Assembly (NCBI GenBank): GCA_009779935.1
Contig: WRAX01000001.1
Span: 37,758-101,757 of the forward strand
DNA length: 64,000 nt
DNA from: Defluviitaleaceae bacterium
GTDB lineage: Bacteria; Bacillota; Clostridia; Lachnospirales; WRAX01
Direction of reading: 5' to 3'
In this document: positions 1 through 64,000 of the stretch, one piece after another
How the letters are laid out: each line of letters begins with the position of its first letter
How positions within the stretch are numbered: the stretch's first letter is position 1
Translations under genes and position numbers: made by a program
Notes under the pieces: model-generated
What the model was told of the DNA's origin: nothing
What the model saw: only the letters and a program-made list of their open reading frames with translations
The model's database searches: none

Positions 1-1335
1 GCTAAACGCATAATCCACCATTTCCAAGGCCAAGCCTAACTGCAACGGGTTAATCCCCCCAAGCATGGTTTCCAAATCAAAGGTTTCCGCTAAAAGCTCC
101 CTAAACGCATATTCAAAAGCCGTATCCACATTCCAGCTGGTAAAAATATTATAGGCGGCTTGCACACGAAATGCATGCTCTGCTTCCCATTGCATGCGCA
201 ACAAAACCTCAAAATTCTGCAAAATATCTTGATACACATCAAAAAAATCATCCGCCGCCCAAAGGGTAAATGGGGCACTCATCCTCTCCAAGGCCTCCAA
301 ATTTTGGCTAATTTGGGTCATATCCACGGCCTCCACATCATCCCCAAAGGAATTAAGCCAGGAATATCCTGTGTAAACATCAAAGGTTGCCCCCGTTAAA
401 TAAATTAGCCCGCCAATTTCCCGCCTGTCGGGGCTTATGCGCATAAACACACGGTTGTTGGTGGCAACATTTCCCCCAAGCTGCCTTCCGCCGCCACCCC
501 CAAAGCCCGTTTGCGCCAGGGAAAAATGGCGGGGTTGCAAAAATGCCGCTATTTGGTCATTTACGGCATTAAATGGGCGTGTTATCAATGTTTCCCGCAT
601 CCTTGCAGCATGTCCCGCCTCGGGGGATGGTATGACAATTGCAGGTATCAGCACAATTGCCGTAATAGGCACTGCATATAGGGAAAAGGGCGTTTTTTTG
701 TTGTTTTTGCCCAGGGTTTTCATATTAAGATGGCGGATAAGGTAGGCAATGATGCAAAAAACATACACATAAAAACCAAAATCATAAATAAACAGTCCCG
801 AGCTAAACATAATGCCCATGGTTACAGCGGATACCGCCAATAGGGCATAAAAGTTAAACCACAACAAACCAAAAGCCATAACAAAAATACCCAAAACAAT
901 AGCCAGCGTCCACACGATAACCATGTCATATTCCGGGGTGTAGCTAATAAAGCCTGTGGCATAGCGTATTGCACCTGATATGGGCTGGAAAATGTTTTGG
1001 ACAATGGTGGTGTGGTTTGCAGCTTCATATACATCACTTGGCACCAAAAACAGGGCATCTACCGCCAAAATAGCAATGGCAACCACCGCCACAATGCCGC
1101 TGAAAATTAGGGTGTATTTGTTGTAGAAAATTATCCACAAAGCGGCCATCACCGCAAAAGCCCGCCATAGGGCGGCGGCAGGGAAGAAGTTAAGCTCCGT
1201 CCCGCTGATGATGGTGATTGATAAGCTCCAAACAAGCAATGTGCCAACGGTTAGCAAAAACAGCCCTTCTTGCCACTTAAATTTGCTTACCTTTAACTTT
1301 ATGCTAAAGCTATTAGCATCCCTTTCATCAAACAT
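1..1335 (-). CDS. Multi-pass membrane protein, N-terminal part only (3' end lies beyond the window start). Probably the transglutaminase-domain (TgpA-like) partner of the MoxR/DUF58 operon.
   Basis: The minus-strand frame is open from ATG at 1335-1333 to position 1. It is absent from the ORF track because there is no stop in the window. GGAGG precedes the ATG, and the ATG overlaps the DUF58 stop (ATGTTTGA). Translation gives several hydrophobic helices followed by a soluble region. The call rests on the MoxR-DUF58-TGase operon context. Confidence 0.55.
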   Translation of the reverse strand, partial: MFDERDANSFSIKLKVSKFKWQEGLFLLTVGTLLVWSLSITIISGTELNFFPAAALWRAFAVMAALWIIFYNKYTLIFSGIVAVVAIAILAVDALFLVPSDVYEAANHTTIVQNIFQPISGAIRYATGFISYTPEYDMVIVWTLAIVLGIFVMAFGLLWFNFYALLAVSAVTMGIMFSSGLFIYDFGFYVYVFCIIAYLIRHLNMKTLGKNNKKTPFSLYAVPITAIVLIPAIVIPSPEAGHAARMRETLITRPFNAVNDQIAAFLQPRHFSLAQTGFGGGGGRQLGGNVATNNRVFMRISPDRREIGGLIYLTGATFDVYTGYSWLNSFGDDVEAVDMTQISQNLEALERMSAPFTLWAADDFFDVYQDILQNFEVLLRMQWEAEHAFRVQAAYNIFTSWNVDTAFEYAFRELLAETFDLETMLGGINPLQLGLALEMVDYAFS

Positions 1336-2488
1336 AATAGTACCTCCGAAAATCCACACAAAACACATCCATATCCCGCAAAACCTCTATTTTTTCCATC
1401 TGGTCCTGCTTGGGCTCTTCGCAATACAGCAAAATCACATTACAGCCAAACATGCGCAGGTTTTGCACACTTGCCAAAATCCCCTCCGCCACCCGTTTAA
1501 CGATTATTACAATGTTTTCCACATCACTTTGCACATTAAAGAAAGTGGCAAAGCGGGCTTCAAAATCCCTTGGGGCAAATTGGTTAAAGTGGATATCGCA
1601 TGCTTGTTTATACAAAAAATCAAAACTACCGCTATGCTCCTGCATAAAACCTTCATCCATGCCAAGGTAAATAAGCTGGCACAGTTGCTGCCTTGCCACC
1701 GCCTGGGACAGGGTGGACACTAAGGCCTCCATCATCATATCTTCAATAATTGCGGGGTTAAGCCCGCTAATTTTGGAATTATCAATTATAAAAGTTGTGG
1801 AACTGCGCTTAAAGTTTTGGAAGTTTTTACTAATTAACTCATTTTTCTTAGCGGACACTTTCCAGTGGATTTTTTTGTAACCATCAGTTGGCTGATACTT
1901 GCGCAAATCGGCGATAATGGCGTAATCTTCTTGTTGGTTTAGGTTTTGTGCCCCATCCACGCCGCCTTGGGCAAGCGCCAGCGGCAAGCTATCCATATCC
2001 ACAACCTTTGGCCGCACTTCCACTGATAAAACTTCATCAAACTTTTGCTTAAAGGCAAAAAGCCCTAAAAAATCATACAAAACAATATCCGACAGCCCAA
2101 TTTCAAAATTACCCCTATATTTAGCGGATAAATTAAAAACCACCTGCGCAGAACCCCGTGCGGAAAGGGAGAAAAACTGCTCCTCAAAATCCGCTGAAAT
2201 GGCGGCAGAGCTCGCCCTAAACCTCGCCCGCACTGATGACACGGGCAAAACAGCACGGTTGCCCACCGTAAGCAAGTACTGGGTGGCATCCCCCTTGATA
2301 ATAACTGCATCCGCCACCCGCTGGCTTATGCTAAGCCGCCGCCGCAAAACCAAACCAAGCCCCAGCGAAAGCAAGGGCAAAGCCAAAACGGCATACAAAG
2401 CCATATATGTAATTGCATCATCATACAGATACACCAGCAGCAGCATCACAACCACTACCACTATGTACGTTAAGCGATTTTTAGCCAT
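1328..2488 (-). CDS. DUF58 domain protein (MoxR-associated, vWA-like)
   Basis: 386-aa ORF with an N-terminal pair of TM helices and then a DUF58-like body. RBS AAGGGA. It lies in an operon with the MoxR ATPase. Confidence 0.7.
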   Translation of the reverse strand: MAKNRLTYIVVVVVMLLLVYLYDDAITYMALYAVLALPLLSLGLGLVLRRRLSISQRVADAVIIKGDATQYLLTVGNRAVLPVSSVRARFRASSAAISADFEEQFFSLSARGSAQVVFNLSAKYRGNFEIGLSDIVLYDFLGLFAFKQKFDEVLSVEVRPKVVDMDSLPLALAQGGVDGAQNLNQQEDYAIIADLRKYQPTDGYKKIHWKVSAKKNELISKNFQNFKRSSTTFIIDNSKISGLNPAIIEDMMMEALVSTLSQAVARQQLCQLIYLGMDEGFMQEHSGSFDFLYKQACDIHFNQFAPRDFEARFATFFNVQSDVENIVIIVKRVAEGILASVQNLRMFGCNVILLYCEEPKQDQMEKIEVLRDMDVFCVDFRRYYYV

Positions 2489-2510
2489 TTTAATCCCTTG
2501 TCCTTTGTAA

Positions 2511-3038
2511 TCAGCTAATTACTTTTTTATCCAAAAGCTCTTTGTAAGCATTTTCGATAGTTGCAATGTCAAAATGGGGCTTGATGTCTTTTACCACACC
2601 AAAAATGGTGTCACCACCTCCCCCCCATCCATGTTTTTCAAATCTGTTTGCCACATATACAATGGTTGATAAAAGCTCCAGTCGGGTTGCTGTTTCGTGT
2701 CCAAACAAATTAATAACAGCATCAATCTTCTCCTGGTCTTCTTCTGACAAGTCTTTAACAATCCCCTTAGAATTTTCAGTTAAATTAATTTTGTAGCCGG
2801 AATAACCATCGGCAATATAAAACTCTGTATCAGCCAAACCTTCAAATGCCACAGCATCCAAATCCTCTAAAACTTCGCCATCATAAGGGCCATAGGTGTA
2901 AATATTAAAGTCGTAATCCAAATCCATATCAAAAGATTCTTGCAAAAAGAATACAAATTTCATCAAGGCAGTTTTGCCCATATCCGGCCTTTGCTTTATC
3001 AGGTTTAGTATTATGTTTTTATTGCAGTCCAAACTCAT
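2511..3038 (-). CDS. YwgA-like small protein (DUF4065/Panacea-like fold suspected)
   Basis: 175 aa. The motif KTALMKFVFFLQ...YTYGPYDGEVLEDLD resembles B. subtilis YwgA and the KLqKLlY...yGPv pattern of DUF4065. Its start lies 1 nt after the stop of the HD gene. Confidence 0.5.
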   Translation of the reverse strand: MSLDCNKNIILNLIKQRPDMGKTALMKFVFFLQESFDMDLDYDFNIYTYGPYDGEVLEDLDAVAFEGLADTEFYIADGYSGYKINLTENSKGIVKDLSEEDQEKIDAVINLFGHETATRLELLSTIVYVANRFEKHGWGGGGDTIFGVVKDIKPHFDIATIENAYKELLDKKVIS

Positions 3039-3039
3039 C

Positions 3040-4311
3040 CTACTCCCTCCCTAAGGGGCATAAAACCTTATTATTTTTCGGCTGACCAATTTTGGTTATC
3101 ATGTCAGAAATTTCGCTTAAAGGCACTGTGATGCCATCACCTCTCAGTATATGTATTTCTTTCTCTCTATCCTTTGATTTGTAATAGTCGGTTACTGCGC
3201 CTTCATCGATGAAATAATCACTGTGTTTCTTTTTAAGCTTTCTTGTATCGCTATCAAACTTCTTTCTATCGTTTTTCTCATCTCTAATTTTCCAAGGGCT
3301 GGGTCTCTTTTCTTTGTAATGGTTGCGGTCTATAATAATATCACCATGTACACCGCCATCGCCCTTAGCCATGGCACTTATAACACTATAGTCATCAAAC
3401 TTAAAGTATTCATTAAGTTTGATGGGGTCATCTGAAGGGGGAGGGAAAAGCCCATCTTTTAATCCAGAGGCTTTTAGAACATCTTTCAAAGCTCTCTCAG
3501 CATGGCAATCGTAAGCCCGCCTTACTTTGTGAAAGTATACGGAAGAAAACATGCTGTATCTTGCCATCACCATATGTTCTGCCATTTGCAAACCACTTTC
3601 TTTTATAGCCAAAATAGCTGAGTTGCCCTCGGTTTTTCCAACAGTTATGCATCTTATAAATCTTTCTTTGTCATATTCTCCGTAACGCACACCCAAGTGA
3701 TATGAGTCACGTAATAAATAGTCAGCTCTATCCGCATCCATTTGGCTGCTTATCAAGCCCTTCAAGGCAATAAGGTATTTTGGAGGTTTTATGTCCTCAC
3801 CGATAAGATAACAAACCTCATCCACCGTAATGCCGTAAGCATTACCTTCGATAATCGACTTAAAAAACACTCTAATGGCTTTCACGCTATATGTTTCGTG
3901 CTTATACTGCTTCTTTTTGTTTTTTGGTAAAAAAGGCATCATCTTCTCACCGGCATGGGCAAAGCAAGGGTGGCCCACATCATGTAACAAAGCTGCCAAC
4001 CTTACAATTTTTCTTACCCTTGTTACATTATCCACGGTTAAACCTAACTTTTCAAGGTTTTGCTCGTCAGATGCAAGGCTGTTAAGCATTTCTGTAGCCA
4101 TGTACATAACTCCAAGAGAATGTTCAAACCTTGTATGTGTAGCAGATGGGTACACCATATCGGTCAAGGCAAGCTGTTTGATGCGTTTTAACCTTTGAAA
4201 AATGCGATGGTTAATAATTTCTGTTTCCAGCTCATCAAGCTCAATAAAACCATGTATGGGGCATCTGATTTTTGTTGTTTTGCCCTTCTCTGTTTCTGTT
4301 GATTTGCCCAA
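3040..4311 (-). CDS. HD-domain phosphohydrolase, SAMHD1/EF1143/YwfO-like putative dNTP triphosphohydrolase
   Basis: 423 aa with a TTG start and RBS AGGGGG. The N-terminus (PIHGFIELDELE...FQRLKRIKQL...THTRFEHSLGV...LLHDVGHPCFAH) matches the SAMHD1-type HD signature. Confidence 0.75.
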   Translation of the reverse strand: MGKSTETEKGKTTKIRCPIHGFIELDELETEIINHRIFQRLKRIKQLALTDMVYPSATHTRFEHSLGVMYMATEMLNSLASDEQNLEKLGLTVDNVTRVRKIVRLAALLHDVGHPCFAHAGEKMMPFLPKNKKKQYKHETYSVKAIRVFFKSIIEGNAYGITVDEVCYLIGEDIKPPKYLIALKGLISSQMDADRADYLLRDSYHLGVRYGEYDKERFIRCITVGKTEGNSAILAIKESGLQMAEHMVMARYSMFSSVYFHKVRRAYDCHAERALKDVLKASGLKDGLFPPPSDDPIKLNEYFKFDDYSVISAMAKGDGGVHGDIIIDRNHYKEKRPSPWKIRDEKNDRKKFDSDTRKLKKKHSDYFIDEGAVTDYYKSKDREKEIHILRGDGITVPLSEISDMITKIGQPKNNKVLCPLGRE

Positions 4312-4320
4312 ATTAACCCC

Positions 4321-5256
4321 CTATGTAACTTTAACGGTTTTTAAGATGCCTTCAACCGCCTGTTTCGCATCAATACGGCGCAAACGTGCTTCCTGCTTCA
4401 TCACAAGGCGGTGTGCAAGCACCGGCATGGCCATTTTAAGCACATCATCGGGTATTACATAGTCCCTGCGGCTGTACATGGCCCAGGCTTGGCTGGCTTT
4501 GTACAGGCACAGGCTGGCACGGGGGCTTGCGCCAAGGGCAATGTCGGCATTTTCACGGGTTGCCCTTACTATATCAATTATATACTTATTAATTTCACCA
4601 CTTACGCCGATTTTGGTTACTGCTTCTTGCGCCTCTTCCAATTGCTTGGTGTTGGCAACGGATTGTAGGGTTTTCATGGGATTTTCTTCCTTAAAGCGGG
4701 TTAGCATTTGCCCTTCTTCGCCGGCACTGGGATATCCGAGGGATATACGCATAAAAAAGCGGTCCAGCTGAGCCTCCGGCAATGGGTATGTGCCTAAATA
4801 TTCGATGGGATTTTGGGTGGCAAAAACGATGAAGGGGGTTGGCACGGTATAGGTTTTGCCATCCACCGTAACTTGGTTTTCCTCCATTACCTCCAAAAGT
4901 GCCGCTTGTGTTTTGGGGGATGTGCGGTTAATCTCGTCCGCAAGCACAATTTGGGACATTACCGCCCCTTGGTGATAATCAAATTCCCCTGTTTTTTGGT
5001 TAAACATGGAAAAGCCCGTAATATCCGACGGTAAAATGTCCGGTGTAAACTGTATACGTCTAAAACTTGCATCAAAAGACTTGGCAAGGGCAGAAACCAG
5101 CGATGTTTTGCCAACCCCGGGCATATCCTCTATCAGCACATGGCCTTGGCATAAAAATGAACACAAAGCCATTTCAATAGCTTCCCGCTTGCCAATAATT
5201 ACCTTTTCTACATTTTCCACAACAGCCTGCATCATTGCATTTATTTGTTCTGACAT
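4321..5256 (-). CDS. MoxR-family AAA+ ATPase
   Basis: 311 aa with Walker A (GVGKT) and the typical MoxR length and sequence (LADEINR, RASLCL...). Confidence 0.9.
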   Translation of the reverse strand: MSEQINAMMQAVVENVEKVIIGKREAIEMALCSFLCQGHVLIEDMPGVGKTSLVSALAKSFDASFRRIQFTPDILPSDITGFSMFNQKTGEFDYHQGAVMSQIVLADEINRTSPKTQAALLEVMEENQVTVDGKTYTVPTPFIVFATQNPIEYLGTYPLPEAQLDRFFMRISLGYPSAGEEGQMLTRFKEENPMKTLQSVANTKQLEEAQEAVTKIGVSGEINKYIIDIVRATRENADIALGASPRASLCLYKASQAWAMYSRRDYVIPDDVLKMAMPVLAHRLVMKQEARLRRIDAKQAVEGILKTVKVT

Positions 5257-5362
5257 TTAACTGCCCCCTACATTTTTTTCAATTTTTGAATTGGAAACTA
5301 AATAGACATTACTAAAAACGTCATATCACCGTTTTTTACAATGTATTTTCATAATCCAATAT

Positions 5363-5614
5363 CTAAACCTCCCGCATCAGCTGGTAAATCTCCTCTTTTG
5401 TAGCAAGCATTGGTGTGCCGTCCGGGTTTAGCAGGGGTGTCATAAAAGTGCCTCCCACCATCACATTGGCAAGGCATATAAACTTCATGCGGCTTTCAAT
5501 ATGTATCACTTCTGTAAAGGTAGAGCCTGCAGCACTGCTTTTTTTGGATACCTCTAAGTTTTTGAACAGCAAGTCCGGGCGTTTTCTTTCCTTATCTTTA
5601 TCTTTTCTAAACAT
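5363..5614 (-). CDS. Small hypothetical protein (DUF6440-like, tentative)
   Basis: 83-aa ORF. The C-terminal GGTFMTPLLNPDGTPM resembles the motif I recall for DUF6440. Confidence 0.4.
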   Translation of the reverse strand: MFRKDKDKERKRPDLLFKNLEVSKKSSAAGSTFTEVIHIESRMKFICLANVMVGGTFMTPLLNPDGTPMLATKEEIYQLMREV

Positions 5615-5629
5615 AACTTCATCCTCCGT

Positions 5630-6991
5630 CTATAATTTAGCAATCGCTGTTTTAATTCTATCCACGCTTTCGTTTTTACCAAATATAACCAACAAATCCG
5701 TTGCACCCCCCGGGGATGCTTCTTTGCCTGACAAGGCACAGCGCAAAGGCCACATTATTTGGGCAGGCTTAATCCCTTCGGTTTCTGCAAATCCTTTTAT
5801 CATGGGGGAAATGGCTTCCGCCGTCCAATCCGTCAGCTCTTCAATTTGTGGTATGATTTTACTTAACATGTCCTTTGCAACTGCTTCATCCACCTTATTT
5901 TTTGGGTTAACAAAAAGCTGATTGTCATAATCAGGCAATTGCGCTACAAAATCCATCATTTCGGGTATTTCGGCAAGCACAGCAATGCGGTCTTTTACAA
6001 GTGTTGCAAGGGCTTTTTTGTCCACATTATCATAGTTAAGATAGGGTAAGGCCAGTGGGTAAAAATCATCCACACACATTGCCTTCAAATATTCGCCATT
6101 CATCCACTTTAATTTTCCTAAATCAAAGGTGGAAGGTGACTTGGAAAGCCCCTCCACACTAAAAATCTGTTCCAGCTCCGATAGGCTGTAAATTTCACGG
6201 TTTTCCGGGGGGCTCCAACCTAACAGCGCAATGTAATTTACAATGGCTTCGGGTAAAAAGCCTTGCTCCAAAAAATCCTCAAAAAAGGCATCTCCCCGCC
6301 GCTTGGACAGCTTACCCCCATCCGCACTTAAAATTAAAGGCAAGTGCACATATGTGGGCACTTCCCAGCCAAAAGCTTGGTACAGCAGGTTATATTTTGG
6401 GGTGCTTGGCAAATATTCACTACCCCGCATCACATGGGTTATTTCCATCAAATGGTCATCCACCACATTTGCGAAGTTGTAGGTAGGAAAGCCGTCAGAC
6501 TTAATCAAAACTTGATTTTCAAGCTCATTATTGTTAACGGTTATTTCACCAAAAACTTCATCAACAAAAGCCGTCTGCCCTTCTTTTGGAATAACCTGCC
6601 GGATAACGTGGGGCTGGCTGGCATCACCTGCCGTATTTTGGCAGGCACAATCCGCAGGGTCATCTTCCTTATCACAAAAACAGCGATAAGCAAAACCCCC
6701 GTCAAGCAACTGCCGGGCATACTTCATATAAACATTTTCCCGTTGGCTTTGGATGTACGGGCCATAATCGCCCCCCACATCAGGCCCCTCATCATGGGTT
6801 ATGCCTGCAATTTTCAGCGTTTCGTAAATCTTTTCTATGGCACCTTCCACCAACCGCTCTTGGTCAGTATCTTCAATGCGCAGGGCAAAAACCCCGCCCA
6901 TCTTCCGTGCCAGCAAATACCCAAATAAAGCTGACCGTAAATTACCAATATGCATAAACCCCGTGGGTGACGGGGCAAAACGTGTTCTCAA
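5630..6991 (-). CDS. gltX: Glutamate--tRNA ligase
   Basis: RFAPSPTGFMHIGN (HIGH) and KLSKR (KMSKS) motifs. The ORF track starts at GTG 7000, but TTG at 6991 has better spacing to AGGAG. Confidence 0.95.
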   Translation of the reverse strand: MRTRFAPSPTGFMHIGNLRSALFGYLLARKMGGVFALRIEDTDQERLVEGAIEKIYETLKIAGITHDEGPDVGGDYGPYIQSQRENVYMKYARQLLDGGFAYRCFCDKEDDPADCACQNTAGDASQPHVIRQVIPKEGQTAFVDEVFGEITVNNNELENQVLIKSDGFPTYNFANVVDDHLMEITHVMRGSEYLPSTPKYNLLYQAFGWEVPTYVHLPLILSADGGKLSKRRGDAFFEDFLEQGFLPEAIVNYIALLGWSPPENREIYSLSELEQIFSVEGLSKSPSTFDLGKLKWMNGEYLKAMCVDDFYPLALPYLNYDNVDKKALATLVKDRIAVLAEIPEMMDFVAQLPDYDNQLFVNPKNKVDEAVAKDMLSKIIPQIEELTDWTAEAISPMIKGFAETEGIKPAQIMWPLRCALSGKEASPGGATDLLVIFGKNESVDRIKTAIAKL

Positions 6992-7068
6992 TCCAATCAC
7001 TCCTAACTTGTAATATAATTGTAACTTAAAACTTGAAAAAAGTAAAGTAAAATTTACAACCCCTTATA

Positions 7069-7098
7069 TTGACGAAGCCTGTGGCTGTGTGGTATAAT
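7069..7098 (+). promoter_or_regulatory. Sigma-A type promoter (TTGACG-18-TGgTATAAT)
   Basis: -35 at 7069-7074. Extended -10 with TATAAT at 7093-7098. It lies upstream of the YheC/D-like gene. Confidence 0.6.
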
Positions 7099-7129
7099 GT
7101 ATGGGCTGATAGATTTAGGGGGTTGGGAA

Positions 7130-8224
7130 ATGGACGAGAAGTTGATTGATGTTGGTGTTTTGTTGCCTGCGGCTCATATGAAGAAATATACAAGACCGAT
7201 TCCCTACTGTTTTTCGGGATTGTTTCCAAAAGGTAGGGATATAGCAAGAAAAAATGGCATAAACCTATTTATGTTTAGCGTTGATGGCATCGATCCCACA
7301 GCAAAAACAATAAACGGCCGTTTTTTCGATAGAAAAGGTAGGCCATACAGGGATACGATAGGCTACCCTGCCATTGTGGACAACTTTACTCCGGGTCATG
7401 CCATTAGAAGCAAAGCATTAAATCACCTATCAAAGTTTGCAACATTCACCCGCTCTTTAACGAAAGAAACGAAAAAAGAAAAAATGGATGCCATGAGTCA
7501 AATTAAAAGCCTGCAACCATTTTTGACAATGGAAAACGACATAATACACTCGCAAGAAGATTTAATGGCATCACTTTCAAAAAATGGAGGAAGTGTTTTT
7601 GTAAAGCCAGCATCAGGCGGAGGAGGAATAACAACCAGCCGCTCCATGTACGCCAAAATAATCCAAAATGGTGACATTATAACTATCACCGACAACGAAG
7701 GGGAGCGAACACTGACTAAAGAAGAGATGTCTGAATTTTACCAAAACACTTTTGCTAAATTCTCACACGTGTCAGAATCTTTTATAAATTCTACTGCAAA
7801 AAATGGTGATGCGCTTGTTTTGCGCCTTACCATTAAAAGAGGTGCAGAAGGCAAGTTTGTGAACACGGCCTACTATTGCACAACAACCCCGGGAGTTACC
7901 GCCAAACTAAACGCAAGGGGATCTGTACAAAAACCTGCGGAGTCATTTTTGGATGAGGAGTTTTTGGAGCACAAGGAGCACATAGAAGAACAAGTTGCAA
8001 TGATACGCTCCATACTTATTAATGAATTTGCCTATTACAGGGGCAGAGAAATTTTTAATTTTGGTATTGATTTGGGAATAGAGGCGAAGACGAACGGAAA
8101 GCCTGTGGTGAAAATTTTTGAAGTTAATATAGGCTCGGTAGCAGTTCGTGATGCCCAGTTAAATGCAGAGGTTTGCTTTGGCTATTACAAATACCTTAAC
8201 AAAAAGCGTCAACAGAATTTATAG
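7130..8224 (+). CDS. YheC/YheD-family ATP-grasp protein
   Basis: The internal ATG at 7130 follows AGGGGG, whereas the ORF-track start at 7097 lies inside the -10 box. The motifs VFVKPASGGGG and YPAIVDN fit the YheC/D pattern. Confidence 0.6.
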   Translation: MDEKLIDVGVLLPAAHMKKYTRPIPYCFSGLFPKGRDIARKNGINLFMFSVDGIDPTAKTINGRFFDRKGRPYRDTIGYPAIVDNFTPGHAIRSKALNHLSKFATFTRSLTKETKKEKMDAMSQIKSLQPFLTMENDIIHSQEDLMASLSKNGGSVFVKPASGGGGITTSRSMYAKIIQNGDIITITDNEGERTLTKEEMSEFYQNTFAKFSHVSESFINSTAKNGDALVLRLTIKRGAEGKFVNTAYYCTTTPGVTAKLNARGSVQKPAESFLDEEFLEHKEHIEEQVAMIRSILINEFAYYRGREIFNFGIDLGIEAKTNGKPVVKIFEVNIGSVAVRDAQLNAEVCFGYYKYLNKKRQQNL

Positions 8225-8242
8225 AAAGAGGGAATCACATCA

Positions 8243-8980
8243 ATGGCAGGACATTCCAAATTCGCAAACATTAAACATAAAAAGGAAAAGCAAGACAGCA
8301 AGCGTGCCAAGCTGTTTACCAAGTTTGGCAAGGAGATTTCTGTGGCGGTAAAGCTTGGTGGCTCGGATATATCCACAAACAGCCGCTTGAAGGATGTTAT
8401 TACCAAGGCAAGGGCAAATAATATGCCCAATGATAATATTGACCGTGCCATTAAAAAAGCGGCGGGGGATAAGGGCAGTGCTAATTTTGAAGCGGCCACA
8501 TACGAGGGGTTTGGCCCATCAGGGGTTGCTGTTATCGTGGAAACCCTTACAGACAACAAAACACGCACCGTAAGCAATGTGCGTGCATCTTTTAATAAGG
8601 GCGAGGGTAATTTAGGCGTTAGCGGCTCTGTTGCCTTTCAATTTGACCATATTGGGCAAATTACCGTGCTTGCCGCCGATGATATTTGTGAAGAAGATTT
8701 GATGATGCTTACCATAGATGCAGGGGCAACAGACTTTACCGCCGAAGATGAGGGTTATGTGATAACTACCGAGCCCTTAGGGCTTGGGGCGGTGCTGGAA
8801 GCCATGGAAGCGGCAAATATCCCTGTGCTGACAGCAGAAGTGATAATGCAGCCACACATGTACACAAAGCTAACAAACCCGCTGGATATTAAAAATATGA
8901 ACAAAATACTTAATGCCCTTGAAGATGACGATGATGTGCAGGCGGTTTTCCATAACTGGGAAGATGGCGATGGCAACTAA
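8243..8980 (+). CDS. yebC: YebC/PmpR-family transcriptional regulator
   Basis: MAGHSKFANIKHKKEKQD... is the canonical N-terminus. 245 aa. Confidence 0.95.
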   Translation: MAGHSKFANIKHKKEKQDSKRAKLFTKFGKEISVAVKLGGSDISTNSRLKDVITKARANNMPNDNIDRAIKKAAGDKGSANFEAATYEGFGPSGVAVIVETLTDNKTRTVSNVRASFNKGEGNLGVSGSVAFQFDHIGQITVLAADDICEEDLMMLTIDAGATDFTAEDEGYVITTEPLGLGAVLEAMEAANIPVLTAEVIMQPHMYTKLTNPLDIKNMNKILNALEDDDDVQAVFHNWEDGDGN

Positions 8981-10013
8981 GGTTAAAAGCACTGCCAAAA
9001 ACATTATATTGGTTATTTTAGCAGGGGTTTGCCTTGCTTTGGTGGTTAGGCTGTGGTATGGGGAATTGCCCTTGCACGGCCTTATTCCCGTTGTAGGGGG
9101 AGAGGCCACAGGGATTAACCCTTGGGACGAAGCATCTGCCCAATTAATGCTATCATCTGCCCGTTTGGCAATTTATCAACAGGGCGAGACGGACTTTGTG
9201 TACAACAACCTGCAAAGCCATATGGGATGGCAATTAATTACCGATGCCATGCGCAGGCTTATTGAGGAGGGTGACTTTGTATCTGCCGCAGCTGTGCAAA
9301 GTGGCACGGATGGCCTATCCATACAATACAATTTCCCCATGCCCTCCAACTTTTTTAGAGAATCTTTCGGCAGGCGGCCGGGCTTTTTATCTTCCCATTT
9401 TGATGATTTTGAAAGCCTGCGCATAACCCCAACAGGGGGCGGACTGGAATTTGTATTCACAAGCAAATCTGCGGAAGACGGCTTCCTGTTCATCTTAGAG
9501 CAAAGCCCCTTATATAGCGAATTTACCCATTTTTTATCCAGCCACATAAAACAGCAAAGCACGCCCAATATACAATATGTAAGCCCCATCGGCACATTAT
9601 CACTTAGTGCGGTAAACCCTCATATCAGCTTTCTTTTCCCCAATCCTGCCGCCATAAGCCAAGCCAGCATCAATGGCATTTTCACTTACAGCGATAATCG
9701 CCGTGTTGCCCGCTTTTTCCCTAATAATGTGGTGGAATTTAATGCAATCCCAAACCCCGGGCCTTTGGGAGATTTTGCCCAATCCCTTTTGGTGGCTTTT
9801 GACATGATAAGCGGGGATAGCATAGGAAACGGGATCATATTGAGCCATTATGAACACAATGCGGATTCCGGCCGCTGGCATTTTTATTTTGACTACACTT
9901 TGAACCATAAAACCATACCCTTGGAACGTGCGCCCTTAGAAGTGCATGTATTGCGGCGGGATGTGGTTTTTTACCGACGACTTATGCTGGATTTTTTTGA
10001 GGAAGACATATGA
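8964..10013 (+). CDS. Membrane-anchored extracytoplasmic protein (YycH-like, tentative)
   Basis: The likely start is ATG 8964, overlapping the yebC end. It has a single N-terminal TM (IILVILAGVCLALVVRLW) and a large external domain. Confidence 0.35.
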   Translation: MAMATKVKSTAKNIILVILAGVCLALVVRLWYGELPLHGLIPVVGGEATGINPWDEASAQLMLSSARLAIYQQGETDFVYNNLQSHMGWQLITDAMRRLIEEGDFVSAAAVQSGTDGLSIQYNFPMPSNFFRESFGRRPGFLSSHFDDFESLRITPTGGGLEFVFTSKSAEDGFLFILEQSPLYSEFTHFLSSHIKQQSTPNIQYVSPIGTLSLSAVNPHISFLFPNPAAISQASINGIFTYSDNRRVARFFPNNVVEFNAIPNPGPLGDFAQSLLVAFDMISGDSIGNGIILSHYEHNADSGRWHFYFDYTLNHKTIPLERAPLEVHVLRRDVVFYRRLMLDFFEEDI

Positions 10014-10927
10014 ATACAGACCGAATTAAAAACATAATGATAGTGCTTTTGTCTGCTGCAATTGTAGCTTTTTCTGTTTTAATTGTGATGGAGGGGGACA
10101 GGTATACCCTAACCGTTGCAATGGAAGAGAATGTGGCAGCAGTGCTCGATAGGAACAACATGAGCATATCAACAGAAATTGTACGGGATTTTAACCCACG
10201 CCGCCAGCTTAGTTTAGAATTTTATGATTACGATTTGGAAGGGATTGCTGCACGCTTTTTTGGTGATGCCGTACCCCCAAGGGAATTTATGCAAAACACA
10301 ATTGAATATTATTGCGAGCATACAGGCAAAATTATGACCCATAACAACCGAAGCGGCTCCATATTTTTCGGTGTTCCAAACGGCATGTTTGTCGGTGTTT
10401 GCGGGGGTGATTTTTATAAAAATGCCGCATCTGCTGAAGCCCTTGCCCGCACCTTTGTGGAAGAGGTTTTGGGTGCGGATGTAATGCCCTTACATTCCAC
10501 CATACTAACAAGGCAAGGTAATTATGTTATAACATTTTTTGAAGGTTATGGGGATTATTTGATGTTTAACAACCAAATCCGTGTACGCATAACTGACATG
10601 GGTGTTGTTTATGTTTTCTACTCCCGCATGCAAAGCCATGGTTTTGCGGGATATGCCCAACCCATTTTTTCGGCGGATGAAATGCTTATTACCTTGCTTG
10701 CCCACCTGCGGGCAGAAGGTTATGAGAAGCAGGACCATATAAGCGTTATAGACATGCAATTGGTTTATGCTTTTGATGCCCACGCAGGCATATCCCGTGG
10801 TGTGCCCGCATATTTTTTCACCATATCCATCGGTACGGAGGTTTGGATTTATTACCGTGTTTTTAATGCCCATACAGGCCGCCCCATACATGGCGAAACC
10901 ACCTTAATCAGCGGGCCGCATTTATAA
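10010..10927 (+). CDS. Membrane-anchored extracytoplasmic protein (YycI-like, tentative)
   Basis: ATGA start/stop overlap with the upstream gene. The N-terminus (RIKNIMIVLLSAAIVAFSVLIV) resembles YycI-type anchors. Confidence 0.35.
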   Translation: MNTDRIKNIMIVLLSAAIVAFSVLIVMEGDRYTLTVAMEENVAAVLDRNNMSISTEIVRDFNPRRQLSLEFYDYDLEGIAARFFGDAVPPREFMQNTIEYYCEHTGKIMTHNNRSGSIFFGVPNGMFVGVCGGDFYKNAASAEALARTFVEEVLGADVMPLHSTILTRQGNYVITFFEGYGDYLMFNNQIRVRITDMGVVYVFYSRMQSHGFAGYAQPIFSADEMLITLLAHLRAEGYEKQDHISVIDMQLVYAFDAHAGISRGVPAYFFTISIGTEVWIYYRVFNAHTGRPIHGETTLISGPHL

Positions 10928-10932
10928 AAAAA

Positions 10933-10957
10933 TCACCCAAATAAGGGTGATTTTTTT
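10933..10957. terminator. Bidirectional rho-independent terminator
   Basis: tcaccc-aaataa-gggtga stem-loop flanked by an A-run (10925-10932) and a T-run (10951-10957). Confidence 0.75.
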
Positions 10958-10968
10958 AGTTGCGGGCT

Positions 10969-11077
10969 AATACCAATTCCATTCTCAATCATGGAAAAGC
11001 ACATTTTGAAAACGCACTGAAACCTGCGATTTTCAAAATATCCTTTTCCATGTTTCGAATTGGAATTGGTATCAGTA
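10969..11077. repeat. Long imperfect inverted repeat (extended hairpin of about 104 nt)
   Basis: Paired segments: 10970-10980 with 11062-11072 (11 bp perfect), 10991-10999 with 11043-11051, 11003-11012 with 11030-11039, and 11013-11015 with 11026-11028. The loop is 11016-11025. Confidence 0.7.
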
Positions 11078-11078
11078 G

Positions 11079-11243
11079 CTACCTGCCGCCCATCATCATC
11101 ATAAGCATCAACATCATCATATTGTCACCACCAAAGGCATGTGGGTTCATCATCATCATAAGCATGAACATCATCATCATGTCATTGCCGCCCGGATGTG
11201 GGTGTGGCATGTGGTGGTGGGTGCCGCTAATTGGATTGCTCAT
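11079..11243 (-). CDS. 54-aa Met/His-rich peptide (MSNPISGTHHHMPHPHPGGNDMMMMFMLMMMMNPHAFGGDNMMMLMLMMMMGGR)
   Basis: AGGAGG lies 8 nt upstream of the ATG (11243-11241). The stop TAG is at 11081-11079. There is an internal two-fold repeat. It falls below the ORF-track size cutoff. Confidence 0.5.
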   Translation of the reverse strand: MSNPISGTHHHMPHPHPGGNDMMMMFMLMMMMNPHAFGGDNMMMLMLMMMMGGR

Positions 11244-11352
11244 AGGAAATTCCTCCTGATTTGATAATCATTCTAAACTATCCTATGAGATATTTGGCGA
11301 ATATTGCTTGTCACCAAAAAATAGTACGAACTGTGGTGTACAATATGCGCCG

Positions 11353-12264
11353 CTACCTTGGTTTTATGGGCAACAGAAGGTCCAGTTGTTTTTCACCTGC
11401 GGGGATGTTTGGCGAGATAAAGTCCTCGTAATTCATCACCATCTCCTCCAACCATTGCCGGGCAAAGTCATTTTCATATTTTTCGCTTTGTGTGGACCAA
11501 TTGTACAAGGCCTCCCAACGCTCTCCAATTTCATTCATATTGGCGGAAACGCTGGCGAATAAGCCACCTGCAAAGCTTTTTTTAACAAAGGGGGCAGGCA
11601 CCACAAAATCATCGGGAATTGTCGTCCACAACTCGTAACCATATCGGGGGGATGACTGGCAGGGTTCGGGGTTATTAAATCCAAAACTGCGGTGGCCTGC
11701 ACGGGTGTGCAGCTTATGCTCCAATATAAACGGGTCAAAGATGGCAGAGCAGTCCATCTCCGGCGTTTCGCTTATTACATTGTGGGTGGCAAATGTCATG
11801 GCCGGCAATTCAACAATCCTCACATTTTTCAAGTTCTCCATGGTTATTATCCTTTCGGAGAGGTTAATTTTGGGGATGTCTTCATAAACGGTATCCGCCG
11901 CCGCCAAATGTTGCAGCATTTGGGTTAAATTTTGGCTTTGATGTATGCGCCCTATAATACTTTCCACAATATGGCTTAATGTAGCATACACGGCCGTTTT
12001 TTGCCGCAATTTTTCCAGATGGGAAGTTAGTATTTCAAGTGCCGTTTTTGGGTTATTTGCGGCAAAAATACGCTCGATATCCCCAATGGGCATTTTTAGC
12101 TTGCGCAGCAGCACAATATGCTGGATGCGTGCGGTGTTTTCTTCGTCATAATAACGATAGCCATTTTCTGCACGTTTGCTGGCAAGGATGCCGTTTTGCT
12201 CCCAATGGCGCAGGGTGCGGTTAGATATATTGTGCATTTTGGCAACTTCACCTATTCTAATCAT
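11353..12264 (-). CDS. MerR-family transcriptional regulator with a C-terminal GyrI-like/effector-binding domain
   Basis: MIRIGEVAKMHNISNRTLRHWE is the MerR helix-turn-helix. The start at 12264 follows GAGGAGGGG. The C-terminal ~150 aa resemble small-molecule-binding GyrI-like domains. Confidence 0.8.
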   Translation of the reverse strand: MIRIGEVAKMHNISNRTLRHWEQNGILASKRAENGYRYYDEENTARIQHIVLLRKLKMPIGDIERIFAANNPKTALEILTSHLEKLRQKTAVYATLSHIVESIIGRIHQSQNLTQMLQHLAAADTVYEDIPKINLSERIITMENLKNVRIVELPAMTFATHNVISETPEMDCSAIFDPFILEHKLHTRAGHRSFGFNNPEPCQSSPRYGYELWTTIPDDFVVPAPFVKKSFAGGLFASVSANMNEIGERWEALYNWSTQSEKYENDFARQWLEEMVMNYEDFISPNIPAGEKQLDLLLPIKPR

Positions 12265-12384
12265 GGCTTGCCCCTCCTCTCTATACACTATCATAAACCA
12301 TTACGCCGTGTTAAGGTCAATACCTTTTTGGGACGGGGCAAAAATGGCAGAACAAAAGCCAAAGGGCGGGGACAAGCCCCCGCC

Positions 12385-14838
12385 CTACATGTGTTCTTCG
12401 CTTATTTTGGCAAGGCCTACCACGGTAACGCCTTCTTCCAGGTTAATAAGTTTAACCCCTGCTGCCCCCCTGCCTGTGGTGCGTATGTCGCTAACACGTA
12501 TGCGAATAATAACACCATTGGAGTTTATCAGCATCAGTTCTTCATTATCTGTCACACGGGCTATGCCGATTAGATTGCCCGTTTTTTCGTTGGGTTTGTA
12601 GGCAATCAGTCCCTTACCTCTACGCCCTTGCGCTCTAAATTCCTCTTGGTCGGTACATTTTCCAAATCCTTTTTCGGATACAAACAAAAGTTTCATATCC
12701 TCGCAGGCAATTTCTGCCCCGATAACATAGTCATCTTCATCCAGCTTCATGGACAAGCTGCCCATGGACTGCCTGCCGGTGGTGCGCACGGCACTTTCCG
12801 CAAAGCGCAAACCCTTGCCTTTGCTGCTGGATATGAATATATCATCATCCCCCGTGGTTTGGATTGCTGCCACAAGGCTGTCACCGTCTTTAATATTAAT
12901 TGCCAAAAGCCCGTTTTTGTTGGTTTTTTGGAAGGCGGATAAAGGCGTGCGCTTGATAACGGCAGAGCGGGTAACCATGGTTAGGTATCCCTGTGTATAA
13001 TCACTAACCGGCATGGCGGCGGCTATTTTCTCCCCTTCGCTAAGCTTTAATAGGTTAACAATTGCCGTACCCTTAGCGGATCTTCCGGATTCCGGTATTT
13101 GGTAGCCCCGCAATTTGAAGGCCCGCCCCATGGTGGTTATAAACAAAATATCATCATGGGTGGAGGATATGAAGATTTTTTTAATAAAATCCTCATCCCG
13201 GGTGGTAAGGCCTAAAACGCCCTTGCCACCCCTGCTTTGGGTTTTATATGTGTCCAGGGTTGTGCGCTTTACATAATCCAAATGGGTTAGGGTGATAACG
13301 CACATGCCCTCCTCAATCAAATCCTCAATATCAATTTCGCTGTCATCATGCAGGATGGCGGTGCGGCGGCCGTCCCCGAATTTATCACGGATAAGGATGA
13401 TTTCATCTTTAATAACGCCCAAAAGCTTCATCTCATCCGCTAAAATGGATTTTAAGTATTCGATGGTAGCGGTTAACTTGTCAAACTCATCTTGCAACCG
13501 CTCCCGTTCTAATCCGGATAGGGCACGCAGGCGCATTTCCACAATGGCATCTGCCTGCTCTTGGGTAAAACCAAAACGCTCCATAATTTCCGGTTTGGAG
13601 CCGTCGTTTACGCTTCTGTGCTTGCGTATTATGGCAATAATTTCGTCAATAAAATCTAAGGCTTTCAGGAAACCCTCCACAAGATGGATGCGCCTTTGTG
13701 CTTTTGCCAAATCAAAATTGGTGCGGCGTGTTACCACATCTTTTTGATGGTCCAGATAATAGGCTAACATTTGTTTAAGGTTTAGCACCCGTGGCTCGCC
13801 ATTAACAAGGGACAGCATGTTTACGCCAAAGCTTTCTTGCAGCTGGGTGTATTTGTACAGCAAATTAAGCACCACATGGGCATTGGCATCTTTTTTAAGC
13901 TCGATAACCACCCGCACGCCGTTTCGGTCACTTTCATCCCTTATATCGCTTATGCCTTCAATTTTTTTGTCCTTTACCAGCTCTGCCACTTTTTCCTGCA
14001 TTTTGCCTTTGTTTACTTGGTAGGGCATTTGGGTAACGATTATGGCTTCCCTGCCGCCTGCCATCTGTTCTATATCACAGGTTGCACGCATAACAACACG
14101 CCCACGCCCCGTTGTATAGGCAGATTTAATGCCGCTAACCCCAAGGATATTTGCACCCGTAGGAAAGTCAGGGCCCGTTACAATGCGTAAAAGCTCCTCA
14201 ATCTCCGTTTCCCGCCCTTCTTCCACAAAGTTATCAATAATTTTAACAACGGCATTTATAACCTCTGTTAAATTATGGGGCGGTATGTTGGTTGCCATGC
14301 CCACCGCAATACCGGACGAGCCATTAACAAGTAAATTGGGATAGCGTGCAGGCAACACCCGTGGCTCTTTTAACTCCTCGGTGTAGTTGGGTGCAAATTC
14401 CACAGTATCTTTTTCTATATCGGTTATCATTTCCATGGATATGGGCGATAGACGGGCTTCTGTATAACGCTCTGCCGCCGCCTCGTCCCCGTCCATGGAG
14501 CCAAAGTTGCCGTGGCCATCCACCAGCATATAGCGCATAGAAAAATCCTGCGCCATGCGCACCAAAGCATCATAAATTGACGAATTGCCATGGGGATGGT
14601 ATTTACCCATAACATCACCCGTTATACGGGCGCATTTTTTATAGGGTTTGTTAGGCTCCAAATTAAGCTCGTTCATAGAATACAAAATGCGCCTATGCAC
14701 GGGCTTTAAGCCGTCCCGCACATCGGGCAAAGCCCTTGCCACAATAACCGACATGGCATAGTCGATATAAGACTTGCGCATCTCGTCTGCTATATTTGTG
14801 GTTATTATTTTGTCTGTTTTTTGGTTTTCGTCCATCAC
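12385..14838 (-). CDS. gyrA: DNA gyrase subunit A
   Basis: 817 aa with [23 protein letters not shown] and the QRDR region [11 protein letters not shown]. Confidence 0.98.
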
Positions 14839-14849
14839 TTTTACCTTTC

Positions 14850-15077
14850 CTATACGATTTGATATGTCTTGTATATGGCTGGTCTGTACATAGGTTCAGG
14901 AATTTCTTTTCCTATGGATTCCGCCGCATCAATCCATAATTCAATTGCGATCAAAACTTCTCTCGCTGCTTCTTCGGGCGTTTCGCCAAAAGCAGAGCAA
15001 CCTCTCAAATCAGGTACATCAGCAATAAAGCCATCGTCGTCTTTGCTATAAAATATATTGATATGATACTTAAACAT
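14850..15077 (-). CDS. hicB: HicB-family antitoxin (short form)
   Basis: 75 aa. The motif [28 protein letters not shown] is typical of the HicB N-terminal domain. It lies 2 nt downstream of hicA. Confidence 0.8.
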
Positions 15078-15079
15078 AA

Positions 15080-15328
15080 TTAATCCTCCATCTGCAAATT
15101 GTATTGGTCAACATAGCCCAAAAACTCATTAACTTGATAGGGTTTCGCTTCACCCTTCACATTTTGGATACTCAACAATTCAACAACATATGGATGTTTA
15201 TAGATTCTGTGACTGCCATTCGTCCTGTGCAACTTAAAACCAAAGGATTCTATCAGTCGCACAAAATCATTAAAACTCACATTTTTAGAGCCATTCATAA
15301 CAACCAGCAATAATTTCTTTTTGTTCAT
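15080..15328 (-). CDS. hicA: HicA-family mRNA interferase toxin
   Basis: 82 aa with FVRLIESFGFKLHRTNGSHRIYKH (HicA/YcfA signature). Confidence 0.8.
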   Translation of the reverse strand: MNKKKLLLVVMNGSKNVSFNDFVRLIESFGFKLHRTNGSHRIYKHPYVVELLSIQNVKGEAKPYQVNEFLGYVDQYNLQMED

Positions 15329-15438
15329 TTTTTAACTCCACCAAACTTATTAGCGAATTGCATCAAGCTTTCGATGCTTTCTGGATTTTTCATAAGCTCA
15401 GGTATAAGATTCCTGAGCATCTCTTGCTCCGTATCCAT
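15325..15438 (-). CDS. Possible 37-aa micro-ORF (MDTEQEMLRNLIPELMKNPESIESLMQFANKFGGVKK)
   Basis: Its stop TGA overlaps the hicA ATG (ATGA coupling). The RBS is weak. It is supported only by ORF geometry. Confidence 0.25.
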   Translation of the reverse strand: MDTEQEMLRNLIPELMKNPESIESLMQFANKFGGVKK

Positions 15439-15443
15439 TTTCT

Positions 15444-15647
15444 TTAATTGTGTTTGTTTTTCATTTCTAACTCCATCATTTCCATTCGATGTTCGTGTTC
15501 TTTTATCAGTTTTTCAAGAGCTGATTGGTTTTCTTTGTCTAGTTTTTTCAAATCAGTCTTATTTTTGTGTCTAGCACCTAGATATGCTAATATGGGTCCA
15601 ACAACGGTTAACGAAGCTGTAACTACTTGAAAAGTGTTTATTTCCAT
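15444..15647 (-). CDS. Small membrane protein, unknown function
   Basis: The likely start at 15647 (MEINTFQV...) follows AGGGG just after the gyrB stop. It has one TM helix and a charged coiled tail. Confidence 0.4.
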   Translation of the reverse strand: MEINTFQVVTASLTVVGPILAYLGARHKNKTDLKKLDKENQSALEKLIKEHEHRMEMMELEMKNKHN

Positions 15648-15657
15648 TTTGATACCC

Positions 15658-17601
<1,944 letters not shown>

Positions 17602-17732
17602 TCATTCAATTTTCAAAAGCTTAACTGTATGATTATACCACAAAACCCCCGTTGGCACAAGCTTTTTTTGCCTTATTTACTGCAAACAAAAGCAAGCTTT
17701 GGCGAAAAATGATAAAAAGTGTAAAAAAGTTA

Positions 17733-17761
17733 TTGACATCGGGAGTAAGATTTGGTAAAAT
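17733..17761 (+). promoter_or_regulatory. Sigma-A promoter (TTGACA-17-TGgTAAAAT) for the ABC transporter operon
   Basis: -35 at 17733-17738 and -10 at 17756-17761, followed by a leader of about 215 nt. Confidence 0.6.
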
Positions 17762-17921
17762 TATGTAAAGTGGTTGACAAAGATGCTTGGATATGCCAAA
17801 ATCTTAGCAAGCAAGCGAATCTATCTAAACGTAATTCTTTGCTCGCCCTCCGAAAGGGGGTGCTCAAAGTGGATATGTTATAGCTATTATATTCTTCTTG
17901 ATTTACTGGTAATATTTTACA

Positions 17922-17961
17922 ATACCAAACTCCGTTGCTTGTCTGCCACGGAGTTTGGTAT
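17922..17961 (+). promoter_or_regulatory. Perfect 13-bp stem-loop in the ABC-transporter leader (possible attenuator or binding site)
   Basis: ataccaaactccg (17922-17934) pairs with cggagtttggtat (17949-17961). Only a short T-tract follows it. Confidence 0.3.
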
Positions 17962-17984
17962 ATTTCAAGAAAAGGGGATTGCTA

Positions 17985-18722
17985 ATGAAGATGGCTTTGG
18001 AAATCAATGAACTATCCAAAAATTATGACAGTTTTCATCTGGATAGCATTAGCTTTAATGTGCCAATGGGCAAAATTGTTGGCCTAATTGGCGCAAATGG
18101 CGCAGGCAAAACCACAACGCTTAATTTGATACAAAATAATATACGCAAAGACAGCGGCCAAGTGCTATTTTTTGGCAACCCCAGTGAGGACAGATTGCCA
18201 CAGAGCGTAGCGGTGGTGGCAGACACCATTTTATACGATGAAACATGGAGCATAAGTCAACTTAGTAAAATCGTGCAAAAATTTCACAAAAACTGGGATA
18301 ATATGGAATTTGAACGTTTGCTTGGCAAATTTAGGCTTGCTGCTGGCAAAAAAATAAGCCAGTTAAGCAAGGGCATGGGTATTAAGCTGATGATTGCCGT
18401 AGCAATTGCCCAAAACGCCCGGCTTTTGATTTTAGACGAACCCACCAGTGGGCTGGATCCCATGGCAAGGGATGACATATGCCAAATTTTACTTGATTTT
18501 GTGGCGGAGGGGGATAAAAGCGTGCTTTTATCCACCCATATCACCCATGACTTGGAAAAAGCGGCGGATGAGGTGGTTTTTTTAGTAAACGGGCAAGTTC
18601 GCCTTAACGACAGAAAACACAGTATTTTGGAAAAACATTCCAACGACCGGTTAAAGACCTTGGATGATATAATTTTACACTTACATGAAGGGAAGTGGGC
18701 GGCCGATGGGCAAGGTGCTTAG
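17985..18722 (+). CDS. ABC transporter ATP-binding protein (ABC-2 type)
   Basis: Walker A GANGAGKTT, signature LSKGMG and Walker B LLILDEP. The start at 17985 follows AAGGGGA. Confidence 0.9.
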   Translation: MKMALEINELSKNYDSFHLDSISFNVPMGKIVGLIGANGAGKTTTLNLIQNNIRKDSGQVLFFGNPSEDRLPQSVAVVADTILYDETWSISQLSKIVQKFHKNWDNMEFERLLGKFRLAAGKKISQLSKGMGIKLMIAVAIAQNARLLILDEPTSGLDPMARDDICQILLDFVAEGDKSVLLSTHITHDLEKAADEVVFLVNGQVRLNDRKHSILEKHSNDRLKTLDDIILHLHEGKWAADGQGA

Positions 18723-19362
18723 TTTTGCGGCACTTGATATACTAAGCCTTAAAAATGGTTTTGGTATAAAAGCATTGGTCATTTTTGCGACGATTTCCGT
18801 GGGTGGTTGGTTTATCATGGGGCTGGACGGCATTTCCTTTGGCGGCACTTTTATCATTCCCCTTATTGCCACCCAAGCTTTTACAGCAGGCAACAACGGG
18901 CTTGATAGGTTTTATGTCACCCTATCCCTTTCCCGTAAAGATGTGCTACTTGGCAGGTATACTTTTGTATCAATTGCCATGCTTACAATTATTGCCTTTT
19001 ATTTTGCGGTGGGTGGGTTTTTGATGCTTTTTACTGACCGGGTTACGGGCTTATCTCATTTGCCCATGCTTGTTTCTGTTTATTTTTTGGCTAATTTAAT
19101 TACGTCGATAACATTGCCGTTTTTGTTTGGGCTGGGTTTTAAGCGTGCCAGACCTATCACCCATTTTTTGCCGCTAAAAACCATATTGCTTATAATGTTG
19201 ATTGAAAGGCAGTTGGCAAACGGGCTTGTGTACAGTGTTGTGCAGATTTTAGGGTCTGTTTCAGGCGGCTTGGTTGCACTTATTGTCATTGTAACCTCTT
19301 TGATGATTTTTGGAGCATCCATGCTAATCTCCATGGCACTATACAAAAAGCGGGAGTTGTAG
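18706..19362 (+). CDS. ABC-2 type transporter permease
   Basis: Multi-TM ORF overlapping the ATPase stop. The family is inferred from context. Confidence 0.6.
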   Translation: MGKVLSFAALDILSLKNGFGIKALVIFATISVGGWFIMGLDGISFGGTFIIPLIATQAFTAGNNGLDRFYVTLSLSRKDVLLGRYTFVSIAMLTIIAFYFAVGGFLMLFTDRVTGLSHLPMLVSVYFLANLITSITLPFLFGLGFKRARPITHFLPLKTILLIMLIERQLANGLVYSVVQILGSVSGGLVALIVIVTSLMIFGASMLISMALYKKREL

Positions 19363-19385
19363 TTGTAGTTGTAGTTGTAGCAAAA

Positions 19386-19421
19386 AAGCCGTTGCGCACA
19401 GTTGCAACGGCTTTTTGTTTT
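19386..19421. terminator. Bidirectional rho-independent terminator
   Basis: aagccgttgc / gcaacggctt 10-bp stem flanked by A- and T-runs, between convergent genes. Confidence 0.8.
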
Positions 19422-19425
19422 TGGG

Positions 19426-20625
19426 TTAATCCACCAAAACAGGGTTAAAACACTCACGCCATGGTAGGCCCCATTTGTTTAGGGCTTCCATAAACGGGTC
19501 CGGGTCAAATTCTTCCACATTAAACACGCCGGCATCTTTCCAAATGCCTTTCATCATAAGCATTGCGCCTATCATGGCCGGCACACCTGTGGTGTAGGAA
19601 ATAGCCTGGCTGCCCACTTCCTTATAGCACTCCTGATGGTCACAAATATTGTAAAGGTAGTAGGTTTTTGGCTTGCCATCTTTAATGCCTTGGAAAATGC
19701 AGCCAATGTTGGTTTTGCCGTGGGTGCGGGGCCCAAGGCTGGCAGGGTCCGGTAGTACGGCCTTCAAAAATTCGATTGGTGCAATTTGCTGGCCGTTAAA
19801 ATCAATTGGCTCTATGGATGTCATACCAACATTTTCCAGCACATTTAGATGGGTGATGTATTTTTGCCCAAATGTCATAAAAAAGCGGATTTTTTTAAGC
19901 CCCTTGATGTTTTTCACAAGGGATTCCAACTCCTCATGGTACAGCAGATACATATCTTTTTTGCCAACTTCTGCAAAATCATATTCCCTTTTAATTTCCA
20001 GCGGCTCGGTTTCAATCCATTCCCCATTTTCCCAGTATTTACCTTTGGATGTAATTTCACGGATATTAATTTCCGGGTTAAAGTTGGTGGCAAAGGGGTA
20101 GCCATGGTCGCCGCCATTGGCATCCAGTATATCAATTTGGTGTATTTCGTCAAAATGGTGCTTCATGGCGTAAGCGGAGAAAACTTGGGTAACGCCCGGG
20201 TCAAAACCGCTGCCAAGCAGTGCCATCAAGCCTTTTTCCTTAAACCTGTCATGGTATGCCCATTGCCATTTGTATTCAAATTTAGCAGTGTCTTTTGGTT
20301 CGTAATTGGCGGTATCTAGGTAATGCACGCCGGTTTCCAAGCAGGCATCCATAATTGTTAAATCTTGGTAGGGCAGTGCCAGGTTTATCACAAGCTCGGG
20401 CTTAAAATTGTTGATAAGTGCAACAAGTTCCGGCACATTATCTGCATCCACCTGTGCGGTGGTTATTTTTACGCCCTTGCCGCCCCATTTTTCTGCAAGC
20501 TCGTCACATCTTGCTTTGGTGCGGCTTGCAATCATAAGCTCGCTAAAAACCTCACTGTTTTGCACGCATTTGGCAACGGCCACGCTGGCCACGCCGCCAG
20601 CACCGATAATTAAAGCTTTTCCCAT
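19426..20625 (-). CDS. Saccharopine dehydrogenase-family protein, probably carboxynorspermidine/carboxyspermidine dehydrogenase
   Basis: MGKALIIGAGGVASVAVAK Rossmann N-terminus, ~399 aa, AGGAGG RBS at the 20625 start. It neighbours speB, giving a polyamine context. Confidence 0.7.
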   Translation of the reverse strand: MGKALIIGAGGVASVAVAKCVQNSEVFSELMIASRTKARCDELAEKWGGKGVKITTAQVDADNVPELVALINNFKPELVINLALPYQDLTIMDACLETGVHYLDTANYEPKDTAKFEYKWQWAYHDRFKEKGLMALLGSGFDPGVTQVFSAYAMKHHFDEIHQIDILDANGGDHGYPFATNFNPEINIREITSKGKYWENGEWIETEPLEIKREYDFAEVGKKDMYLLYHEELESLVKNIKGLKKIRFFMTFGQKYITHLNVLENVGMTSIEPIDFNGQQIAPIEFLKAVLPDPASLGPRTHGKTNIGCIFQGIKDGKPKTYYLYNICDHQECYKEVGSQAISYTTGVPAMIGAMLMMKGIWKDAGVFNVEEFDPDPFMEALNKWGLPWRECFNPVLVD

Positions 20626-20678
20626 ATTATTTCCTCCTGTTATTTTAATGTAATCCGGCACACCCTATTATAAACACT

Positions 20679-21185
20679 TCACAAATTTAATTTATATACG
20701 AATGTGGGATATACAATATCTGTACCACTTTTCTTAAACGAACTTTCTCCATTAATGAAAAAACCGCATTTCTCCAACACCTTAATTGATGCTTTGTTTT
20801 CCTTGGCAACGGGTGCTGTGATGAATTTAATGCCCAACTCACGAGCAAAATCAATTAAGGCATTAACCATTTCGCCGGCATAACCATTGCCCCAATAGTC
20901 TTTTTTAACATTGTAGCCGATGGAATACTCATTTGCAGCGGCGTTTTCAAATCCCAAGCTGCAAGTGCCCATTATTTCATCACAATTTGTGCGAAACGCC
21001 ACAAAGTAATAAACAGGGCAATCAGGGTCCTCTTCAAGAATCTCTGTTATTTCGGAACCGCTTTTGTAATTTGGGTCGGGCATATATTTACCGCTTTCAA
21101 CATCGCCCCAGATGGATGCAACGGCATCTAAATCCTCTTGCTTTGTGGTTCTAAGTAATAATCTTTGTGTGTTAATTCTTAGCAT
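20679..21185 (-). CDS. GNAT-family N-acetyltransferase (RimJ/RimL-like)
   Basis: 168 aa with RLLLR...WGNGYAGE... motifs. Confidence 0.8.
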   Translation of the reverse strand: MLRINTQRLLLRTTKQEDLDAVASIWGDVESGKYMPDPNYKSGSEITEILEEDPDCPVYYFVAFRTNCDEIMGTCSLGFENAAANEYSIGYNVKKDYWGNGYAGEMVNALIDFARELGIKFITAPVAKENKASIKVLEKCGFFINGESSFKKSGTDIVYPTFVYKLNL

Positions 21186-21271
21186 GCGGTGGCACCTCCA
21201 TTTAGAACGTATACTGATAAGGGCGGAAATAACACTATTTTGTTTGTTATTAGCTGTTGTGGTGATTTTCT

Positions 21272-22054
21272 CTATAAAGAGGAATCTTTTTCATATACAA
21301 TCAAGGCGTCCAACATCGCTTGCAATATAAACTCAATAAACTTAGTGCAACCAACAACTCTATCTGTAATAGACAAAATATCGTAATATTCGTGTCGGCG
21401 TTCGTATATAACATTCATTGTCGGTATTCTATTGCTTACATATATGCCATTTCTCTGATTAAGCAAAAGCATGTGCCATATTCGGGAAACATGTTCGCTA
21501 CCTTCACCAAAAGGCTTCATGACGATAAGTTCATAATGAAACACACAGGCTTTGATGAGCATATTTTCCTTTGAATCCTTTAACCATTCAACTAAGTTTT
21601 CAAAATCTCTATGCAATTTTCCGAAAGAATCATCGGAGGTGAAGCACCCTGCTTCTTTCGGCAGACCTGTCATAAGCACGCCATGGATATTCTGCATTGC
21701 TGATATGCTGTATGCGACTGTGTGTGCCGTGTTGTGAAAGTGGTCATGGTATAGCTGGCTGTAGGCTTCATAAGCATTTTTAACAGCAATAATGTCTTTA
21801 GGCGCAAGCTCGGTATATTCGCCATTAATAACATGGGATGCTTGCACAAGCGTTAGCTCGCTATTTTTCATTGCGATTGTTGCATGAGCAAAGCGAATAC
21901 AGATATCACGGTGCATTTGCTTTACTGTTTTGCCGTTTAATTGGTGCATTTTTCCTCGTTCAACATAGAGCGAATGCTGACTTTTTGCTCGTTTGATAAT
22001 TTGCCCCACCAGATTTTGACTTTTATCTGTTATGGTATATTTTAACTTTTTCAT
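21272..22054 (-). CDS. Fic/DOC-family protein with a degenerate active-site motif
   Basis: FHYELIVMKPFGEGSEHVSR aligns to fH..f..IHPFxDGNGRxxR, with His replaced by Lys and GNGR replaced by GSEH. The start at 22054 follows AAAGGA. Confidence 0.5.
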   Translation of the reverse strand: MKKLKYTITDKSQNLVGQIIKRAKSQHSLYVERGKMHQLNGKTVKQMHRDICIRFAHATIAMKNSELTLVQASHVINGEYTELAPKDIIAVKNAYEAYSQLYHDHFHNTAHTVAYSISAMQNIHGVLMTGLPKEAGCFTSDDSFGKLHRDFENLVEWLKDSKENMLIKACVFHYELIVMKPFGEGSEHVSRIWHMLLLNQRNGIYVSNRIPTMNVIYERRHEYYDILSITDRVVGCTKFIEFILQAMLDALIVYEKDSSL

Positions 22055-22245
22055 GTAATACATCCTTTTCGCATGTACCACACTCGCAGTGGTACATAAG
22101 TGCGCCCTCTAAATTTTAGCTTACCGGAAAACATAATCAATTAAAAATATTCCAATTCAGCCAGTAAAGTCATTTTATCATAACTTTGGTGTTGCGTGGC
22201 AAAGTTATCCGAATTGCGTTGCTTGCACCCTTTGCAGCACACATC

Positions 22246-23094
22246 TTATATCTTTATGGTTAGCAAAATTTCACGCAAAACTTTGCATGCGGTGGCGGTG
22301 GATACGCCGCTGGGGTCGTAATTTGGGGCAAGTTCCACAATATCACAGCCCACTATATTTAGGTCACGCAGAAAAGTGAGATTATGGCGCAGTTCCTCAA
22401 AACTTATGCCGCCGGCTTCCGGCGTGCCGGTACCTGCGAATATGGAGGGGTCCAACACATCCAAGTCCAGCGTAAAGTAGAAGGGTGCATTGAGCGCAGA
22501 AAGCTCTGCTACCATTTTAGGTTGCACCCCATTGGCAATATGTTGCCTTGCCCAATAAAACTCCTCTTTTGTGCCGCTGCGTATGCCATATTGAAAAATG
22601 CGACCATCCCCTAAAATATCGTGGCAACGACGCATTACCGTGGCATGTGACAGTTTTTCGCCTAAATACTCATCCCGCAGGTCGGTGTGGGCATCAAAGT
22701 GGATAATGTGCAGGTTGGGGTGCTTTTTTGCTAAGGCACGCACTGCCCCAAGGGTTACAAGATGCTCGCCGCCCAGCATTAGGGGTGTTTTTCCATCTGC
22801 TGCAATTTCTGCCGTGGTTTGCTCTATGGTATTAAGCACACCTTCTGCGCCGCCGTAAAGCTCCAAATCCCCTGCATCATAAACTTTTACATCATCTTCC
22901 AAATCCTTATCCAGGTATGGGCTGTAAGTTTCAAGTCCATAGCTTTCTTGCCGCATTGTGGCAGGCGCAAAGCGGGTGCCGGGGCGGTTGGATGTGGTTG
23001 CGTCATAAGGTGCACCAAATATGACAATTTGGGCATCATCATAGCTTGCATCACATCCTAAAAAGTTTTGTACATTTCCTGTTTTATTCAGCAT
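22246..23094 (-). CDS. speB: Agmatinase
   Basis: Ureohydrolase motifs GGEHLVT, HFDAHTDL and DLDVLDP. Confidence 0.9.
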   Translation of the reverse strand: MLNKTGNVQNFLGCDASYDDAQIVIFGAPYDATTSNRPGTRFAPATMRQESYGLETYSPYLDKDLEDDVKVYDAGDLELYGGAEGVLNTIEQTTAEIAADGKTPLMLGGEHLVTLGAVRALAKKHPNLHIIHFDAHTDLRDEYLGEKLSHATVMRRCHDILGDGRIFQYGIRSGTKEEFYWARQHIANGVQPKMVAELSALNAPFYFTLDLDVLDPSIFAGTGTPEAGGISFEELRHNLTFLRDLNIVGCDIVELAPNYDPSGVSTATACKVLREILLTIKI

Positions 23095-23113
23095 CTTTCT
23101 ACCACCTCCTTAA

Positions 23114-25723
23114 CTATGATATTGTAGCTTTTGCGGCATTTATGGCATCCTGCATTTTGGCAATATCTTTTATGCCTGCCTGTGCCATATTTGGGCGGCC
23201 GCCGCCGCCGCCGCCGGCAGCTGTTGCCGCCGCTTTAACCATATTGCCGCAATGGATGCCCGCTTTAACGGCGGAATCTGTTGCACGGATTAGAATATTG
23301 CCGCTCCCACCTAACCTTGCGGATAACAGGAGAACACTGTCGCCCTGCATTTTGCTGATAAGCTCATCAGACAGGTTGCGCAACCCGTCCATATCCACCC
23401 CTTCCAAATTGGAGGCATATAGGGTTATCTGTCCAATTTGCTCCCCTTGGGATAGAATGTCACCGGTGGCGGCTTGTGCCACTTTGGTTTTTAGGGTTTC
23501 CAGCTGGTTTTCCAATTCCTTATTGGTCGTCATTAACTGCTCGATGCGCTTAATAAGATTATGTGCAGGGGTTTTTAGTGCGGTGGCAATTTCTGCCAGC
23601 TTGTCCTCCATTTGTTTGAAGTGGTCGAGGGCATATTTGCCCACAACTGCTTCAATGCGGCGCACGCCGGCGGCTATGCCGGATTCAGATATAATTTTGA
23701 ATGCCCCAATACCGCCTGTGGATGTTAAGTGGGTTCCGCCGCACAGCTCCACCGAATCCCCGCCGATATCTACCACACGCACCACATCGCCATACTTTTC
23801 ACCGAAAAGTGCCATTGCACCCCTTGCTTTGGCGGCATCCATGCCCATTTCCTCGATAACTACAGGGATATTTTGCAAAATGAAATCATTAACAATATTT
23901 TCCAATTGCATTATTTCGTCTTTGGTTAAACCTTGGTGGTGATTAAAGTCAAAACGCAAACCATCATGCCCCTTGCTTGCGCCTGCCTGCGTTGCGCCTG
24001 CACCCAGCACCTTGGAAAGGGCGGCGTGTAGCAGATGGGTGGCGGTGTGATGGCGCATGGTGTCCATCCTGTGGGTTTGGTCCACATTTAATACTGCCGT
24101 TTGCCCGGCAACTATTTCCCCGGAAATAATTTTAGCAATATGGGCAAATTGCCCGCCTTCCACCTTAACACAACCCACAACTTCCGCTTTACCGCTGTCG
24201 GTTTGGATAATGCCCGCATCCCCCTTTTGTCCGCCGGATTCGGCATAAAAAGGCGTGCGGTTGGTCGCAATCATCAAATTATCGCCTTGTGGTACAACAT
24301 GCAAAATTTTTGCGTCATTAGTGGTTAAAAAGTCATATCCTATAAATTCCACAGGTGCAAGCGCAAGCCCTTCAAAAGCGGAACTGTCTCCCCCTGTATA
24401 TCCTGCATCCTCACGGGCGGCACGGGCACGGGACTTTTGCGCCTCCATTTCGGCATGGAAGCCTGCTTCATCCAATCCAATTCCATTTTCTTCCAAAATT
24501 TCCCTTGTAAGCTCTAATGGAAAACCATAAGTGTCGTGTAGCTTAAAGGCATCCGCTCCCGCTAACATGCCGCCTTGTTTCACCTCTGACATTTTAACCT
24601 TTAACAATGCCATACCGCTATCCAAGGTGTCGTAAAAACGGGCTTCTTCGGCGGTAATAAGCTTCAAAATGCGGTCTGCCTGCTCCACAAGTGTAGGGTA
24701 AGCATTTTTGCTATTATCAATCACCACTTGCGCCAATTTTGTTAGGAAAAGCCCATCAATACCCAAAAGTTTACCGTGGCGGGCGGCACGGCGCAACAGG
24801 CGGCGCAACACATAACCCCGCCCTTCGCCTGATGGGGCTATATGGTCGCTCATCATAAACACTACCGAGCGCACATGGTCGGTAACAAGGCGTATGGACA
24901 CATCCTGTTTGGCTTCGGGCGCAAAGGAATTGCCGTATGTTTTGCCCGATAAAGCGCAGACCTCATCCCGCACAGCTTTGATGGTGTCCACATCAAAAAT
25001 AGACCCCACATTTTGCATAACCATCGCCATGCGCTCCAAGCCCATGCCTGTGTCAATGCCCTTTGCGGGCAGGTCGCTGTAATTACCTGCTTCATCCTTT
25101 TCAAATTGAATGAAAACTAAGTTCCAAACTTCCAAAAACCTATCCTCGCCTGCTGTTACGGATTTTACAAAGTCATCCTGCCCAAATTCCGCACCACGGT
25201 CATAAAAAATTTCCGAACATGGGCCGCAGGGGCCTACGGACAGCTCCCAAAAATTGTCATCTTTGCCAAGGCGGTGTATGCGGTCGGGGGCAACACCCAC
25301 CTCTTTCTCCCAAATCCCGTGGGATTCATCATCATCCAAATATACGGTAACATACAGCTTGTCCACAGGTATTTCCAGGTTTTTTGTAATAAATTCCCAA
25401 GCCCAATTTATGGTGTCCCGCTTAAAATAATCTGCAAAAGAAAAGTTGCCCAACATTTCAAAAAAAGTGCCGTGGCGGGCGGTTTTGCCCACTTCCTCAA
25501 TATCACAGGTGCGCACACATTTTTGGCAGGTGGTTACACGTGGGCTTGGCGGTGTGGCCTGTCCCATAAAAAAGGGCTTCATGGGTGCCATGCCTGCATT
25601 TATCAGCAATAACGACTTGTCCCCATCAGGCACAAGGGAAAAGCCGGGCAAACGCTTGTGCCCCTTACCCTCAAAAAATGCCAAATACCGCTCTCTTATC
25701 TCATTTACTCCTAATTTTTCCAT
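23114..25723 (-). CDS. alaS: Alanine--tRNA ligase
   Basis: 869 aa with the canonical N-terminus (EIRERYLAFFEGKGH) and the editing-domain HTATHLL motif. Confidence 0.98.
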   Translation of the reverse strand: MEKLGVNEIRERYLAFFEGKGHKRLPGFSLVPDGDKSLLLINAGMAPMKPFFMGQATPPSPRVTTCQKCVRTCDIEEVGKTARHGTFFEMLGNFSFADYFKRDTINWAWEFITKNLEIPVDKLYVTVYLDDDESHGIWEKEVGVAPDRIHRLGKDDNFWELSVGPCGPCSEIFYDRGAEFGQDDFVKSVTAGEDRFLEVWNLVFIQFEKDEAGNYSDLPAKGIDTGMGLERMAMVMQNVGSIFDVDTIKAVRDEVCALSGKTYGNSFAPEAKQDVSIRLVTDHVRSVVFMMSDHIAPSGEGRGYVLRRLLRRAARHGKLLGIDGLFLTKLAQVVIDNSKNAYPTLVEQADRILKLITAEEARFYDTLDSGMALLKVKMSEVKQGGMLAGADAFKLHDTYGFPLELTREILEENGIGLDEAGFHAEMEAQKSRARAAREDAGYTGGDSSAFEGLALAPVEFIGYDFLTTNDAKILHVVPQGDNLMIATNRTPFYAESGGQKGDAGIIQTDSGKAEVVGCVKVEGGQFAHIAKIISGEIVAGQTAVLNVDQTHRMDTMRHHTATHLLHAALSKVLGAGATQAGASKGHDGLRFDFNHHQGLTKDEIMQLENIVNDFILQNIPVVIEEMGMDAAKARGAMALFGEKYGDVVRVVDIGGDSVELCGGTHLTSTGGIGAFKIISESGIAAGVRRIEAVVGKYALDHFKQMEDKLAEIATALKTPAHNLIKRIEQLMTTNKELENQLETLKTKVAQAATGDILSQGEQIGQITLYASNLEGVDMDGLRNLSDELISKMQGDSVLLLSARLGGSGNILIRATDSAVKAGIHCGNMVKAAATAAGGGGGGRPNMAQAGIKDIAKMQDAINAAKATIS

Positions 25724-25933
25724 ATTTGTTTGCCTCCGAATTTTCTTTATCCCTCATTATACCATAATGACTTAGTTAAACACAACGAAGCCGAGCAAAA
25801 AATCTCAACGATTAGCTGAGTTTTTTGCGAAGGCTTAATTGATGTTTAGCTTATACCATTATACCATTTTGCCGGCGGATACACAAGCAACATTTGGGCA
25901 AACTTTTATAAGCACAAGATTGGAGGCGACAAA

Positions 25934-26068
25934 ATGGCAAAAGCAGGTATGAGAAGACCAAGCCCAAAAGAGCCACATGGCACAGAATCCAATAAAAAGC
26001 AAAATTTTCCCAAAAATGATGTGCCGCCCGTGCCGGAAATACAGGGCAAGGCAAAAACAGGTAAATAA
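25934..26068 (+). CDS. 44-aa basic hypothetical protein (MAKAGMRRPSPKEPHGTESNKKQNFPKNDVPPVPEIQGKAKTGK)
   Basis: GGAGG lies 7 nt upstream of the ATG, and a perfect terminator follows immediately. It falls below the ORF-track cutoff. Confidence 0.45.
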   Translation: MAKAGMRRPSPKEPHGTESNKKQNFPKNDVPPVPEIQGKAKTGK

Positions 26069-26071
26069 ACC

Positions 26072-26109
26072 AAAAACACCATTGCCGCAAAGCCAGCAAT
26101 GGTGTTTTT
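26072..26109. terminator. Bidirectional rho-independent terminator
   Basis: aaaaacaccattgc / gcaatggtgttttt 14-bp stem between the small + ORF and the end of sigG. Confidence 0.85.
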
Positions 26110-26111
26110 GA

Positions 26112-26605
26112 TTAGGATATATACTTTCGCATATTCTTTAACGCATTTTTCTCCAAACGGCTTACTTGTGCTTGGCTTATGCCTATTTCATCCGCCACCT
26201 CCATTTGGGTTTTGCCTTCAAAAAAGCGTAGGTTGATAATATGCCTTTCCCGCTCGCCCAGCCTTTTCATGGCTTCTGAAAGGGAGATGTTTTCCAGCCA
26301 CATGGCATCGGTATTTTTGTCATCACTTAGCTGGTCCATAACAAAAAGTGCATCTGTGCCGTCGTTATAAACGGGTTCGAAAAGTGATACGGGCTCCTGT
26401 ATGGCATCAAGGGCAAAAACCACTTCTTGCCGGGAAACGCCCAACTCCACAGCAATTTCTTCGATGGTGGGTTCTTTGCTGTTTTGGTTTATCAGCCGCT
26501 CCTTAGCTTGCAGGGCTTTGTAGGCAATGTCCCTTAAACTTCGGCTTACCCTGATGGAATTATTGTCCCTTAAATATCGCCTAATTTCACCTATTATCAT
26601 TGGTA
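26112..26605 (-). CDS. sigG: sigG 3' segment (regions 2.4-4 of sporulation sigma factor G), separated from its 5' segment
   Basis: PMIIGEIRRYLRDNNSIRVSRSLRDIAYKAL...GISQAQVSRLEK is near-identical to my recollection of B. subtilis SigG from residue ~100. The MAFI- start in the ORF track is element-derived. Confidence 0.85.
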
Positions 26606-26629
26606 TGAATGCCATTAGACGAAAAACTA

Positions 26630-28000
26630 TTATAGCCCTTCAAACTTATAAAACACTTCAACATTCTCATCATCAATCACAATTTTTTCCACACACGAGC
26701 GCACGATGTTGCGTTGCTCATGCTTTGTCATATACTCCCAAGTTTCTTCAAGGGTTTCCAATGTTTTTTTCACACTTTCAATTTTATCGGCAATCACATT
26801 GCGTTCCTGCTCCCTTGTAATTTGGGCTCCCATATTGGCAAGTTGCTTTTGCTGCTCTTTTATGGTGTTTATCAAAATTTCGTCACCATTGTCTGCATAA
26901 AGGTTGTACAGACGTTTAATTTTTTTGGCAACCTCATCATATCTACCCTGCAACACTTCCAGCACCGATTGGGTTGCAGCCCGCACATTGTCCACCTGCT
27001 TTTGTTTTATGGAAAAAGAGAATAAATCACTAATTATAACGCTTTCCACATCACTGGCCCACAGCCTTTTGTTGTTGCAATGGGGGTCTTTTACCAAATG
27101 GGGCTTGCTTGTATCTTGGGAATAGCATACGATTTTACAATCATGCTTGCCCCATTTTTGATAGCGCATTTTAGCCCCGCATTTACCACAAAGCATTAGC
27201 CCGGTAAACAGATAGTTGCTGTGGGTTGCACGGTTAATGGACCGCTCCGCCATATAATCCATGGCTTTTTGATAAACATCTAAGCTGATAAGCGGTTCGT
27301 GCTTGCCCAAAAACTCTTCATCATTATAAATTATGTAACCGGCGTTGGATTTGCGCTCCAAAATCTGTATGGCAAGCTTTTCGTATTTAAGCCCCAGGGT
27401 TTGGGCAATCTTGCCGGTGGAATAACCTTCCAAATACAGGTCATAAATTTTGCGCACTGTTTCCGCATCTTTATTTGGCACAAGTATGCCCTGCCCCTTA
27501 TCATAATCATAACCAAAGGGTATGCGGCCGCCGCCGGGCCAAAGCCCTGCTTTTACACGCTCTCTCATACCCATACGGGTGCGCTCTCTTATATTTTCCC
27601 GCTCCAATTGGGCAAATGCGGATAAAATGCCCAGCATAAGCCGCCCAAGGGGGGTAGATGTGTCCATACTTTCCTGCGTGGAAATGAAGTCCACGCCATG
27701 GGGGTTAAACACATCTTCAATCAAATACAATGTGTCCTTTTGGCTGCGGGAAAGCCTGTCCAATTTATAAACCAGCACCGTGCTGATGGTTTTATTTTTC
27801 ACATCAGCAATCATCCTTTGCAATTCCGGCCTATCCATATTGCTGCCGCTGTATCCGCCGTCAATATAATAATCAAAATCTTTAATACCCTTGGAAGCGC
27901 AGTGTCCTGCAAGCATCTGCTTTTGCGCTTCTATGGAGTAACCTTCCTCCCGCTGGGCATCTGTGGAAACCCTGATATAAATCGCTGCTTTGTGCTGCAT
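26630..28000 (-). CDS. Large serine recombinase (SpoIVCA/CcrB-like)
   Basis: 456 aa with AAIYIRVSTDAQ (catalytic Ser), a resolvase domain, a recombinase domain, a Cys-rich zinc ribbon (CGKCGAKM...C) and a coiled-coil. Confidence 0.92.
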   Translation of the reverse strand: MQHKAAIYIRVSTDAQREEGYSIEAQKQMLAGHCASKGIKDFDYYIDGGYSGSNMDRPELQRMIADVKNKTISTVLVYKLDRLSRSQKDTLYLIEDVFNPHGVDFISTQESMDTSTPLGRLMLGILSAFAQLERENIRERTRMGMRERVKAGLWPGGGRIPFGYDYDKGQGILVPNKDAETVRKIYDLYLEGYSTGKIAQTLGLKYEKLAIQILERKSNAGYIIYNDEEFLGKHEPLISLDVYQKAMDYMAERSINRATHSNYLFTGLMLCGKCGAKMRYQKWGKHDCKIVCYSQDTSKPHLVKDPHCNNKRLWASDVESVIISDLFSFSIKQKQVDNVRAATQSVLEVLQGRYDEVAKKIKRLYNLYADNGDEILINTIKEQQKQLANMGAQITREQERNVIADKIESVKKTLETLEETWEYMTKHEQRNIVRSCVEKIVIDDENVEVFYKFEGL

Positions 28001-28011
28001 AAAGCACCCCC

Positions 28012-28203
28012 TTAGCCATTAGCTTCATCATAACACAAAGTGGTGATGTTTTCAACGGCATTTTTTACCAATGTATCTTGGGGAGAAAGTCGCACATTAA
28101 CTGCTTGAATGGCTTCCAAAACCACATTGCTGTCCAGTATATATTTTTCCAAATCAGCCTTATTCACCTTTTTTCCATTAATGTATCTGGTTACACTTAG
28201 CAT
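28012..28203 (-). CDS. 63-aa hypothetical protein upstream of the recombinase
   Basis: The start at 28203 follows AAGGAG. Its stop lies 11 nt before the recombinase ATG. The longer ORF-track version lacks an RBS. Confidence 0.45.
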   Translation of the reverse strand: MLSVTRYINGKKVNKADLEKYILDSNVVLEAIQAVNVRLSPQDTLVKNAVENITTLCYDEANG

Positions 28204-28300
28204 GGCAACGCTCCTTTTTTGCATTGTTGCCATCAAATGCGGTGCGTAATCCCGGGTTACAAAAAACACCGTGTACATGCGCCACGGTGCCAAGGATATA

Positions 28301-28371
28301 CAGGGGTAGAGAGAATCGAACTCCCACTAAAGGTTTTGGAGACCTCTGTCATGCCACTTGACCATACCCCT
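28301..28371 (-). tRNA. tRNA-Trp (anticodon CCA)
   Basis: The reverse complement AGGGGTATGGTCAAGTGGCATGACAGAGGTCTCCAAAACCTTTAGTGGGAGTTCGATTCTCTCTACCCCTG folds as a cloverleaf. It has a 7-bp acceptor stem, the anticodon loop CUCCAAA and the T-loop TTCGATT. No CCA end is encoded. Confidence 0.9.
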
Positions 28372-28414
28372 AAATAAGATGCAGGGCGCACAATGTGCGC
28401 CGCTACAACCAATA

Positions 28415-28488
28415 TGCTGGTACCGAGATTCGAACTCGGGAGCCTCTCCCTTACCAAGGGAGCGCTCTACCTACTGAGCTATACCAGC
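28415..28488 (-). tRNA. tRNA-Thr (anticodon GGT)
   Basis: The reverse complement GCTGGTATAGCTCAGTAGGTAGAGCGCTCCCTTGGTAAGGGAGAGGCTCCCGAGTTCGAATCTCGGTACCAGCA folds as a canonical cloverleaf with the anticodon loop TTGGTAA. Confidence 0.92.
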
Positions 28489-28554
28489 AAATATTTCAAC
28501 AAAAGATATTCTACCACGCCAAAGGGCATTTGTCAACAAAAATTTTTGGGAAAT

Positions 28555-29112
28555 TTATATTTGGGGACAGGAAGGGTTTGACAGCTTTTTTATCAGGTCA
28601 TCATGGGTGGTTAAGTTGATTTGGGTGCCTTTGGCTGCGGTTAGGTTGCAGTGTTTTAACCAATCACGCCATTTTTGTATACCAAACATGGTGGATATGG
28701 TTTGCCACGATGGTGTGCCTTGTGTCCTTACGGCATTGTGTTGCCGTGCTGATGGGGGGCGGTTTTTTATGTAGTCGTCTATAAATTGCGCTTGCCAGTG
28801 CTCCTTGGTTTGATGGGAGTAAGGGCGGGAAGGGGATGGTTGGTTTTGGGGGTAGTGTTTTTCCAAAAAGTCTTTTAAGTTTATTCCAAAGCGCAGTTTT
28901 ATGACGGTGTGGGGCGGCAAGGTTTTTTTCTTAAATTCTGCTGTGCGCGGCGGGCGGCCATTGTCTATGATAAACTGATTTATGGTATCGAAGATGGTTT
29001 GCTCGCTCCAGCCCATAAAGGGCATGTGGTCAAGGATTTCTTGTATTTTTTCTTTTGTGCCTTGGTCTGTCACCACATCCAATGCTGCCTGTAAGGCTTG
29101 TTTTCGTGTCAT
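28555..29112 (-). CDS. Hypothetical protein with two homing-endonuclease-associated-repeat-like (HEARO-like) modules
   Basis: 185 aa. It has two repeats of the pattern W..Q.I...I..F....GR.P...EF......P....I...FG....W/FL. AGGAGG lies 7 nt upstream, directly after the premature stop of the sigG 5' fragment. Confidence 0.5.
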   Translation of the reverse strand: MTRKQALQAALDVVTDQGTKEKIQEILDHMPFMGWSEQTIFDTINQFIIDNGRPPRTAEFKKKTLPPHTVIKLRFGINLKDFLEKHYPQNQPSPSRPYSHQTKEHWQAQFIDDYIKNRPPSARQHNAVRTQGTPSWQTISTMFGIQKWRDWLKHCNLTAAKGTQINLTTHDDLIKKLSNPSCPQI

Positions 29113-29149
29113 TTAGCATCCTCCTATTATCAATTTCGCTTAATGACAT

Positions 29150-29450
29150 TCATTGGTACAGCATATGTGGAAAATTTTACGCCATGGCTGGTGTCAAAAT
29201 TGTCTATAGCTTTAATAAGGCCAATGCAGCCCACTTGGAATATATCATCAATATTTTCGCCACGGTTGTTGAAGCGTTGGATAACGCTAAGTACAAGGCG
29301 CAGGTTGCCGTATATATATTCCCTGCGGGCATGTTTACAGCCCTGCAAAATCTTTGCAAAAAGTATATCTTTTTCCGCTTGTTTTAGAATAGGAAGTTTG
29401 GCAGTGTTTACGCCGCAAATTTCCACCTTGGTGCGCTGTGTGCCGCTCAT
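29150..29450 (-). CDS. sigG: sigG 5' segment (regions 1.2-2.3). As it stands, the ORF runs 6 codons into the element and stops at 29130.
   Basis: MSGTQRTKVEICGVNTAKLPILK...GNLRLVLSVIQRFNNRGENIDDIFQVGCIGLIKAIDNFDTSHGVKFSTYAVPM matches the SigG N-terminal ~100 aa. Confidence 0.85.
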
Positions 29451-29484
29451 ATATGGTCGCCCGCTCTCTGCAATAATATAAAGA

Positions 29485-29513
29485 TATTTTTTCCAAGGCA
29501 GGCAAGTTTATAC
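29485..29513 (-). promoter_or_regulatory. Sigma-F-like forespore promoter upstream of sigG (GTATA-N14-GGAAAAAATA)
   Basis: On the minus strand, GTATA lies at 29513-29509 and GGAAAAAATA at 29494-29485. This fits the GYATA / GGnnAnAnTR pattern as I recall it. Confidence 0.45.
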
Positions 29514-29579
29514 CAGCAAAATATTCCAATCTATTCCAAAGCCAAGCAAAAAGGGACGGTTAATGCCCGCCCCTGTATA

Positions 29580-30203
29580 TTATGGTGTTATGGTTAAAAT
29601 GCCGCCGCAATGGGAAATTTGCCGGTATGCCCAGCTAAATTGCCCAAGTTTGGGGGTTAGGGTTTCGGTTACCAAGTAAAACTCGTCATCATCCCATTCG
29701 TCGCCACTTTCTGTGCGGCAGGTGTTTTGGGCTTCTTCTGTTTCAAAGGCAATATCGCCGATGATAATTTGCCCGCCCGGGGCAAGCAGTTTTGCCGCAT
29801 CTTGTATTAGATTGATTTTTGCAGCATCATCCAAGTGATGCATGGCGTAGGTGGATATTATAAAGTCAAATTGCAGCCCTTCCAATATTTTTGGCAGGCC
29901 TTTTGTAAAGTCATGTTTAATTAAGGTGGTTTGGGGTATTTTGGATGCGGTTATTGCCAGCATTTCCTCAGAAAAATCTATACCCGTTACTTTGTTGCCG
30001 CCATCTTCTAATTTGGATGCCAAAACCCCTGTGCCAATGCCAATATCAAGCACATTGCAAGGGCTTTTTAACATGATGGTGGTGTAGATTTGTGCCAAAA
30101 TATCTTTATAGCCTGCAAATGGATATTTACCATCATCATCTGTAAGATTTACATCGGCATCATATCCATTTGCCCATAGGTCAAACCCTTTTTCTCCTAA
30201 CAT
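29580..30203 (-). CDS. Class I SAM-dependent methyltransferase
   Basis: VLDIGIGTGVLA motif I. 207 aa. Confidence 0.8.
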   Translation of the reverse strand: MLGEKGFDLWANGYDADVNLTDDDGKYPFAGYKDILAQIYTTIMLKSPCNVLDIGIGTGVLASKLEDGGNKVTGIDFSEEMLAITASKIPQTTLIKHDFTKGLPKILEGLQFDFIISTYAMHHLDDAAKINLIQDAAKLLAPGGQIIIGDIAFETEEAQNTCRTESGDEWDDDEFYLVTETLTPKLGQFSWAYRQISHCGGILTITP

Positions 30204-30251
30204 AATTCCTCTTTCCTCAAAGCCCCACGGAGCTTAGCAGCCACCCGGCCC

Positions 30252-30476
30252 TCACCCATCAGTATTTTTGGGTTCTAAGGCTCTAAAACCGATGTCATTA
30301 ATCTCGTTTTGGATTTCTTTTAGGGATACAACGGCCGGGTCAAATTCCACGGTTACTTTGTTGTTTCTGGTGTTGGCGGTGGCTTCTACCACGCCAAGGT
30401 CTTTTAGTGCGTTCACGACGCTTTGTTCGCAACGGCCTCAAGACATACCTATAACATCAAATGTAATTTTTTGCAT
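30252..30476 (-). CDS. CopZ-like heavy-metal-associated (HMA) domain protein with an in-frame TGA at the first Cys of the metal-binding motif (GMS-U/stop-GRC)
   Basis: MQKITFDVIGMS[TGA]GRCEQSVVNALKDLGVVEATANTRNNKVTVEFDPAVVSLKEIQNEINDIGFRALEPKNTDG. The TGA is at 30440-30438. The same frame stays open to TGA at 30254-30252. The RBS is GAAAGGA. Confidence 0.6.
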
Positions 30477-30507
30477 AATAACCATCCTTTCGTGTGTTTG
30501 TGGGTTT

Positions 30508-30536
30508 AGTATACCACAGCCCACAGGGGTTGGCAA
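30508..30536 (-). promoter_or_regulatory. Promoter of the CopZ-like gene (TTGCCA-17-TATACT) with a CsoR-operator-like spacer
   Basis: -35 at 30536-30531 and -10 at 30513-30508. The spacer ACCCCTGTGGGCTGTGG resembles the csoR promoter spacer TACCCATAGGGGGTATGG. Confidence 0.5.
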
Positions 30537-30547
30537 GCAAAAAATAC

Positions 30548-30576
30548 TTGACAAATGCGGGTTTGTATGGTATATT
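30548..30576 (+). promoter_or_regulatory. Consensus sigma-A promoter (TTGACA-17-TGgTATATT), divergent from the CopZ-like gene
   Basis: -35 at 30548-30553 and -10 at 30571-30576. No plausible protein gene lies downstream on the + strand. Confidence 0.55.
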
Positions 30577-30588
30577 TGGGGTGTATAT

Positions 30589-30659
30589 AGCAGATGCAGC
30601 GAAAATGGCGCATGTGCAAGGTTTTGCCTTGTAAGCAGGTTCAAATCCCGCCAACTGCT
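30589..30659 (+). ncRNA. tRNA-like RNA or degenerate tRNA remnant
   Basis: The acceptor-like pairing AGCAGATG/CAACTGCT matches at 7 of 8 positions. There is a D-like arm (GCG-AAAATGG-CGC), a CAAGG-TTTTG-CCTTG arm, and a T-arm-like GCAGGTTCAAATCCCGC. It is not a canonical cloverleaf. Confidence 0.3.
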
Positions 30660-30740
30660 TGGCTGGAAACCCAGCAATTACCACCTTTTGTTATACCCCC
30701 CCCTTTCTTGCGCCGGCACATACCCCTGTGTTGGCGCATT

Positions 30741-31892
30741 TTATTCACCCTCTTCTTCATTTATGGCGGGCAGGGCAACTATTTCGCTACCGGCAATGCC
30801 TTGCAAATCCCCATACATGCCATACATACTAGCGGACATTTTTTGGATAATTTTTTCCTGCTTTGCCCAGCGTGTGTGGGTTTGTTTTTTCTCCTGTTCC
30901 AGTTGTTTTGCCATTTCGTTGTGGGCTTCCATTAAATAGCTGATACGGTTTGCAAATTCCTGCCCTGTAAGGTAGTTGTACATCATTTCTATTTTTGTGT
31001 CCTTGCCTGCGGCATTGCGGCGGTTGGTAATTGCCACACGTATTATACTATCCCTTAAAAGGGTGGCAAGCATGGTTACATGGCGGGGCTTTACCATCCA
31101 AATGCCCGGGGCAAGCTCCCTAAAATCATCCCCGCCGCCTTCGGTGGGGTTAAATACGATAACGCCGAACTGGGCTTTTTCCTCTGCCATTTGGTCTTTT
31201 AGCTTGCTTGTCCAGCCGTCCTGAAAGTTTTTGGCATTTTTGCATTCCCATAAAATAAGTCCGCAATTGGTCAGGCTGTGGTGGTTAACGGTTTGGCGCA
31301 CATCCGAGCCCCTTTGCCCTTTTTTCACTTCCTCAACAACATCAAGGGGGAAATTGGCATGCAGGTTTTGCTCCACATCCAGCTCCAAAACCTCCCCTTG
31401 CAGTTGCTGGGAGCCTTGCTCGGCCGTTTGTTTGGCGGTTATTAACTGCTCTCTCAATTTACTTATGGTTTCGTCCCGCTCCCGTATTTTCATATGGGAA
31501 TCTTCCATGGCTTTTTTTGCGGCTTCCTCCCTTATGTGGGCGGCTTTTTCCAGCAATTCCTTGCGGGCTGATATTTCTGCATCTTCCTTGGCTTTTTCTG
31601 CTTCCATAAGCTTATCCAGTGCGGCCTTGTATTGTTGGCGAAGTTGCTTTTCCACTTCTTTGGCGTTTTCGGATTGGTAGCGCAATTTGTCCGCTTCCAA
31701 TTGTGCGCCTTGCCTTTCTTTTGCCAAGGCGGCTTCCACGGCCTGCTGTGTCATTTTTTGGGCGGTTTGGTCAAATTCTTTGCGCAATGTTTCTATTTGT
31801 TGGTTTTTTGCCTGCTCTAATTGATGTTGGAAGGCATCGTTTATCTCAAAGGCATTTTGGCATTTGGGGCAGGTTATGCTGGTATTTTGCAT
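30741..31892 (-). CDS. DUF2130-family protein (N-terminal zinc ribbon, long coiled coil, C-terminal nuclease-like domain)
   Basis: 383 aa with CPKCQNAFE at the N-terminus and an E/K/Q-rich coiled coil. The family is assigned from memory. Confidence 0.55.
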   Translation of the reverse strand: MQNTSITCPKCQNAFEINDAFQHQLEQAKNQQIETLRKEFDQTAQKMTQQAVEAALAKERQGAQLEADKLRYQSENAKEVEKQLRQQYKAALDKLMEAEKAKEDAEISARKELLEKAAHIREEAAKKAMEDSHMKIRERDETISKLREQLITAKQTAEQGSQQLQGEVLELDVEQNLHANFPLDVVEEVKKGQRGSDVRQTVNHHSLTNCGLILWECKNAKNFQDGWTSKLKDQMAEEKAQFGVIVFNPTEGGGDDFRELAPGIWMVKPRHVTMLATLLRDSIIRVAITNRRNAAGKDTKIEMMYNYLTGQEFANRISYLMEAHNEMAKQLEQEKKQTHTRWAKQEKIIQKMSASMYGMYGDLQGIAGSEIVALPAINEEEGE

Positions 31893-31898
31893 TTCGTT

Positions 31899-33422
31899 TT
31901 ACCTCCAATATTTCCTGTCCAGCGCACGGCATTGGACGGCTTCTGCAATATGGCTTTGGTTGATATCCGGGGCATTATCAAGGTCTGCAATTGTTCTTGC
32001 TAATTTTAGAATTTTGTGATAACCCCTTGCGGACAAGTCCATGGCATCATAAACCCGTTTTAACAGGACTTTGCCCTCCTCATCCAGCTGGCAATATTTA
32101 TCAATAAGCCCACCCGATAATTGTGCGTTGCTGTAAATTTTTTCGCCTGCATAGCGTTTGCGCTGTATTTCCTGCGCCCGCTCCACATGTGCTTTAATTT
32201 CTGCACTGGTTTCCTGTTTGCCGCCGCTAAAATCCTCATAATTAACCCTGGATGCTTCCACGTGTATGTCAATTCTGTCCAGCAGGGGGCCTGATATTTT
32301 GTCCAGATACTTGCTTACATTGCGCTCGGTGCAGCTGCATTTATCCCCTTCACCAAAATAGCCGCATGGGCAGGGGTTCATACTAGCAACCAGCACAAAA
32401 TTACAGGGATATGTAATAGTGGAATTTACACGGGAAATGGTGACATTGCCATCCTCCATGGGTTGGCGCAGGGCTTCTAGTACATTGCGGGCAAACTCCG
32501 GCAATTCATCTAAAAACAGCACACCGTTGTGGGCCAGGGAAACCTCCCCCGGCCGGGGCACTTTACCGCCGCCAACCAATGCAGAGTAAGAAATTGTGTG
32601 GTGGGGACTGCGAAAAGGCCGGGAGTCAATCAGCTGCCCTTTGTCCTGTATAAGCCCTGCTACAGAGTATATTTTGGTAACATCCAAACTTTGCTCGAAT
32701 GCCAGGCTGCCCAAAATCCCGGGCATGCGCCTTGCCATCATGGTTTTGCCGCTGCCGGGCGGCCCAATAAGCAAAATATTATGCCCGCCCGCCGCCGAAA
32801 TTTTTAATGCCCGCTTTACCCCTTCCTGCCCATGCACATCGGCAAAGTCCAGTGGGGTTTCGCCCTCATTAAAGCCGGCTTCTTTGTGGCTTGGTTTATA
32901 TTCGGGCAACAGCTTACCCTTAAAATGCTGTATAAGTTGCCCAAGATTTTCGGGGGCGATAATACGTGCACCATCCACCAAAGCCGCTTCACGGGCATTA
33001 TCCGGGGGCACGATGCAAATGCAGTTGCCGCCCGCCACAGCGGAATGTACCATGGGCAACACCCCATGGATGGGGCGCAACTGGCCATCCAGCGACAGCT
33101 CTCCCGCCACAAAAACCCCATGCAGTGCATTGGCGGGCAACATGCCGGCGGATACCAAAATGCCAAGGGCAATGGGCAAATCATAGGCGGGCCCTTCTTT
33201 ACGTATATCGGCAGGGGCAAGGTTTATGGTAAAACGCTTGGGCGGCATAGCCATCCCAGAATTGCGCAGGGCGGTACGCACCCTCTCCTTACTCTCTTTC
33301 ACCGCCGAATCGGGCAAGCCAACAATGTCCACGGCAGGCATGCCGCCCACCATATCCACTTCCACCTCAATTTTAATGCCATCTACGCCGTGCAATGCAC
33401 CGGATAGGATTTTAGCAACCAA
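31899..33422 (-). CDS. comM: YifB/ComM-family Mg-chelatase-like ATPase
   Basis: 507 aa with a Lon-like N-terminal domain (DIVGLPDSAVKESKERV), Walker A GPPGSGKT and the C-terminal ChlI region. Confidence 0.92.
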   Translation of the reverse strand: MVAKILSGALHGVDGIKIEVEVDMVGGMPAVDIVGLPDSAVKESKERVRTALRNSGMAMPPKRFTINLAPADIRKEGPAYDLPIALGILVSAGMLPANALHGVFVAGELSLDGQLRPIHGVLPMVHSAVAGGNCICIVPPDNAREAALVDGARIIAPENLGQLIQHFKGKLLPEYKPSHKEAGFNEGETPLDFADVHGQEGVKRALKISAAGGHNILLIGPPGSGKTMMARRMPGILGSLAFEQSLDVTKIYSVAGLIQDKGQLIDSRPFRSPHHTISYSALVGGGKVPRPGEVSLAHNGVLFLDELPEFARNVLEALRQPMEDGNVTISRVNSTITYPCNFVLVASMNPCPCGYFGEGDKCSCTERNVSKYLDKISGPLLDRIDIHVEASRVNYEDFSGGKQETSAEIKAHVERAQEIQRKRYAGEKIYSNAQLSGGLIDKYCQLDEEGKVLLKRVYDAMDLSARGYHKILKLARTIADLDNAPDINQSHIAEAVQCRALDRKYWR

Positions 33423-33464
33423 AATACCACCTCATCTAAAAAGGCGGCACTTTAGCCGCCAACA

Positions 33465-33845
33465 TTATTTTTTGTCACGTTCTACAAAGCGGTCGTACAC
33501 CCTTCCCAGCAATGTTGTGACAACAATCGTTGCCAAAGCTATTGTTGCAGGTTGTACAAGCGACCTAAGTGCATATGAGTAAAGGATGACCACGTCCCAC
33601 AACCCGGCTTCGCCCGGGATTTCCATATCCGCCATAGGGAATACGCCAAAAACAACTATAAAAGCAGTCACTCCAAAGAAAACAGCAGAGAACCTTATGG
33701 CTCTACGTACAAATATCCTCCCATTGCTTGCATCAATCTTTTCTCGGGCTTGCAATCTTGCGTCAAGGTCTTTGTCCCAATCCTTATTGCCAACGTCCGC
33801 CTGTATCTCCTTAATACTTTTTGTATTAATCCTCTTCCTGCTCAT
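33465..33845 (-). CDS. Small two-TM membrane protein, candidate toxin partner of the upstream Panacea-domain gene
   Basis: 126 aa with two hydrophobic helices. Its start overlaps the upstream gene by 20 nt. Confidence 0.45.
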   Translation of the reverse strand: MSRKRINTKSIKEIQADVGNKDWDKDLDARLQAREKIDASNGRIFVRRAIRFSAVFFGVTAFIVVFGVFPMADMEIPGEAGLWDVVILYSYALRSLVQPATIALATIVVTTLLGRVYDRFVERDKK

Positions 33846-34266
33846 CCACTAAAATCCTCTCAAAATCTGATCTTATTGCTTTGTCATCCATTGTGCCCAG
33901 CATTTTTTTGCTCCATTGCTTTTCCCAAGCCCCGCCAAGCATATGCGTCCAAAGCACAAGTTCGCTTGCTTTCCAATCTCCAAAATTATCCAGTGTTTCA
34001 TCCACAATATGTTCTAATTCTGAAAAATCTTCAAGTGGAAGACCTTCCAAATTATTGCTTGACTTTTGCTTTTCGTATACATCAACAAAAACGGGCCCAT
34101 ATTGCCACGCTTTGGGTTTTTCATTAAAAAGCCGTTTTTCATAAGCGGCGAGATAAAATCCGTAGCAAACATATAGCCATTTCTGAATCTGGGTCACATT
34201 TGGGTCGAGCCCTCTTTCGAGCGCCCTATGCCGAAGATACACCGCAAAATCAACACTATTAACCAT
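33826..34266 (-). CDS. DUF4065 (Panacea/SocA-like) domain protein, candidate antitoxin
   Basis: VTQIQKWLYVCYGFYLAAYEKRLFNEKPKAWQYGPVFVDVYEK matches the DUF4065 core pattern. The start at 34266 follows AAGGGGGGG. Confidence 0.7.
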   Translation of the reverse strand: MVNSVDFAVYLRHRALERGLDPNVTQIQKWLYVCYGFYLAAYEKRLFNEKPKAWQYGPVFVDVYEKQKSSNNLEGLPLEDFSELEHIVDETLDNFGDWKASELVLWTHMLGGAWEKQWSKKMLGTMDDKAIRSDFERILVDEQEED

Positions 34267-34460
34267 GGATTTATCCCCCCCTTTTCTTTTTTCGACAAAA
34301 AAGCCATTTCCTTCTAACATTATAATACCACAAATCCAATTTCCGGGCAAGTCCTATTTTCTTCATACACATCACCCCCTATACATAAATTATGCTCAAA
34401 TCCCCCAAAACAAAACAAAGACCCGTTAGGCACAGGTCTTTGTTATAACATTATATCACA

Positions 34461-36119
34461 TTACAAACCAACATTTACTATACTTTTTTTATCGGGCAAA
34501 ATGGAAAACGCCATATTGTTTGCATGGTCACCGCTTCTTTCCAAGTCACCAATCATATCGGTAAATATTGCGCCGCAGCGGGGGTCGCAGGTTTCGGAAA
34601 TAAGTCTTTTTATATGGTTTTCGGTATATTTGCCTGCAAGCTTATCCACTTCATCCTCCAAAGCTTGTATTTGGGGCAACTTGCTTTCGTCCTCATTTTC
34701 ATACACATCTAAAGCCCCATGCACAAGTTCCATGGTTACTTCCCCTATTTTTTTAAGCTCTTCCAAAGCCTCGTCGGAAAACTTTATTTTTTCATTGTCA
34801 ATTAAAATTTCGGTATATTCTGCAATGTTTTCTGCATGGTCGCTAATCCTCTCCACATCCGACAAAAGCCAGAACATTTTGCCAACCTTTTCCGCTTCTG
34901 TTTTGGTAAGGGGCATGCGGTTTATCCAAGCCAACTTAGCGGAAATGTTGTGGTTAAGGTAGTTTACAACCCCTTCGTTTTTATATACCTTTGCCACCTT
35001 ATCCGCATCCTTAGCAAAAAAAGCTTTTAGGGAAAGTTCCAAATTTTCACTGGCAATTTTGCCCATTCGGCACAGCTCCATATGGGCATTAAACACAGCA
35101 ACGGATGGGGTTGCCGCCACCTTGGTGTCTATAAACATAAGCTTTTTTTCGTAGGTTGTATCCAGGTCTTCGCTGGGGTGCTTTGGTAGCACCCGCTCCA
35201 TCAATTTTGCCAATAGGTTGGAGAAGGGCAAAAGCAGAAACAGGGTGGCAAAATTGTATATGGTGTGGAACATGGCAATTTGGCGGGAAGGTTCCGTCCA
35301 AGCGGTTTGGAACCATGCTAAAATATGAGGCACAAAAAAGATAAGTAAACCAAACACCATACTACCAATAATATCAAAGGTTATGTGGAAAATGGCGGCC
35401 CGCTTGCTGGCGCGGTTAGCGGAGATGGATGCAATTATGGTGGTAATGCTGGTGCCCAAATTTGTGCCAAGAATAATAAAAGCCCCCGTTTCAAAGGGGA
35501 TTGGCACACCTTGGGCATACATCATAACTAAAACGCCCGTAGCGGCAGTGGAGCTTTGCACGGCGGCAGTAAAAGCAAAACCGGCCAACAAAGCCAAAAA
35601 GGGATTTTCAAAAGCAACCAAAATACTTTGGAAAACATCCGTCCCACCCATTTCCCGCAGGGGTCCACCCATGGTGGTTATGCCAAAAAACAGTATACCA
35701 AAGCCTAAAATTACATATCCAATATTTTTTACTTTTTTCTTTTTGATGAATAGATACATAACAATGCCAATGAAGATAAACAAAGGGGCATATGCGTCAA
35801 TCCTAAATGTGAAAAGGTGCGCACTTAGGGTTGTGCCCACATTTGCACCCATAATAACGCCGATAGCTTGTGAAAGATTCATCAAGCCCGAATTTACGAA
35901 ACTAACAGTCATAACTGTGGAGGCGGTGGAGCTGTTAAGGCCAATGGTTGCCACAATGCCCACAAAAACCCCTAAAAACCTATTTGTGGTGGCTTTTTGT
36001 AAAAAGCCCTGCAACCTGTCCCCTGCAATGGTTTGCAAACCTGTTGACATAATGCGCATGCCAAATAAAAACAGGCCTAAACCACCCAAAACCAAAATAA
36101 CGCTTGTAAATGCGTCCAT
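34461..36119 (-). CDS. Na/Pi cotransporter family protein with C-terminal PhoU-like repeats
   Basis: 552 aa with multiple TM helices, the NptA-type repeats (GANVGTT / GTNLGTS) and a PhoU-like C-terminus. Confidence 0.88.
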   Translation of the reverse strand: MDAFTSVILVLGGLGLFLFGMRIMSTGLQTIAGDRLQGFLQKATTNRFLGVFVGIVATIGLNSSTASTVMTVSFVNSGLMNLSQAIGVIMGANVGTTLSAHLFTFRIDAYAPLFIFIGIVMYLFIKKKKVKNIGYVILGFGILFFGITTMGGPLREMGGTDVFQSILVAFENPFLALLAGFAFTAAVQSSTAATGVLVMMYAQGVPIPFETGAFIILGTNLGTSITTIIASISANRASKRAAIFHITFDIIGSMVFGLLIFFVPHILAWFQTAWTEPSRQIAMFHTIYNFATLFLLLPFSNLLAKLMERVLPKHPSEDLDTTYEKKLMFIDTKVAATPSVAVFNAHMELCRMGKIASENLELSLKAFFAKDADKVAKVYKNEGVVNYLNHNISAKLAWINRMPLTKTEAEKVGKMFWLLSDVERISDHAENIAEYTEILIDNEKIKFSDEALEELKKIGEVTMELVHGALDVYENEDESKLPQIQALEDEVDKLAGKYTENHIKRLISETCDPRCGAIFTDMIGDLERSGDHANNMAFSILPDKKSIVNVGL

Positions 36120-36298
36120 AATACCGACACCAAATCCTCTCTTGTTTTTTTGAAAAATCGTGTCGAGAACAATGTATCACAGCATCATATATAAGTCAAT
36201 AGTTAATTTTCTTCTTGCATAAAACTGTAATATGTGTTGCAATGGTAAAAAGGCAATCGATTAGCCAGCCACCTCGCTTTTTGATTGCCCCACATTCA

Positions 36299-37060
36299 CT
36301 AATTTGTAATAATGATGTTTATAAGGAGCAGTGCAAGCACACCAACCAAAATAGGCTTGATAATTTTCGGGCCTATTTTTATTGCCAAAGATGAGCCTAT
36401 AATGTTGCCTAAAATACCGAAAACAGCAGCGGGTACTGCCAGTTGAAAAACCACATGCCCACCAATTAGAAAAGTAACCAGCGAGCCCACATTGGATGAT
36501 AAGTTGATGATTTTGGCATTGCCATTGGCCGTAACCAAATCAAAACGCAAAAGGGCGGTAAAAATTAGGATTAAGAAAGTGCCTGTACCGGGCCCAAAAA
36601 AACCATCATAAAAGCCAATGGTAAGAGCCGCCGCCCCTGCGCCAAGTATTATGGTGCTTTTGCGCAAAGTATCTATACGGCTTTCCTTGCCAAAACCTTT
36701 TTTGGTAAGCACCACAATGGCGACAACGGGTATCATCACCATAAGCAAATACCGCAAAAAATCATCCCCCGTAAGCAGGGCAACATATGCCCCAAGGGAC
36801 GAGCCCCCAAGGGCGCACACCACAGAAATGGGAATTGCCTTAATATAAACCTTGCCATTGCGCAAAAAGTTAAAAGCAGAAAATGCCGTGCCAAAGGTGG
36901 ATGAAAATTTGTTGCTGGCAAGGGCGGCGTGCATGGGTATGCCTGTTAAAACATAAGCCGGCAGGGATATTAGCCCGCCGCCGCCCGCTATGGCATCTAT
37001 AAAACCACCCAAAAACACCAGACCACTTACCATAACTATATGTACAATTTCAAATTCCAT
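36299..37060 (-). CDS. TauE/SafE (TSUP) family anion exporter
   Basis: 253 aa with 7-8 TM helices and a G-rich repeat pattern typical of TSUP. Confidence 0.8.
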   Translation of the reverse strand: MEFEIVHIVMVSGLVFLGGFIDAIAGGGGLISLPAYVLTGIPMHAALASNKFSSTFGTAFSAFNFLRNGKVYIKAIPISVVCALGGSSLGAYVALLTGDDFLRYLLMVMIPVVAIVVLTKKGFGKESRIDTLRKSTIILGAGAAALTIGFYDGFFGPGTGTFLILIFTALLRFDLVTANGNAKIINLSSNVGSLVTFLIGGHVVFQLAVPAAVFGILGNIIGSSLAIKIGPKIIKPILVGVLALLLINIIITN

Positions 37061-37143
37061 ACAAGCCTCCCGATTTATGTCGATTACCTTCCTAATTGTA
37101 AGCCCTATCCAAGCTTTTTGTCAAGAACTTTTGCATAAATATC

Positions 37144-37172
37144 TTGACAATGCCCGGCGGTGGCGTTATAAT
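37144..37172 (+). promoter_or_regulatory. Perfect consensus sigma-A promoter (TTGACA-17-TATAAT)
   Basis: -35 at 37144-37149 and -10 at 37167-37172. It is divergent from the TauE promoter (TTGACA 37124-37119, TACAAT 37100-37095). Confidence 0.7.
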
Positions 37173-37178
37173 ATACAC

Positions 37179-37372
37179 ACAACGCCGCAAAATTTTCGGA
37201 TGGCATAAGCGTTTGCAAGCAAACGCAAAAAAGAACACGCTGGGCGGCCACCAACTCGCAAAGTTAAGCCACCCAGCGTGTCTTGAAGGCCATAACAGCC
37301 TAAGTGAAATCTTACCTCACTCAGGCTTATTTGTCAACCACAAATTTTGAGCCGAGAGGAGGATTTTTTTAT
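37179..37372 (+). ncRNA. Structured leader or sRNA of about 190 nt with mutually exclusive antiterminator and terminator helices (unassigned riboswitch/attenuator candidate)
   Basis: Hairpins at 37209-37226, 37235-37281 (14-bp stem, 1 mismatch) and 37297-37327. The segment 37315-37326 can instead pair with 37351-37362, which is followed by T7 (37364-37370). Confidence 0.4.
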
Positions 37373-37429
37373 TATTTTACGTAACTTTGAAGTGATGGGT
37401 TGTATAAAAATACAGGGAGGATGGAGACT

Positions 37430-37801
37430 ATGGGATTTTTTATCTTTCTTATAATTGTAGCTGTCGCAGGCGCAATCATAAGCAAGGTAGTTAACAAGCA
37501 AAAAGAGGACGCTTTAAGAAATGAAATAGTTGGAGAATGGGAAGACGATTATGGGAATATAATCAAGTTTACCCATGGTACATATAGTGGCGGTTTAACC
37601 GACCCACCACATGGCAGTTATACCGTATTAGGTAAGGGAAAAGTCTCTCTTGTACCATCAGGGGCTTCGTATTCAACAGATGGCCCTTCATTTATGACTG
37701 TTTGCTTAGTCCAAATAAATGGAAGCCGTATAGCTCTCGATGTTATGGCTAAAAGCGGGCATCGCAGGGTAGTATGTGTAAGAACCGATAACAATCAATA
37801 A
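37430..37801 (+). CDS. Small membrane-anchored hypothetical protein
   Basis: The start at 37430 follows GGGAGGA. It has an N-terminal TM (FFIFLIIVAVAGAII) and a soluble beta-rich domain. Confidence 0.5.
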   Translation: MGFFIFLIIVAVAGAIISKVVNKQKEDALRNEIVGEWEDDYGNIIKFTHGTYSGGLTDPPHGSYTVLGKGKVSLVPSGASYSTDGPSFMTVCLVQINGSRIALDVMAKSGHRRVVCVRTDNNQ

Positions 37802-37839
37802 TAACTCCAACTCCGCTTTACATAACGAATAGGCAGCAC

Positions 37840-37874
37840 AAAACCCCGCCATTGCACCCATAAGGCGGGGTTTT
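37840..37874. terminator. Bidirectional rho-independent terminator
   Basis: aaaaccccgcc / ggcggggtttt stem between convergent genes. Confidence 0.85.
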
Positions 37875-37883
37875 GTATGAAAG

Positions 37884-39656
37884 TTAGCGTGTATTGGTCA
37901 AAAATAGGTAGCTATAACCCGTACCATAAGCATTTAGAGATGTGCCCGGACCCACATATCTATGCTCTGGGGCAAGTATAAAACGCCTATGCCCGTCGGA
38001 GTTCATCCAGCCATCCACAAGGGCTTGTGGGGTGCTTGGCCCAGGCAAAAAGGCATTACCCCCATTCCAACGGGAATCCCGCCCGAAGGCACGCAAAACC
38101 TCACGGGAAGCACCGTGCTGTGCCCCTGCAATGGCATATGGCCCTTGGTTATGTCCCGTGGTGTGGGGGTTACGCCCGCCGGGCAAATGTGCCACAATTT
38201 GGCTATAATAACGGGCGGCCATAACCATGGTTTCATCCAGTTGCACAGGGCTAAGGCCGTGGGATACCCTAACTTCACTTACAAGCCTTGCCACTTCCCT
38301 TTCAAAATCACTTACGCCGCCCATTGTGTTAAATTCCACAATCCAAGCTTGCCTTTCGGCATCAGTGCCACGCCTGTCCTGCGCCAAGGTTATGCTTGAT
38401 TGGGGTATCCTGCCCATCAGCATCATATTAGTGATGTTAAAGGGGTGAGCCGCCGGAGCCATTGCCGTTGGCGTGGCCATAAGCATTATAGCCTGCCCCC
38501 TCTCCCTGTCATTCATCTGGTCTATGGGCAAAACTCTGAACGCGCCACCCATACGGGTTGCGGCCGGGTTCAAAACCCTATCCCTGTTATGGTCAATACC
38601 CATCCACCAGCTTACAACCGATTCGGGTGATTGTCTGTTGGTCATATTCGTGGTCATCCACTGCAATGTTAAGTCGCCGGAGGCACTTAATCCATTTTCA
38701 AGCCTTAAATTAGTGATGTTGGTAATTTCTGTATCCCAACTTAGGGTGCCTAAATTTGCCGCTCTACGGTATTCATTAATCGTTTCAAAAATTATTTGGG
38801 CAAACAGTGCGGGATCGGTTATGGCAGGCCTGCCCAGTTTTACAGATATATAAATGCGGTCGGCTTGCCTGTCCCTTCGCTCAATTTCCACAGCAATGCC
38901 TGCAATGGTTACAAATTCTTCCAGCACAGCCCGCTCTCTGGCGGCTGTGTTTATCCAGCGTTCAAAAATATCCTCCGCACTTTCTATGTTAAAGCGTGCA
39001 GCATGCCCTGCTATATGGGCAATTTCCAGCCCCGCATTGTTTATCCTCTCCACAGTCATAACCCCATCGGAGCCTGCAACGCCGGTTAAGTTGTTTTCCA
39101 GCATATCACGGGCATGGGCGGAAGATAGGGTTGTTAAGCCCCCATCCACAGCAACTGGTGGCAAGCCATTTTGTGCCCTATGTTTATTAAGCAAGCGCAA
39201 AAACTCATCTGCAAAACCATCTGCATCAAAAGGTGTTGTTATAAGCACGGTGTTTGCTGCCCCGTCCCAACCCACTTCATAACCAACAGATTCCACTACC
39301 GCACGTATGGGCAGCATGGTTCTGCCGCCAATTATTTGTGCCGGCACTTCCAAGTTGTGGTTTGTGCCGTTGCGGGTAAATACAGCATTGTCGATGGTGA
39401 TAATCACAGTGTCACCTGTGCGTGTAAGTGTTACCTGCCGCAAATCGGGGTTCCAATTCACTTCAAATCCTAAACGTTCAAAAACCCCGCTAACAGGCAC
39501 AAGGGTGCGCCCGTCCACATTTGCTGGTTGTTGGTCTGCAAAATTTACCCGCTCGCCATCAATGGCTACATTAATTTGGCTGGCATATACGGGCAGGGCG
39601 GCAACAAATACTGCAATAAGGGCAAAAACGCCCCCTGCCAACAATTTCCTAATCAC
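37884..39656 (-). CDS. Secreted protein with a copper-amine-oxidase-N-terminal-like (stalk) domain plus two CAP/SCP (YkwD-like) domains
   Basis: The GTG start at 39656 follows GGGGGA. The signal peptide is ...ALPVYA. The stalk-domain motif is VDGRTLVPVSGVFERLG...GRTMLPIRAV. The CAP-like segments are HRAQNGLPP... and ...GHRRFIL. Confidence 0.6.
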   Translation of the reverse strand: MIRKLLAGGVFALIAVFVAALPVYASQINVAIDGERVNFADQQPANVDGRTLVPVSGVFERLGFEVNWNPDLRQVTLTRTGDTVIITIDNAVFTRNGTNHNLEVPAQIIGGRTMLPIRAVVESVGYEVGWDGAANTVLITTPFDADGFADEFLRLLNKHRAQNGLPPVAVDGGLTTLSSAHARDMLENNLTGVAGSDGVMTVERINNAGLEIAHIAGHAARFNIESAEDIFERWINTAARERAVLEEFVTIAGIAVEIERRDRQADRIYISVKLGRPAITDPALFAQIIFETINEYRRAANLGTLSWDTEITNITNLRLENGLSASGDLTLQWMTTNMTNRQSPESVVSWWMGIDHNRDRVLNPAATRMGGAFRVLPIDQMNDRERGQAIMLMATPTAMAPAAHPFNITNMMLMGRIPQSSITLAQDRRGTDAERQAWIVEFNTMGGVSDFEREVARLVSEVRVSHGLSPVQLDETMVMAARYYSQIVAHLPGGRNPHTTGHNQGPYAIAGAQHGASREVLRAFGRDSRWNGGNAFLPGPSTPQALVDGWMNSDGHRRFILAPEHRYVGPGTSLNAYGTGYSYLFLTNTR

Positions 39657-39802
39657 ACAAAATCCCCCATTTTTTTGCTTTAATTGTATCACAGGTACCA
39701 CCCAAAAGCAATCACCTAATTTTTGAAAAAAGCTGGACTTTGTGCGGGGGTTGTGATATAATGGCAAAAAATATGAAAACATGAAAACACAGGAGGAACA
39801 CC

Positions 39803-41149
39803 ATGGCCCAGTCCACATTAACGCAAATGGAAGAAAACTTAGTAAACATCAGCTTTGAGGTAAGTGCGGAGGATTTTGAGGCCGCATTACAAGCGGCTTA
39901 TATGAAAAACCGCAATAAAATTAACATGCCCGGCTTTCGCAAGGGGCGTGTGCCACGCAAGATGATAGAATCCCAATACGGCAAAAACTTTTTTTATGAA
40001 GAGGCTTTGGAGGGCGTTTTCCCCCAGCGTTACGAAAATGCGCTGGATGAACATGATGTGGACCCCGTAGCCCGCCCATCCATCACCAAATTTGAGGTAA
40101 GTGATGCAGGCGTTGCCACCATTGTAGCGGAGGTTTGGACAAAACCCCACGCCACCTTGGCGGATTTTAAGGGCGTGGAATATATCAAGCCCATCACCGA
40201 TGCCACCGAGCAGGAAATTGAAGCAGAACTTAAAAGAGAGCAGGATGCCAGCGCACGCCTTGTAAATGTAACAGACCGCCCCGCCCAAAACAGCGACCAG
40301 GTTAATATCGATTTTGAAGGGTTTGTGGATGGTATAGCCTTCCCCGGCGGCAAGGCGGAGGGGTTTGATTTAACCCTTGGCAGCGGCCAATTTATCCCCG
40401 GTTTTGAAGCCCAAATTGTGGACAAAAGTATTGGGGATGATTTTGATGTGGATGTCACTTTCCCGGAGGAATACCATGCGCCGGAACTTGCAGGCAAACC
40501 TGCCGTGTTCAAAGTAAAGTTAAACGACATACACGAAAAGCAGCTGCCGGAGCTGGATGATATTTTTGCCCAAGAAGTGTCCGAGCACAATACCCTTGAA
40601 GAATACAAGCAAGAAATTAGGGAAAGAATTGAAGATGGCAAGCGCAAAGCCACCAACCGTGAAGTGGAAGAGCAACTGGCAATGGGCCTTGGGGAACGGG
40701 TGGAAGTTAATATACCACAAGCCATGCTGGATACGGAGATTGAAAGGCAAATTTCCGATTTTGCCCGCATGATACATCAGCAAACCGGGATGAGCCTTGA
40801 CCAGTATATGCAGATGAGCGGCATGGACCAAGCAACAATGCGCCTTGCCTATGAGGACCAAGCACCCAAAAACGTACGCAGCCGCCTTGCCATAGAAGCA
40901 GTGGTGCGTATGGAGAATATTGAGGCCACAGAGGAAGAAATTGATAAAGAATTGGATATGGTTGCCCCCATGTACCGCCTTACCAAACCCCAGTTTGTGG
41001 AAGCCGTAGGCAAAGACGGGATGAGAGCTATTGAAAATGATGTTAAAGCCCAAAAAGCAATGGCACTTATCCGTGAGCATGGTAAACCAATAACCGCCGA
41101 AGAAGCTGCCGCAAAAAAAGCCGCAAAAGCCGAGGAGGCCGCTGAGTAA
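39803..41149 (+). CDS. tig: Trigger factor
   Basis: 448 aa with GFRKGRVPRKMIE and an FKBP-type middle domain. AGGAGG RBS. Confidence 0.95.
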   Translation: MAQSTLTQMEENLVNISFEVSAEDFEAALQAAYMKNRNKINMPGFRKGRVPRKMIESQYGKNFFYEEALEGVFPQRYENALDEHDVDPVARPSITKFEVSDAGVATIVAEVWTKPHATLADFKGVEYIKPITDATEQEIEAELKREQDASARLVNVTDRPAQNSDQVNIDFEGFVDGIAFPGGKAEGFDLTLGSGQFIPGFEAQIVDKSIGDDFDVDVTFPEEYHAPELAGKPAVFKVKLNDIHEKQLPELDDIFAQEVSEHNTLEEYKQEIRERIEDGKRKATNREVEEQLAMGLGERVEVNIPQAMLDTEIERQISDFARMIHQQTGMSLDQYMQMSGMDQATMRLAYEDQAPKNVRSRLAIEAVVRMENIEATEEEIDKELDMVAPMYRLTKPQFVEAVGKDGMRAIENDVKAQKAMALIREHGKPITAEEAAAKKAAKAEEAAE

Positions 41150-41700
41150 TGGGTGGTTTTTACAACCACGACAAACAAACCATCACAACTGACAGGCTAA
41201 TTTTGCGCCGCTTTGAAATGTCGGATGCCCAGCGGATTTACCAGCTTTGCAATAATTACAACATTTATAAAAGCACCCTTTACCTGCCCTATCCCTATCC
41301 CATAGAGGCTGCCACAAATTGGATACCAACCCATGAAGAAAACTTCAAAAACGACAAAAGCTATGACTTTGCCATAACAGACAAAGCCACAGGCGAGCTG
41401 CTTGGTGCAATTGGGCTTTCCAATAACAAAACCCATAAAAATGGCGAGGTGGCTTATTGGGTTGGTGAGGAGTATTGGGGCAAAGGCTATGGCACAGAAG
41501 CCCTTAAAGCTGTAATTGACTTTGCTTTTGATGAAAAGGGTTATAATAGGGTGTGGGCTAGGTTTTTCGCCAGCAACCCGGCATCCGGTAAGATGATGGA
41601 AAAAGTTGGTATGGTTAGAGAGGGTGTGCAATCCCAGCACATCATTAAAGAAGGTAATTTTGAAGATTTGGTTTTTTATGGAATTGTAAGGGAGAAGTAA
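41149..41700 (+). CDS. GNAT-family N-acetyltransferase (RimJ/RimL-like)
   Basis: 183 aa with RLILRRFE...YWGKGYGTEA. TAATG overlap with tig. Confidence 0.8.
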   Translation: MGGFYNHDKQTITTDRLILRRFEMSDAQRIYQLCNNYNIYKSTLYLPYPYPIEAATNWIPTHEENFKNDKSYDFAITDKATGELLGAIGLSNNKTHKNGEVAYWVGEEYWGKGYGTEALKAVIDFAFDEKGYNRVWARFFASNPASGKMMEKVGMVREGVQSQHIIKEGNFEDLVFYGIVREK

Positions 41701-42254
41701 TGCAAAGAGGTAAAATTATATATCTGAACGGGGTATCCAGCTCCGGTAAGACAACTTTGGCAAAGGCATTACAGGGCAGGTTAGATGAGCCATATTACTG
41801 GTTTTCTGTTGACACTTTTGTGAACATGACACCAGAAAAGTTCATAGACAATGATTTGTGGTTAAATGCCATTTCGGGGATGTACCGCTCAATCAAAACA
41901 TTTTCTGATATGGGGCTTAATGTGATTGTTGACGATGTTTTTGATGATTCGCAGGAGCTTTTGGATGAGGTTGTTGAGATTTTACATGGCCATCCTGTGC
42001 TGTTTGTCCATGTAACTTGTCCGCTTGACGAGCTTGTGAGGCGGGAGAAAGAGCGTGGAGACCGTGAAATTGGTCTATCTGAAAATCAGTTGCCCCAATT
42101 ATGTCCTTTGTGTCAAACATACGACATAACTGTGGACACCCACAACAACACCATAGAGGAATGTGCAGACCGAATTATAGAAATGTTGGTGAATGACGAA
42201 AATTCCACCGCATTTAATAAGCTTTATAAGAATAGAACCCAGGAGGAAGCATGA
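41700..42254 (+). CDS. Chloramphenicol-phosphotransferase-like (CPT family) P-loop kinase
   Basis: [22 protein letters not shown] Walker A, ~184 aa. The pattern fits the CPT family from memory. Confidence 0.6.
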
Positions 42255-42871
42255 ATAGTTTTGATTTTTTTGATAAACCGCAAGCAGGGCTTGTGCCCAT
42301 GGTCGTGGAGCAAACCAACCGTGGCGAGCGCAGTTACGACATATATTCCCGCCTGTTAAAAGATGGCATAATCTTTTTAGGCGAACCCGTTACAGACCAT
42401 ACTGCCAACCTAATTGTGGCACAATTGCTGTTTTTAGCAGCAGAATATCCTGAAAGGGATATTAGCTTTTATATCAACAGCCCGGGCGGCTCTGTAACCG
42501 CCGGCCTTGCTATTTATGACACCATGCAGTTTATTAAACCGGATGTATCCACCATTTGTGTGGGCATGGCGGCAAGCATGGGTGCGTTTTTGCTTTGCGG
42601 CGGCGCAAAGGGCAAGCGTTTCGCCCTGCCAAATTCCGAAATTATGATACACCAGCCATCCGGTGGTATTGGGCGCAGCCCGGCAAGTGACTTTGAGATT
42701 TATGCAAACCGTATTTTGAAAAATAAGCAAAGGTTAAACGAGATGTTTGCCGAAATGACAGGGCAAACCATTGACCAAATCGAAAAGGCCTCTGATAGGG
42801 ACAACTTTATGTCATCAGAAGAAGCTAAGGCTTTCGGATTAGTTGACGAAATTATAACAAAAGCGCAGTAG
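42251..42871 (+). CDS. clpP: ATP-dependent Clp protease proteolytic subunit
   Basis: [22 protein letters not shown], with the catalytic Ser in GMAASMG and His in IMIHQP. Confidence 0.97.
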
Positions 42872-42916
42872 CAAGAAAACAGTAATACCTTTACAAAAGA
42901 AAAGAGGTGGTTCCAC

Positions 42917-44245
42917 TTGTCATATAACGACGGGGGAAATATACATTGCAGCTTTTGCGGCAAATCCAGAGATAAGTACAGGCGGTTTGTGGCAGGAGTT
43001 GGCGGTGTTTTTATCTGTAACGAGTGTATAGAGATTTGTGTTGAAACAATGATAGAAAATTCCGCTTTACAAATGCCCGGCGAAGATGATATTGCGCCGC
43101 TGGAATTTTCTGATTTTAAGCTTTATAAGCCCCATGACATTGTTGCCCATCTGGATAAATATGTTATCGGGCAAGATGATGCCAAAAAGGCCTTGTCTGT
43201 GGCGGTTTACAACCACTACAAACGTATTTCCAAATTCCTTGATATGCCGGAAGATGAAAAGCCCGAAGTGGAGCTTGCCAAAAGCAATGTGCTAATGCTT
43301 GGCCCCACGGGTACAGGTAAAACATTTTTAGCACAAACCTTGGCAAAACTTCTGGATGTGCCTTTTGCCATTGCCGATGCCACATCCCTTACAGAAGCGG
43401 GATATGTGGGTGAAGATGTGGAAAATATCCTATTGCGCCTTATCCAAGCCGCCGATGGGGATATGGACCGTGCCGAGCGTGGCATTATCTATATTGACGA
43501 AATTGATAAGATTGCCCGCCGCTCGGAAAACCGCTCCATCACCCGTGATGTAAGCGGCGAGGGGGTGCAGCAAGCCCTGTTAAAAATTTTAGAAGGCACA
43601 GTTGCCAATGTACCCCCCCAAGGCGGGCGCAAACATCCCCATCAGGAATTTATCCAAATGGATACCACCAATATCCTGTTCATCTGCGGCGGCGCATTTG
43701 ATGGCATAGATAAGGTTATTGAAGAGCGGCTAAACAAAAAGATGATTGGTTTTAGCTCCAAAATGATAACCGATGATAAAAAGCCCATTGCCGAAGTTAT
43801 GAAGCAGGTAACAACTAAGGATTTGCAACGCTTTGGCGTAATACCGGAGGTTATCGGCCGCCTGCCCATCATCGTCAGCCTTAACGCTTTGGATGAAGAG
43901 GCATTGATTAATATTTTAACCCAACCCAAAAATGCTTTGATAAAACAATACAAACAGCTTTTCAAAATGGATGGTGTGGAATTGGAGTTTGAAGAAGAAG
44001 CCCTAAAAGCCATTGCCAAGCTTGCCATAGAGCGCAATATAGGTGCCCGTGGTTTGCGCTCCATCATCGAAGGGTTTATGGTGGATATTATGTACGATGT
44101 GCCATCGGACGAGGGTATGTCCAAAGTTATCATTACCAAAGATGTGGTGGAAAAAACCGCCCAGCCCGTCACCTTCCGCCATTTGGCTGCCCAAGATGAG
44201 GGGGATTTGGGGCTTAGTGCCAATATCTTAGAAGACGGGGCGTAG
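42917..44245 (+). CDS. clpX: ATP-dependent Clp protease ATP-binding subunit ClpX
   Basis: TTG start, zinc ribbon CSFCGK...CNEC, Walker A GPTGTGKT and the IGF-type loop region. Confidence 0.97.
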
Positions 44246-44458
44246 AAATAAGTTTATGGCTGCCAACTTAGAAGTTCAAGTAGAACAAAGAAAGCGGCTA
44301 TATATGCTTTTGATGCTAAAGCCGAAATGCAACAAGAAGATGTGGCATGGGTGGAAAAGGTCGTTGCCAAATCCGACCTTGATGAATAGCATTTGTGGCA
44401 GGAATTTTGCTTTTTAAGGTTGGGAGTATGGATTTAGAAAATACAGGGAGGGATTAAT

Positions 44459-46087
44459 TTGCAAGGAAATTTTATAGAGCGGCATATACAAGAGGATTTA
44501 GGTGCTGACACACAGCGGCTGCAAACCCGCTTCCCTCCCGAGCCCAGTGGCTACCCCCACATAGGCAACGCCAAGGGCATTTGGATAAATTTTAGCTTGG
44601 CCGCCCAGTTTGGAGGCAAATGCAACCTGCGCATTGATGATACCGACCCCACCAAGGAAAATATGGCCGCATCAGTAGAAGCTTTGAAAGATGGCATCCG
44701 GTGGATGGGTTTTAAGTGGGATGGGTTTTTCTATGCCTCCAACTATTTTGATAAGTTGTATGAATTTGCCGTAACCCTCATTAAAAAGGGCAAGGCTTAT
44801 GTTTGCGACTTAGACGGGGAGCAATTGCGGGATTACCGTGGCTCGTTTACCCAGCCGGGCAAAAACAGCCCGTTTAGGGAGCGCAGCGTAGAAGAAAATT
44901 TGAACTTATTTACACGCATGAAGGCGGGGGAGTTTGAAAACGGCGCACGCACCCTGCGGGCAAAAATTGACATGGCAAGCCCAAATATGAACATGCGGGA
45001 CCCCGTTATTTACCGCATTATCCATCACGAGCATTATAATGCCCCCGGCTGGTGCATTTACCCCACTTATGACTATGCCCACCCCCTTTCTGATGCCATC
45101 GAAGGTATTACCCACAGCCTTTGCGGTGTGGAGTTTGAGGACCACAGACCCCTTTATGAATGGTGCGTGGAAAATGTAGGTGGTTTTGACCCCGCCCCAA
45201 GGCAAATTGAGTTTGGAGAGCTTAACTTAACAAATGCCATACTTGGCAAACGCTTTATCCGAAAGCTGATTGAGGACGGGGTTATCGGTTATTGGGACGA
45301 CCCCCGCCTTGTAACCCTTGCAGGCATGCGCCGCAGGGGTTATCGCCCCGCAGCCCTGCATAACTTTTTTGAGGCGGCAGGGGTTGCCAAAAGCATTGCC
45401 AATGTGGATATTTCTGTGTTAGAGCAGTTTGTAAGGGATGATTTGGCACAGGATAGCAAGGTTGTAATGGCGGTGCTGGACCCCATAAAACTGGTTATTA
45501 CCAATTACCCCGAAGGGCAGACGGAAATGTTGGAAATGCCCAACAACCCCAAAAACCCGGAAATGGGTACACGCCAAATCCCTTTTGGGCGGGAATTGTA
45601 TATCGAGGCGGATGATTTTACAGAAACCCCACCACCAAAATACCACCGCCTATATCCGGGTAACGAGGTGCGGCTGGCCGGCGCATATTTTGTAACCTGC
45701 ACCAATGTAATTAAGGACGAAAGCGGCAAAATTACAGAAATACACGCCACCTATGACCCCGCCACAAAAAGCGGTAGCGGGTTTAGCCAGCGCAAGGTAA
45801 AAGGCACCATCCATTGGGTTTGTGCAGAGCGGGCAGTGCCGATACAGGCCAATTTATACAGCTATCTGGTGTTTGATGATGAAAATGCCGAGGAAGGTTT
45901 TGTTTTCAATCCAAACAGCCTTGTGGTGGCGGAAAATGCTTTGGCGGAGCCATCCATAAAACAAGCTGCGCCAGATGACCGCTTCCAGTTTATGCGCAAT
46001 GCCTTTTTCTGCCTTGATGCCAAAGACTCGGCGGAGGGCAAAATGACCTTTAACCGTATTGTAGAGCTTAAATCATCTTTTAAATAA
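44459..46087 (+). CDS. glnS: Glutamine--tRNA ligase
   Basis: TTG start. RFPPEPSGYPHIGNAK (HIGH), 542 aa with a GlnRS-type C-terminal beta-barrel region. Confidence 0.93.
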   Translation: MQGNFIERHIQEDLGADTQRLQTRFPPEPSGYPHIGNAKGIWINFSLAAQFGGKCNLRIDDTDPTKENMAASVEALKDGIRWMGFKWDGFFYASNYFDKLYEFAVTLIKKGKAYVCDLDGEQLRDYRGSFTQPGKNSPFRERSVEENLNLFTRMKAGEFENGARTLRAKIDMASPNMNMRDPVIYRIIHHEHYNAPGWCIYPTYDYAHPLSDAIEGITHSLCGVEFEDHRPLYEWCVENVGGFDPAPRQIEFGELNLTNAILGKRFIRKLIEDGVIGYWDDPRLVTLAGMRRRGYRPAALHNFFEAAGVAKSIANVDISVLEQFVRDDLAQDSKVVMAVLDPIKLVITNYPEGQTEMLEMPNNPKNPEMGTRQIPFGRELYIEADDFTETPPPKYHRLYPGNEVRLAGAYFVTCTNVIKDESGKITEIHATYDPATKSGSGFSQRKVKGTIHWVCAERAVPIQANLYSYLVFDDENAEEGFVFNPNSLVVAENALAEPSIKQAAPDDRFQFMRNAFFCLDAKDSAEGKMTFNRIVELKSSFK

Positions 46088-46091
46088 AATT

Positions 46092-46126
46092 AACAACCCG
46101 CCCTACAAATTAGGTGGGTTGTTTTA
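46092..46126. terminator. Rho-independent terminator between glnS and the convergent 3-gene cassette
   Basis: aacaacccgcc / ggtgggttgtt stem followed by a short T-tract. Confidence 0.65.
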
Positions 46127-46134
46127 GTGTAATA

Positions 46135-46434
46135 TCACTTCTTAAATGTGTGGCGATATATTTCGTTTATCTTGTGCTGTGCTTCTAAGTCCGCCTTTGT
46201 TTTTTCATCAATTTCTTCAACATTGCTTTCTATGCTTAGGCGGGATAATTTTATAACGATGCAGATAAACCTAAAAAACGAAACCATTGACGCAATTATC
46301 AACATTGACAAAAACATGGAGTGCAGAAAAATCCCCTTAGGAACAAAGGTTACAAAAACTACCACTAAAAAGGAAAACGCTATGGCAAAAGATATGATGA
46401 CGGACAACCCTTTGTCAAGTTTTCGTGACAGCAT
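46135..46434 (-). CDS. Small 2-TM membrane protein with a charged C-terminal helix (cassette gene 3)
   Basis: The likely start is Met12 of the ORF-track entry (MLSRKLDKG...). It overlaps the upstream gene by about 20 nt. Confidence 0.45.
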   Translation of the reverse strand: MLSRKLDKGLSVIISFAIAFSFLVVVFVTFVPKGIFLHSMFLSMLIIASMVSFFRFICIVIKLSRLSIESNVEEIDEKTKADLEAQHKINEIYRHTFKK

Positions 46435-46684
46435 TTCCTTCGTCCCATTTAGAGGTGGATGTAGCAAAAATTGACCACACTGTGATGTAAATACCTATTT
46501 TAATAGCGAAGAAGCTGTTAATATTGGAAACACGACCTCCTGTTAAGTAGTTACTCAAGTACATATACCACCACGGGGCATACTCCAATGCGAAAAAAAG
46601 ACTTATGCCTGTCATTAAAAATATCAGCAGTACATGCAGTTCGTACATTTTGTTTTGATGTAAAATTTTGAAAACTTGGTCCAT
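46415..46684 (-). CDS. Small 2-TM membrane protein (cassette gene 2)
   Basis: The likely start at ATG 46684 lies 1 nt after the stop of the 345-aa gene. It has two hydrophobic helices. Confidence 0.45.
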   Translation of the reverse strand: MDQVFKILHQNKMYELHVLLIFLMTGISLFFALEYAPWWYMYLSNYLTGGRVSNINSFFAIKIGIYITVWSIFATSTSKWDEGNAVTKT

Positions 46685-46685
46685 T

Positions 46686-47723
46686 TTATGCCACAGGCGC
46701 AGTACCGTCGAATTCTTCTTGGACTTCATAGTCATCACCCAGTTCTATTTGCCCTTTAAAGTATGTATCAATCTGACCTCTAAATCTTGTGATATTATCA
46801 CGAAGGACATCATCCATATTATTTACAATATATTCGCCCGCCATGCGCTCTTTTGCGCTTGAAGGGAACTCTATATCAGAATCAAATTCAGAGTTCCTTA
46901 ATCGGGCAGTTTTAGGCTTGGTTTCACCACCACTTTTGTATTTCACCTCAATCTCCTTTATGCAGTCCACATCCCAGTTTATAAAGTCAATCAACTCTAT
47001 AATTGCATCTAAATTAAGGTTTGCTTTTCTTCCGCTTTCCCTATCAAAGCACATCTTGAAAGTAAATACGTCTGACCTCAGCAACTCCTTAGATACTTTG
47101 CCCATCGCCAGCATGCCTTGCAATCCCTCGAGTACAGATTTATTTTCTTTGATAGCTTGTTTGCCTGCAAAAAAGTTATCAAGGGGCCTACCTAGATTCA
47201 TTGTGAATTTAATATCCCTAACAGAATCAGCCTGCCTTATTTTTTGTAGGTCGTTTAGCATGGATATTGGGCGCAAACACACCTGATAGTCTTTTCGCTC
47301 ACTAATCGCCAAAAATGTAGTCAAATAATTTTCAATGGCATTCCAGCGGGGTCCCTCATTGCTTGTAGTAAGTAAGGCTATGTTGTGCCGCTTGTGATAG
47401 GCCAGATAATTAACATCATACAAATCCCCATCTATGCCTTTGAATATGTTATCAGCGGGGTCCGCTCTATACGGCTTTTTAGTTTCAGGCTTTAGTTTGC
47501 CAAAAGGTATGACAACATAGTCCTTCTGATGTACATCTTGTATATGCCGCCAAACAAAGTCGTTTATCATAATGGTATCTTTGTTAATATCCCTTTTTGC
47601 TTTAAGGTTATCCTTTGTAAATAAGGCTCTTATTTTTTCTAAAAAAGTCATTGTACATCTGTCTGTTGGATTGCCGCCTTTATTCTCAATAGCAATTGTG
47701 TAGGCTTTCATCTTATTAGACAT
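46686..47723 (-). CDS. 345-aa soluble protein of unknown family (cassette gene 1)
   Basis: The start at 47723 follows AGGTGA. I recognise no nucleotide-binding or catalytic motif. It looks AT-richer than its neighbours by eye. Confidence 0.6.
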   Translation of the reverse strand: MSNKMKAYTIAIENKGGNPTDRCTMTFLEKIRALFTKDNLKAKRDINKDTIMINDFVWRHIQDVHQKDYVVIPFGKLKPETKKPYRADPADNIFKGIDGDLYDVNYLAYHKRHNIALLTTSNEGPRWNAIENYLTTFLAISERKDYQVCLRPISMLNDLQKIRQADSVRDIKFTMNLGRPLDNFFAGKQAIKENKSVLEGLQGMLAMGKVSKELLRSDVFTFKMCFDRESGRKANLNLDAIIELIDFINWDVDCIKEIEVKYKSGGETKPKTARLRNSEFDSDIEFPSSAKERMAGEYIVNNMDDVLRDNITRFRGQIDTYFKGQIELGDDYEVQEEFDGTAPVA

Positions 47724-47773
47724 AACTCTCACCTTTTCCTCGGTTATTTTATTAACTGCATAATTAAAAGTGT

Positions 47774-50254
47774 TTATTGCAACTTAACCCGCCGCAAACG
47801 CAAGGCATTTAACAGCACAGAAATGGACGAAAATGTCATGGCAATAGCAGCTATCATGGGGTCCAGCAGCGGGCCGCCCGCCAAAAACCACAAGCCCATT
47901 GCAATTGGAATGCAAAGCACATTGTAAAAGAATGCCCAAAACAGGTTTTGCTTGATATTGGTGATGGTTTTGCGGCTTAGTGTAATAGCAGAAACCACGC
48001 TGGACAAATCACCCCGCATAAGCACAATATCAGCGGATTCGATTGCAACATCCGTGCCTTGCCCAATGGCAATGCCCACATCGGCTTGGGCAAGGGCGGG
48101 GGCGTCATTAATACCGTCGCCTACCATGGCAACCTTTTTGCCGTCTGTTTGCAGCTTTTTGATGGTATCCGCTTTATCGGCAGGTAGCACCTCTGCCAGC
48201 ACTTGTGTTATGCCTGCTTGTTTCGCCACCGCTTCGGCGGTTTTTTTGTTGTCGCCTGTTAGCATAATAACTTCTATGCCCATGGCCTGCATCTTTTCCA
48301 CAGCGGCCTTGCTGTCGGCTTTAATAACATCTGCCACAGCAATAATTGCCGCCATTTTCCCGTCAACAGCCATATACATGGGGGTTTTGCCTTCTTCTGC
48401 CAAGGTTTGGGCGTGGTCCACTGCCCACCCAGTGATATTATTTTCGGACATTAGCCGTTGGTTGCCTATAAGTAGGGCTTTGCCATCAATTTCGGCCTTA
48501 ATGCCTTGGCCTGTTATGGCGGTAAAGCCGGTTGGTTCAGTTAGGACAAGCTCCCGCTTCAAAGCTTCGGCAACAATGGCTTCACCCAAAGGATGTTCGG
48601 ACTTTTTTTCGGCAGATGCGGCAAGGCGCAGTATTTCTGCGATATTATAAGCCTCGTCTGCCACGATATCGGTAACATGGGGCTTGCCCACAGTAATCGT
48701 GCCTGTTTTATCCAAAACCACCGTCTGGATTTTATAGGCAGTTTCCAAAGATTCTCCGGATTTGATAAGTACACCGTTTTCGGCCCCCTTGCCCGTACCC
48801 ACCATAATGGATGTAGGTGTGGCAAGCCCCAAGGCGCATGGGCAAGCAACAATCAAAATAGCTATAAAAATGCGCATGGCAAACCAAATTGTGCTGGGCT
48901 CACCTGCTGCATTGGTTGCAATAAAATCCCCGCCAAAAATTGCCCAACCCGCAAGGCTTAAAATGGCTATAATGATAATGGCAGGCACAAACTTTTCGCT
49001 TATGGCATCCGCAAGGGCGGCAATTGGGGCTTTGCTGCCCTGCGCCTGCTCCACCAATTTAATTATTTGGGACAGGGCAGTGTCACGCCCAACCTTGGTG
49101 GCACGATATTTTATGGATCCGTTTTTGTTGATACTTGCGCCAATTACAGCATCACCAACAGCCTTGCCAACAGGCATGGATTCCCCTGTAAGCATGGATT
49201 CGTCCACACTGGTTTCGCCTTCGGTTACAATGCCATCCACGGGCATTTTCTCCCCCGGGCGCACGATGATGATATCGCCCACGGCAACCTCATCAATATA
49301 AACCTCCACTTCCTCGCCATTGCGGATGATTTTGGCGGTTTTTGGGGCAAGCCCCATTAGCTTTTTAATGGCTTCACCGGTTTTGCCTTTGGCAATACTT
49401 TCCATATACTTGCCCATAACGATAAGGGTTAAAATCACACCTACAATCTCAAAAAACGGCTCGTAATTGGCGGCAAAGAAGATATTGGCAAAGGTTAGGT
49501 ACAAGCTGTAAACAAACGCCGCCGCTGTACCCTTAGCGATTAGCGAATCCATATTGGGGCTGCGCTTAACAAATAGGGCATTAAATCCACGTGTATAAAT
49601 TTTCCAATTTACAATTACCACGGGCAGGGTTAGTGCCAGTTGGATTATGGTGTTTTGCCAAGCAAATTCATGTAAAATCCAATGGTGTAACTGCGGCCGC
49701 CCAAAAAGGTGCAGGGCATGGGGTCCCATGGCAATCAAAAACAAGGGTAGGGTAAAAATTGCAGATATTATCAGCCTTTTGCGCAGGGCAAGGGTTTCTT
49801 GTTGTTTACGGGCGGCTTCCACATCCACACTTTCTTCTTCCAAAAGCTCAAAGCCGGCCTTTTTTGCAGCTTTTATCACATCCACCACCGAAACCTCGGT
49901 CATATTATAGGTAAGATGCAGTTTTTCGGCGGCAAAGTTTACGCTTGCTTCCGTAACACCATTAAGCCGCTTAACTGTGCGCTCCAATGCGCCCGAGCAG
50001 GCTGCGCATGTCATACCCCCCACCTTAAAAATACGGGTGCCTGATGGTATTTCCAAGCCAAAGCCGGCTTTTTTTGCAGCGGCTATCACTTCATCCAAGC
50101 TTATAACATCCTTATCAAAAGTTAGGGACAGTTTTTCCGTGGCAAAGTTTACGCTGGCTTGCAAAACCCCTTCTTTGCGGCCCAGGGTGCGTTCCAATGC
50201 GCCAGAGCAGGCTGCGCATGTCATACCTGATATATTTAGTAACATGGTTTCCAT
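47774..50254 (-). CDS. copA: Copper-translocating P-type ATPase with two N-terminal HMA domains
   Basis: Two copies of [13 protein letters not shown], the CPC motif ([11 protein letters not shown]), DKTGT and GDGINDAP. Confidence 0.97.
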
Positions 50255-50255
50255 T

Positions 50256-50525
50256 TTACATCATCCTTCCCACGGTTTTTATTAAATCTTCTGTCGCTTG
50301 CCCATCACCTTTTTCAAGGCGGGGGGTTATGCAGGTTTTTATGTGGCTTGCCACCAAAAGCTGCGCCACCGAGCCGATAGACTTTTGTACAGACAAAATT
50401 TGGGCAATTACATCATCACAATTTGCGCCTTCTTCTACCATGCGCTTAATACCCCTCACCTGACCTTCTATTCGGTTAAGGTGGGTGGTTGTTTTTTTGA
50501 TAATTTCAGGGGGTCGGTTATTCAT
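50256..50525 (-). CDS. csoR: CsoR-family copper-sensing repressor
   Basis: 89 aa with [26 protein letters not shown]...H..C, the CsoR W-X-Y-Z ligand pattern. Confidence 0.9.
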
Positions 50526-50542
50526 TTTATCACCTCAAATTA

Positions 50543-50572
50543 AATATACCATACCCCCTATGGGTATGTCAA
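50543..50572 (-). promoter_or_regulatory. csoR-copA promoter (TTGACA-18-TATATT) with a CsoR operator palindrome in the spacer
   Basis: ATACCCCCTATGGGTAT dyad at 50551-50567, between -35 (50572-50567) and -10 (50548-50543). Confidence 0.7.
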
Positions 50573-50688
50573 GTATTTTTATTAATTAAAAATACATAAT
50601 GGTGACATTTGTCACTGTTATAGTTTAATCTTTGATGGTACACTTATTTTAGTTTCAAAACAAAAACCAAACTTGGAGGTAGTACATA

Positions 50689-51375
50689 ATGAAAATTTTA
50701 GTAATAGACGGTTCGCCAAGGGGCGAGCAAAGCAACACCATGGTATTGACAAAGGCATTTTTAGAAGGTGCCGGCTGGGCAGAAAATGCGGAATTTGTTT
50801 CTGTGCCGAAATTAGACATCAAGGGTTGTGTTGGCTGCTTTACCTGTTGGACAGCAACACCGGGTGTTTGCGATTTTAAAGACGACATGGCAGAGATTTT
50901 GCCCAAGATTGTGGCAGCAGATGTACTGATTTGGTCTTTCCCGCTATATTCTTCAATTATGCCGGGTCAATTAAAAATCTTTATGGACCGCATGTTGCCA
51001 TTAAATTTGCCGGAAATGATGGCAGGCACCGAAAGCGGCCAACACCCATTGCGTTACGATATGAGCAAGAAAAAGTATATGATGATTTCCACTTGCGGCT
51101 TTTGGACACACAAGGGCAACTACGATGCTGTAATGGCAATGTTTAGCCGTGGTGCTATGGATTTCCAAACCATTTTTGCAGGACAAGGCGAGCTTTTCAA
51201 AATCGCTAAGGTTGATGATGAATTAAAGGAATTGGTAACGCCATTTTTGAACAATGTACGCAAAGCAGGCAAAGAGTTTGCTGAGGGTGAAATTGCGCCC
51301 GAAACCCAAGCCGTACTTGCAGAACCCCTTTTGCCGCAGGAGGTTTATGAAAGCTTCGCAAACGCTTCTTGGTAA
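50689..51375 (+). CDS. Flavodoxin-family / NADPH-dependent FMN reductase-like (iron-sulfur flavoprotein-like) protein
   Basis: MKILVIDGSPRGEQSNT, a CVGCFTCW cysteine cluster and LIWSFPLY. Confidence 0.7.
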   Translation: MKILVIDGSPRGEQSNTMVLTKAFLEGAGWAENAEFVSVPKLDIKGCVGCFTCWTATPGVCDFKDDMAEILPKIVAADVLIWSFPLYSSIMPGQLKIFMDRMLPLNLPEMMAGTESGQHPLRYDMSKKKYMMISTCGFWTHKGNYDAVMAMFSRGAMDFQTIFAGQGELFKIAKVDDELKELVTPFLNNVRKAGKEFAEGEIAPETQAVLAEPLLPQEVYESFANASW

Positions 51376-51386
51376 TCACCCTTAAT

Positions 51387-51424
51387 AAAACGCCACTCAG
51401 CCTGCAATGGCAAGTGGCGTTTTA
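51387..51424. terminator. Bidirectional rho-independent terminator
   Basis: aaaacgccact / agtggcgtttt stem between convergent genes. Confidence 0.85.
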
Positions 51425-52249
51425 TTAATTTAACACAAATTTTTGTATGGCTTCCGCCACAGCACCTTGTTCTGCATTTTTTTGGGTTACATGCCCCGCT
51501 ATGGCTTTGGCGGCATCCACGCCATTTGCTACGGCAACGCCCATTCCTGCCGTTTCCAGCATGGTTAGGTCGTTATAATTGTCTCCCATGGCCATGGTTT
51601 CGGCTACATCTATGCCCAGCTTTTCGCAAAGCCATTGTAAAGCAATCCCCTTACTGGCCCGTGGCGAACCAATTTCCAGCAAATATTCTGATGAGAAGAA
51701 AACCTCGGCGGCATCACCAAGCTCCATTATAAGCTCCCGCCTAAATGCTTCCAGCGGCTCCCGCCAGCCAATAAAAACAACCTTTACGGCATGCCCTGCC
51801 GCTTCTGTGTCACCTTGCACATCGTGGGTAAAATGTATCTCTGTCTGGGATATTTTGGAATAGTTTTCGGCAGTGGTACTGCCATGTTCCGTTAAAATGT
51901 TATCCGAATCTCTATATACAAAAATCTCAATTTCGCCTTTGCGGGGGCGGTTGTTAAACAACCTAATAGCCCCCAACACCGCATCAAATTGTGGATGCTC
52001 TTCATGCACAACCGCTTCCTGCTCCACACTATACACTGCACCGCCGTTAAAGCTTATTATATAGGCGTTTTTGGTGGGCAAGCCCAAATCGTCATGCAAC
52101 TGCCGCAGGCTTTTATGGGAACGGCCCGAACACAGCACAAAAGCCACCCCTGCATCCACAGCGGCACTTATGGCTGCGCGGTTGTCAGGATGAATGACCA
52201 AATCCTCGCCCATAAGCGTACCATCCACATCACTTGCAATTAATTTATA
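51425..52249 (-). CDS. Cof-type HAD-IIB phosphatase
   Basis: KLIASDVDGTL motif I and a C-terminal GDNYNDLTML motif. Confidence 0.88.
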   Translation of the reverse strand, partial: YKLIASDVDGTLMGEDLVIHPDNRAAISAAVDAGVAFVLCSGRSHKSLRQLHDDLGLPTKNAYIISFNGGAVYSVEQEAVVHEEHPQFDAVLGAIRLFNNRPRKGEIEIFVYRDSDNILTEHGSTTAENYSKISQTEIHFTHDVQGDTEAAGHAVKVVFIGWREPLEAFRRELIMELGDAAEVFFSSEYLLEIGSPRASKGIALQWLCEKLGIDVAETMAMGDNYNDLTMLETAGMGVAVANGVDAAKAIAGHVTQKNAEQGAVAEAIQKFVLN

Positions 52250-52263
52250 CATAAATACCCCCA

Positions 52264-52755
52264 TTAAAATACTATTCGTGTAACCACTTCATCTTCGTTA
52301 ATCTTTCCGGTTTCCACAAAGCCACAGGCCGCAATAAATTTTCGCATAACTTCATTTTCAGGCTTAAACGATGTGTAAAACGACCCGGCTTCGCCAAGTG
52401 GGCGGGTTTTTACATATTCGATAATCAAAGCCATTGCCACCTTGCCAAAACCGCACCCTTGAAACCGCTTATCAAGCATAAAGCGGGATAGGTAGTAACA
52501 AGATTCACCATCACCGCCTGCATAGCTTTTCTTGCCGCTTGGCAAATAGTAAATCATGGCAAAGCCTACCACTTCATCATCATTACAAATAGTAAATACG
52601 GTGAAGGGCTCGCCATCATCACCTGCTGCCAATTCCAAATAGGCCTCTGCAAGGCTTGCGTAATTTGGTGCAAGAAAGCCCTTTTGATGCTCTTCCACTT
52701 GCAGCTGGCACACAGCTACATAGTTATCCCATGAAATGGGTTGTAAGTTTATCAT
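52264..52755 (-). CDS. GNAT-family acetyltransferase (paralog 3 of a tandem trio, diamine-acetyltransferase-like)
   Basis: The start at 52755 (MINLQPISWDNY...) follows GGGGG. The ORF-track extension overlaps the upstream paralog. Confidence 0.75.
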   Translation of the reverse strand: MINLQPISWDNYVAVCQLQVEEHQKGFLAPNYASLAEAYLELAAGDDGEPFTVFTICNDDEVVGFAMIYYLPSGKKSYAGGDGESCYYLSRFMLDKRFQGCGFGKVAMALIIEYVKTRPLGEAGSFYTSFKPENEVMRKFIAACGFVETGKINEDEVVTRIVF

Positions 52756-52768
52756 TATTATGCCCCCA

Positions 52769-53215
52769 TTAAAATACCAGCTGCGCCACCACTTCATTGC
52801 GAAAAAGTTGTCCGGTTTCCGCAAATCCAAGGTTTGCAAAAAAAATGCGGGCGGCTTGGTTGCCTTGAGAATAGCGTAAATGTATGTGGGTAGCATCATT
52901 TCTCACCTTTACATGTTGCACAAATATTTCCATTGCCGCCCTGCCAAACCCTCGGCTCTGAAACCTTTTGTCAATCATAAGGGTGTCCAGATAGCAGTCA
53001 CCTTCGCCATAAATGGCCATGATAAATCCCACAACCACATCACCATCGCAAACAGCCAAAGTGACAACTTCTTCACCATCCTCGGCTATAACTTCCACAT
53101 AAGCCCCTGCCAAGCAGGCGGCATTAGATACCAAAAAGCCTTTTTGGTCGTCAGCCACTTCCAGCTCAATAACATTCTCAAAATTATACCTTGTTACCGG
53201 TTTTAGGGTTATCAT
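52769..53215 (-). CDS. GNAT-family acetyltransferase (paralog 2)
   Basis: MITLKPVTRYNFENVIELEVADDQKGFL... is parallel to its neighbours. It carries the RFQSRGFGRAAM motif A. Confidence 0.75.
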   Translation of the reverse strand: MITLKPVTRYNFENVIELEVADDQKGFLVSNAACLAGAYVEVIAEDGEEVVTLAVCDGDVVVGFIMAIYGEGDCYLDTLMIDKRFQSRGFGRAAMEIFVQHVKVRNDATHIHLRYSQGNQAARIFFANLGFAETGQLFRNEVVAQLVF

Positions 53216-53276
53216 TGTAGCACCTCTTCGCCCTTGGGCTTATACTCATTTCCTGCAAAAATAGCACCAATCCAAT

Positions 53277-53759
53277 TCAAATACCCATCCGTGCCACAAC
53301 TTCGCCCCACTTAACTTCCCCGGTTTCTACAAAACCAAGGCTTTCATAAAGCTTGCGGGCGTTTTCATTTTCCGGCATAAAGCACACGTAAAAACATGCG
53401 CCCTTACCATAGGGCTGGGTTTTAACATGGTCAATAACCAGTTGTGCCGCCGCTTTGCCATATCCTTTGCCCTGAAACTGCTTGCCAATCATAAAACGGT
53501 TAAAGAGATAAAATGGCTGGTCATCACCGTTAAATGGGTTTGGATCTGTGGCGGCATCTTCAAAACGTATCATGGCAAAGCCCACGGGGTTTTCTCCGTC
53601 AAAAATTCCAAAAACATGCCGTGTTGCAACACTATCATCGTTCATGGCGGCATAAGCTTCGGCAATACTGTTGGCATTGGGGGAAATAAACCCCTTTTGG
53701 CACTCATGCACTTCCAAATCACAAATTAAGTCCACATTTTCCCAATTTATTGGCTGCAA
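53277..53759 (-). CDS. GNAT-family acetyltransferase (paralog 1)
   Basis: MQPINWENVDLICDLEVHECQKGFI..., with the QFQGKGYGKAAA motif A. Confidence 0.75.
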   Translation of the reverse strand: MQPINWENVDLICDLEVHECQKGFISPNANSIAEAYAAMNDDSVATRHVFGIFDGENPVGFAMIRFEDAATDPNPFNGDDQPFYLFNRFMIGKQFQGKGYGKAAAQLVIDHVKTQPYGKGACFYVCFMPENENARKLYESLGFVETGEVKWGEVVARMGI

Positions 53760-53785
53760 AGTTATTATTTCATCATCCCCCCATC

Positions 53786-54925
53786 CTACTTTTTGCGCTT
53801 ACCAAAAAAGCTTTTTTTGCCGCTGTCCATATTATCCACATCTTCCCCGCCTTCGCCTGCAAATTGGCGCAAAAGCTCCTTTTGGCTGTCGGAAAGGTTT
53901 TTAGGCACAACCAATTTTAAGTTTACAAGCAAATCCCCGTTACGGTTTGGGGCATTTATCAGGGGCATGCCTTTGTTTTTAAGGGTTACAACGGTTTCGG
54001 GCTGTGTGCCTGCAGGTATGTTGTGCCTCTCCTCGCCATAGGGGGTTTCAAAGGTTATTTCTGCCCCTAAAGCCGCCTGCGCAAAGGATATATTTTTCTC
54101 CATAAACAGGTGGTTGCCTTTGCGCTTAAAAAGCTTGTGGGCACTTACCATTATGCGCACATAAAGGTCACCACGGGGGGCGCCTGCATCGCCGGCCTCG
54201 CCTTGCCCGGAGTATTTGATGTGCTGGCCATTTTCGATACCCTTCGGCACCTTAACCACAATGTTGCGTGATTTGTTAATTTTACCACGGCCGCCGCAGG
54301 GCGCACACTTTTCTTTGATTATTTTGCCCGTACCACGGCACACTTTACAAGCATTGGTGGTTTCCATGTAACCAAGAATGGTTTGCATGGTTTGGCGCAC
54401 CTGGCCGGATCCGCCGCAACCGCCGCAATTTTCCGCAACCGTACCAGCTTTTGCCCCACTACCTTTACAGTCCTCACAGTTATCCTTTATGGACAGCTGC
54501 ACCTCCCGCTCTGCCCCGTTCACCGCATCCATAAAGTCCACGGTTATGCTGGCTTCCACATCATTTCCGCGGGCGGGCCCACGGCGGCGCCCGCCGCCAC
54601 GGTTCCCAAAGCCACTAAAGCTTCCTGTCATATTTCGCAAAATTTCTTCCAAATCATCAAAGCCGGTGCCTCTAAAACCGCCGGCTCCGCCGCCAAAGCC
54701 GCCTTGGGGCGCATGCCCAAACTGGTCATATTTGGCACGCTTTTGGGGGTCGCTAAGCACATCATAAGCTTCGCTAACCTGGCTAAATTTTTCTGCTGCC
54801 GCATCATCCCCCGGATTGTTATCGGGGTGGTATTTTTTCACCGCCGCCCGATATGCTTTTTTAATCTCGTCCTCCCCGGCCCCTTTGCTTATGCCCAAAA
54901 GCTGGTAATAATCTTGCTTTGCCAT
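53786..54925 (-). CDS. dnaJ: Molecular chaperone DnaJ
   Basis: J domain (YYQLLGISKGA...HPD), a G/F region and four CxxCxGxG zinc motifs. Confidence 0.97.
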   Translation of the reverse strand: MAKQDYYQLLGISKGAGEDEIKKAYRAAVKKYHPDNNPGDDAAAEKFSQVSEAYDVLSDPQKRAKYDQFGHAPQGGFGGGAGGFRGTGFDDLEEILRNMTGSFSGFGNRGGGRRRGPARGNDVEASITVDFMDAVNGAEREVQLSIKDNCEDCKGSGAKAGTVAENCGGCGGSGQVRQTMQTILGYMETTNACKVCRGTGKIIKEKCAPCGGRGKINKSRNIVVKVPKGIENGQHIKYSGQGEAGDAGAPRGDLYVRIMVSAHKLFKRKGNHLFMEKNISFAQAALGAEITFETPYGEERHNIPAGTQPETVVTLKNKGMPLINAPNRNGDLLVNLKLVVPKNLSDSQKELLRQFAGEGGEDVDNMDSGKKSFFGKRKK

Positions 54926-55292
54926 TTCTTATCCCCTTCACTTTCTTCAAAATCGTTGTTATTTCAGAACCTGTCTAGGCGTGTTAACATAAATGGGCCA
55001 TGCGAATTTGCACAGCGGGTTTTCGTCCTACACGGACTGGGCAATAGTACATAACCTCCTGGAGCCGATTTTTGCAACCGCTAGGCTTTTTAACTTGGCA
55101 AAGCCAAGGGTGGTGAAAGCGTACTTTTTTGAACAAGTTCCAAAAAGTAGAGAGCAGAAAAATCGTGTGAGGGGTTATGCACCATTGCCGCTGGGTTTTA
55201 CCGTGTACCCAAAGGCACACAAGAAACACGGGATGCAGCAGGTGGGAAAGCAAGCCCGCAAAGACGTATGGCAGCTTATTGCAGGCAGGTTC

Positions 55293-55706
55293 TTAGTGCG
55301 GGTCTTTTCTCATAGCAAACCCTCTGCTTGTTTTGAAGCCGTATTTTTCATATAAACTATGCGCATCCTTTGTTTCAAGTATGCCTAACAGGGGTGCAAA
55401 CGTTTCGTGTTCTGTAATAAATTTAATTAAAATTTTACCTAAGCCCTGCCCTCTGTACTTATCATCAATAACCACATCGGCTAAATAATACAGTGTGGAG
55501 AAATCTGTTACGCATCTGGCAAACCCAATTAAAGCACTATCTTTATAAATCCCGAAACAAAATGAATTTTCTACCGATAAATCTACCATTTCTCTTGTTA
55601 TCCACTTCTCTGTCCAATATTGTTGTTTAAGAAGTTCATAAACACGGTCAATTTGAATTAACGATTTGTCGTCGCTTAATAAAAATCCATTGTAATTTAT
55701 CTCCAC
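55293..55706 (-). CDS. GNAT-family N-acetyltransferase
   Basis: 137 aa with the YRGQGLGKILI motif A. Confidence 0.8.
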   Translation of the reverse strand: MEINYNGFLLSDDKSLIQIDRVYELLKQQYWTEKWITREMVDLSVENSFCFGIYKDSALIGFARCVTDFSTLYYLADVVIDDKYRGQGLGKILIKFITEHETFAPLLGILETKDAHSLYEKYGFKTSRGFAMRKDPH

Positions 55707-55763
55707 TTATGCACTCCTCTTCATCTTGGCTTTTTGTGAATAAACAAACTAAAATGGCAATGG

Positions 55764-56348
55764 TCAGTAGCATAAAGCCATCTGCCGCAGTTTTTCATAA
55801 TCATCTCTGGTTAGTCCAAATAGGATTTCATCATGATGCATCCCGCCGGAATATATCATTTGTCGGCGAACCCCTTCTTGCTGGCAACCCAGCTTTTTAA
55901 GCATGGCGGCAGATGCCACATTGCCGTCAAGCACCGAGCCGTAATATTTATTTAAGCGACGTTCTTCAAAAGCGTATTTCATCATCAATTTCATTGCAGC
56001 CGTGCCGTATCCCTTGCCCCTGTGTTGCCCATCAATCTGCAATCCGATAGAGAATGTGCCGTTTCGCTCATTAACGCTGTTTAGGTTTATAGCACCGACT
56101 ACGTTACCTTCCAAATCTTCAATGGCAAGCATTGTATTTTTACGGATGGTTTCTGGGTTTGTAAAGGTTTCGATTACCTCACGGGCTTCCTTTTCGGTTG
56201 GTGGTAATTCAACTATATAATCTACAAGCAGGCGGGCAGGGGTGTCGAACCTATTAACATAGAACATTTCCCAGTCACTTTCCTGCAACCACCGCAACCG
56301 TACCAAGTCATTTTGCCAAAAATAATCTCTATGTCCAATTTTTCTCAT
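55764..56348 (-). CDS. GNAT-family N-acetyltransferase (RimJ/RimL-like)
   Basis: 194 aa with HRGKGYGTAAM motif A. Confidence 0.8.
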   Translation of the reverse strand: MRKIGHRDYFWQNDLVRLRWLQESDWEMFYVNRFDTPARLLVDYIVELPPTEKEAREVIETFTNPETIRKNTMLAIEDLEGNVVGAINLNSVNERNGTFSIGLQIDGQHRGKGYGTAAMKLMMKYAFEERRLNKYYGSVLDGNVASAAMLKKLGCQQEGVRRQMIYSGGMHHDEILFGLTRDDYEKLRQMALCY

Positions 56349-56412
56349 AAAATTACCTCATTCGTATTGTTCGGAAAAAGGGCGGAAGGTTTCCGCCCCT
56401 GCACCCTTGTTT

Positions 56413-58269
56413 TTATTCGTCGTCTTTCTTTTCTTCATACTCCCCTTCAAATGTGCCGTCATCATTTACATTGCCTGTTTCCGCTTCTGCACCCTGCGCT
56501 GCTTCGGCGGCGGCTTGGTATACCTTTGCGGCAACTTCGTGCATAACTTTTGTTAGGGCTTCAATTTCCACCTTTAACTTATCTGCATCGTCTTTTGTCA
56601 TTCCATCGGCAACCATGCCTTCGTTGATGGATTTTAGGCTTTCCAATGCTGTATTTAACGCTTCTTTGTCCTCTTCTGTAATAACTTCCGGGTTATCGCT
56701 CATCAGCTTTTCGGTTTGGAATATTATGCTGTCCGCTTCGTTTTTGGTATCAACAATTTCTTTGCGGGCACGGTCCGCTTCTTCAAATTGGGCGGCTTCG
56801 TCCACAGCTTTTTTAATATCCTCATCACTCATCTTAGATGAAGCTGTTATGGTTATTTTCTGCTCCTTACCCGTACCCAAATCTTTGGCGGCAACATTTA
56901 CAATGCCGTTGGCATCAATGTTAAAGCTAACCTCTATTTGTGGCACGCCACGTGGGGCGGGCAAAATACCATCTAAGCGGAATTGGCCAAGCACTTTATT
57001 ATCCCTTGCAAATTGGCGTTCGCCTTGCACAATTACAATGTCCACAGCTGTTTGGTTGTCCGCCGCCGTAGAAAACACTTGGCTGTGGGTTTTGGGGATG
57101 GATGTGTTGCGTTCGATAAGCTTGGTTGCTACGCCGCCAAGGGTTTCAATACCCAGGGACAATGGTGTTACATCAACCAAAATCAAATCCTTCAAAGCAT
57201 CATCACCGGACAGCTTGCCGCCTTGTATTGCAGCACCAATTGCAACACATTCGTCGGGGTTAATGCCCTTAAACGGCTCATGCCCTGTAATATTTTTAAC
57301 AGCATCTTGGATTGCAGGGATGCGTGTGCTGCCACCCACCAACAATACACGGGTAAGCCCGGATGCGGAAATGCCTGCATCTTTCAAGGCTGTGTGTACT
57401 GGCTCTATGGTCTGTTTCACCAAATCGTCACTTAACTCGTTAAACTTGGCACGGGTAAGCTTTACATCAAGGTGCTTTGGGCCATCCTGGTTTGCCGTGA
57501 TAAATGGAATGTTAATATCCGTCTGGGTAACAGTGGAAAGTTCCTTTTTGGCCTTTTCCGCTTCCACTTTAATGCGCTGCATGGCGGCCTTATCTTTGCT
57601 AAGGTCAATGCCCTCGGTGTTTTTGAACTCCTTCACCAAAAAGTCAATTATGCGCTCATCAAAATCATCACCGCCAAGGTGGTTTACGCCGTTGGTGGAT
57701 AAAACCTCCACCACCCCATCACCAATATCGATAACAGACACGTCAAATGTGCCGCCGCCAAGGTCATAAACAAGTATTTTTTCGCTTTTTTCTGTATCCA
57801 AGCCATAGGCCAGGGAAGCGGATGTGGGCTCGTTTATAATGCGCTTTACATCAAAGCCGGCAATACGCCCGGCATCCACGGTGGCTTGCCGCTCGTCATC
57901 ACCAAAATAGGCGGGTACGGTAATAACGGCCTCTGTCACTTCTCCGCCTAAATAGGCTTCCGCATCTGCTTTAAGCTTTTGCAAAATCATGGCAGATACT
58001 TCCTGCGGGTTGTATTGTTTGCCTTCGATTGTAATTTTCTCTTTTGTACCCATCAAACGCTTAATGGACATAACTGTGTTTTCGGGGTTTGTAATGGCTT
58101 GGCGTTTAGCCGCCTCGCCTACCAAACGCTCGCCGCCCTTGGTAAAGCCCACGATGGATGGGGTTGTGCGCCCACCCTCGCTGTTAGGGATAACAACGGG
58201 CTTTCCGCCCTCCATAACCGCTACACATGAATTTGTTGTTCCTAAATCAATTCCGATAATTTTTGACAT
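56413..58269 (-). CDS. dnaK: Molecular chaperone DnaK
   Basis: [28 protein letters not shown]. 618 aa. Confidence 0.98.
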
Positions 58270-58283
58270 ATTTTTTCTTCCTC

Positions 58284-58478
58284 CTAAATCTTTTCTTTTA
58301 TTCCTGCTAATTTTAAGTATTCATTGGCACTATGCCTATTTTCGATTTTTCCATCAATAGCGAATCTCTTGCCCGTTATTGGGCTGAACCAAATCTCATG
58401 GTCACCCTTACCATGGCGCACAAATTGACAGCCTTTATTTAATAGCAAATTCTTGACTCTGCGTGTATAATTTGCCAT
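58284..58478 (-). CDS. hicA: HicA-family toxin (second copy in the window)
   Basis: 64 aa with [22 protein letters not shown] (HicA-like GxH..W core). Its stop lies 14 nt before the dnaK ATG. Confidence 0.65.
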
Positions 58479-58701
58479 CGTCCAGCCCTTTCAAAACATC
58501 CATTCGTTCGGTTTCAAATATCAGTTGCACAGGCCCTGTGTATTGGTAACTTAACTCAAACATCTCCCTCACAGCCATGCGAACCCGCTCCACCAAAGCG
58601 TCAAAAGAGCCTGATTCCAGCGTCAAGCCAAATTTTTCATCATCAATGGAGCTGTACCAGATTCCATTATCCCAAATCATTTTAACTTTGCAAGTTCTCA
58701 T
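58435..58701 (-). CDS. DUF1902-domain protein (HicB-like antitoxin N-terminal domain)
   Basis: 88 aa. IWDNGIWYSSIDDEKFGLTLESGSFDALVERV fits the DUF1902 pattern. It overlaps the hicA start by 44 nt. Confidence 0.55.
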   Translation of the reverse strand: MRTCKVKMIWDNGIWYSSIDDEKFGLTLESGSFDALVERVRMAVREMFELSYQYTGPVQLIFETERMDVLKGLDDGKLYTQSQEFAIK

Positions 58702-58713
58702 GGGGTTACCTCC

Positions 58714-58914
58714 TTATTTCCGCTCAAAATAGTCATAAAAGCAATTTCTGTCGATATAGGCGGTATATTTAGAAAAAGGGACGGCAACATCCGCTCTTTT
58801 ACCACAAAAAATTCTTATTTCATTATCCTTTTCAGAAGCTACATAGTATTCCATTCCTTTTATGAAATGGATGCCATGGTCTTGCACATTCTCTGTACAT
58901 ATCACTTTATCCAT
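58714..58914 (-). CDS. 66-aa hypothetical protein
   Basis: ORF only. It lies between grpE and the HicA/DUF1902 pair. Confidence 0.35.
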   Translation of the reverse strand: MDKVICTENVQDHGIHFIKGMEYYVASEKDNEIRIFCGKRADVAVPFSKYTAYIDRNCFYDYFERK

Positions 58915-58941
58915 ATTTGCCTCCTATTTTAATTTGCATCA

Positions 58942-59445
58942 TTAATTGGCAACCACCACCACCGAATGTCGGATAACCGCACCTTTGTAGATATAGCCCG
59001 TTTGCAATTCTTCGGCAATTTCCTGCGTGCCAAGGTTTTCATCCTCAATGGTACTGACCGCATTATGAAATTTCGTATTAAAGGTTTCGCCAACGGCAAG
59101 GATTTTTGTGATGCCCATATTTTCAAACATGCTGTTTAGTTGGCTTTGTATCATCAACACACCTTTGACAAAGTTATCACCATGGTCGGCATTTTTGGTG
59201 GCAAGGGCAAAATTGTCCATTATGGGCAAAAGCTCTGTGGCAAAGGCCATTATGCCCCTATCATACATGCCTGCCTTTTCTTTTTCGCTTCGCTTGCGGT
59301 AATTTTCATAATCCGCCGCTGTCTGCTTTAATTTATTTACCAGTGCCGCCACAAAATCCTCTGTCTGCACCGCATCATCCTGCTCTTGCATTGCTTCTTC
59401 TTCTAAAACGGATTGTTGCTCGTTTTCAATATTTTCGTTGTCCAT
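58942..59445 (-). CDS. grpE: Nucleotide exchange factor GrpE
   Basis: The start at 59445 (MDNENIENEQQ...) follows GGAGGA. The GrpE core is YENYRKRSEKE...GYIYKGAVIRHSVVVVA. Confidence 0.92.
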   Translation of the reverse strand: MDNENIENEQQSVLEEEAMQEQDDAVQTEDFVAALVNKLKQTAADYENYRKRSEKEKAGMYDRGIMAFATELLPIMDNFALATKNADHGDNFVKGVLMIQSQLNSMFENMGITKILAVGETFNTKFHNAVSTIEDENLGTQEIAEELQTGYIYKGAVIRHSVVVVAN

Positions 59446-59459
59446 TGTACTGTCCTCCA

Positions 59460-60482
59460 TTATTTCAGCCCAAGGGTTGTTAGTGCCGTCTGCAAAACCG
59501 ATATTACCTGTGTATAATCCATCCTTGTGGGTCCGATAATTGCAATATTGCCGCAAAAATGCTGGTCTATGCTAATTTTAGCACGGATTATGGAGCAATC
59601 CCGCAAAACAGCATCATCGTTTTCCTCACCGATGGTGATTTGTATGCTGTCCCCACTTCCCGAAAGCAAAGCCAGCAAACCGTCCTTTTCTTCCAAAACA
59701 CCCATGATGGCACGGGCTTTTTCCAAATCGGCAAATTCGGGATATTCCAGCAGGTTTTTAATGCCTATGGCATGCACCTGCTCCGGTTCATCCATATCCA
59801 AAGCTTTGCAAACCGCCTGCAAAAGGGCATCTGCTGTTGCCGCATCCAAGCCGGCTTGGGCAAATTGGTGGCGCATCATAGAAATATATAGGGGGTTGCC
59901 CAAATCATCCACACTTGTCCCGCCAAGCCCACGTAATAGGGTGGCAGAAATTTTTGATACCATAGATGGGCTTGCAGGCACAGGCAAAACCACGGTGGCA
60001 TTTTTAACTTCGTTTTGCACTGTAACAATAACCATGGCAACCACTGCCCCATCCACGGGGATAAGTTGCACATGTTTGACAACATGCCGCTTTGCCATTT
60101 TTTGGGTGGCAATGGTGGTATAATTGGTTACATAGGCTATGGCCTTGGCCATTTCCTGCATCAGCCCTTCCATGCGCCCCATTTCTGCTTGTAAGGCTTG
60201 CACAATAAGGTTTTGCTGCTCCTGCGTTAGGCGGCCACGCTTCATCACTTGGTCCACATACAGGCGATAGCCTTTGTCAGAAGGGATGCGGCCGGAAGAT
60301 GCGTGGGGGGCAACCACATAACCCATCTCCTCCAAATCACTCATCTCATTACGAATGGTGGCGGAGCTTAGCCCGAAATCATATTTTTTGGCTATGGTGC
60401 GGGAGGCTATCGGCTCGGCAGAGGCTATATAATCCTTTATAATGGCTGCCAAAATTTTCACTTTTCTGTCATTTAAGCCCAT
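59460..60482 (-). CDS. hrcA: Heat-inducible transcription repressor HrcA
   Basis: The start at 60482 (MGLNDRKVKILAAIIKDYI...) is used because the ORF-track start lies inside CIRCE. 340 aa. Confidence 0.93.
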   Translation of the reverse strand: MGLNDRKVKILAAIIKDYIASAEPIASRTIAKKYDFGLSSATIRNEMSDLEEMGYVVAPHASSGRIPSDKGYRLYVDQVMKRGRLTQEQQNLIVQALQAEMGRMEGLMQEMAKAIAYVTNYTTIATQKMAKRHVVKHVQLIPVDGAVVAMVIVTVQNEVKNATVVLPVPASPSMVSKISATLLRGLGGTSVDDLGNPLYISMMRHQFAQAGLDAATADALLQAVCKALDMDEPEQVHAIGIKNLLEYPEFADLEKARAIMGVLEEKDGLLALLSGSGDSIQITIGEENDDAVLRDCSIIRAKISIDQHFCGNIAIIGPTRMDYTQVISVLQTALTTLGLK

Positions 60483-60510
60483 TAAATCACCCCTGACTAA
60501 TAAATCATTG

Positions 60511-60537
60511 TTAGCAGTCATGTATGACGAGTGCTAA
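60511..60537. promoter_or_regulatory. CIRCE operator (TTAGCACTC-N9-GACTGCTAA)
   Basis: The forward strand reads ttagcagtc-atgtatgac-gagtgctaa, with 1 mismatch to the consensus inverted repeat. It sits between the promoter and hrcA. Confidence 0.9.
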
Positions 60538-60545
60538 CAATGGAT

Positions 60546-60574
60546 ATGATACCATGAACCAAGACCTTTGTCAA
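60546..60574 (-). promoter_or_regulatory. Sigma-A promoter of the hrcA operon (TTGACA-17-TATCAT)
   Basis: -35 at 60574-60569 and -10 at 60551-60546. Confidence 0.7.
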
Positions 60575-60594
60575 GAAAAATTTTATAAAAAATT

Positions 60595-60626
60595 AAGGCG
60601 TTTTGACTTGGTGGTCAAAACGCCTT
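60595..60626 (-). terminator. Rho-independent terminator after murA
   Basis: aaggcgttttgac / gtcaaaacgcctt 13-bp stem. The T-run on the minus strand is the complement of 60586-60592. Confidence 0.85.
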
Positions 60627-60635
60627 AATTATAGC

Positions 60636-61925
60636 TTATGCTTCCATTACAATAGGTGCTTCCCCGTCGCCTATGCGGCGCACGCTTGCACCAAGTGCTT
60701 TTAGCTTATCAACAATATTCTCATACCCTCTATCAATAAAGTGCACATTGGAGATTTTTGTTGCACCTTCCGCCGCAAGGGCCGCAACCACAAGGCAGGC
60801 GCCCGCACGCAGGTCGGTTGCCTCCACATGGGCACCTGTTAGGCGGGCGGCACCTTCAATTGCTGCCATCCTGCCTTCAATTTTTACCTTTGCCCCAAGG
60901 CGTGCCAGCTGGTCTATGTATTGAAAGCGGTTTTCAAAAACCGTCTCCGTTACATAAGATGTGCCATTGCCTTGCGTAAGCAATGCAGTCATCTGCGGTT
61001 GCAAATCGGTGGGGAAGCCCGGGTAATACAAGGTTGTTACGGTTGTTGGCTTTAATTCCGTCTTACCCCGCACCTTTATCCAGTCATCCCCCGCAAAAAT
61101 TTCACAACCCATTTCCTGCAATTTAGCGGATAAAGCTTCCATGTGCTTGGGGATAACCTTGCGCACAACAACTTCGCCGCTGGTAATTGCCCCCGCTATC
61201 ATATATGTGCCCGCCTCGATTTGATCGGGAATAATGGTGTAGTCACGATCCTTCATGTCACTTGTTTTAACGCCTAATATGCGGATAACCCCTGTGCCGG
61301 CACCCTTAATATTTGCCCCACACATGTTAAGGAAGTTGGCACAATCTACAATATGCGGCTCTTTGGCGCAGTTTTCTATGGTGGTTTCGCCTTCGGCATA
61401 AACAGCGGCCATCATAATATTAATGGTTGCCCCAACACTGGCCACATCAAGGTAAATTTTTGTGCCAACAAGCCTTTGTGCCGATACAAAAATCGAACCA
61501 TGCTCCTGCACCACGGTTGCACCCAATGCTTCAAAGCCCTTAATATGCTGGTCAATAGGGCGGGAGCCAAAGTTGCAACCCCCGGGCATGGGGACAACAG
61601 CATGCTTGTATCGCCCAAGCAATGCGCCGATAAGGTAATAAGATGCCCGCATACCTTTCAAGTTATCAGGCATATGTACAGTAGAATTGGCCTTGCGTGC
61701 ATCCACCTGCAAGGTTGATGGGTTCAAAAGCCGGCATTTTGCCCCCATGCTTTCCAGCACGGCAATGTAATTGCGCACATCCTCAATTTGCGGCAGGTTT
61801 TCGATTGTGTGTACACCACCCGCACAAAGGGTTGCGGGGATTATGGCAACAGCGGCGTTTTTTGCCCCGCTAATGTCCACCCTGCCTTTCAAAGGTTTGT
61901 TTCCTGATATCACTAAATGCTCCAC
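60636..61925 (-). CDS. murA: UDP-N-acetylglucosamine 1-carboxyvinyltransferase
   Basis: ISGAKNAAVAIIPATL and a typical length of ~430 aa. The start is either GTG 61925 or GTG 61934. Confidence 0.95.
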   Translation of the reverse strand: MEHLVISGNKPLKGRVDISGAKNAAVAIIPATLCAGGVHTIENLPQIEDVRNYIAVLESMGAKCRLLNPSTLQVDARKANSTVHMPDNLKGMRASYYLIGALLGRYKHAVVPMPGGCNFGSRPIDQHIKGFEALGATVVQEHGSIFVSAQRLVGTKIYLDVASVGATINIMMAAVYAEGETTIENCAKEPHIVDCANFLNMCGANIKGAGTGVIRILGVKTSDMKDRDYTIIPDQIEAGTYMIAGAITSGEVVVRKVIPKHMEALSAKLQEMGCEIFAGDDWIKVRGKTELKPTTVTTLYYPGFPTDLQPQMTALLTQGNGTSYVTETVFENRFQYIDQLARLGAKVKIEGRMAAIEGAARLTGAHVEATDLRAGACLVVAALAAEGATKISNVHFIDRGYENIVDKLKALGASVRRIGDGEAPIVMEA

Positions 61926-62055
61926 GGCAAACACGTCCTAAACAATTATTGCCCCACGCAAAAAACATCATAAACAGCGTAGGATAAGTTATTATACCAC
62001 CCCACATCCATTAAATCAACACAAAATTTTCTCATTTAATAAAGTTAATAAAAAG

Positions 62056-62310
62056 TTAATAAATTTCATCCAGTATCTCGTTTAATGATGATGGCATAAC
62101 CAACCCTTCTGATAGGCGTGCAAGCAAACAGTTTACATAGCCTTCATTTTCTGAAATAAACCCGCTGTGCCCCTCCTCTGTCAGTTCATCCCCGACATAC
62201 TTTTCCACATAGATGCCGTAGCAGCATATTCCGTCGCTTTCCATGCGGCTTTGGGTGCGGAAATACTTTACGGCAACTTCAAAATTGGAAACGAAAAGCA
62301 ATTCTTTCAT
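62056..62310 (-). CDS. 84-aa hypothetical protein
   Basis: ORF with an AAGGAGG RBS. I recognise no family. Confidence 0.45.
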   Translation of the reverse strand: MKELLFVSNFEVAVKYFRTQSRMESDGICCYGIYVEKYVGDELTEEGHSGFISENEGYVNCLLARLSEGLVMPSSLNEILDEIY

Positions 62311-62322
62311 AGACTGCCTCCT

Positions 62323-62357
62323 TGTTAAATATTAGACCTGTCCCGAAACAGCTTCGG
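62323..62357. other. Perfect 15-bp hairpin in the 5' region of the 84-aa gene
   Basis: tagacctgtcccgaa (62323-62337) pairs with ttcgggacaggtcta (62343-62357). There is no flanking T-run. Confidence 0.5.
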
Positions 62358-62523
62358 GACAGGTCTATGGCAACGTATTTTTGCCGTATTTTGCATACAA
62401 TATTCCATAAGCGGTTTATCCCAATTAACTGTAAGTATTTTATCATAAAGTTGTAACAATGTCTATATAAAATTTACAACTTTTTCTATTAAAATTTTAT
62501 ATGGCCAAAATTGCACAAAAGGG

Positions 62524-62552
62524 TTGACTTGTGCGTGAAAAAATAGTATACT
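62524..62552 (+). promoter_or_regulatory. Sigma-A promoter of the rpmH-rnpA operon (TTGACT-17-TATACT)
   Basis: -35 at 62524-62529 and -10 at 62547-62552. Confidence 0.65.
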
Positions 62553-62578
62553 GGTGTGTCGAAGGAGGTGCATGTACG

Positions 62579-62713
62579 ATGAAAATGACTTTTCAACCAA
62601 AAAAGCGTCAGCGGTCCAAGGTACACGGCTTTCGCAAGCGGATGAGGACTAAAAACGGCCGCAATGTTATCGCCAGAAGGCGCAAGCGGGGCAGAAAGGT
62701 GCTAACCGCATAA
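62579..62713 (+). CDS. rpmH: 50S ribosomal protein L34
   Basis: [55 protein letters not shown]. The ORF-track N-terminal extension is spurious. Confidence 0.97.
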
Positions 62714-62714
62714 T

Positions 62715-63062
62715 TTGATGAAGTTTACCGTATCTTTGCAAAAAAACCACCAGTTTCAACATATATACAAAAAGGGCAAATCCTGCGGGAACAGGCACCT
62801 TGTTGTTTTTGTGGAAAAAAATGAACTGGAACAAAACCGGCTTGGCATATCTGTCAGCAAAAAGATGGGTGGTGCGGTGGTGCGCAACCTTTTGCGTCGG
62901 CGCATTAAAGAGGCGTATAGGGACATGGAAAAACGGCTTACATATGGGTATGACATAGCCATTTTGCCAAGACAAGGTACATCCTGCGCCACCTATCAAG
63001 AAATTGTATCCGCCCTGCGGCATTTGATGAAAAAACAGGGGTTATGGGGTGGAAGTGAATAA
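62715..63062 (+). CDS. rnpA: Ribonuclease P protein component
   Basis: 115 aa, basic, with the RLGISVSKK...[13 protein letters not shown] motif. Confidence 0.93.
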
Positions 63063-63303
63063 GTTAATAACAAAATTTTTTTTGATACTGATAAGGGGCT
63101 ACCAGCGTTTTGTTTCGCCCCATTTTGCGCCAAGGTGTAGGTTTTACCCAACCTGCTCCGCTTATGCTTATGAAGCCGTTAAAACCCATGGGTTTTTAGC
63201 CGGCAGTTTTTTAGCAACATATCGGCTTTTGCGATGCCACCCTTGGAGCAAGGGCGGCGTGGATTTTGTGCCTGAAAAGGGCTTTCACAAACATTTGTGG
63301 TAG
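63049..63303 (+). CDS. yidD: Membrane protein insertion efficiency factor YidD
   Basis: [30 protein letters not shown] signature. Confidence 0.93.
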
Positions 63304-63312
63304 GAGGATTAA

Positions 63313-64000
63313 ATGGACTTTTTTGCGCAGGGCTTCCCTGTTTTAACCGGAATGATACAAGCACCACCGGGGGCGATTATCGGCCCAATTGCCACCTTTT
63401 TCGGATATATTGTTGACATTTTGTATCGTGGCGCATCAGCCATCACCCCCATCAACGCCCTTGGGATTTCTATTATTGTTTTAACATTAATAGTACGTGG
63501 CGCAATGGTGCCCCAGCAGTTTAAGATGCAGCGCAACAGCCGCAAAGTGCAGCTTGCAAAACCCGAAATGGACAAACTTAAAGAAAAATACGGCGGCAAC
63601 CCCAAGGATCCGGAGTTGCGCCGCAAAATGATGGCAGAGCAGCAAGCCATAAACCAAAAATATGGCATAAATATGTGGGCAAGCTGCATACCGCTAATTG
63701 TTACCATGCCCATCTTTATTGCTTTGTTTGCGGTATTTGGGCGGGCTTTCCTGTTCATACCAAGCATTACTGAGGTATATTCCAGCCTATCCCAGGCTTT
63801 GATTGATACACCCTTTCACACCAATGTGCTGGCAGGGATTGTGGAGCAGTACCGGCCTGCAAACATGTTAATAAGCACCAACAATGTGTATGACCTTAAC
63901 CGTGCCCTGCATGTTTTAACCCAGAATGACTGGAATGTGATTTTTGGAGTACTTGAGGGTCAATCCATATCAGATATTTACAGCAATTACGGCTACACCC
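63313..64000 (+). CDS. yidC: YidC/Oxa1-family membrane insertase (5' part, continues beyond the window)
   Basis: ATG 63313 follows TAGGAGG. The frame is open to the window end, so it is not in the ORF track. The call rests on the motif IIVLTLIVRGAMVPQQFKMQRNSRK...PELRRKMMAEQQAINQKYGIN and on its position after yidD. Confidence 0.85.
   Translation, partial: MDFFAQGFPVLTGMIQAPPGAIIGPIATFFGYIVDILYRGASAITPINALGISIIVLTLIVRGAMVPQQFKMQRNSRKVQLAKPEMDKLKEKYGGNPKDPELRRKMMAEQQAINQKYGINMWASCIPLIVTMPIFIALFAVFGRAFLFIPSITEVYSSLSQALIDTPFHTNVLAGIVEQYRPANMLISTNNVYDLNRALHVLTQNDWNVIFGVLEGQSISDIYSNYGYT

Follow-up and report, generated by a model that had tools for sequence, protein, structure and literature searches.

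Met- and His-rich tracts bind Cu(I) and Ag(I) in CopC, PcoC, CusF and SilE, and in the Mets-motif binders as described (CopC/PcoC, CusF, SilE, the Ctr1 ectodomain and the Met-rich insert of CueO) spaced MxM, MxxM or HxM motifs lie in soluble exported domains whose genes belong to metal operons. Exceptional Met content combined with hydrophobicity is known from maize δ-zeins and the Brazil-nut 2S albumin, and Met-lined surfaces that are adaptable or redox-sensitive occur in the SRP54 M domain, the Met patches of calmodulin and the Met-rich low-complexity domain of yeast Pbp1. Very small hydrophobic proteins encoded by monocistronic genes include the Bacillus mother-cell proteins SpoVM, CmpA and the YjcZ-type 'tiny TM' proteins, of which SpoVM has one amphipathic helix and the YjcZ-type one transmembrane helix with Gly-rich flanks, and also the Firmicutes type I toxins (Fst, TxpA, BsrG), which have one full-length transmembrane helix, a charged tail, structured UTRs and an antisense RNA that overlaps the gene; many of them occur in several copies or on mobile elements.

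We compared these systems with a 54-aa ORF from a Defluviitaleaceae MAG, located in a stretch of 64,000 nucleotides that is called the window below. The ORF has a high Met content in common with the Mets-motif binders (and, in the window member, several His residues), and both Met content and hydrophobicity with the plant proteins. A very small size, hydrophobic helices and a monocistronic gene are found both here and in SpoVM, CmpA and the YjcZ-type proteins, the Gly-rich flanks of the last also being a common feature, and small size, hydrophobicity, monocistronic organization and structured UTRs are shared with the type I toxins. Our best overall reading, to which we assign a probability of roughly 0.5, is a hydrophobic hairpin mini-protein that is probably expressed in sporulation and whose function we infer.

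Coding status and relatives of the small ORF

The features of the locus, in window coordinates, are as follows.

8913–10927, plus strand: overlapping pair of N-terminally anchored proteins of 366 aa and 305 aa; convergent, conserved neighbours
10926–10957, both directions: bidirectional intrinsic terminator (A7, G+C-rich core stem of 6 bp, A-U extension to 13 bp, T7)
10968–11074, minus strand: long near-perfect hairpin of ~105 nt in the 3΄ UTR, from RNA folding
11079–11243, minus strand: CDS of a 54-aa Met/Leu-rich mini-protein, from the ORF listing; frame open in 14/14 members
11252–11257, minus strand: Shine-Dalgarno sequence AGGAGG, 8 nt 5΄ of the ATG at 11243–11241
11279–11287, minus strand: box CATAGGATA, matching the –10 element of mother-cell (σE/σK) promoters, CATAnnnT/TA
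11300–11312, minus strand: block GACAAGCAATATT, from the upstream alignment; its GACAAGC part is identical to the core of the ideal SpoIIID site
11317–11327, minus strand: third block GTACTATTTT, conserved in the window and two relatives (L107 and L041), weaker in others
11353–12294, minus strand: MerR_1 plus Cass2/GyrI-like regulator, upstream of the small ORF

An earlier note on this DNA, made from the sequence alone, had reported the ORF at 11079–11243 with its 54-aa sequence, the AGGAGG-N8-ATG start, an internal two-fold repeat (GGNDMMMMFMLMMMM / GGDNMMMLMLMMMM) and an N-terminal HHHMPHPHP tract; all of these were verified in the ORF listing and in the sequence. Its count of 23 Met was too high: the peptide contains 19 Met among 54 residues (35%), compared with 28% family-wide, which places it among the most Met-rich natural proteins known to us, and it has one basic residue in all, an Arg at the C-terminus. 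A scan of the six frames of the 64-kb window for at least 6 Met per 20 residues identified this locus and the N-terminus of the adjoining 366-aa ORF only.

A phmmer search against 1.84 billion representatives gave 5 matches (best E = 9e-11); 8 further members were found by scanning metagenomes with a hand-made DNA pattern, TTYGGNGGNGAYNNNATGATGATG, and a profile search added another 8. The family comprises 21 distinct sequences of 49–57 aa each, and the relatives (~20) are all metagenomic, several being from samples that also yielded termite-gut Clostridia MAGs. A word-indexed homology search with the single 54-aa peptide gave no match, the exact sequence being absent from the clustered collection searched, and a metagenome search with the family alignment returned 600 pattern stretches, none of which was confirmed by tblastn, probably as a result of low-complexity filtering. 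No significant match to the window peptide was found in Pfam, NCBIfam (including the YjcZ-type), PHROGs or PDB sequences, and 14 members scanned singly against curated families gave noise only (best E = 0.016, FxsA, 4 members). Within this collection, no NCBI protein records were found for the family members checked, and the sole name attached to them was the JGI label 'hypothetical protein'. The family illustrates how low-complexity micro-ORFs evade both annotation and word-indexed homology searches.

Conservation of the reading frame in relatives had been set beforehand as the test by which the ORF could be refuted. In the codon-level analysis, the sense frame was the only one open in 14/14 members, indels among relatives were whole codons, and the proportion of synonymous differences exceeded that of nonsynonymous differences (pS ~0.76 versus pN ~0.31; median dN/dS 0.22). 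In the invariant Gly, Gly and Asp columns, the codons GGT, GGC, GGA and GGG and both GAC and GAT were all in use, and Leu columns were encoded by 5–6 different codons. Selection acts at the level of the amino-acid sequence, including the Gly, Asp, Pro and Phe columns. A GGAGG-like ribosome-binding site at a similar distance from the ATG was present in 15/15 loci with upstream sequence on the contig (17 loci in total), taking the form of GAGG or GAGGGAGG in L024, L025 and L060. The mirror ORF on the plus strand (10960–11259) is an artefact, as the earlier note had held, because relatives do not maintain open antisense frames.

These data bear on the alternative that the ORF is a Met-codon-rich leader or sensor peptide, or an artefact of a non-coding ATG repeat. 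The 19 ATG codons in 54 and the structured RNA downstream would suit such an explanation. However, the amino-acid-level selection, the whole-codon indels and the open sense frame argue against a repeat, and a leader is contradicted by the arrangement downstream, where no co-directional gene follows the terminator; in at least 8 contexts (the window and at least 7 others) it is followed by the 3΄ end of the convergent gene, so that there is nothing to attenuate. Both versions, which the earlier note had raised, are therefore extremely improbable. We conclude that the ORF is almost certainly a genuine coding gene that founds an undescribed family, a verified addition to the small proteins of uncultured gut Clostridia, which are still poorly charted.

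Transcription unit and genomic neighbourhood

The gene has a conserved promoter region, a strong ribosome-binding site and a terminator of its own and makes up a discrete monocistronic transcription unit, in line with the small unit suggested by the earlier note; the regulator upstream and the hairpin and terminator downstream were located where listed above. The terminator is shared with the convergent 305-aa gene, whose stop codon is at 10925–10927. Most members with downstream sequence on the contig have a terminator immediately 3΄ of the small ORF's stop codon. The whole 3΄ region of the window folds at –78.7 kcal/mol (z = –13; 0/200 shuffles equal). The long hairpin is a lineage-specific insertion that is unique in the window and absent from the closest relative, L107; L038 has an unrelated hairpin at the corresponding place. 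An Rfam scan of 9.5–13 kb gave sub-threshold miRNA-like matches to the hairpin only, and no known RNA family, which indicates a generic hairpin. It is possibly an mRNA stabilizer.

We also considered a type I toxin-like peptide that damages membranes and is restrained by RNA structure or antisense RNA. The small hydrophobic product, the monocistronic unit and the long 3΄ UTRs, structured or repeat-rich in several members, are compatible with this idea, which we nevertheless regard as improbable: the apolar segments extend over just 11–13 residues, compared with ~18 or more in the single transmembrane helix of such toxins, are split by NPHAFGGD and lack a charged tail, the ribosome-binding site is strong and unobstructed, and the bidirectional terminator blocks convergent transcription and hence leaves no space for an overlapping antisense RNA. 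The full-length transmembrane helix, charged tail, antisense RNA and multi-copy or mobile occurrence of Fst, TxpA and BsrG were not found here. The gene occurs in one copy, and its synteny persists across relatives that are ~50% diverged, which fits vertical inheritance.

The 366/305-aa pair adjoins the small ORF not only in the window but also in L020, L023, L024, L063, L107, L145–147 and L148. Searches of Pfam, NCBIfam and PDB sequences identified no family for either protein; the best Foldseek match of the 305-aa protein was to the C-terminal PepSY domains of YpeB (5boi, E = 9e-7), and this protein is predicted to have tandem PepSY-like domains. Vertical inheritance, with no functional link, may account for the synteny that is conserved near gyrB/gyrA and dnaA.

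The MerR-family gene adjoins the small ORF in the lineage of the window only. No MerR gene was present at 15 other loci of the family (in L107, gyrB is directly upstream), and among 16 MerR homologue loci, the 10 that represent full-length relatives had no Met-rich ORF downstream and had not kept the synteny. A link to the MerR/GyrI-like regulator accordingly found no support.

Upstream region

A conserved motif of ~70 nt upstream of the gene accompanies it into unrelated genomic contexts, with the pattern GACAAGC-AATATT-N12-CATAGGATA. A CATA-type box at a constant distance from the ATG was found in 11/13 aligned upstream regions. The box reads CATAGGATA in the window, L107, L023 and L041, with the variants CATAGGATG in L020, L063 and L148, CATAAAATA in L021, CATAGTATA in L038, CATATAATC in L149, CATACTATG in L078, CATACAATG in L025 and CATATAGTT in L024. 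Several distant members (L024, L080 and L145) lack the conserved blocks. The third block, GTACTATTTT, may be an UP-like element or the binding site of a factor.

In Clostridium difficile, mother-cell promoters have a common CATA-type –10 element, with a –35 element of ATA for σE and AC for σK (PMC3789822). Mapped σK promoters carry CATAGTATA and similar boxes, and GC replaces AC in those of CD0896 and CD1063.2 (PMC3789822, Table S7). The high-affinity, or ideal, site of SpoIIID is TAGGACAAGC (cited in PMC11180830). In the window, the –10 element CATAnnnT(A), the criterion for the mother-cell regulon, was found by sequence, together with a GC located 18 nt 5΄ of CATA, at the position where σK promoters have AC; CD0896, with GC-N18-CATAGTATA, has the same geometry (PMC3789822, Table S7). 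A SpoIIID-type box was also identified by sequence match to the ideal site, as GACAAGC in the window and L107 and as GACA[T/G]GC in the others; the window carries GGTGACAAGC, and three relatives have two tandem 10-nt GACAnGCAAT units. The combined promoter pattern has a single occurrence in the window, where 0.26 would be expected by chance, and the motif precedes none of the other genes in the 64 kb, so that no regulon emerged.

Other assignments were tried and rejected. An ATA lies only 14 nt 5΄ of CATA, compared with 16–17 nt in mapped C. difficile σE promoters, and is thus 2 bp too near for a σE promoter. The –35 element and the spacing do not fit the forespore σF/G pattern, the σH pattern does not fit the region, and a σA promoter with TTGACA would have the wrong spacing to every –10 element. 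An RNA switch formed by base-pairing between the CATAGGA box and the start-codon region is not family-wide: the pairing is strong in the window and L107 only (–13.5 kcal/mol), modest in L021 and at shuffle level in the rest.

Two further observations concern the host. The adjoining YheCD-like gene has a canonical TTGACG-N17-TATAAT promoter, which suggests that the unusual motif is not simply the σA style of this organism. A full-length SigG is encoded in the window, split by an inserted element, and reaches 465.8 bits after in silico joining, against an equivalog cut-off of 372; sporulation genes therefore exist there.

On the strength of the CATAnnnTA –10 element, the C at the σK –35 position with matching spacing and the SpoIIID-like GACAAGC, we tentatively propose that the mini-protein gene is expressed specifically in sporulation, in the mother cell, a proposal that we hold at somewhat less than even odds. 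The putative promoter resembles σE/σK promoters, a further point in common with the small mother-cell sporulation proteins. Given mother-cell expression, the product would be a small protein associated with the spore envelope. Should the sporulation assignment of the promoter be true, the family would represent a novel small protein associated with spores, from beyond the model systems Bacillus and C. difficile.

The same hairpin mini-protein might instead be expressed vegetatively or under stress, from a σA promoter of the form TCGCCA-N19-TAGAAT, which has an over-long spacer of 19–20 bp and would be switched on by a MerR-type or other factor bound at CATAGGATAG, a conserved box in the spacer. 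Spacers of 19–20 bp are typical of MerR-activated promoters, and a MerR-family gene is directly upstream in the window; moreover, in most members the box is succeeded by a TAnAAT-like hexamer, with TCGNCA-like hexamers 19–20 bp upstream. However, inspection of the spacer revealed no dyad symmetry, and MerR activation agrees poorly with the 15/15 other family loci without MerR and with the 10 MerR homologue loci without the ORF. As regards σA itself, L078 lacks TAnAAT, and L023, L038 and L041 have degenerate forms of it, whereas the CATA box is kept in all four. We therefore consider vegetative expression the less likely of these possibilities.

The predicted helical hairpin and its Met residues

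The mini-protein consists of a disordered tail (residues 1–19), helix 1 (~20–32), an NPHAFGGD turn and helix 2 (~40–52). AlphaFold2 placed the helices at 20–32 and 40–52, with a mean pLDDT of 62, that is, with modest confidence, on the basis of 14 low-complexity sequences. The tail is unstructured, polar and Pro-rich, with a semi-conserved H-x-P-F motif. Both helices are hydrophobic, 11–13 residues long and N-capped by Asp or Asn, and they are joined by an almost invariant turn, (S/N)PGGFGGD. In the 21-sequence profile, G39 is invariant, D40 is present in 20/21 and F37 in 19/21; Met occupies most helix-end columns in 17–20 of the 21 sequences, and the helix cores of the relatives prefer Leu, or else Ile or Phe. 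Only the window and L107 have the His tract, these two having gained 4–6 His in tail and turn; elsewhere, one semi-conserved His is found.

From this model, the 54-aa protein is likely to be a hydrophobic helical hairpin. Two short helices with a fixed turn distinguish it from SpoVM, with its single amphipathic helix, and from the YjcZ-type, with its single transmembrane helix; nothing equivalent to the Met caps exists in SpoVM, CmpA or the YjcZ-type, and NCBIfam and Pfam scans gave no match to any of these even at E = 10. A conventional membrane span would need longer helices and a less polar turn. The hairpin would either sink into a single membrane leaflet or another hydrophobic layer, or self-assemble, with Leu in the core and the Met thioethers forming a ring around it.

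The earlier note had proposed a cytosolic Cu(I)/Ag(I) buffer, in which the Met thioethers, and in the lineage of the window also the His residues, would bind soft metals. The helix-end Met is near-invariant even though Leu is one mutation away, as a soft-metal site would also show, and the 4–6 His gained in the window and L107 would suit such a role. However, the Met residues form contiguous runs (MMMMFMLMMMM) in apolar helices with Leu/Ile/Phe cores, in contrast to the MxM/MxxM motifs with polar spacers of the Mets-motif binders; the His residues are lineage-specific and not conserved; and the peptide has no export signal and matches none of the metal-binding families. No copper, silver or Msr genes were present near the small ORF at 16 other family loci, and a search for Msr motifs across the window found none. 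The copper locus of the window (CsoR and an HMA P-type (P1B) ATPase) is 36 kb from the small ORF and has no such peptide. The MerR next to the ORF carries an effector domain of the Cass2/GyrI-like type, and its matches to metal-sensor models are restricted to the N-terminal region (the HTH with part of the helix that follows on from it), at scores far under the cut-offs. A metal buffer is therefore improbable, and our analysis corrects a copper-peptide annotation that is tempting yet unsupported.

A reserve of methionine or sulfur, comparable to the Met-rich seed storage proteins, would be built up, for instance in spores, and degraded at a later stage. Spore proteins that serve as amino-acid stores are an established concept (SASPs). 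The extreme Met content (35% here and 28% in the family) and the possible sporulation-type promoter are compatible with such a reserve. However, a store needs no invariant PGGFGGD turn, no fixed helix lengths and no position-specific choice of Met versus Leu; there is no protease or Met-salvage neighbour; and a 54-aa peptide would be a poor bulk store unless massively expressed. The δ-zeins and the 2S albumin, moreover, are eukaryotic, much larger, routed through the secretory pathway and devoid of a helix-turn-helix mini-architecture. In contrast to these storage proteins, the position-specific conservation in the family points to a structural role, and we regard a reserve as quite improbable.

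Returning to the hairpin, its Met caps hint at a chemistry-specific role, as plain hydrophobicity would not need Met. The strict retention of Met at the helix ends leaves room for a role specific to thioethers, which may include metal binding. The caps might form a surface that is sensitive to oxidants or scavenges them, or a soft and adaptable binding surface; an antioxidant or redox role is doubtful as a specific assignment. By analogy with SRP54, calmodulin and Pbp1, which are not homologous and differ wholly in size and context, selection for Met over generic hydrophobic residues suggests a need for flexible or oxidizable side chains.

One speculative extension, which we consider rather unlikely, concerns the strictly anaerobic, spore-forming Clostridia of the termite gut, which would deposit this new class of mini-protein, a thioether-capped hairpin, in the envelope of the spore or the membrane of the forespore. 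The Met rings at the two hairpin ends would then act as a sacrificial or reversible sink for oxidants or soft metals, and sulfoxide formation would switch membrane association or assembly. If true, this would be a redox-responsive small protein made almost wholly of methionine. The position-specific conservation of Met in the family indicates a use of methionine chemistry that is not explained by the known Met-rich classes compared here.

A conserved gene for a two-helix Met/Leu mini-protein

The position of the small ORF, 11079-11243 on the minus strand, and the translation quoted in the earlier note both match exactly. Its Shine-Dalgarno sequence, AGGAGG, is located at 11257-11252, 8 nt 5' of the ATG, and the peptide contains the described two-fold repeat with near-identical halves (GGNDMMMMFMLMMMM / GGDNMMMLMLMMMM). 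The number of Met residues, previously given as 23 of 54, is 19 of 54 (35%). A single-sequence word search with the peptide gave no match, the exact sequence being absent from that collection; the product is already gene-called on three public contigs. An exhaustive phmmer search of 1.84 billion representative proteins yielded five small relatives (E 9e-11 to 8e-4) and none beyond this narrow set. Eight further relatives were obtained from metagenomes with a degenerate DNA pattern for FGGDxMMM, and eight more with a profile search, giving 21 distinct sequences of 49-57 aa after upstream over-extensions of gene calls were trimmed. JGI sample Ga0123355 is the source of several family contigs and also yielded MAG Emb289P1bin98; the Lab288, Co191, Th196 and Emb289 series are presumably termite-gut MAGs. 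NCBI lists the neighbouring 305-aa protein as hypothetical, from 'MAG: Defluviitaleaceae bacterium'.

In the codon-level analysis, the sense frame was the sole open frame in 14 of 14 members; loss of frame in relatives, which the earlier note named as evidence against the ORF, was thus not observed. The plus-strand mirror ORF (10960-11259) arises from the ATG repeats, as had been proposed, and many relatives have stops in the antisense frames. At the invariant Gly, Gly and Asp positions, three or four different Gly codons and both Asp codons occur, and Leu positions draw on five or six. Change at synonymous sites has reached saturation (pS ~0.76 versus pN ~0.31; median dN/dS 0.22). A GGAGG-like ribosome-binding site precedes the gene in all 15 loci (of 17) with upstream sequence on the contig, and a terminator directly follows the stop codon in most members. 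Judged from these sequence comparisons, the family is really protein-coding, because frame conservation, codon usage, the relation of pS to pN and the flanking signals all agree. The gene is monocistronic, and the suggestion of a leader peptide is not borne out, since no gene open to attenuation lies downstream. No curated relatives were found in Pfam, NCBIfam, PHROGs or PDB sequences; the family is an orphan of unprecedented composition, of interest to small-protein and sporulation specialists, and small hydrophobic bacterial mini-proteins are already known as a kind.

In the 21-sequence alignment, the N-terminal tail is polar and rich in Pro, often begins with MNNPxxG and contains an H-x-P-F motif that is semi-conserved; it is followed by an Asp or Asn cap and helix 1 (x-M-M-[L/M/F]-[L/F]-L-L-[M/L]-M-M-M). 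The turn, (S/N)PGGFGGD(N), in which G39 is invariant, D40 occurs in 20/21 and F37 in 19/21 sequences, leads to helix 2 (M-M-M-[L/M]-L-L-[L/M]-M-M-M-(M)) and a short, Gly-rich C-terminal end. An AlphaFold2 model based on 14 sequences (mean pLDDT 62) places helices at 20-32 and 40-52, with residues 1-19 disordered. At most helix-end columns, 17-20 of the 21 sequences have Met, and helix centres favour Leu; selection at the helix ends is for Met specifically. The window copy is the most Met-rich variant. Charged residues are scarce. Judged from the sequence, a standard membrane span would need longer apolar segments and a less polar turn. The mini-protein probably forms a hydrophobic hairpin that would either self-assemble or enter a membrane or hydrophobic layer to a shallow depth. 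Its Met caps could provide an oxidant-sensitive or scavenging surface, or an adaptable one; passages of one report offer a precedent for Met residues as antioxidants in Bacillus exoproteins (PMC5526929).

Promoter and 3' region

A motif of ~70 nt, tGTACTATTTT..TGACAnGCAATATT-N12-TTCATAGGATAGTTTAnAAT, accompanies the gene and occurs once in the window. By sequence match, its CATAGGATA box fits a mother-cell -10 element, with the variants CATAGGATG, CATAGTATA, CATAAAATA, CATATAATC, CATACTATG, CATACAATG and CATATAGTT among members. The sigmaE and sigmaK promoters of C. difficile have a CATA-type -10 box in common and are told apart by the -35 element (ATA versus AC); mapped sigmaK promoters there include CATAGTATA boxes, two have GC for AC, and that of CD0896 is GC-N18-CATAGTATA (PMC3789822). 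The small ORF promoter has the geometry of CD0896, and its ATA is 2 bp too close for sigmaE. The block GACAAGC is identical to the core of the high-affinity site for SpoIIID, TAGGACAAGC, and three relatives have two tandem 10-nt SpoIIID-like units. A sigmaA-type promoter with a 19-20-bp spacer is a possible reading of the same motif. A canonical extended sigmaA promoter (7060-7100, plus strand; TTGACG-N17 ending TG-n, then TATAAT) precedes the YheC/D-like ATP-grasp gene, which heads a co-directional run of YheCD-like, YebC, 366-aa and 305-aa genes, so that the small ORF motif does not merely reflect how sigmaA promoters look locally. Taken together, the -10 box, the SpoIIID-like block, this departure from the local sigmaA style and the presence of sporulation sigma factors in the organism (SigG) favour putative mother-cell, SpoIIID-modulated expression; during sporulation, the mother cell would probably produce the mini-protein.

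The sequence UCCUAUGAG, which spans the start codon, is the exact complement of the promoter box CUCAUAGGA (11241-11289, minus strand; -13.5 kcal/mol, with 1 of 300 shuffles as good). Only the window and L107, its closest relative, show this pairing, apart from a weak form in L021; it could silence translation of read-through transcripts starting upstream of the box. At locus L145 (~6930-7000), the conserved promoter blocks are absent, and four tandem TATAGCTTA copies stand right before the ribosome-binding site instead.

The long hairpin and terminator reported 3' of the gene are both present:

10968-11074, near-perfect hairpin of ~105 nt downstream of the small ORF
10926-10957, bidirectional terminator common to the small ORF and the convergent 305-aa gene

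The predicted fold of this 3' region has -78.7 kcal/mol (z = -13), and Rfam gave sub-threshold generic hairpin matches only. Several relatives also carry repeats or hairpins between stop codon and terminator (small ORF orientation): four TAGAAAC-like units in L023 (6235-6300), TAGATGT twice in L021 (2289-2340), AATTATC five times in L063 (1126-1200), AATGA-rich repeats in L046 (163-230) and, in L038 (9909-10020), a long hairpin whose sequence bears no relation to that of the window hairpin. Repeats or palindromes seem to arise preferentially in the 3' UTR.

Genomic context and the copper-buffer reading

The MerR-family regulator upstream of the small ORF is present as described (11353-12294, minus strand; MerR_1 plus Cass2/GyrI-like), but the adjacency is not conserved: the Met-rich ORF is absent from 10 of 10 full-length MerR homologue loci, no MerR gene was found at the other family loci, and in L107 gyrB lies directly upstream. 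Neither MerR nor metal genes show a conserved link with the family. The earlier interpretation of the peptide as a Cu(I)/Ag(I) buffer lacks contextual and motif support, and we consider it improbable; what still speaks for it are the conserved cap Met residues and the His gained in the lineage of the window (6 His) and L107 (4 His), to which the His tract is limited (most others have 0-2). The actual copper-export locus of the window lies elsewhere (47774-50525, minus strand), with a CsoR-family repressor (89 aa, Trns_repr_metal) directly upstream of a P1B-type ATPase (826 aa, two HMA domains) and no Met-rich peptide attached.

The recurrent neighbour is an overlapping gene pair encoding N-terminally anchored 366-aa and 305-aa proteins, present in the window and in L020, L023, L024, L063, L107, L145-147 and L148, convergent with the small ORF and, in L024, divergent. 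No sequence family was found for either protein. The 305-aa model, of modest confidence (pLDDT 60), has its best match in YpeB, with the tandem PepSY domains (5boi, E = 9e-7), with further matches to FTP/PepSY propeptides and, weakly, YycH. Because the region is near dnaA, dnaN, gyrB and gyrA, the conserved synteny may be inherited instead of functional. Other family members have unrelated contexts.

A HicA toxin/HicB antitoxin pair (14850-15328, minus strand) is inserted between gyrB (15658-17592) and gyrA (12385-14838), and a HicAB pair also adjoins the small ORF in L023. In the sub-family with small ORFs ending ...CGLEA, the small ORF and a G+C-rich hairpin are followed by a gene for a 195-aa Gln/Met/Ser-rich protein (MQPDNSTSNNIPDMLSMMMQML...; L078, 2501-3088, plus strand) with no Pfam match; L080 contains the start of the same gene.

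A split sigG gene

The sigG gene (26112-29450, minus strand) is split by an insert of ~2.55 kb, with an 8-bp direct repeat, ACCAATGA, at both junctions:

29450-29133, minus strand, sigG N-part, ending ...KFSTYAVPM
28555-29112, 185-aa ORF in the insert
28012-28293, 93-aa ORF in the insert
26630-28000, minus strand, large serine recombinase in the insert
26603-26112, minus strand, sigG C-part, starting PMIIGEIRRY / PMIIGEIRRYLRDNN

No published description of an intervening element in sigG was found; in the portions of the literature covered, known elements of this type split mother-cell genes such as sigK, gerE and spsM, and it would be unusual for one to interrupt a forespore sigma gene. Joined in silico, the two parts form a full-length SigG equivalog (465.8 bits versus a cut-off of 372).

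What the first reader, a model, noticed from the sequence alone, without database searches (positions are those of the whole stretch)
26112..29450. Forespore sigma factor gene sigG is split by a 2.55-kb serine-recombinase intervening element
**What the sequence shows.** The 5' fragment (29450->29150) encodes SigG residues 1-100, ending ...FSTYAVPM. The 3' fragment (26596->26112) continues IIGEIRRYLRDNN..., exactly where intact SigG continues.
- Both junctions carry the 9-bp direct repeat TCATTGGTA (26597-26605 and 29150-29158).
- Joining the two element ends gives an attP-like imperfect palindrome, cgcttaatgacattca-TTGGTA-tgaatgccattagacg, with 13/16 arm matches.
- The element encodes a 456-aa large serine recombinase.
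- Deleting one repeat copy plus the interval restores an in-frame ~261-aa sigG.

**Why it is unusual.** As far as I recall, the developmentally excised elements described so far (skin in sigK, and elements in spoVFB, spoVR, gerE, spsM) interrupt mother-cell-expressed genes. Their excision is therefore not inherited. SigG acts in the forespore, which is the germline. Excision there would cure the element from every spore unless it is carried along and re-integrated. That implies either a reversible switch or a different, undescribed logic. The alternative is that sigG is simply inactivated in this strain.
Basis: partly seen in the sequence, partly recalled or inferred. Interest (0 to 1): 0.9.

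Follow-up and report, generated by a model that had tools for sequence, protein, structure and literature searches.

The report
Phage-derived switch splitting forespore sigG
The gene for the spore-side sigma factor SigG is cut in two by a tiny phage remnant. The remnant belongs to a large, apparently undescribed family of serine-recombinase elements that target the same codon of sigG across gut Clostridia, and it looks built to cut itself out in the forespore, the cell that becomes the next generation.

Summary
On the minus strand a canonical sigG is interrupted between codons 100 and 101 by a 2,553-bp element bounded by 9-bp repeats; joined in silico it gives 261 aa.

**Element contents**
- a 456-aa TP901-1-type large serine recombinase;
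- a 63-aa ORF just upstream of it;
- a 185-aa ORF;

**Distribution.** At least 53 of the 80 closest recombinase loci in species-representative genomes sit at the same site, the CC of the Pro99 codon, in either orientation. So do about 20 IMG/VR proviruses. Relatives include real phages seen both integrated and as attP forms.

**Evidence that the split gene is in use**
- The sigG halves carry no stops and have dN/dS of 0.005-0.07.
- Their synonymous divergence equals the recombinase's (dS 1.70 vs 1.76), so the split gene and the element were co-inherited under selection.
- The conserved small-ORF/recombinase unit has a forespore (sigma-F/G)-type promoter, not a mother-cell type.

**Best reading.** This is a developmentally excised sigG-intervening element that acts in the forespore and must therefore be retained or re-integrated. 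Neither excision nor re-integration has been shown. I found no published description.

The parts
29485..29513 (-). sigG promoter of forespore (sigma-F/G) type: GTATA, 14-nt spacer, TGGAAAAAATA. It lies about 35 nt upstream of the ATG and just downstream of a terminator-like hairpin at 29574-29552.
   Evidence: A PWM built from mapped C. difficile sigma-F/G promoters scores it 18.3; the training maximum is 18.7.
29150..29450 (-). sigG 5' fragment, codons 1-100 (regions 1.2-2.3 and part of 2.4). The truncated ORF reads on into the element to a stop at 29130.
   Evidence: (Sigma70_r2).
29128..29158 (-). attL: core TACCAATGA (29158-29150), crossover CC at 29156-29155 (the Pro99 codon), then the P' arm atgtcattaagcgaaat.
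   Evidence: The same P' half-site is found at the junctions of 39 type-B loci.
28555..29112 (-). ORF185: a member of a conserved family that always lies on the P' side of attP. It has two HNH_repeat-like (helix-turn-helix) repeats and its function is unknown. It starts 17 nt after the stop of the truncated sigG ORF, behind the RBS AGGAGG, so it should be co-transcribed from the sigG promoter.
   Evidence: In phage L103 the homologue is the first gene after attP, upstream of terminase, portal and capsid genes.
28508..28536 (-). Sigma-A promoter of the tRNA operon: TTGACA, 17-nt spacer, TAGAAT, with an upstream TG.
   Evidence: 11 of 12 matches.
28414..28489 (-). tRNA-Thr (GGT), cargo of the element.
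   Evidence: Phage relatives also carry tRNA clusters.
28300..28372 (-). tRNA-Trp (CCA), cargo of the element. It is followed by a hairpin plus T-run terminator at 28289-28261.
   Evidence: A Logan contig of the same strain breaks inside this gene.
28222..28251 (-). Forespore (sigma-F/G)-type promoter of the small-ORF/recombinase unit: GATTA, 15-nt spacer, TGGCAACAATG. It lies about 28 nt upstream of the ATG.
   Evidence: PWM score 12.3. A homologous two-block motif sits at the same place in 37 related loci: median score 11.1 against 3.7 in 966 control upstream regions, p=4e-18. Sigma-E and sigma-K models give no enrichment.
28012..28203 (-). 63-aa small ORF (MLSVTRYINGKKV...), the candidate recombination directionality factor.
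   Evidence: The family is conserved immediately upstream of, or overlapping, the recombinase start in at least 40 loci. Its size class matches known RDFs such as GirX, 42 aa. It has no family annotation.
28027..28055 (-). Possible sigma-A promoter for the recombinase alone: TTGAAA, 17-nt spacer, TATGAT, with TG. It lies inside the 3' end of the small ORF.
   Evidence: It is shared only with L083 and is not conserved in the family. Phage-type relatives have a clear sigma-A promoter at the equivalent place. Weak evidence.
26630..28000 (-). 456-aa large serine recombinase of the TP901-1/A118 type.
   Evidence: Pfam Resolvase 7e-43, plus Recombinase and Zn_ribbon_recom. PDB match to the TP901-1 integrase catalytic domain, E=7.5e-39. 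More than 100 homologues at 61-85% identity. dN/dS 0.04-0.05.
26597..26627 (-). attR: P arm tttcgtctaatggcattca, then core TACCAATGA (26605-26597), with crossover CC at 26603-26602.
26112..26596 (-). sigG 3' fragment, codons 101-261 plus the stop (rest of region 2.4, regions 3 and 4).

Best explanation
The window carries a minimal, phage-derived 'sigG-intervening element'. It belongs to a large family of large-serine-recombinase (LSR) elements whose attB is the CC of the Pro99 codon in region 2.4 of sigG.

**Proposed mechanism**
1. In vegetative cells and in the mother cell the element stays integrated, so sigG is physically broken.
2. After asymmetric division, sigma-F in the forespore fires two promoters. 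One is the sigG promoter, which in this orientation also reads into ORF185. The other is the element's own forespore-type promoter upstream of the 63-aa ORF and the recombinase.
3. The small protein acts as the recombination directionality factor. With the recombinase it recombines attL and attR, joins the two sigG halves in frame, and releases a 2.55-kb circle.
4. Sigma-G is then made. Because sigma-G reads similar promoters, it could keep the excised state locked during spore maturation.
5. The forespore is the germline, and the data show long vertical co-inheritance. The circle must therefore stay in the non-dividing spore and be put back into sigG at germination or outgrowth by the recombinase alone, since attP x attB is the default LSR reaction without an RDF.

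**Shown**
- The anatomy, the att sites and the in-frame restoration.
- Family-wide site specificity.
- Phage ancestry with attP forms.
- Purifying selection on the split gene, and equal synonymous divergence of gene and element.
- A conserved forespore-type promoter motif.

**Inferred**
- That excision happens, that it happens in the forespore, and that the small ORF is the RDF.
- Retention and re-integration.
For: **1. Anatomy and restoration.**

**2. Same target site across many taxa.**
- In 53 of the 80 closest loci from GTDB species representatives a sigG fragment abuts the recombinase 3' end, always broken at residue 100/101: 14 co-oriented and 39 inverted.
- Hosts include Oscillospiraceae, Lachnospiraceae, Defluviitaleaceae, Monoglobaceae and others.
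- More distant LSRs (37-48% identity) in 29-67-kb IMG/VR proviruses use the same site.
- About 32 of the 120 protein clusters closest to the SigG C-terminal half are 162- or 167-aa fragments that lack region 2.

**3. Phage ancestry and mobility.**
- L103 is a phage genome in attP form, ordered recombinase, attP, ORF185-like gene, TerL, portal, protease, major capsid protein.
- One phage group is seen both integrated (L111, L112) and as attP (L106, L108-110, L113, L117).
- L063 shows attP on a 2.8-kb contig.
- An intact sigG (P0121, 93% identical) exists in the same family.

**4. The split gene is alive.**
- There are no stops or gaps in 40 N-terminal and 14 C-terminal fragments. Median dN/dS is 0.07 and 0.03 respectively.
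- The window's sigG promoter is near-consensus.

**5. Vertical co-inheritance.**
- Recombinase identity tracks identity of the adjacent sigG fragment: Pearson 0.81 over 861 pairs.
- dS of sigG-C against dS of the recombinase is 1.70 vs 1.76 (window vs L081) and 0.58 vs 0.71 (L081 vs L087).

**6. Forespore-type promoter.**
- Upstream of the small ORF in 37 loci there is a two-block motif, G(T/A/C)(T/A)T(A/T), ~15 nt, (T/G)G(G/T)nAA(T/C)A(A/C)T. It lies 26-35 nt before the ATG in most loci.
- It matches mapped C. difficile sigma-F/G promoters (Saujet 2013, Table S6).
- Median PWM score is 11.1 against 3.7 in controls, p=4e-18.
- With unbiased anchored PWMs, 24% of loci exceed the control 95th percentile for sigma-F/G and 0% for sigma-E or sigma-K.
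- In phage-type relatives the small ORF has a forespore-type promoter (scores 15.4-16.7), whereas the recombinase has its own sigma-A promoter. That is the split regulation expected of an RDF/integrase pair.

**7. Precedent.** In sporulation intervening elements, small RDFs (GirX, 42 aa) switch an LSR from integration to excision (PMC5595907).
Against: - No excision product (attB or attP) of this strain was found.
- Promoter assignment rests on consensus matching to C. difficile promoters. Sigma-F cannot be separated from sigma-G, and recognition by sigma-A or another factor is not excluded.
- Many '-35' matches are GTTTT/GTTTA. These overlap a terminator T-run and carry little information.
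- The small ORF has no detectable similarity to any characterised RDF.
- Nothing in the sequence shows how a non-replicating circle would be kept or re-integrated. The sigma-A-like promoter for the recombinase alone is seen only in the window and L083.
- Co-divergence could partly reflect host-restricted horizontal spread rather than strict vertical descent.
- Whether the genome has a second sigG could not be checked beyond the 64-kb window.
- Termite-gut hosts are transmitted by trophallaxis, so sporulation may matter less to them than assumed.
Confidence: 0.6

Rival explanations
1. Forespore excision without re-integration. The element excises in the forespore, or in a fraction of forespores, and is lost, so spores are cured. 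The family persists through vegetative lineages and, for the phage members, through new infections. The mini-elements would be short-lived remnants.
For: - Intact sigG alleles exist in the same clade (P0121), so loss does occur.
- Many family members are real phages able to reinfect.
- No re-integration signal is visible in the sequence.
Against: - Synonymous divergence of the recombinase and sigG is equal up to dS ~1.7, and their identities correlate strongly. That indicates long joint descent.
- The elements involved lack any transfer or replication genes: the window's element, L081 with an opp operon, and L075 with redox genes.
- Host-like cargo genes would be lost at every sporulation.
Confidence: 0.17
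2. Plain insertional inactivation. sigG is dead in this strain, which is asporogenous or has another sigG copy, and the element is an ordinary integrated remnant with no developmental role.
For: - No excision junctions were found.
- Termite-gut bacteria can be transmitted without spores.
- The rest of the genome could not be searched for a second sigG.
Against: - Both halves are intact. dN/dS is 0.008-0.033 against relatives that carry the same insertion, at saturating dS.
- None of 54 fragments across the family has a stop or a gap.
- The sigG promoter is near-consensus.
- The recombinase, the small ORF and the att arms are all conserved and under selection.
- The recombinase unit has a forespore-type promoter.
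- No second sigG lies in the 64-kb window.
Confidence: 0.08
3. Stochastic or stress-induced (phage-like) excision in vegetative cells. The element acts as a population-level on/off switch for sporulation competence, a form of bet-hedging or active lysogeny, rather than as a forespore-timed developmental step.
For: - Phage members have sigma-A promoters for the integrase and presumably SOS-type induction.
- attP forms are assembled from metagenomes.
- The window has a sigma-A-like promoter just upstream of the recombinase.
Against: - The element that is conserved upstream of the RDF candidate is a forespore-type promoter, in mini-elements and in phages alike.
- Mini-elements have no repressor or induction module.
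Confidence: 0.12
4. Assembly artefact or chimeric contig.
For: The source is a metagenome assembly.
Against: The junctions are identical in three independent assemblies. Dozens of homologous loci show the same architecture, including a complete isolate genome, CP176394.1.
Confidence: 0.01

Closest known systems
skin element in sigK (B. subtilis SpoIVCA; C. difficile CD1231 with RDF CD1234)
   Same: - A phage-derived remnant splits a late sporulation sigma-factor gene inside or near region 2.4.
- It is bounded by short repeats and encodes an LSR.
- Precise excision restores the ORF.
- The RDF or recombinase is driven by the preceding compartment-specific sigma factor. CD1234 is listed among mapped sigma-E promoters.
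- Sizes run down to 2.6 kb.
   Different: - skin interrupts the mother-cell sigma factor and excises only in the terminally differentiated mother cell, so the germline keeps it passively.
- Here the target is the forespore factor.
- The promoter in front of the RDF candidate is of sigma-F/G type rather than sigma-E/K type, so the germline copy itself would have to be rearranged.
SPbeta prophage in spsM (SprA/SprB)
   Same: - A functional temperate phage and its reduced derivatives sit in a sporulation gene.
- The integrase is expressed constitutively while the small RDF has its own sporulation-specific promoter. The phage-type relatives here show the same split.
   Different: - SprB is mother-cell specific and SPbeta stays in the spore genome (PMC4191935).
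- The target is a sigma-K-dependent envelope gene, not a regulator.
gin element in gerE (GirC/GirX, B. cereus)
   Same: - A non-phage cargo element with an LSR, a 9-bp shared core and a tiny (42-aa) RDF of no known family.
- The elements in L081 and L075 likewise carry ordinary metabolic cargo.
   Different: gerE is a mother-cell gene, and GirX is not adjacent to or co-transcribed with GirC in the way the small ORF is here.
Active lysogeny / phage regulatory switches (Listeria phi10403S in comK; Streptococcus SpyCIM1 at mutL)
   Same: This is the only known class in which excision restores a gene in a reproducing cell and the element is kept as an episome and re-integrates (summarised in PMC7192596). 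The present case would need that logic.
   Different: - Those switches answer to environment or growth phase, not to a compartment-specific developmental sigma factor.
- The phi10403S family uses a serine integrase at comK, but it has no sporulation link.
- Re-integration here is inferred only.
TP901-1 / A118 / phiFC1-type large serine integrases
   Same: - Same domain architecture.
- Best PDB match is the TP901-1 catalytic domain.
- About 37% identity to the Enterococcus phage EFC-1/phiFC1 integrase.
- Palindromic attP of about 44 bp with a non-palindromic central dinucleotide.
   Different: - A distinct clade at 60-85% internal identity with its own attB in sigG.
- No cultured phage of this clade is in the phage collection searched.

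Membership tests
SigG (forespore late sigma factor) | Full-length match to the SigG equivalog models, scoring above SigF, SigE and SigK. | tested here: met
   The joined 261-aa product scores 465.8 bits on NF006071 (cutoff 372) and 455.4 on TIGR02850 (cutoff 457, so marginally below). SigF scores 294, SigE 126 and SigK 116. It is 93% identical to a protein annotated as SigG.
Large serine recombinase integration system | N-terminal resolvase catalytic domain with the serine nucleophile, followed by a recombinase domain and a zinc-ribbon/coiled-coil C-terminal part. | tested here: met
   PF00239 7e-43, PF07508 and PF13408. The YIRVSTDAQ serine motif is invariant in the alignment. PDB match to TP901-1.
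Large serine recombinase integration system | attP is an imperfect palindrome of about 40-50 bp, attB is a different sequence, and the crossover is at a short central non-palindromic dinucleotide. | tested here: met
   Reconstructed attP has 17 of 22 arm positions complementary around CC. attB arms show only 8 of 22. Independent attP sites in L103, L098, L099, L102 and L063 are centred on the same CC/GG.
Large serine recombinase integration system | A separate recombination directionality factor is needed for attL x attR. | not testable with these tools
   The candidate is the conserved 40-73-aa ORF upstream of the recombinase. It has no homology to known RDFs.
Sporulation gene-intervening elements (skin, SPbeta, vfbin, vrin, gin) | Interrupts the coding region of a sporulation-specific gene, and precise site-specific deletion restores the ORF. 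| tested here: met
   Shown in silico. The same breakpoint occurs in at least 53 further loci.
Sporulation gene-intervening elements (skin, SPbeta, vfbin, vrin, gin) | The recombinase and/or RDF is expressed from a sporulation sigma-factor promoter. | tested here: inconclusive
   A conserved promoter-like motif matches sigma-F/G consensus promoters far better than controls do. This is consensus matching only; there are no expression data.
Sporulation gene-intervening elements (skin, SPbeta, vfbin, vrin, gin) | [quoted passage not shown] | tested here: not met
   The target is sigG, the forespore factor (established knowledge). The promoter motif fits sigma-F/G and not sigma-E/K models: 24% of loci exceed the control 95th percentile against 0%. 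This is the feature that sets the present case apart.
Sporulation gene-intervening elements (skin, SPbeta, vfbin, vrin, gin) | Excision is observed during sporulation. | not testable with these tools
   The only relevant scan was uninformative.
Active-lysogeny / reversible phage regulatory switch | The element excises without lysis, persists as an episome and re-integrates, restoring and then re-breaking the gene. | not testable with these tools
   Indirect evidence only: long vertical co-inheritance with a gene that must be intact in the germline cell.
Temperate phage | Encodes virion, packaging and replication modules. | tested here: not met
   The window's 2.55-kb element has none. Relatives such as L103 do, so the element is a remnant and not a phage.

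The most novel reading that the evidence does not exclude
A germline developmental DNA rearrangement in bacteria. Across many gut Clostridia the sigma-F to sigma-G transition in the forespore would be gated by site-specific excision of a phage-derived element from sigG. Because this is the cell that becomes the next generation, the element, sometimes with kilobases of ordinary host-like cargo such as an opp operon, redox genes or tRNAs, would be carried in the spore as a circle and be written back into sigG at germination. That amounts to a programmed, reversible excise-and-reintegrate cycle once per sporulation. Phages of the same family would use it to ride inside spores.
Probability: 0.4. 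Interest if true: 0.92.

Novelty: new variant of a known kind. Interest (0 to 1): 0.82.

Why it matters
**Why the case differs from known ones.** Every described sporulation-linked gene rearrangement takes place in the mother cell, which dies. That is why those rearrangements are 'free' for the lineage. A conserved, selected interruption of the forespore sigma factor breaks this rule. It forces a mechanism for keeping or restoring the element in the germline.

**Biological consequences if confirmed**
- An extra genetic lock on sigma-G, whose ectopic activity is known to be tightly prevented.
- A new layer in the sigma-F to sigma-G hand-over.
- A route by which temperate phages enter and leave spores.

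**Practical consequences**
- About a quarter of the closest SigG protein clusters are half-genes. Genome-based predictions of sporulation ability in gut Clostridia that score sigG as 'absent' or 'pseudogene' will therefore be wrong.
- 'Phage-encoded sigG' calls at provirus edges may be host fragments.
- The recombinases form a ready-made set of orthogonal LSRs with a known attB, known attP sites and a candidate RDF.

Tried and rejected
1. **Metagenome scan for junctions of this strain.** I used a degenerate pattern matching attB, attP, attL and attR. It found one unrelated intact sigma gene and not even the source contig, so it was uninformative.
2. **Inversion model for the inverted (type-B) loci.** I considered sigG halves far apart being rejoined by inversion, because no C-terminal fragment lay within 10 kb. 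I rejected it: L189 shows the expected far end of a simple inverted insertion, with the ORF185-like gene on the opposite strand abutting the C-fragment.
3. **tRNA 'addiction'.** I considered that the element might hold the only tRNA-Trp gene. This is now less likely. Phage relatives also carry tRNA clusters, and a same-strain contig breaks inside tRNA-Trp, which suggests a repeat. It could not be tested without the genome.
4. **Conserved sigma-A promoter for the recombinase alone.** It is present only in the window and L083 and is not enriched over controls.
5. **Promoter capture of ORF185 as the RDF.** The orientation fits only type-A insertions, and ORF185 is absent from L075 and L081. It is therefore not the universal factor.
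6. **Family assignment of the small ORF and ORF185.** Pfam, NCBIfam and PHROGs gave nothing beyond a sub-threshold HNH_repeat hit.
7. **Short contigs as possible free circles.** The contigs of P0002, P0022 and P0024 were integrated forms or unrelated contexts.
8. **Literature.** Seven full-text searches and several papers and supplements gave no report of a sigG-interrupting element. Subscription-only literature was not covered.

Full report

Yes. All features below are on the minus strand.
- Codons 1-100 of a sigma factor run 29450->29150 and end ...FSTYAVPM. Codons 101-261 run 26596->26112 and begin IIGEIRRYLRDNN.
- The 9-mer TCATTGGTA lies at both junctions (26597-26605 and 29150-29158), with unrelated flanks. 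Deleting one copy plus the interval (2,553 bp) gives a 786-nt ORF.
- The 261-aa product is SigG by NCBIfam: NF006071 scores 465.8 bits (cutoff 372) and TIGR02850 scores 455.4 (cutoff 457), against 294 for SigF.
- It is 93% identical to an intact protein annotated as SigG from a Defluviitaleaceae MAG.
- The window holds no other sigG.
- The window is ordinary chromosome: gyrA, gyrB, alaS, gltX, glnS, clpX and dnaJ.
- The split locus is 100% identical in three independent assemblies.

**2. Anatomy of the element, in the direction of sigG**

1. attL. Its P' arm provides six codons and a stop to the truncated 5' ORF.
2. ORF185, which starts 17 nt after that stop behind the RBS AGGAGG.
3. A sigma-A promoter (TTGACA, 17 nt, TAGAAT), then tRNA-Thr(GGT), tRNA-Trp(CCA) and a hairpin-plus-T-run terminator.
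4. A promoter-like site, GATTA, 15 nt, TGGCAACAATG.
5. A 63-aa ORF, MLSVTRYINGKKV...
6. The 456-aa large serine recombinase, with Resolvase, Recombinase and Zn-ribbon domains. Its closest solved relative is the TP901-1 integrase.
7. attR.

The joined ends make a 44-53-nt palindrome with 17 of 22 complementary positions around a central CC. That CC is the first two bases of the Pro99 codon. attP sites of relatives are centred on the same dinucleotide.

**3. It is one member of a very large family with the same target**

The recombinase has more than 100 homologues at 61-85% identity.

*Species-representative genomes.*
- In the 80 best loci, 14 have a sigG C-terminal fragment directly downstream on the same strand, as in the window.
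- Another 39 have the N-terminal fragment directly downstream on the opposite strand.
- All are broken at residue 100/101.
- Hosts are Oscillospiraceae, Lachnospiraceae, Defluviitaleaceae, Monoglobaceae and unclassified Clostridia from termite, ruminant, rabbit, mouse, chicken and human guts.
- They include a complete isolate genome, CP176394.1, with a 6.8-kb element.

*Orientation.* The two orientations are explained by nearly palindromic attP arms combined with a CC or GG centre. L189 shows the far end of an inverted insertion.

*Viral contigs.*
- IMG/VR holds further members at 44-58% identity.
- A separate LSR group at 37% identity sits in 29-56-kb proviruses at the same site.

*Prevalence.* Of the 120 protein clusters closest to the SigG C-terminal half, about 32 are 162- or 167-aa half-proteins.

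**4. Origin**

- L103 is a phage genome in attP form. Its order is replication initiator, methyltransferase, recombinase, attP, ORF185-like gene, TerL, portal, protease, major capsid protein.
- One phage group is present both integrated in sigG and as attP.
- The window's element keeps the two att-proximal modules of such a phage, ORF185 on one side and the small ORF with the recombinase on the other, plus tRNAs. Phage relatives carry tRNAs too.
- Other reduced members carry non-phage cargo: an oppABCDF operon in L081 and CoA-disulfide-reductase-like, AhpC, MarR, LysR and sulfite-reductase-like genes in L075.

**5. Is the split gene dead or in use?**

- None of 40 N-terminal and 14 C-terminal fragments has a stop or an indel. 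Median dN/dS is 0.07 and 0.03, with synonymous sites mostly saturated.
- Within the window's own clade, sigG halves show dN/dS of 0.005-0.033.
- Their dS equals that of the recombinase: 1.70 vs 1.76 for window-L081 and 0.58 vs 0.71 for L081-L087.
- Recombinase identity predicts identity of the adjacent sigG fragment (Pearson 0.81, Spearman 0.72, 861 pairs).
- The sigG promoter in the window (GTATA, 14 nt, TGGAAAAAATA) scores 18.3 on a sigma-F/G PWM whose training maximum is 18.7.

Together these indicate that gene and element have descended together for a long time while sigG stayed under strong selection. Simple pseudogenisation does not fit.

**6. Regulation**

*The small ORF.* A 40-73-aa ORF with the motif M-x-I/V-x-R-Y/F-V/I-N-G-K/E-K precedes or overlaps the recombinase start in at least 40 loci.

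*Its promoter.*
- Upstream of the small ORF, and 26-35 nt before its ATG in most loci, lies a conserved two-block motif with a 15-nt spacer in most loci.
- Its -10 block reads GTCAATAAT, GGCAATACT, GGACATACT, GGGAATACT or GGCAACAAT. These are the same words as mapped C. difficile forespore promoters: spoIIQ GTCAATAAT, spoIIR GGACATAAT, CD2465 GGGAATACT and CD2841 GGCAACAAT (Saujet 2013, Table S6).
- A PWM from those promoters gives a median of 11.1 in 37 loci against 3.7 in 966 control upstream regions from the same loci. Mann-Whitney p is 4e-18, and 68% of loci exceed the control 95th percentile.

*Phage-type relatives.*
- In three of four examined, the small ORF keeps a forespore-type promoter. 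L099 has GAATA, 14 nt, TGGTTATAATA (score 16.7) and L102 has GTATA, 14 nt, TGGATATAATT (score 15.4).
- The recombinase has its own sigma-A promoter.
- This is the division of labour known for SprA/SprB and CD1231/CD1234, but with the forespore sigma factor in place of the mother-cell one.

**7. Mechanism proposed**

Section 6 and the Best explanation section give the model:
- sigma-F-driven expression of the RDF candidate with the recombinase in the forespore;
- attL x attR recombination at the CC of Pro99;
- an intact sigG, then sigma-G;
- the circle retained in the non-dividing spore;
- re-integration by the recombinase alone at germination.

Sections 1-6 are shown at sequence and comparative level. 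Excision, its compartment, the RDF role and re-integration are inferences.

The main weaknesses are:
- the lack of any observed junction for this strain;
- promoter calls that rest on consensus matching only;
- the possibility that host-restricted horizontal spread inflates the co-divergence signal.

**8. Comparison with what is known**

- The closest systems are skin/sigK, SPbeta/spsM and gin/gerE. They share the LSR, a small RDF, short cores and phage ancestry or cargo.
- All of them interrupt mother-cell genes and excise only in the mother cell.
- The only known reversible gene-restoring switches in reproducing cells are the active-lysogeny cases at comK and mutL.
- The present family has the architecture of the former and would need the logic of the latter.
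- I found no paper describing a sigG-interrupting element. Only open-access literature and bioRxiv were searchable.

**9. Verdict**

- Classification: a new variant of a known kind, namely a sporulation gene-intervening element that targets the forespore (germline) sigma factor and carries forespore-type control. It is widespread and apparently undescribed.
- Interest 0.82. Confidence in the forespore-excision model 0.6. Probability of the full excise-and-reintegrate cycle about 0.4.

Noticed in passing
window 28300-28536 (minus strand): Two tRNA genes, Thr-GGT and Trp-CCA, sit inside the element with a near-consensus sigma-A promoter and a terminator. Phage relatives also carry tRNA clusters (Glu, Thr, Thr, Gly). 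A same-strain Logan contig ends inside tRNA-Trp, which hints at another copy elsewhere.
   Followed up: partly
L081 3001-9681 versus L092 10971-17646: The oppABCDF operon and a divergent ORF lie inside the sigG element in L081. In L092 the homologous block (about 80% nt identity) starts 186 nt downstream of an intact sigG, and the contig ends exactly at the end of oppF. Either the element moved to a secondary site next to sigG, or neighbouring host genes were captured into the element.
   Followed up: partly
L063 1350-1420; L103 around 11356-11420; L098, L099, L102: Unintegrated attP forms are assembled in MAG and viral contigs, always ordered recombinase, attP, ORF185-like gene (MTRKxAxLxA...). 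The ORF185 family has two HNH_repeat-like helix-turn-helix repeats and no known function.
   Followed up: partly
window 29105-29135: ORF185 begins 17 nt after the stop of the truncated sigG 5' ORF, behind a strong RBS. In the integrated state it should therefore be transcribed from the sigG forespore promoter. This holds only for insertions in this orientation.
   Followed up: partly
L177-L185 (IMG/VR proviruses of 29-56 kb): A second, distant LSR lineage (37% identity) uses the same sigG codon-100 site. In L176, L192 and L193 a sigG C-terminal fragment sits at the provirus edge with no recombinase within 4 kb. sigG appears to be a general prophage hot spot in gut Clostridia, and sigG fragments at provirus edges could be mistaken for phage-encoded sigma factors.
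   Followed up: partly
L036, L038, L040, L042, L048, L052 and others: Close recombinase relatives (57-60% identity) have the same small ORF and forespore-type promoter but no sigG fragment within 6 kb. Their targets are unknown. L023 looks like an attP-form phage, with a terminase small subunit after the recombinase. L195 has a RelB/PIN pair downstream.
   Followed up: no
L060 1-3333: An attR-like junction with a sigG C-terminal fragment is present, but the recombinase lies 1.5 kb away, is divergently oriented, and has no N-terminal fragment after it. The contig is binned in a methanogen MAG, so it is probably mis-binned and/or rearranged.
   Followed up: partly
window, L081 and L092 flanks of sigG: sigG and its promoter are about 80% identical in three related genomes, but the surroundings are completely different. 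Only L092 has the usual ftsQ-ftsZ-proximal position. None shows spoIIGA-sigE immediately upstream.
   Followed up: no
window 28662-28886 (minus strand, inside ORF185): Two further matches to the sigma-F/G promoter PWM (scores 14.9 and 13.8) lie inside the ORF185 coding region. They may be chance matches.
   Followed up: no

Follow-up and report, generated by a model that had tools for sequence, protein, structure and literature searches.

The sporulation sigma factor gene sigG in the stretch of DNA analysed here (64 kb at its full length, hereafter the window) is split by a minimal intervening element of 2,553 bp that carries genes for tRNA-Thr(GGU) and tRNA-Trp(CCA). The best explanation of this arrangement, which we regard as probable, is that an ordinary functional host-type tRNA operon became the sole cargo of the element through a lineage-specific capture. 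The sigG gene is forespore-specific in B. subtilis and C. difficile, and the forespore requires it; an element inserted in this gene must either exit and later come back, or disappear (referred to below as the germline problem).

Split sigG Gene and Boundaries of the Element

The features that define the split gene and the ends of the element are as follows.

26112-26615, minus strand: sigG 3' part (NCBIfam SigG positions 95-257, 295.9 bits)
26597-26605, no strand assigned: core direct repeat TCATTGGTA (9 bp) at the sigG-C junction, identical to the sigG-N copy
26605-26624, no strand assigned: terminal inverted repeat arm (attP half-site), pairing with 29134-29153 (20 nt, 85% complementary)
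26606-29158, minus strand: sigG-intervening element, 2,553 bp including one core-repeat copy; exact removal restores a 261-aa SigG
29130-29450, minus strand: sigG 5' part, residues 1-99 plus a short out-of-gene tail (NCBIfam SigG NF006071 positions 2-99, 163.9 bits)
29134-29153, no strand assigned: terminal inverted repeat arm (attP half-site), pairing with 26605-26624 (20 nt, 85% complementary)
29150-29158, no strand assigned: core direct repeat TCATTGGTA (9 bp) at the sigG-N junction, identical to the sigG-C copy
29485-29513, minus strand: putative forespore-type sigG promoter, GTATA-N14-GGAAAAAATA, common to split and intact sigG genes

The excisable element of about 2.5 kb proposed in the original prediction is borne out by the arrangement of its ends, with 2,553 bp lying between the 9-bp repeats and an uninterrupted ORF for a 261-aa SigG obtained upon their deletion. 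In the reconstructed sequence, the joined attP reads TTTCGCTTAATGACATTCAT-TGGT-ATGAATGCCATTAGACGAAA, and the junction sequences are ...CCTATTATCATTGGTACAGCATATG... for attB and ...GACATTCATTGGTATGAATGCC... for attP. Several features of intervening elements are found at this locus, namely a split sporulation gene, an ORF restored by removal of the insertion, a large serine recombinase, a core repeat, and imperfect inverted-repeat ends.

Both sigG halves fit the SigG equivalog model better than the SigF, SigE, or SigK models. The reconstituted 261-aa SigG shares 93% identity with P0195, the intact SigG of a related MAG, and no SigG identical to the reconstituted protein is present among 5.8 billion clusters (best intact match 93%), a result that bears neither way on empty sites. 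The comparison of both halves with the intact relative gives a pN of 0.048 and a pS of 0.73, indicating purifying selection, and the sigG promoter, which we take to be of the sigma-F/G type, is kept both in split sigG genes (the window, L084, and L099) and in an intact one (L095). Because both halves are under purifying selection and the promoter is retained, sigG is evidently still used and must be reassembled. The NCBI annotation of the MAG contains no protein record for either sigG half.

Genes of the Element

Three protein-coding genes are located within the element.

26630-28000, minus strand: large serine recombinase, 456 aa (Pfam Resolvase + Recombinase + Zn_ribbon_recom; PHROG integrase, 2.5e-120)
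28012-28203, minus strand: ORF63, small conserved ORF before the recombinase (63 aa; locus tag FWE21_00345)
28555-29112, minus strand: ORF185, conserved accessory gene at the sigG-N end of the element (74 homologs; locus tag FWE21_00360)

Along the minus strand, the split gene and the element read sigG-N, ORF185, promoter, tRNA-Thr, hairpin, tRNA-Trp, terminator, ORF63, large serine recombinase, and sigG-C, with every element gene running in the direction of sigG. The recombinase has thousands of homologs and matches the phage integrase family PHROG 95, being the sole phage-like gene of the element. In L084, L086, and L090, homologs of ORF63 with 48-57% identity immediately precede the recombinase gene. 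A 93-aa ORF with a TTG start before the recombinase was rejected as a miscall, its 5' end overlapping the terminator-like hairpin described below; the conserved ORF is the 63-aa ORF63.

Several of the 74 homologs of ORF185 have been called as in-frame sigG-N::ORF185 fusions, and a homolog directly follows sigG-N in L099-L102. The AF2 model of ORF185 is all-alpha (pLDDT 87), and the protein has no match in NCBIfam, PHROG, PDB sequences, or PDB folds, with a sub-threshold Pfam match to PF18780 (HNH_repeat). By virtue of its position alone, ORF185 is a candidate directionality factor. Between ORF63 and ORF185, the MAG as annotated by NCBI has exactly two locus tags, FWE21_00350 and FWE21_00355, to which no protein is assigned.

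The window is part of a 176.8-kb contig, and records of the recombinase protein come from the MAG of a Defluviitaleaceae bacterium as well as from termite-gut metagenome assemblies. Linkage across the tRNAs is supported by a single assembly (k=141), with which the NCBI MAG record is probably identical.

Intact tRNA Genes in a Predicted Transcription Unit of Their Own

The tRNA genes and the signals that accompany them are listed below.

28261-28289, minus strand: terminator-like hairpin after tRNA-Trp, CACCGUG-9 nt-CACGGUG followed by U6 (sequence and fold)
28300-28372, minus strand: tRNA-Trp(CCA), without encoded CCA (ARAGORN; Rfam RF00005, 62.8 bits, E = 3e-11 for the window)
28377-28410, minus strand: GC-rich hairpin between the tRNAs (-19.9 kcal/mol, z = -4.2)
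28414-28489, minus strand: tRNA-Thr(GGU), without encoded CCA (ARAGORN; Rfam RF00005, 70.7 bits, E = 2e-13 for the window)
28508-28536, minus strand: sigma-A-type promoter of the tRNA cassette, TTGACA-17-TAGAAT with TG extension (11/12 consensus match)

ARAGORN identifies exactly two tRNAs in the 64-kb window, tRNA-Trp(CCA) and tRNA-Thr(GGU), both on the minus strand, and the earlier calls of these genes stand under covariance-model scoring, with full-length matches to RF00005 at scores far above the gathering score of 29. Folding by minimum free energy alone yields a complete cloverleaf for tRNA-Trp, as well as the acceptor and T arms of tRNA-Thr. In bacteria such as E. coli and B. subtilis, the identity set of TrpRS consists of the anticodon CCA, G73, and A1-U72, while that of ThrRS consists of the anticodon GGU, G1-C72, and C2-G71. 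According to the Rfam alignment, tRNA-Trp carries A1-U72, G73, and the anticodon CCA, and tRNA-Thr carries G1-C72, C2-G71, A73, and the anticodon GGU, so that both genes have the anticodon and acceptor identity elements expected for their synthetases. By sequence, the two are intact, canonical host-type tRNA genes, and they lie, as originally described, inside the excisable sigG element between its accessory gene and the recombinase operon. A further tRNA-like match at 30590-30659 was discarded, being below the threshold and having an unconvincing fold.

The promoter, which ends 18 nt upstream of tRNA-Thr, is the best sigma-70-type match within 26000-29700. The short hairpin noted earlier between the tRNAs (ggcgcac-aat-gtgcgcc) is present at 28385-28401 and constitutes the core of the longer hairpin at 28377-28410, which none of 200 shuffled sequences equals in folding. 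Downstream of tRNA-Trp, the terminator-like hairpin combines a GC-rich 7-bp stem with a long loop, and it was not picked up by the terminator scan because the loop limit of the scan is 8 nt, one less than the 9-nt loop. Judged by consensus matches, the tRNA pair appears to be a transcription unit of its own, comprising a promoter, a spacer hairpin, and a terminator-like hairpin. With a promoter and a terminator of its own, the cassette should yield tRNAs in growing cells, and the housekeeping polymerase is expected to transcribe it regardless of sigG and of the state of the element, integrated or circular.

Related Elements and the Variable Cargo Slot

Approximately 100 related loci were fetched via homologous recombinases or ORF185, several of them representing one element from different assemblies. 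They include 80 loci from species-representative genomes, with recombinase identities of 54-84%, together with 7 others that encode the closest recombinases (76-84%). Most of the fetched genes are neighbours of sigG fragments; among the 80 species-representative loci, at least 55 have a sigG fragment beside the recombinase gene, placed in either of two orientations, and such sigG-intervening elements are therefore widespread in Clostridia.

The possibility that homologous sigG elements likewise carry tRNAs found no support, as the elements of L004-L090 and L099-L102 (about 100 loci, some of them duplicates) contain no tRNA; the few tRNAs present in related loci are outside the elements, beyond the recombinase or the sigG fragment. 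The tRNAs were accordingly rejected as a conserved feature of the element, and tRNA-based retention cannot be the general answer of the family to the germline problem. The slot between the ORF185-side and recombinase-side modules is occupied by a PemK toxin and an nSTAND NTPase in L101/L102, by an Opp transporter in L084, and by many genes, PemK among them, in L086, with the cargo differing in every element examined. The tRNA cassette is thus best described as filling a variable cargo slot, being lineage-specific rather than part of the machinery of the family.

Inside the L084 element, the sequence matches DNA located just downstream of the intact sigG in L095 at about 80% identity. Capture of cargo from DNA just downstream of sigG was considered as a general source, and it fits the comparison of L084 with L095, but it is without support for the tRNAs, as no tRNA is found beside the intact sigG in L095-L098.

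Origin of the tRNA Genes

A metagenome scan for the exact 55-nt core of tRNA-Trp returned four contigs from four termite-gut samples. Such a scan misses diverged paralogs, and it also has false negatives, because sample 3300010369, in which the organism is known to be present, gave no match. The window tRNA-Trp is identical at 73 of 73 positions to the stand-alone tRNA-Trp genes on these contigs (L091-L094), each of which is monocistronic and followed by a hairpin and a T-run, in four different neighbourhoods. They are read as normal chromosomal tRNA-Trp genes of related bacteria, three of the four having a conserved promoter, cTTGACAAA...TGGTAGAAT.

In the window, this native promoter of tRNA-Trp is gone, with tRNA-Thr and the hairpin in its place, and the Thr-Trp cassette is therefore regarded as a rearranged, derived unit. 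A conserved bacterial neighbourhood has the order tRNA-Thr(GGU)-tuf-tRNA-Trp(CCA)-secE/nusG, and E. coli has the thrT-tufB operon; in such arrangements tRNA genes share transcripts with the genes that follow them. The window cassette has the same two tRNA species, with Thr(GGU) upstream of Trp(CCA), but is devoid of tuf, secE, and nusG; because the tRNA-Trp of relatives is monocistronic with its own promoter, the Thr-Trp fusion in the window is considered derived.

Alternative Explanations

Several other accounts of the tRNAs can be weighed against this evidence. The original prediction raised the idea that they are relics of a phage, left from a prophage ancestor of the element, which would agree with the PHROG 95 match of the recombinase and with the frequent presence of tRNAs in phages. 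Neither tRNA core, however, is found as an exact match in the 2.9 million viral contigs of IMG/VR, the 50,697 GenBank phage records offer only generic tRNA similarity of up to 87%, the tRNA-Trp has exact chromosomal counterparts in related bacteria, and ORF185 and ORF63, in contrast to the integrase, have no PHROG match, leaving a phage origin exceedingly improbable. A chimeric contig joined through a shared tRNA-Trp, in which case the tRNAs would not truly be inside the element, could be suspected from the identical 73-nt tRNA-Trp in several co-resident organisms and from two other assemblies of the same material, one beginning inside tRNA-Trp (L003) and the other 186 nt downstream (L002). 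Such an artefact is nevertheless highly improbable, given that the two flanks complete each other as halves of a single sigG, with repeats and inverted-repeat ends that agree, that the assembly k-mer (k141, from the contig name) exceeds the 73-nt tRNA, that the order of ORF185, cargo, small ORF, and recombinase is the architecture of the family, and that a JGI contig (154,822 bp) has an ORF63 homolog of at least 90% identity, the frame of which reaches to about 20 nt from tRNA-Trp. The cassette might instead act as an expression device, its strong constitutive promoter and leaky terminator feeding ORF63 and the recombinase at a low level while the terminator blocks read-through from sigG. The tRNA promoter does face ORF63 and the recombinase, with about 60 nt separating the terminator from ORF63, L090 likewise has a terminator-like hairpin immediately ahead of its small ORF, and co-transcription of tRNA and mRNA has a precedent in the thrU-tyrU-glyT-thrT-tufB operon of E. 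coli. This account is unlikely in view of the other elements, which are without tRNAs and have unrelated upstream sequences (e.g., a TTGACA-type promoter in L086), and of a separate promoter-like site (28055-28027, 10/12 + TG) just before the recombinase.

The remaining accounts concern the number of copies in the genome. If the cassette were a redundant passenger, that is, an extra copy of host tRNA genes with chromosomal copies elsewhere, it would be neutral or of small dosage benefit, and this account is given not quite an even chance. The family picks up host DNA, as seen in the interior of L084, its cargo varies among all elements examined, and 100% identity to the tRNA-Trp of relatives would also be expected after a recent capture; against it, the cassette is no plain duplicate of the unit of the relatives, its tRNA-Trp having lost the native promoter and become fused behind tRNA-Thr, it is not obviously recent and yet shows no decay, and there is no second copy within 81 kb. 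Alternatively, as considered in the original prediction, the element might hold the only tRNA-Trp of the genome, and perhaps the only tRNA-Thr(GGU), so that loss of the circle would leave UGG untranslatable and kill the cell, thereby enforcing re-integration; this form of addiction by relocation is possible but doubtful. In its favour, L092, the hrcA-grpE-dnaK region of which is 76-86% identical in DNA to that of the window, has an identical tRNA-Trp in divergent orientation upstream of hrcA, in the gap before the neighbouring gene, whereas the corresponding site in the window is a tRNA-free stretch of 115 nt that contains the operator of hrcA and the terminator of murA. The gene order at hrcA is the same in L109, which belongs to the species of the window, and a tRNA is absent there too. 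No other tRNA is present within 81.4 kb of the source contig, each of the four matching samples gave one tRNA-Trp context, which fits one copy per genome in the group, and the tRNA-Trp of the element is intact and predicted to be strongly promoted. The PemK toxins in related sigG elements also make selection for retention devices in this family plausible. On the other side, the tRNA-Trp of relatives is found in four different neighbourhoods, so that absence beside hrcA does not imply absence elsewhere, synteny ends exactly at the hrcA site, where murA follows in the window and a gene for a membrane protein in L092, and no related element fetched carries a tRNA. The contig breaks at the tRNA in other assemblies are of the kind that a repeated sequence gives, although identical tRNAs of co-resident species explain them equally. 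The neighbours of the stand-alone tRNA-Trp genes of relatives have no orthologs in 81 kb of the source contig, with the exception of one weak 33% match. The tRNA-less hrcA site is compatible with relocation of tRNA-Trp without constituting proof of it, and only tentatively is it suggested that the element contains the sole tRNA-Trp(CCA), moved for example from an hrcA-proximal site, which would make a non-replicating 2.5-kb circle indispensable and require it to re-integrate on germination.

Proposed Mechanism

Under the preferred reading, in which a functional host-type tRNA operon was captured as the cargo of the element, the sigma-A promoter would drive tRNA-Thr(GGU), the spacer hairpin, and tRNA-Trp(CCA), with the intrinsic terminator ending the unit, and host enzymes would process the precursors and add CCA. 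The forespore-type sigG promoter would drive ORF185 together with the 5' part of sigG, and the ORF185 product may direct excision. The cassette would insulate the recombinase operon against read-through from sigG, and the recombinase may be expressed by read-through of the tRNA terminator or from the promoter-like site at 28055-28027. Excision would take place in the forespore, after which the circle would have to re-integrate, and the tRNAs, if they are sole copies, would select against loss of the circle and for its retention or re-integration.

Comparison with Known Systems

Known sporulation intervening elements include skin in sigK (B. subtilis and C. difficile), SPbeta in spsM, vfbin in spoVFB, gin in gerE, and yin in yabG (PMC5595907, PMC4191935, PMC5025042, PMC10747680). 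The sigG element resembles skin, SPbeta, and gin in the split sporulation gene, the large serine recombinase, the short direct-repeat core, and the restoration of the frame by exact removal, as well as in having a small accessory gene as a plausible directionality factor. The described intervening elements are all situated in genes used in the terminal mother cell (PMC5595907, PMC7192596), whereas the target here is sigG, the sigma factor of the forespore, i.e., of the germline, and not a mother-cell gene. While gin extends over 28.6 kb and the skin element of B. subtilis over 48 kb (PMC5595907; 10.1101/2022.02.25.481979), the sigG element occupies just 2.55 kb. Its sole cargo, a housekeeping tRNA operon, also sets it apart from elements of the gin and skin kind, and the term tRNA has no occurrence in the gin paper. 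Full-text literature searching found no paper on a sigG-intervening element.

In reversible regulated gene integrity, or active lysogeny, represented by the comK prophage of Listeria and SpyCI in mutL of Streptococcus (PMC7192596, PMC4129442), the gene is likewise restored in the surviving line and the circle must re-integrate. Given its presumed reversibility, the sigG element appears to follow a logic nearer to that of the comK and mutL systems (PMC7192596), which differ from it in being phages or phage-like islands of many kb with no essential tRNA cargo described. Developmental excision by a large serine recombinase is also known from the cyanobacterial heterocyst fdxN element (XisF), and the window recombinase matches the XisF model over its full length; with 135.9 bits it falls far short of the XisF cut-off of 375, and it is therefore not an XisF ortholog. 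Heterocysts, moreover, are terminal, and the heterocyst elements, unlike the sigG element, have no tRNA cargo. Retention of dispensable-looking DNA can be enforced by an indispensable function or by a toxin, as is the case for essential tRNA genes on chromids and megaplasmids and for toxin-antitoxin modules, respectively. Some related sigG elements carry PemK toxins, a classical retention device, in a manner similar to toxin-antitoxin addiction modules, while the carrier in the window, in contrast to chromids and megaplasmids, is a 2.5-kb integrative element without a replication function.

Biological Significance

The developmental elements described so far are located in genes of terminal cells, and their loss therefore never reaches the offspring. 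If the tRNA cargo of the sigG element is both essential and present as a sole copy, the element would represent a natural integrative element that secures its inheritance by means of a housekeeping gene and not a toxin, with an essential-gene lock solving the germline problem for a developmental intervening element, and the persistence of such elements would become directly testable. Should the tRNAs prove redundant, the case would still show that such elements capture host genes and that a 2.5-kb unit consisting of a recombinase, a small ORF, and ORF185 is enough to define an element.

Recombinase family and choice of target

The recombinase family of the sigG element is common among metagenome-assembled genomes of Clostridia, including Oscillospiraceae, Lachnospiraceae, Defluviitaleaceae, and others, as represented by 80 loci with homologous recombinases (L004-L083). 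In at least 55 of these 80 loci, a fragment of sigG adjoins the recombinase gene, as it does in the window (26112-29450). Two arrangements are found: in about 15 loci, the recombinase is followed by the C-terminal part of sigG on the same strand, while in about 40 the recombinase is convergent with the N-terminal part. sigG is a forespore gene, which distinguishes these elements from the described intervening elements, none of whose targets is one.

Variation within and around the interrupted gene

In the window (28555-29132), the N-terminal part of sigG and ORF185, the accessory gene next to it, are separate, with an 18-nt gap that contains a ribosome-binding site. Several metagenome contigs have a member of the ORF185 family that is called as a single protein of 289-315 aa, fused in frame with the N-terminal region-2 domain of SigG (fused calls: P0132, P0133, P0135, P0146, and others).

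In the closest relative (L084), sigG holds an 8.4-kb element with an interior composed of a small ORF and an Opp ABC transporter operon. This interior (L084:3001-9681) is approximately 80% identical to the DNA immediately 3' of the intact sigG of another relative (L095:10971-17646), a likeness that would reflect either host DNA engulfed by the element or a rearranged locus. In several assemblies, the contig breaks immediately ahead of the recombinase gene.

The usual gene order, in which ftsZ-spoIIGA-sigE precedes sigG, is present in a Defluviitalea-like genome (L098:8224-10774). The genes upstream of sigG differ in each of the window (29451-30203; methyltransferase), L084 (GRDB), L095 (ftsZ and an ORF), L099 (QueT/acetyltransferase), and L101 (ABC ATPase), and the sigG neighbourhood in these termite-gut relatives is unusually fluid.

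Further features were observed in the window:
30252-30476, minus strand: CopZ/HMA-like ORF with an in-frame TGA (MQKITFDVIGMS*GRCEQ...)
30549-30659, plus strand: near-consensus promoter (TTGACA-17-TATATT with TG), then a 70-nt tRNA-like sequence
62579-63303: rpmH-rnpA-yidD-yidC, at the right end
approximately 16-17.6 kb: gyrB

The metal-binding motif GMxCxxC should have its first Cys exactly where this TGA stands; either the TGA is a selenocysteine codon or the ORF is a pseudogene. The 70-nt sequence, about 1.1 kb from sigG, matches tRNA below threshold (22.9 bits; threshold 29), with a good T-arm and an "anticodon" UUU; a convincing fold was not obtained, and the sequence may represent either a tRNA that has decayed or a small RNA of unknown kind. 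Because of the positions of rpmH-rnpA-yidD-yidC and gyrB, the sigG element may lie close to the replication origin; dnaA was not seen.

Cargo of related elements

PemK/MazF-type toxin genes are located within related sigG elements (L101:11800-12171 and L086:1246-1596), and in one of the related elements an nSTAND NTPase is encoded as well, together with a Schlafen/AlbA_2 protein. Such genes are addiction and defence cargo, occupying the same slot as the tRNA genes of the window.
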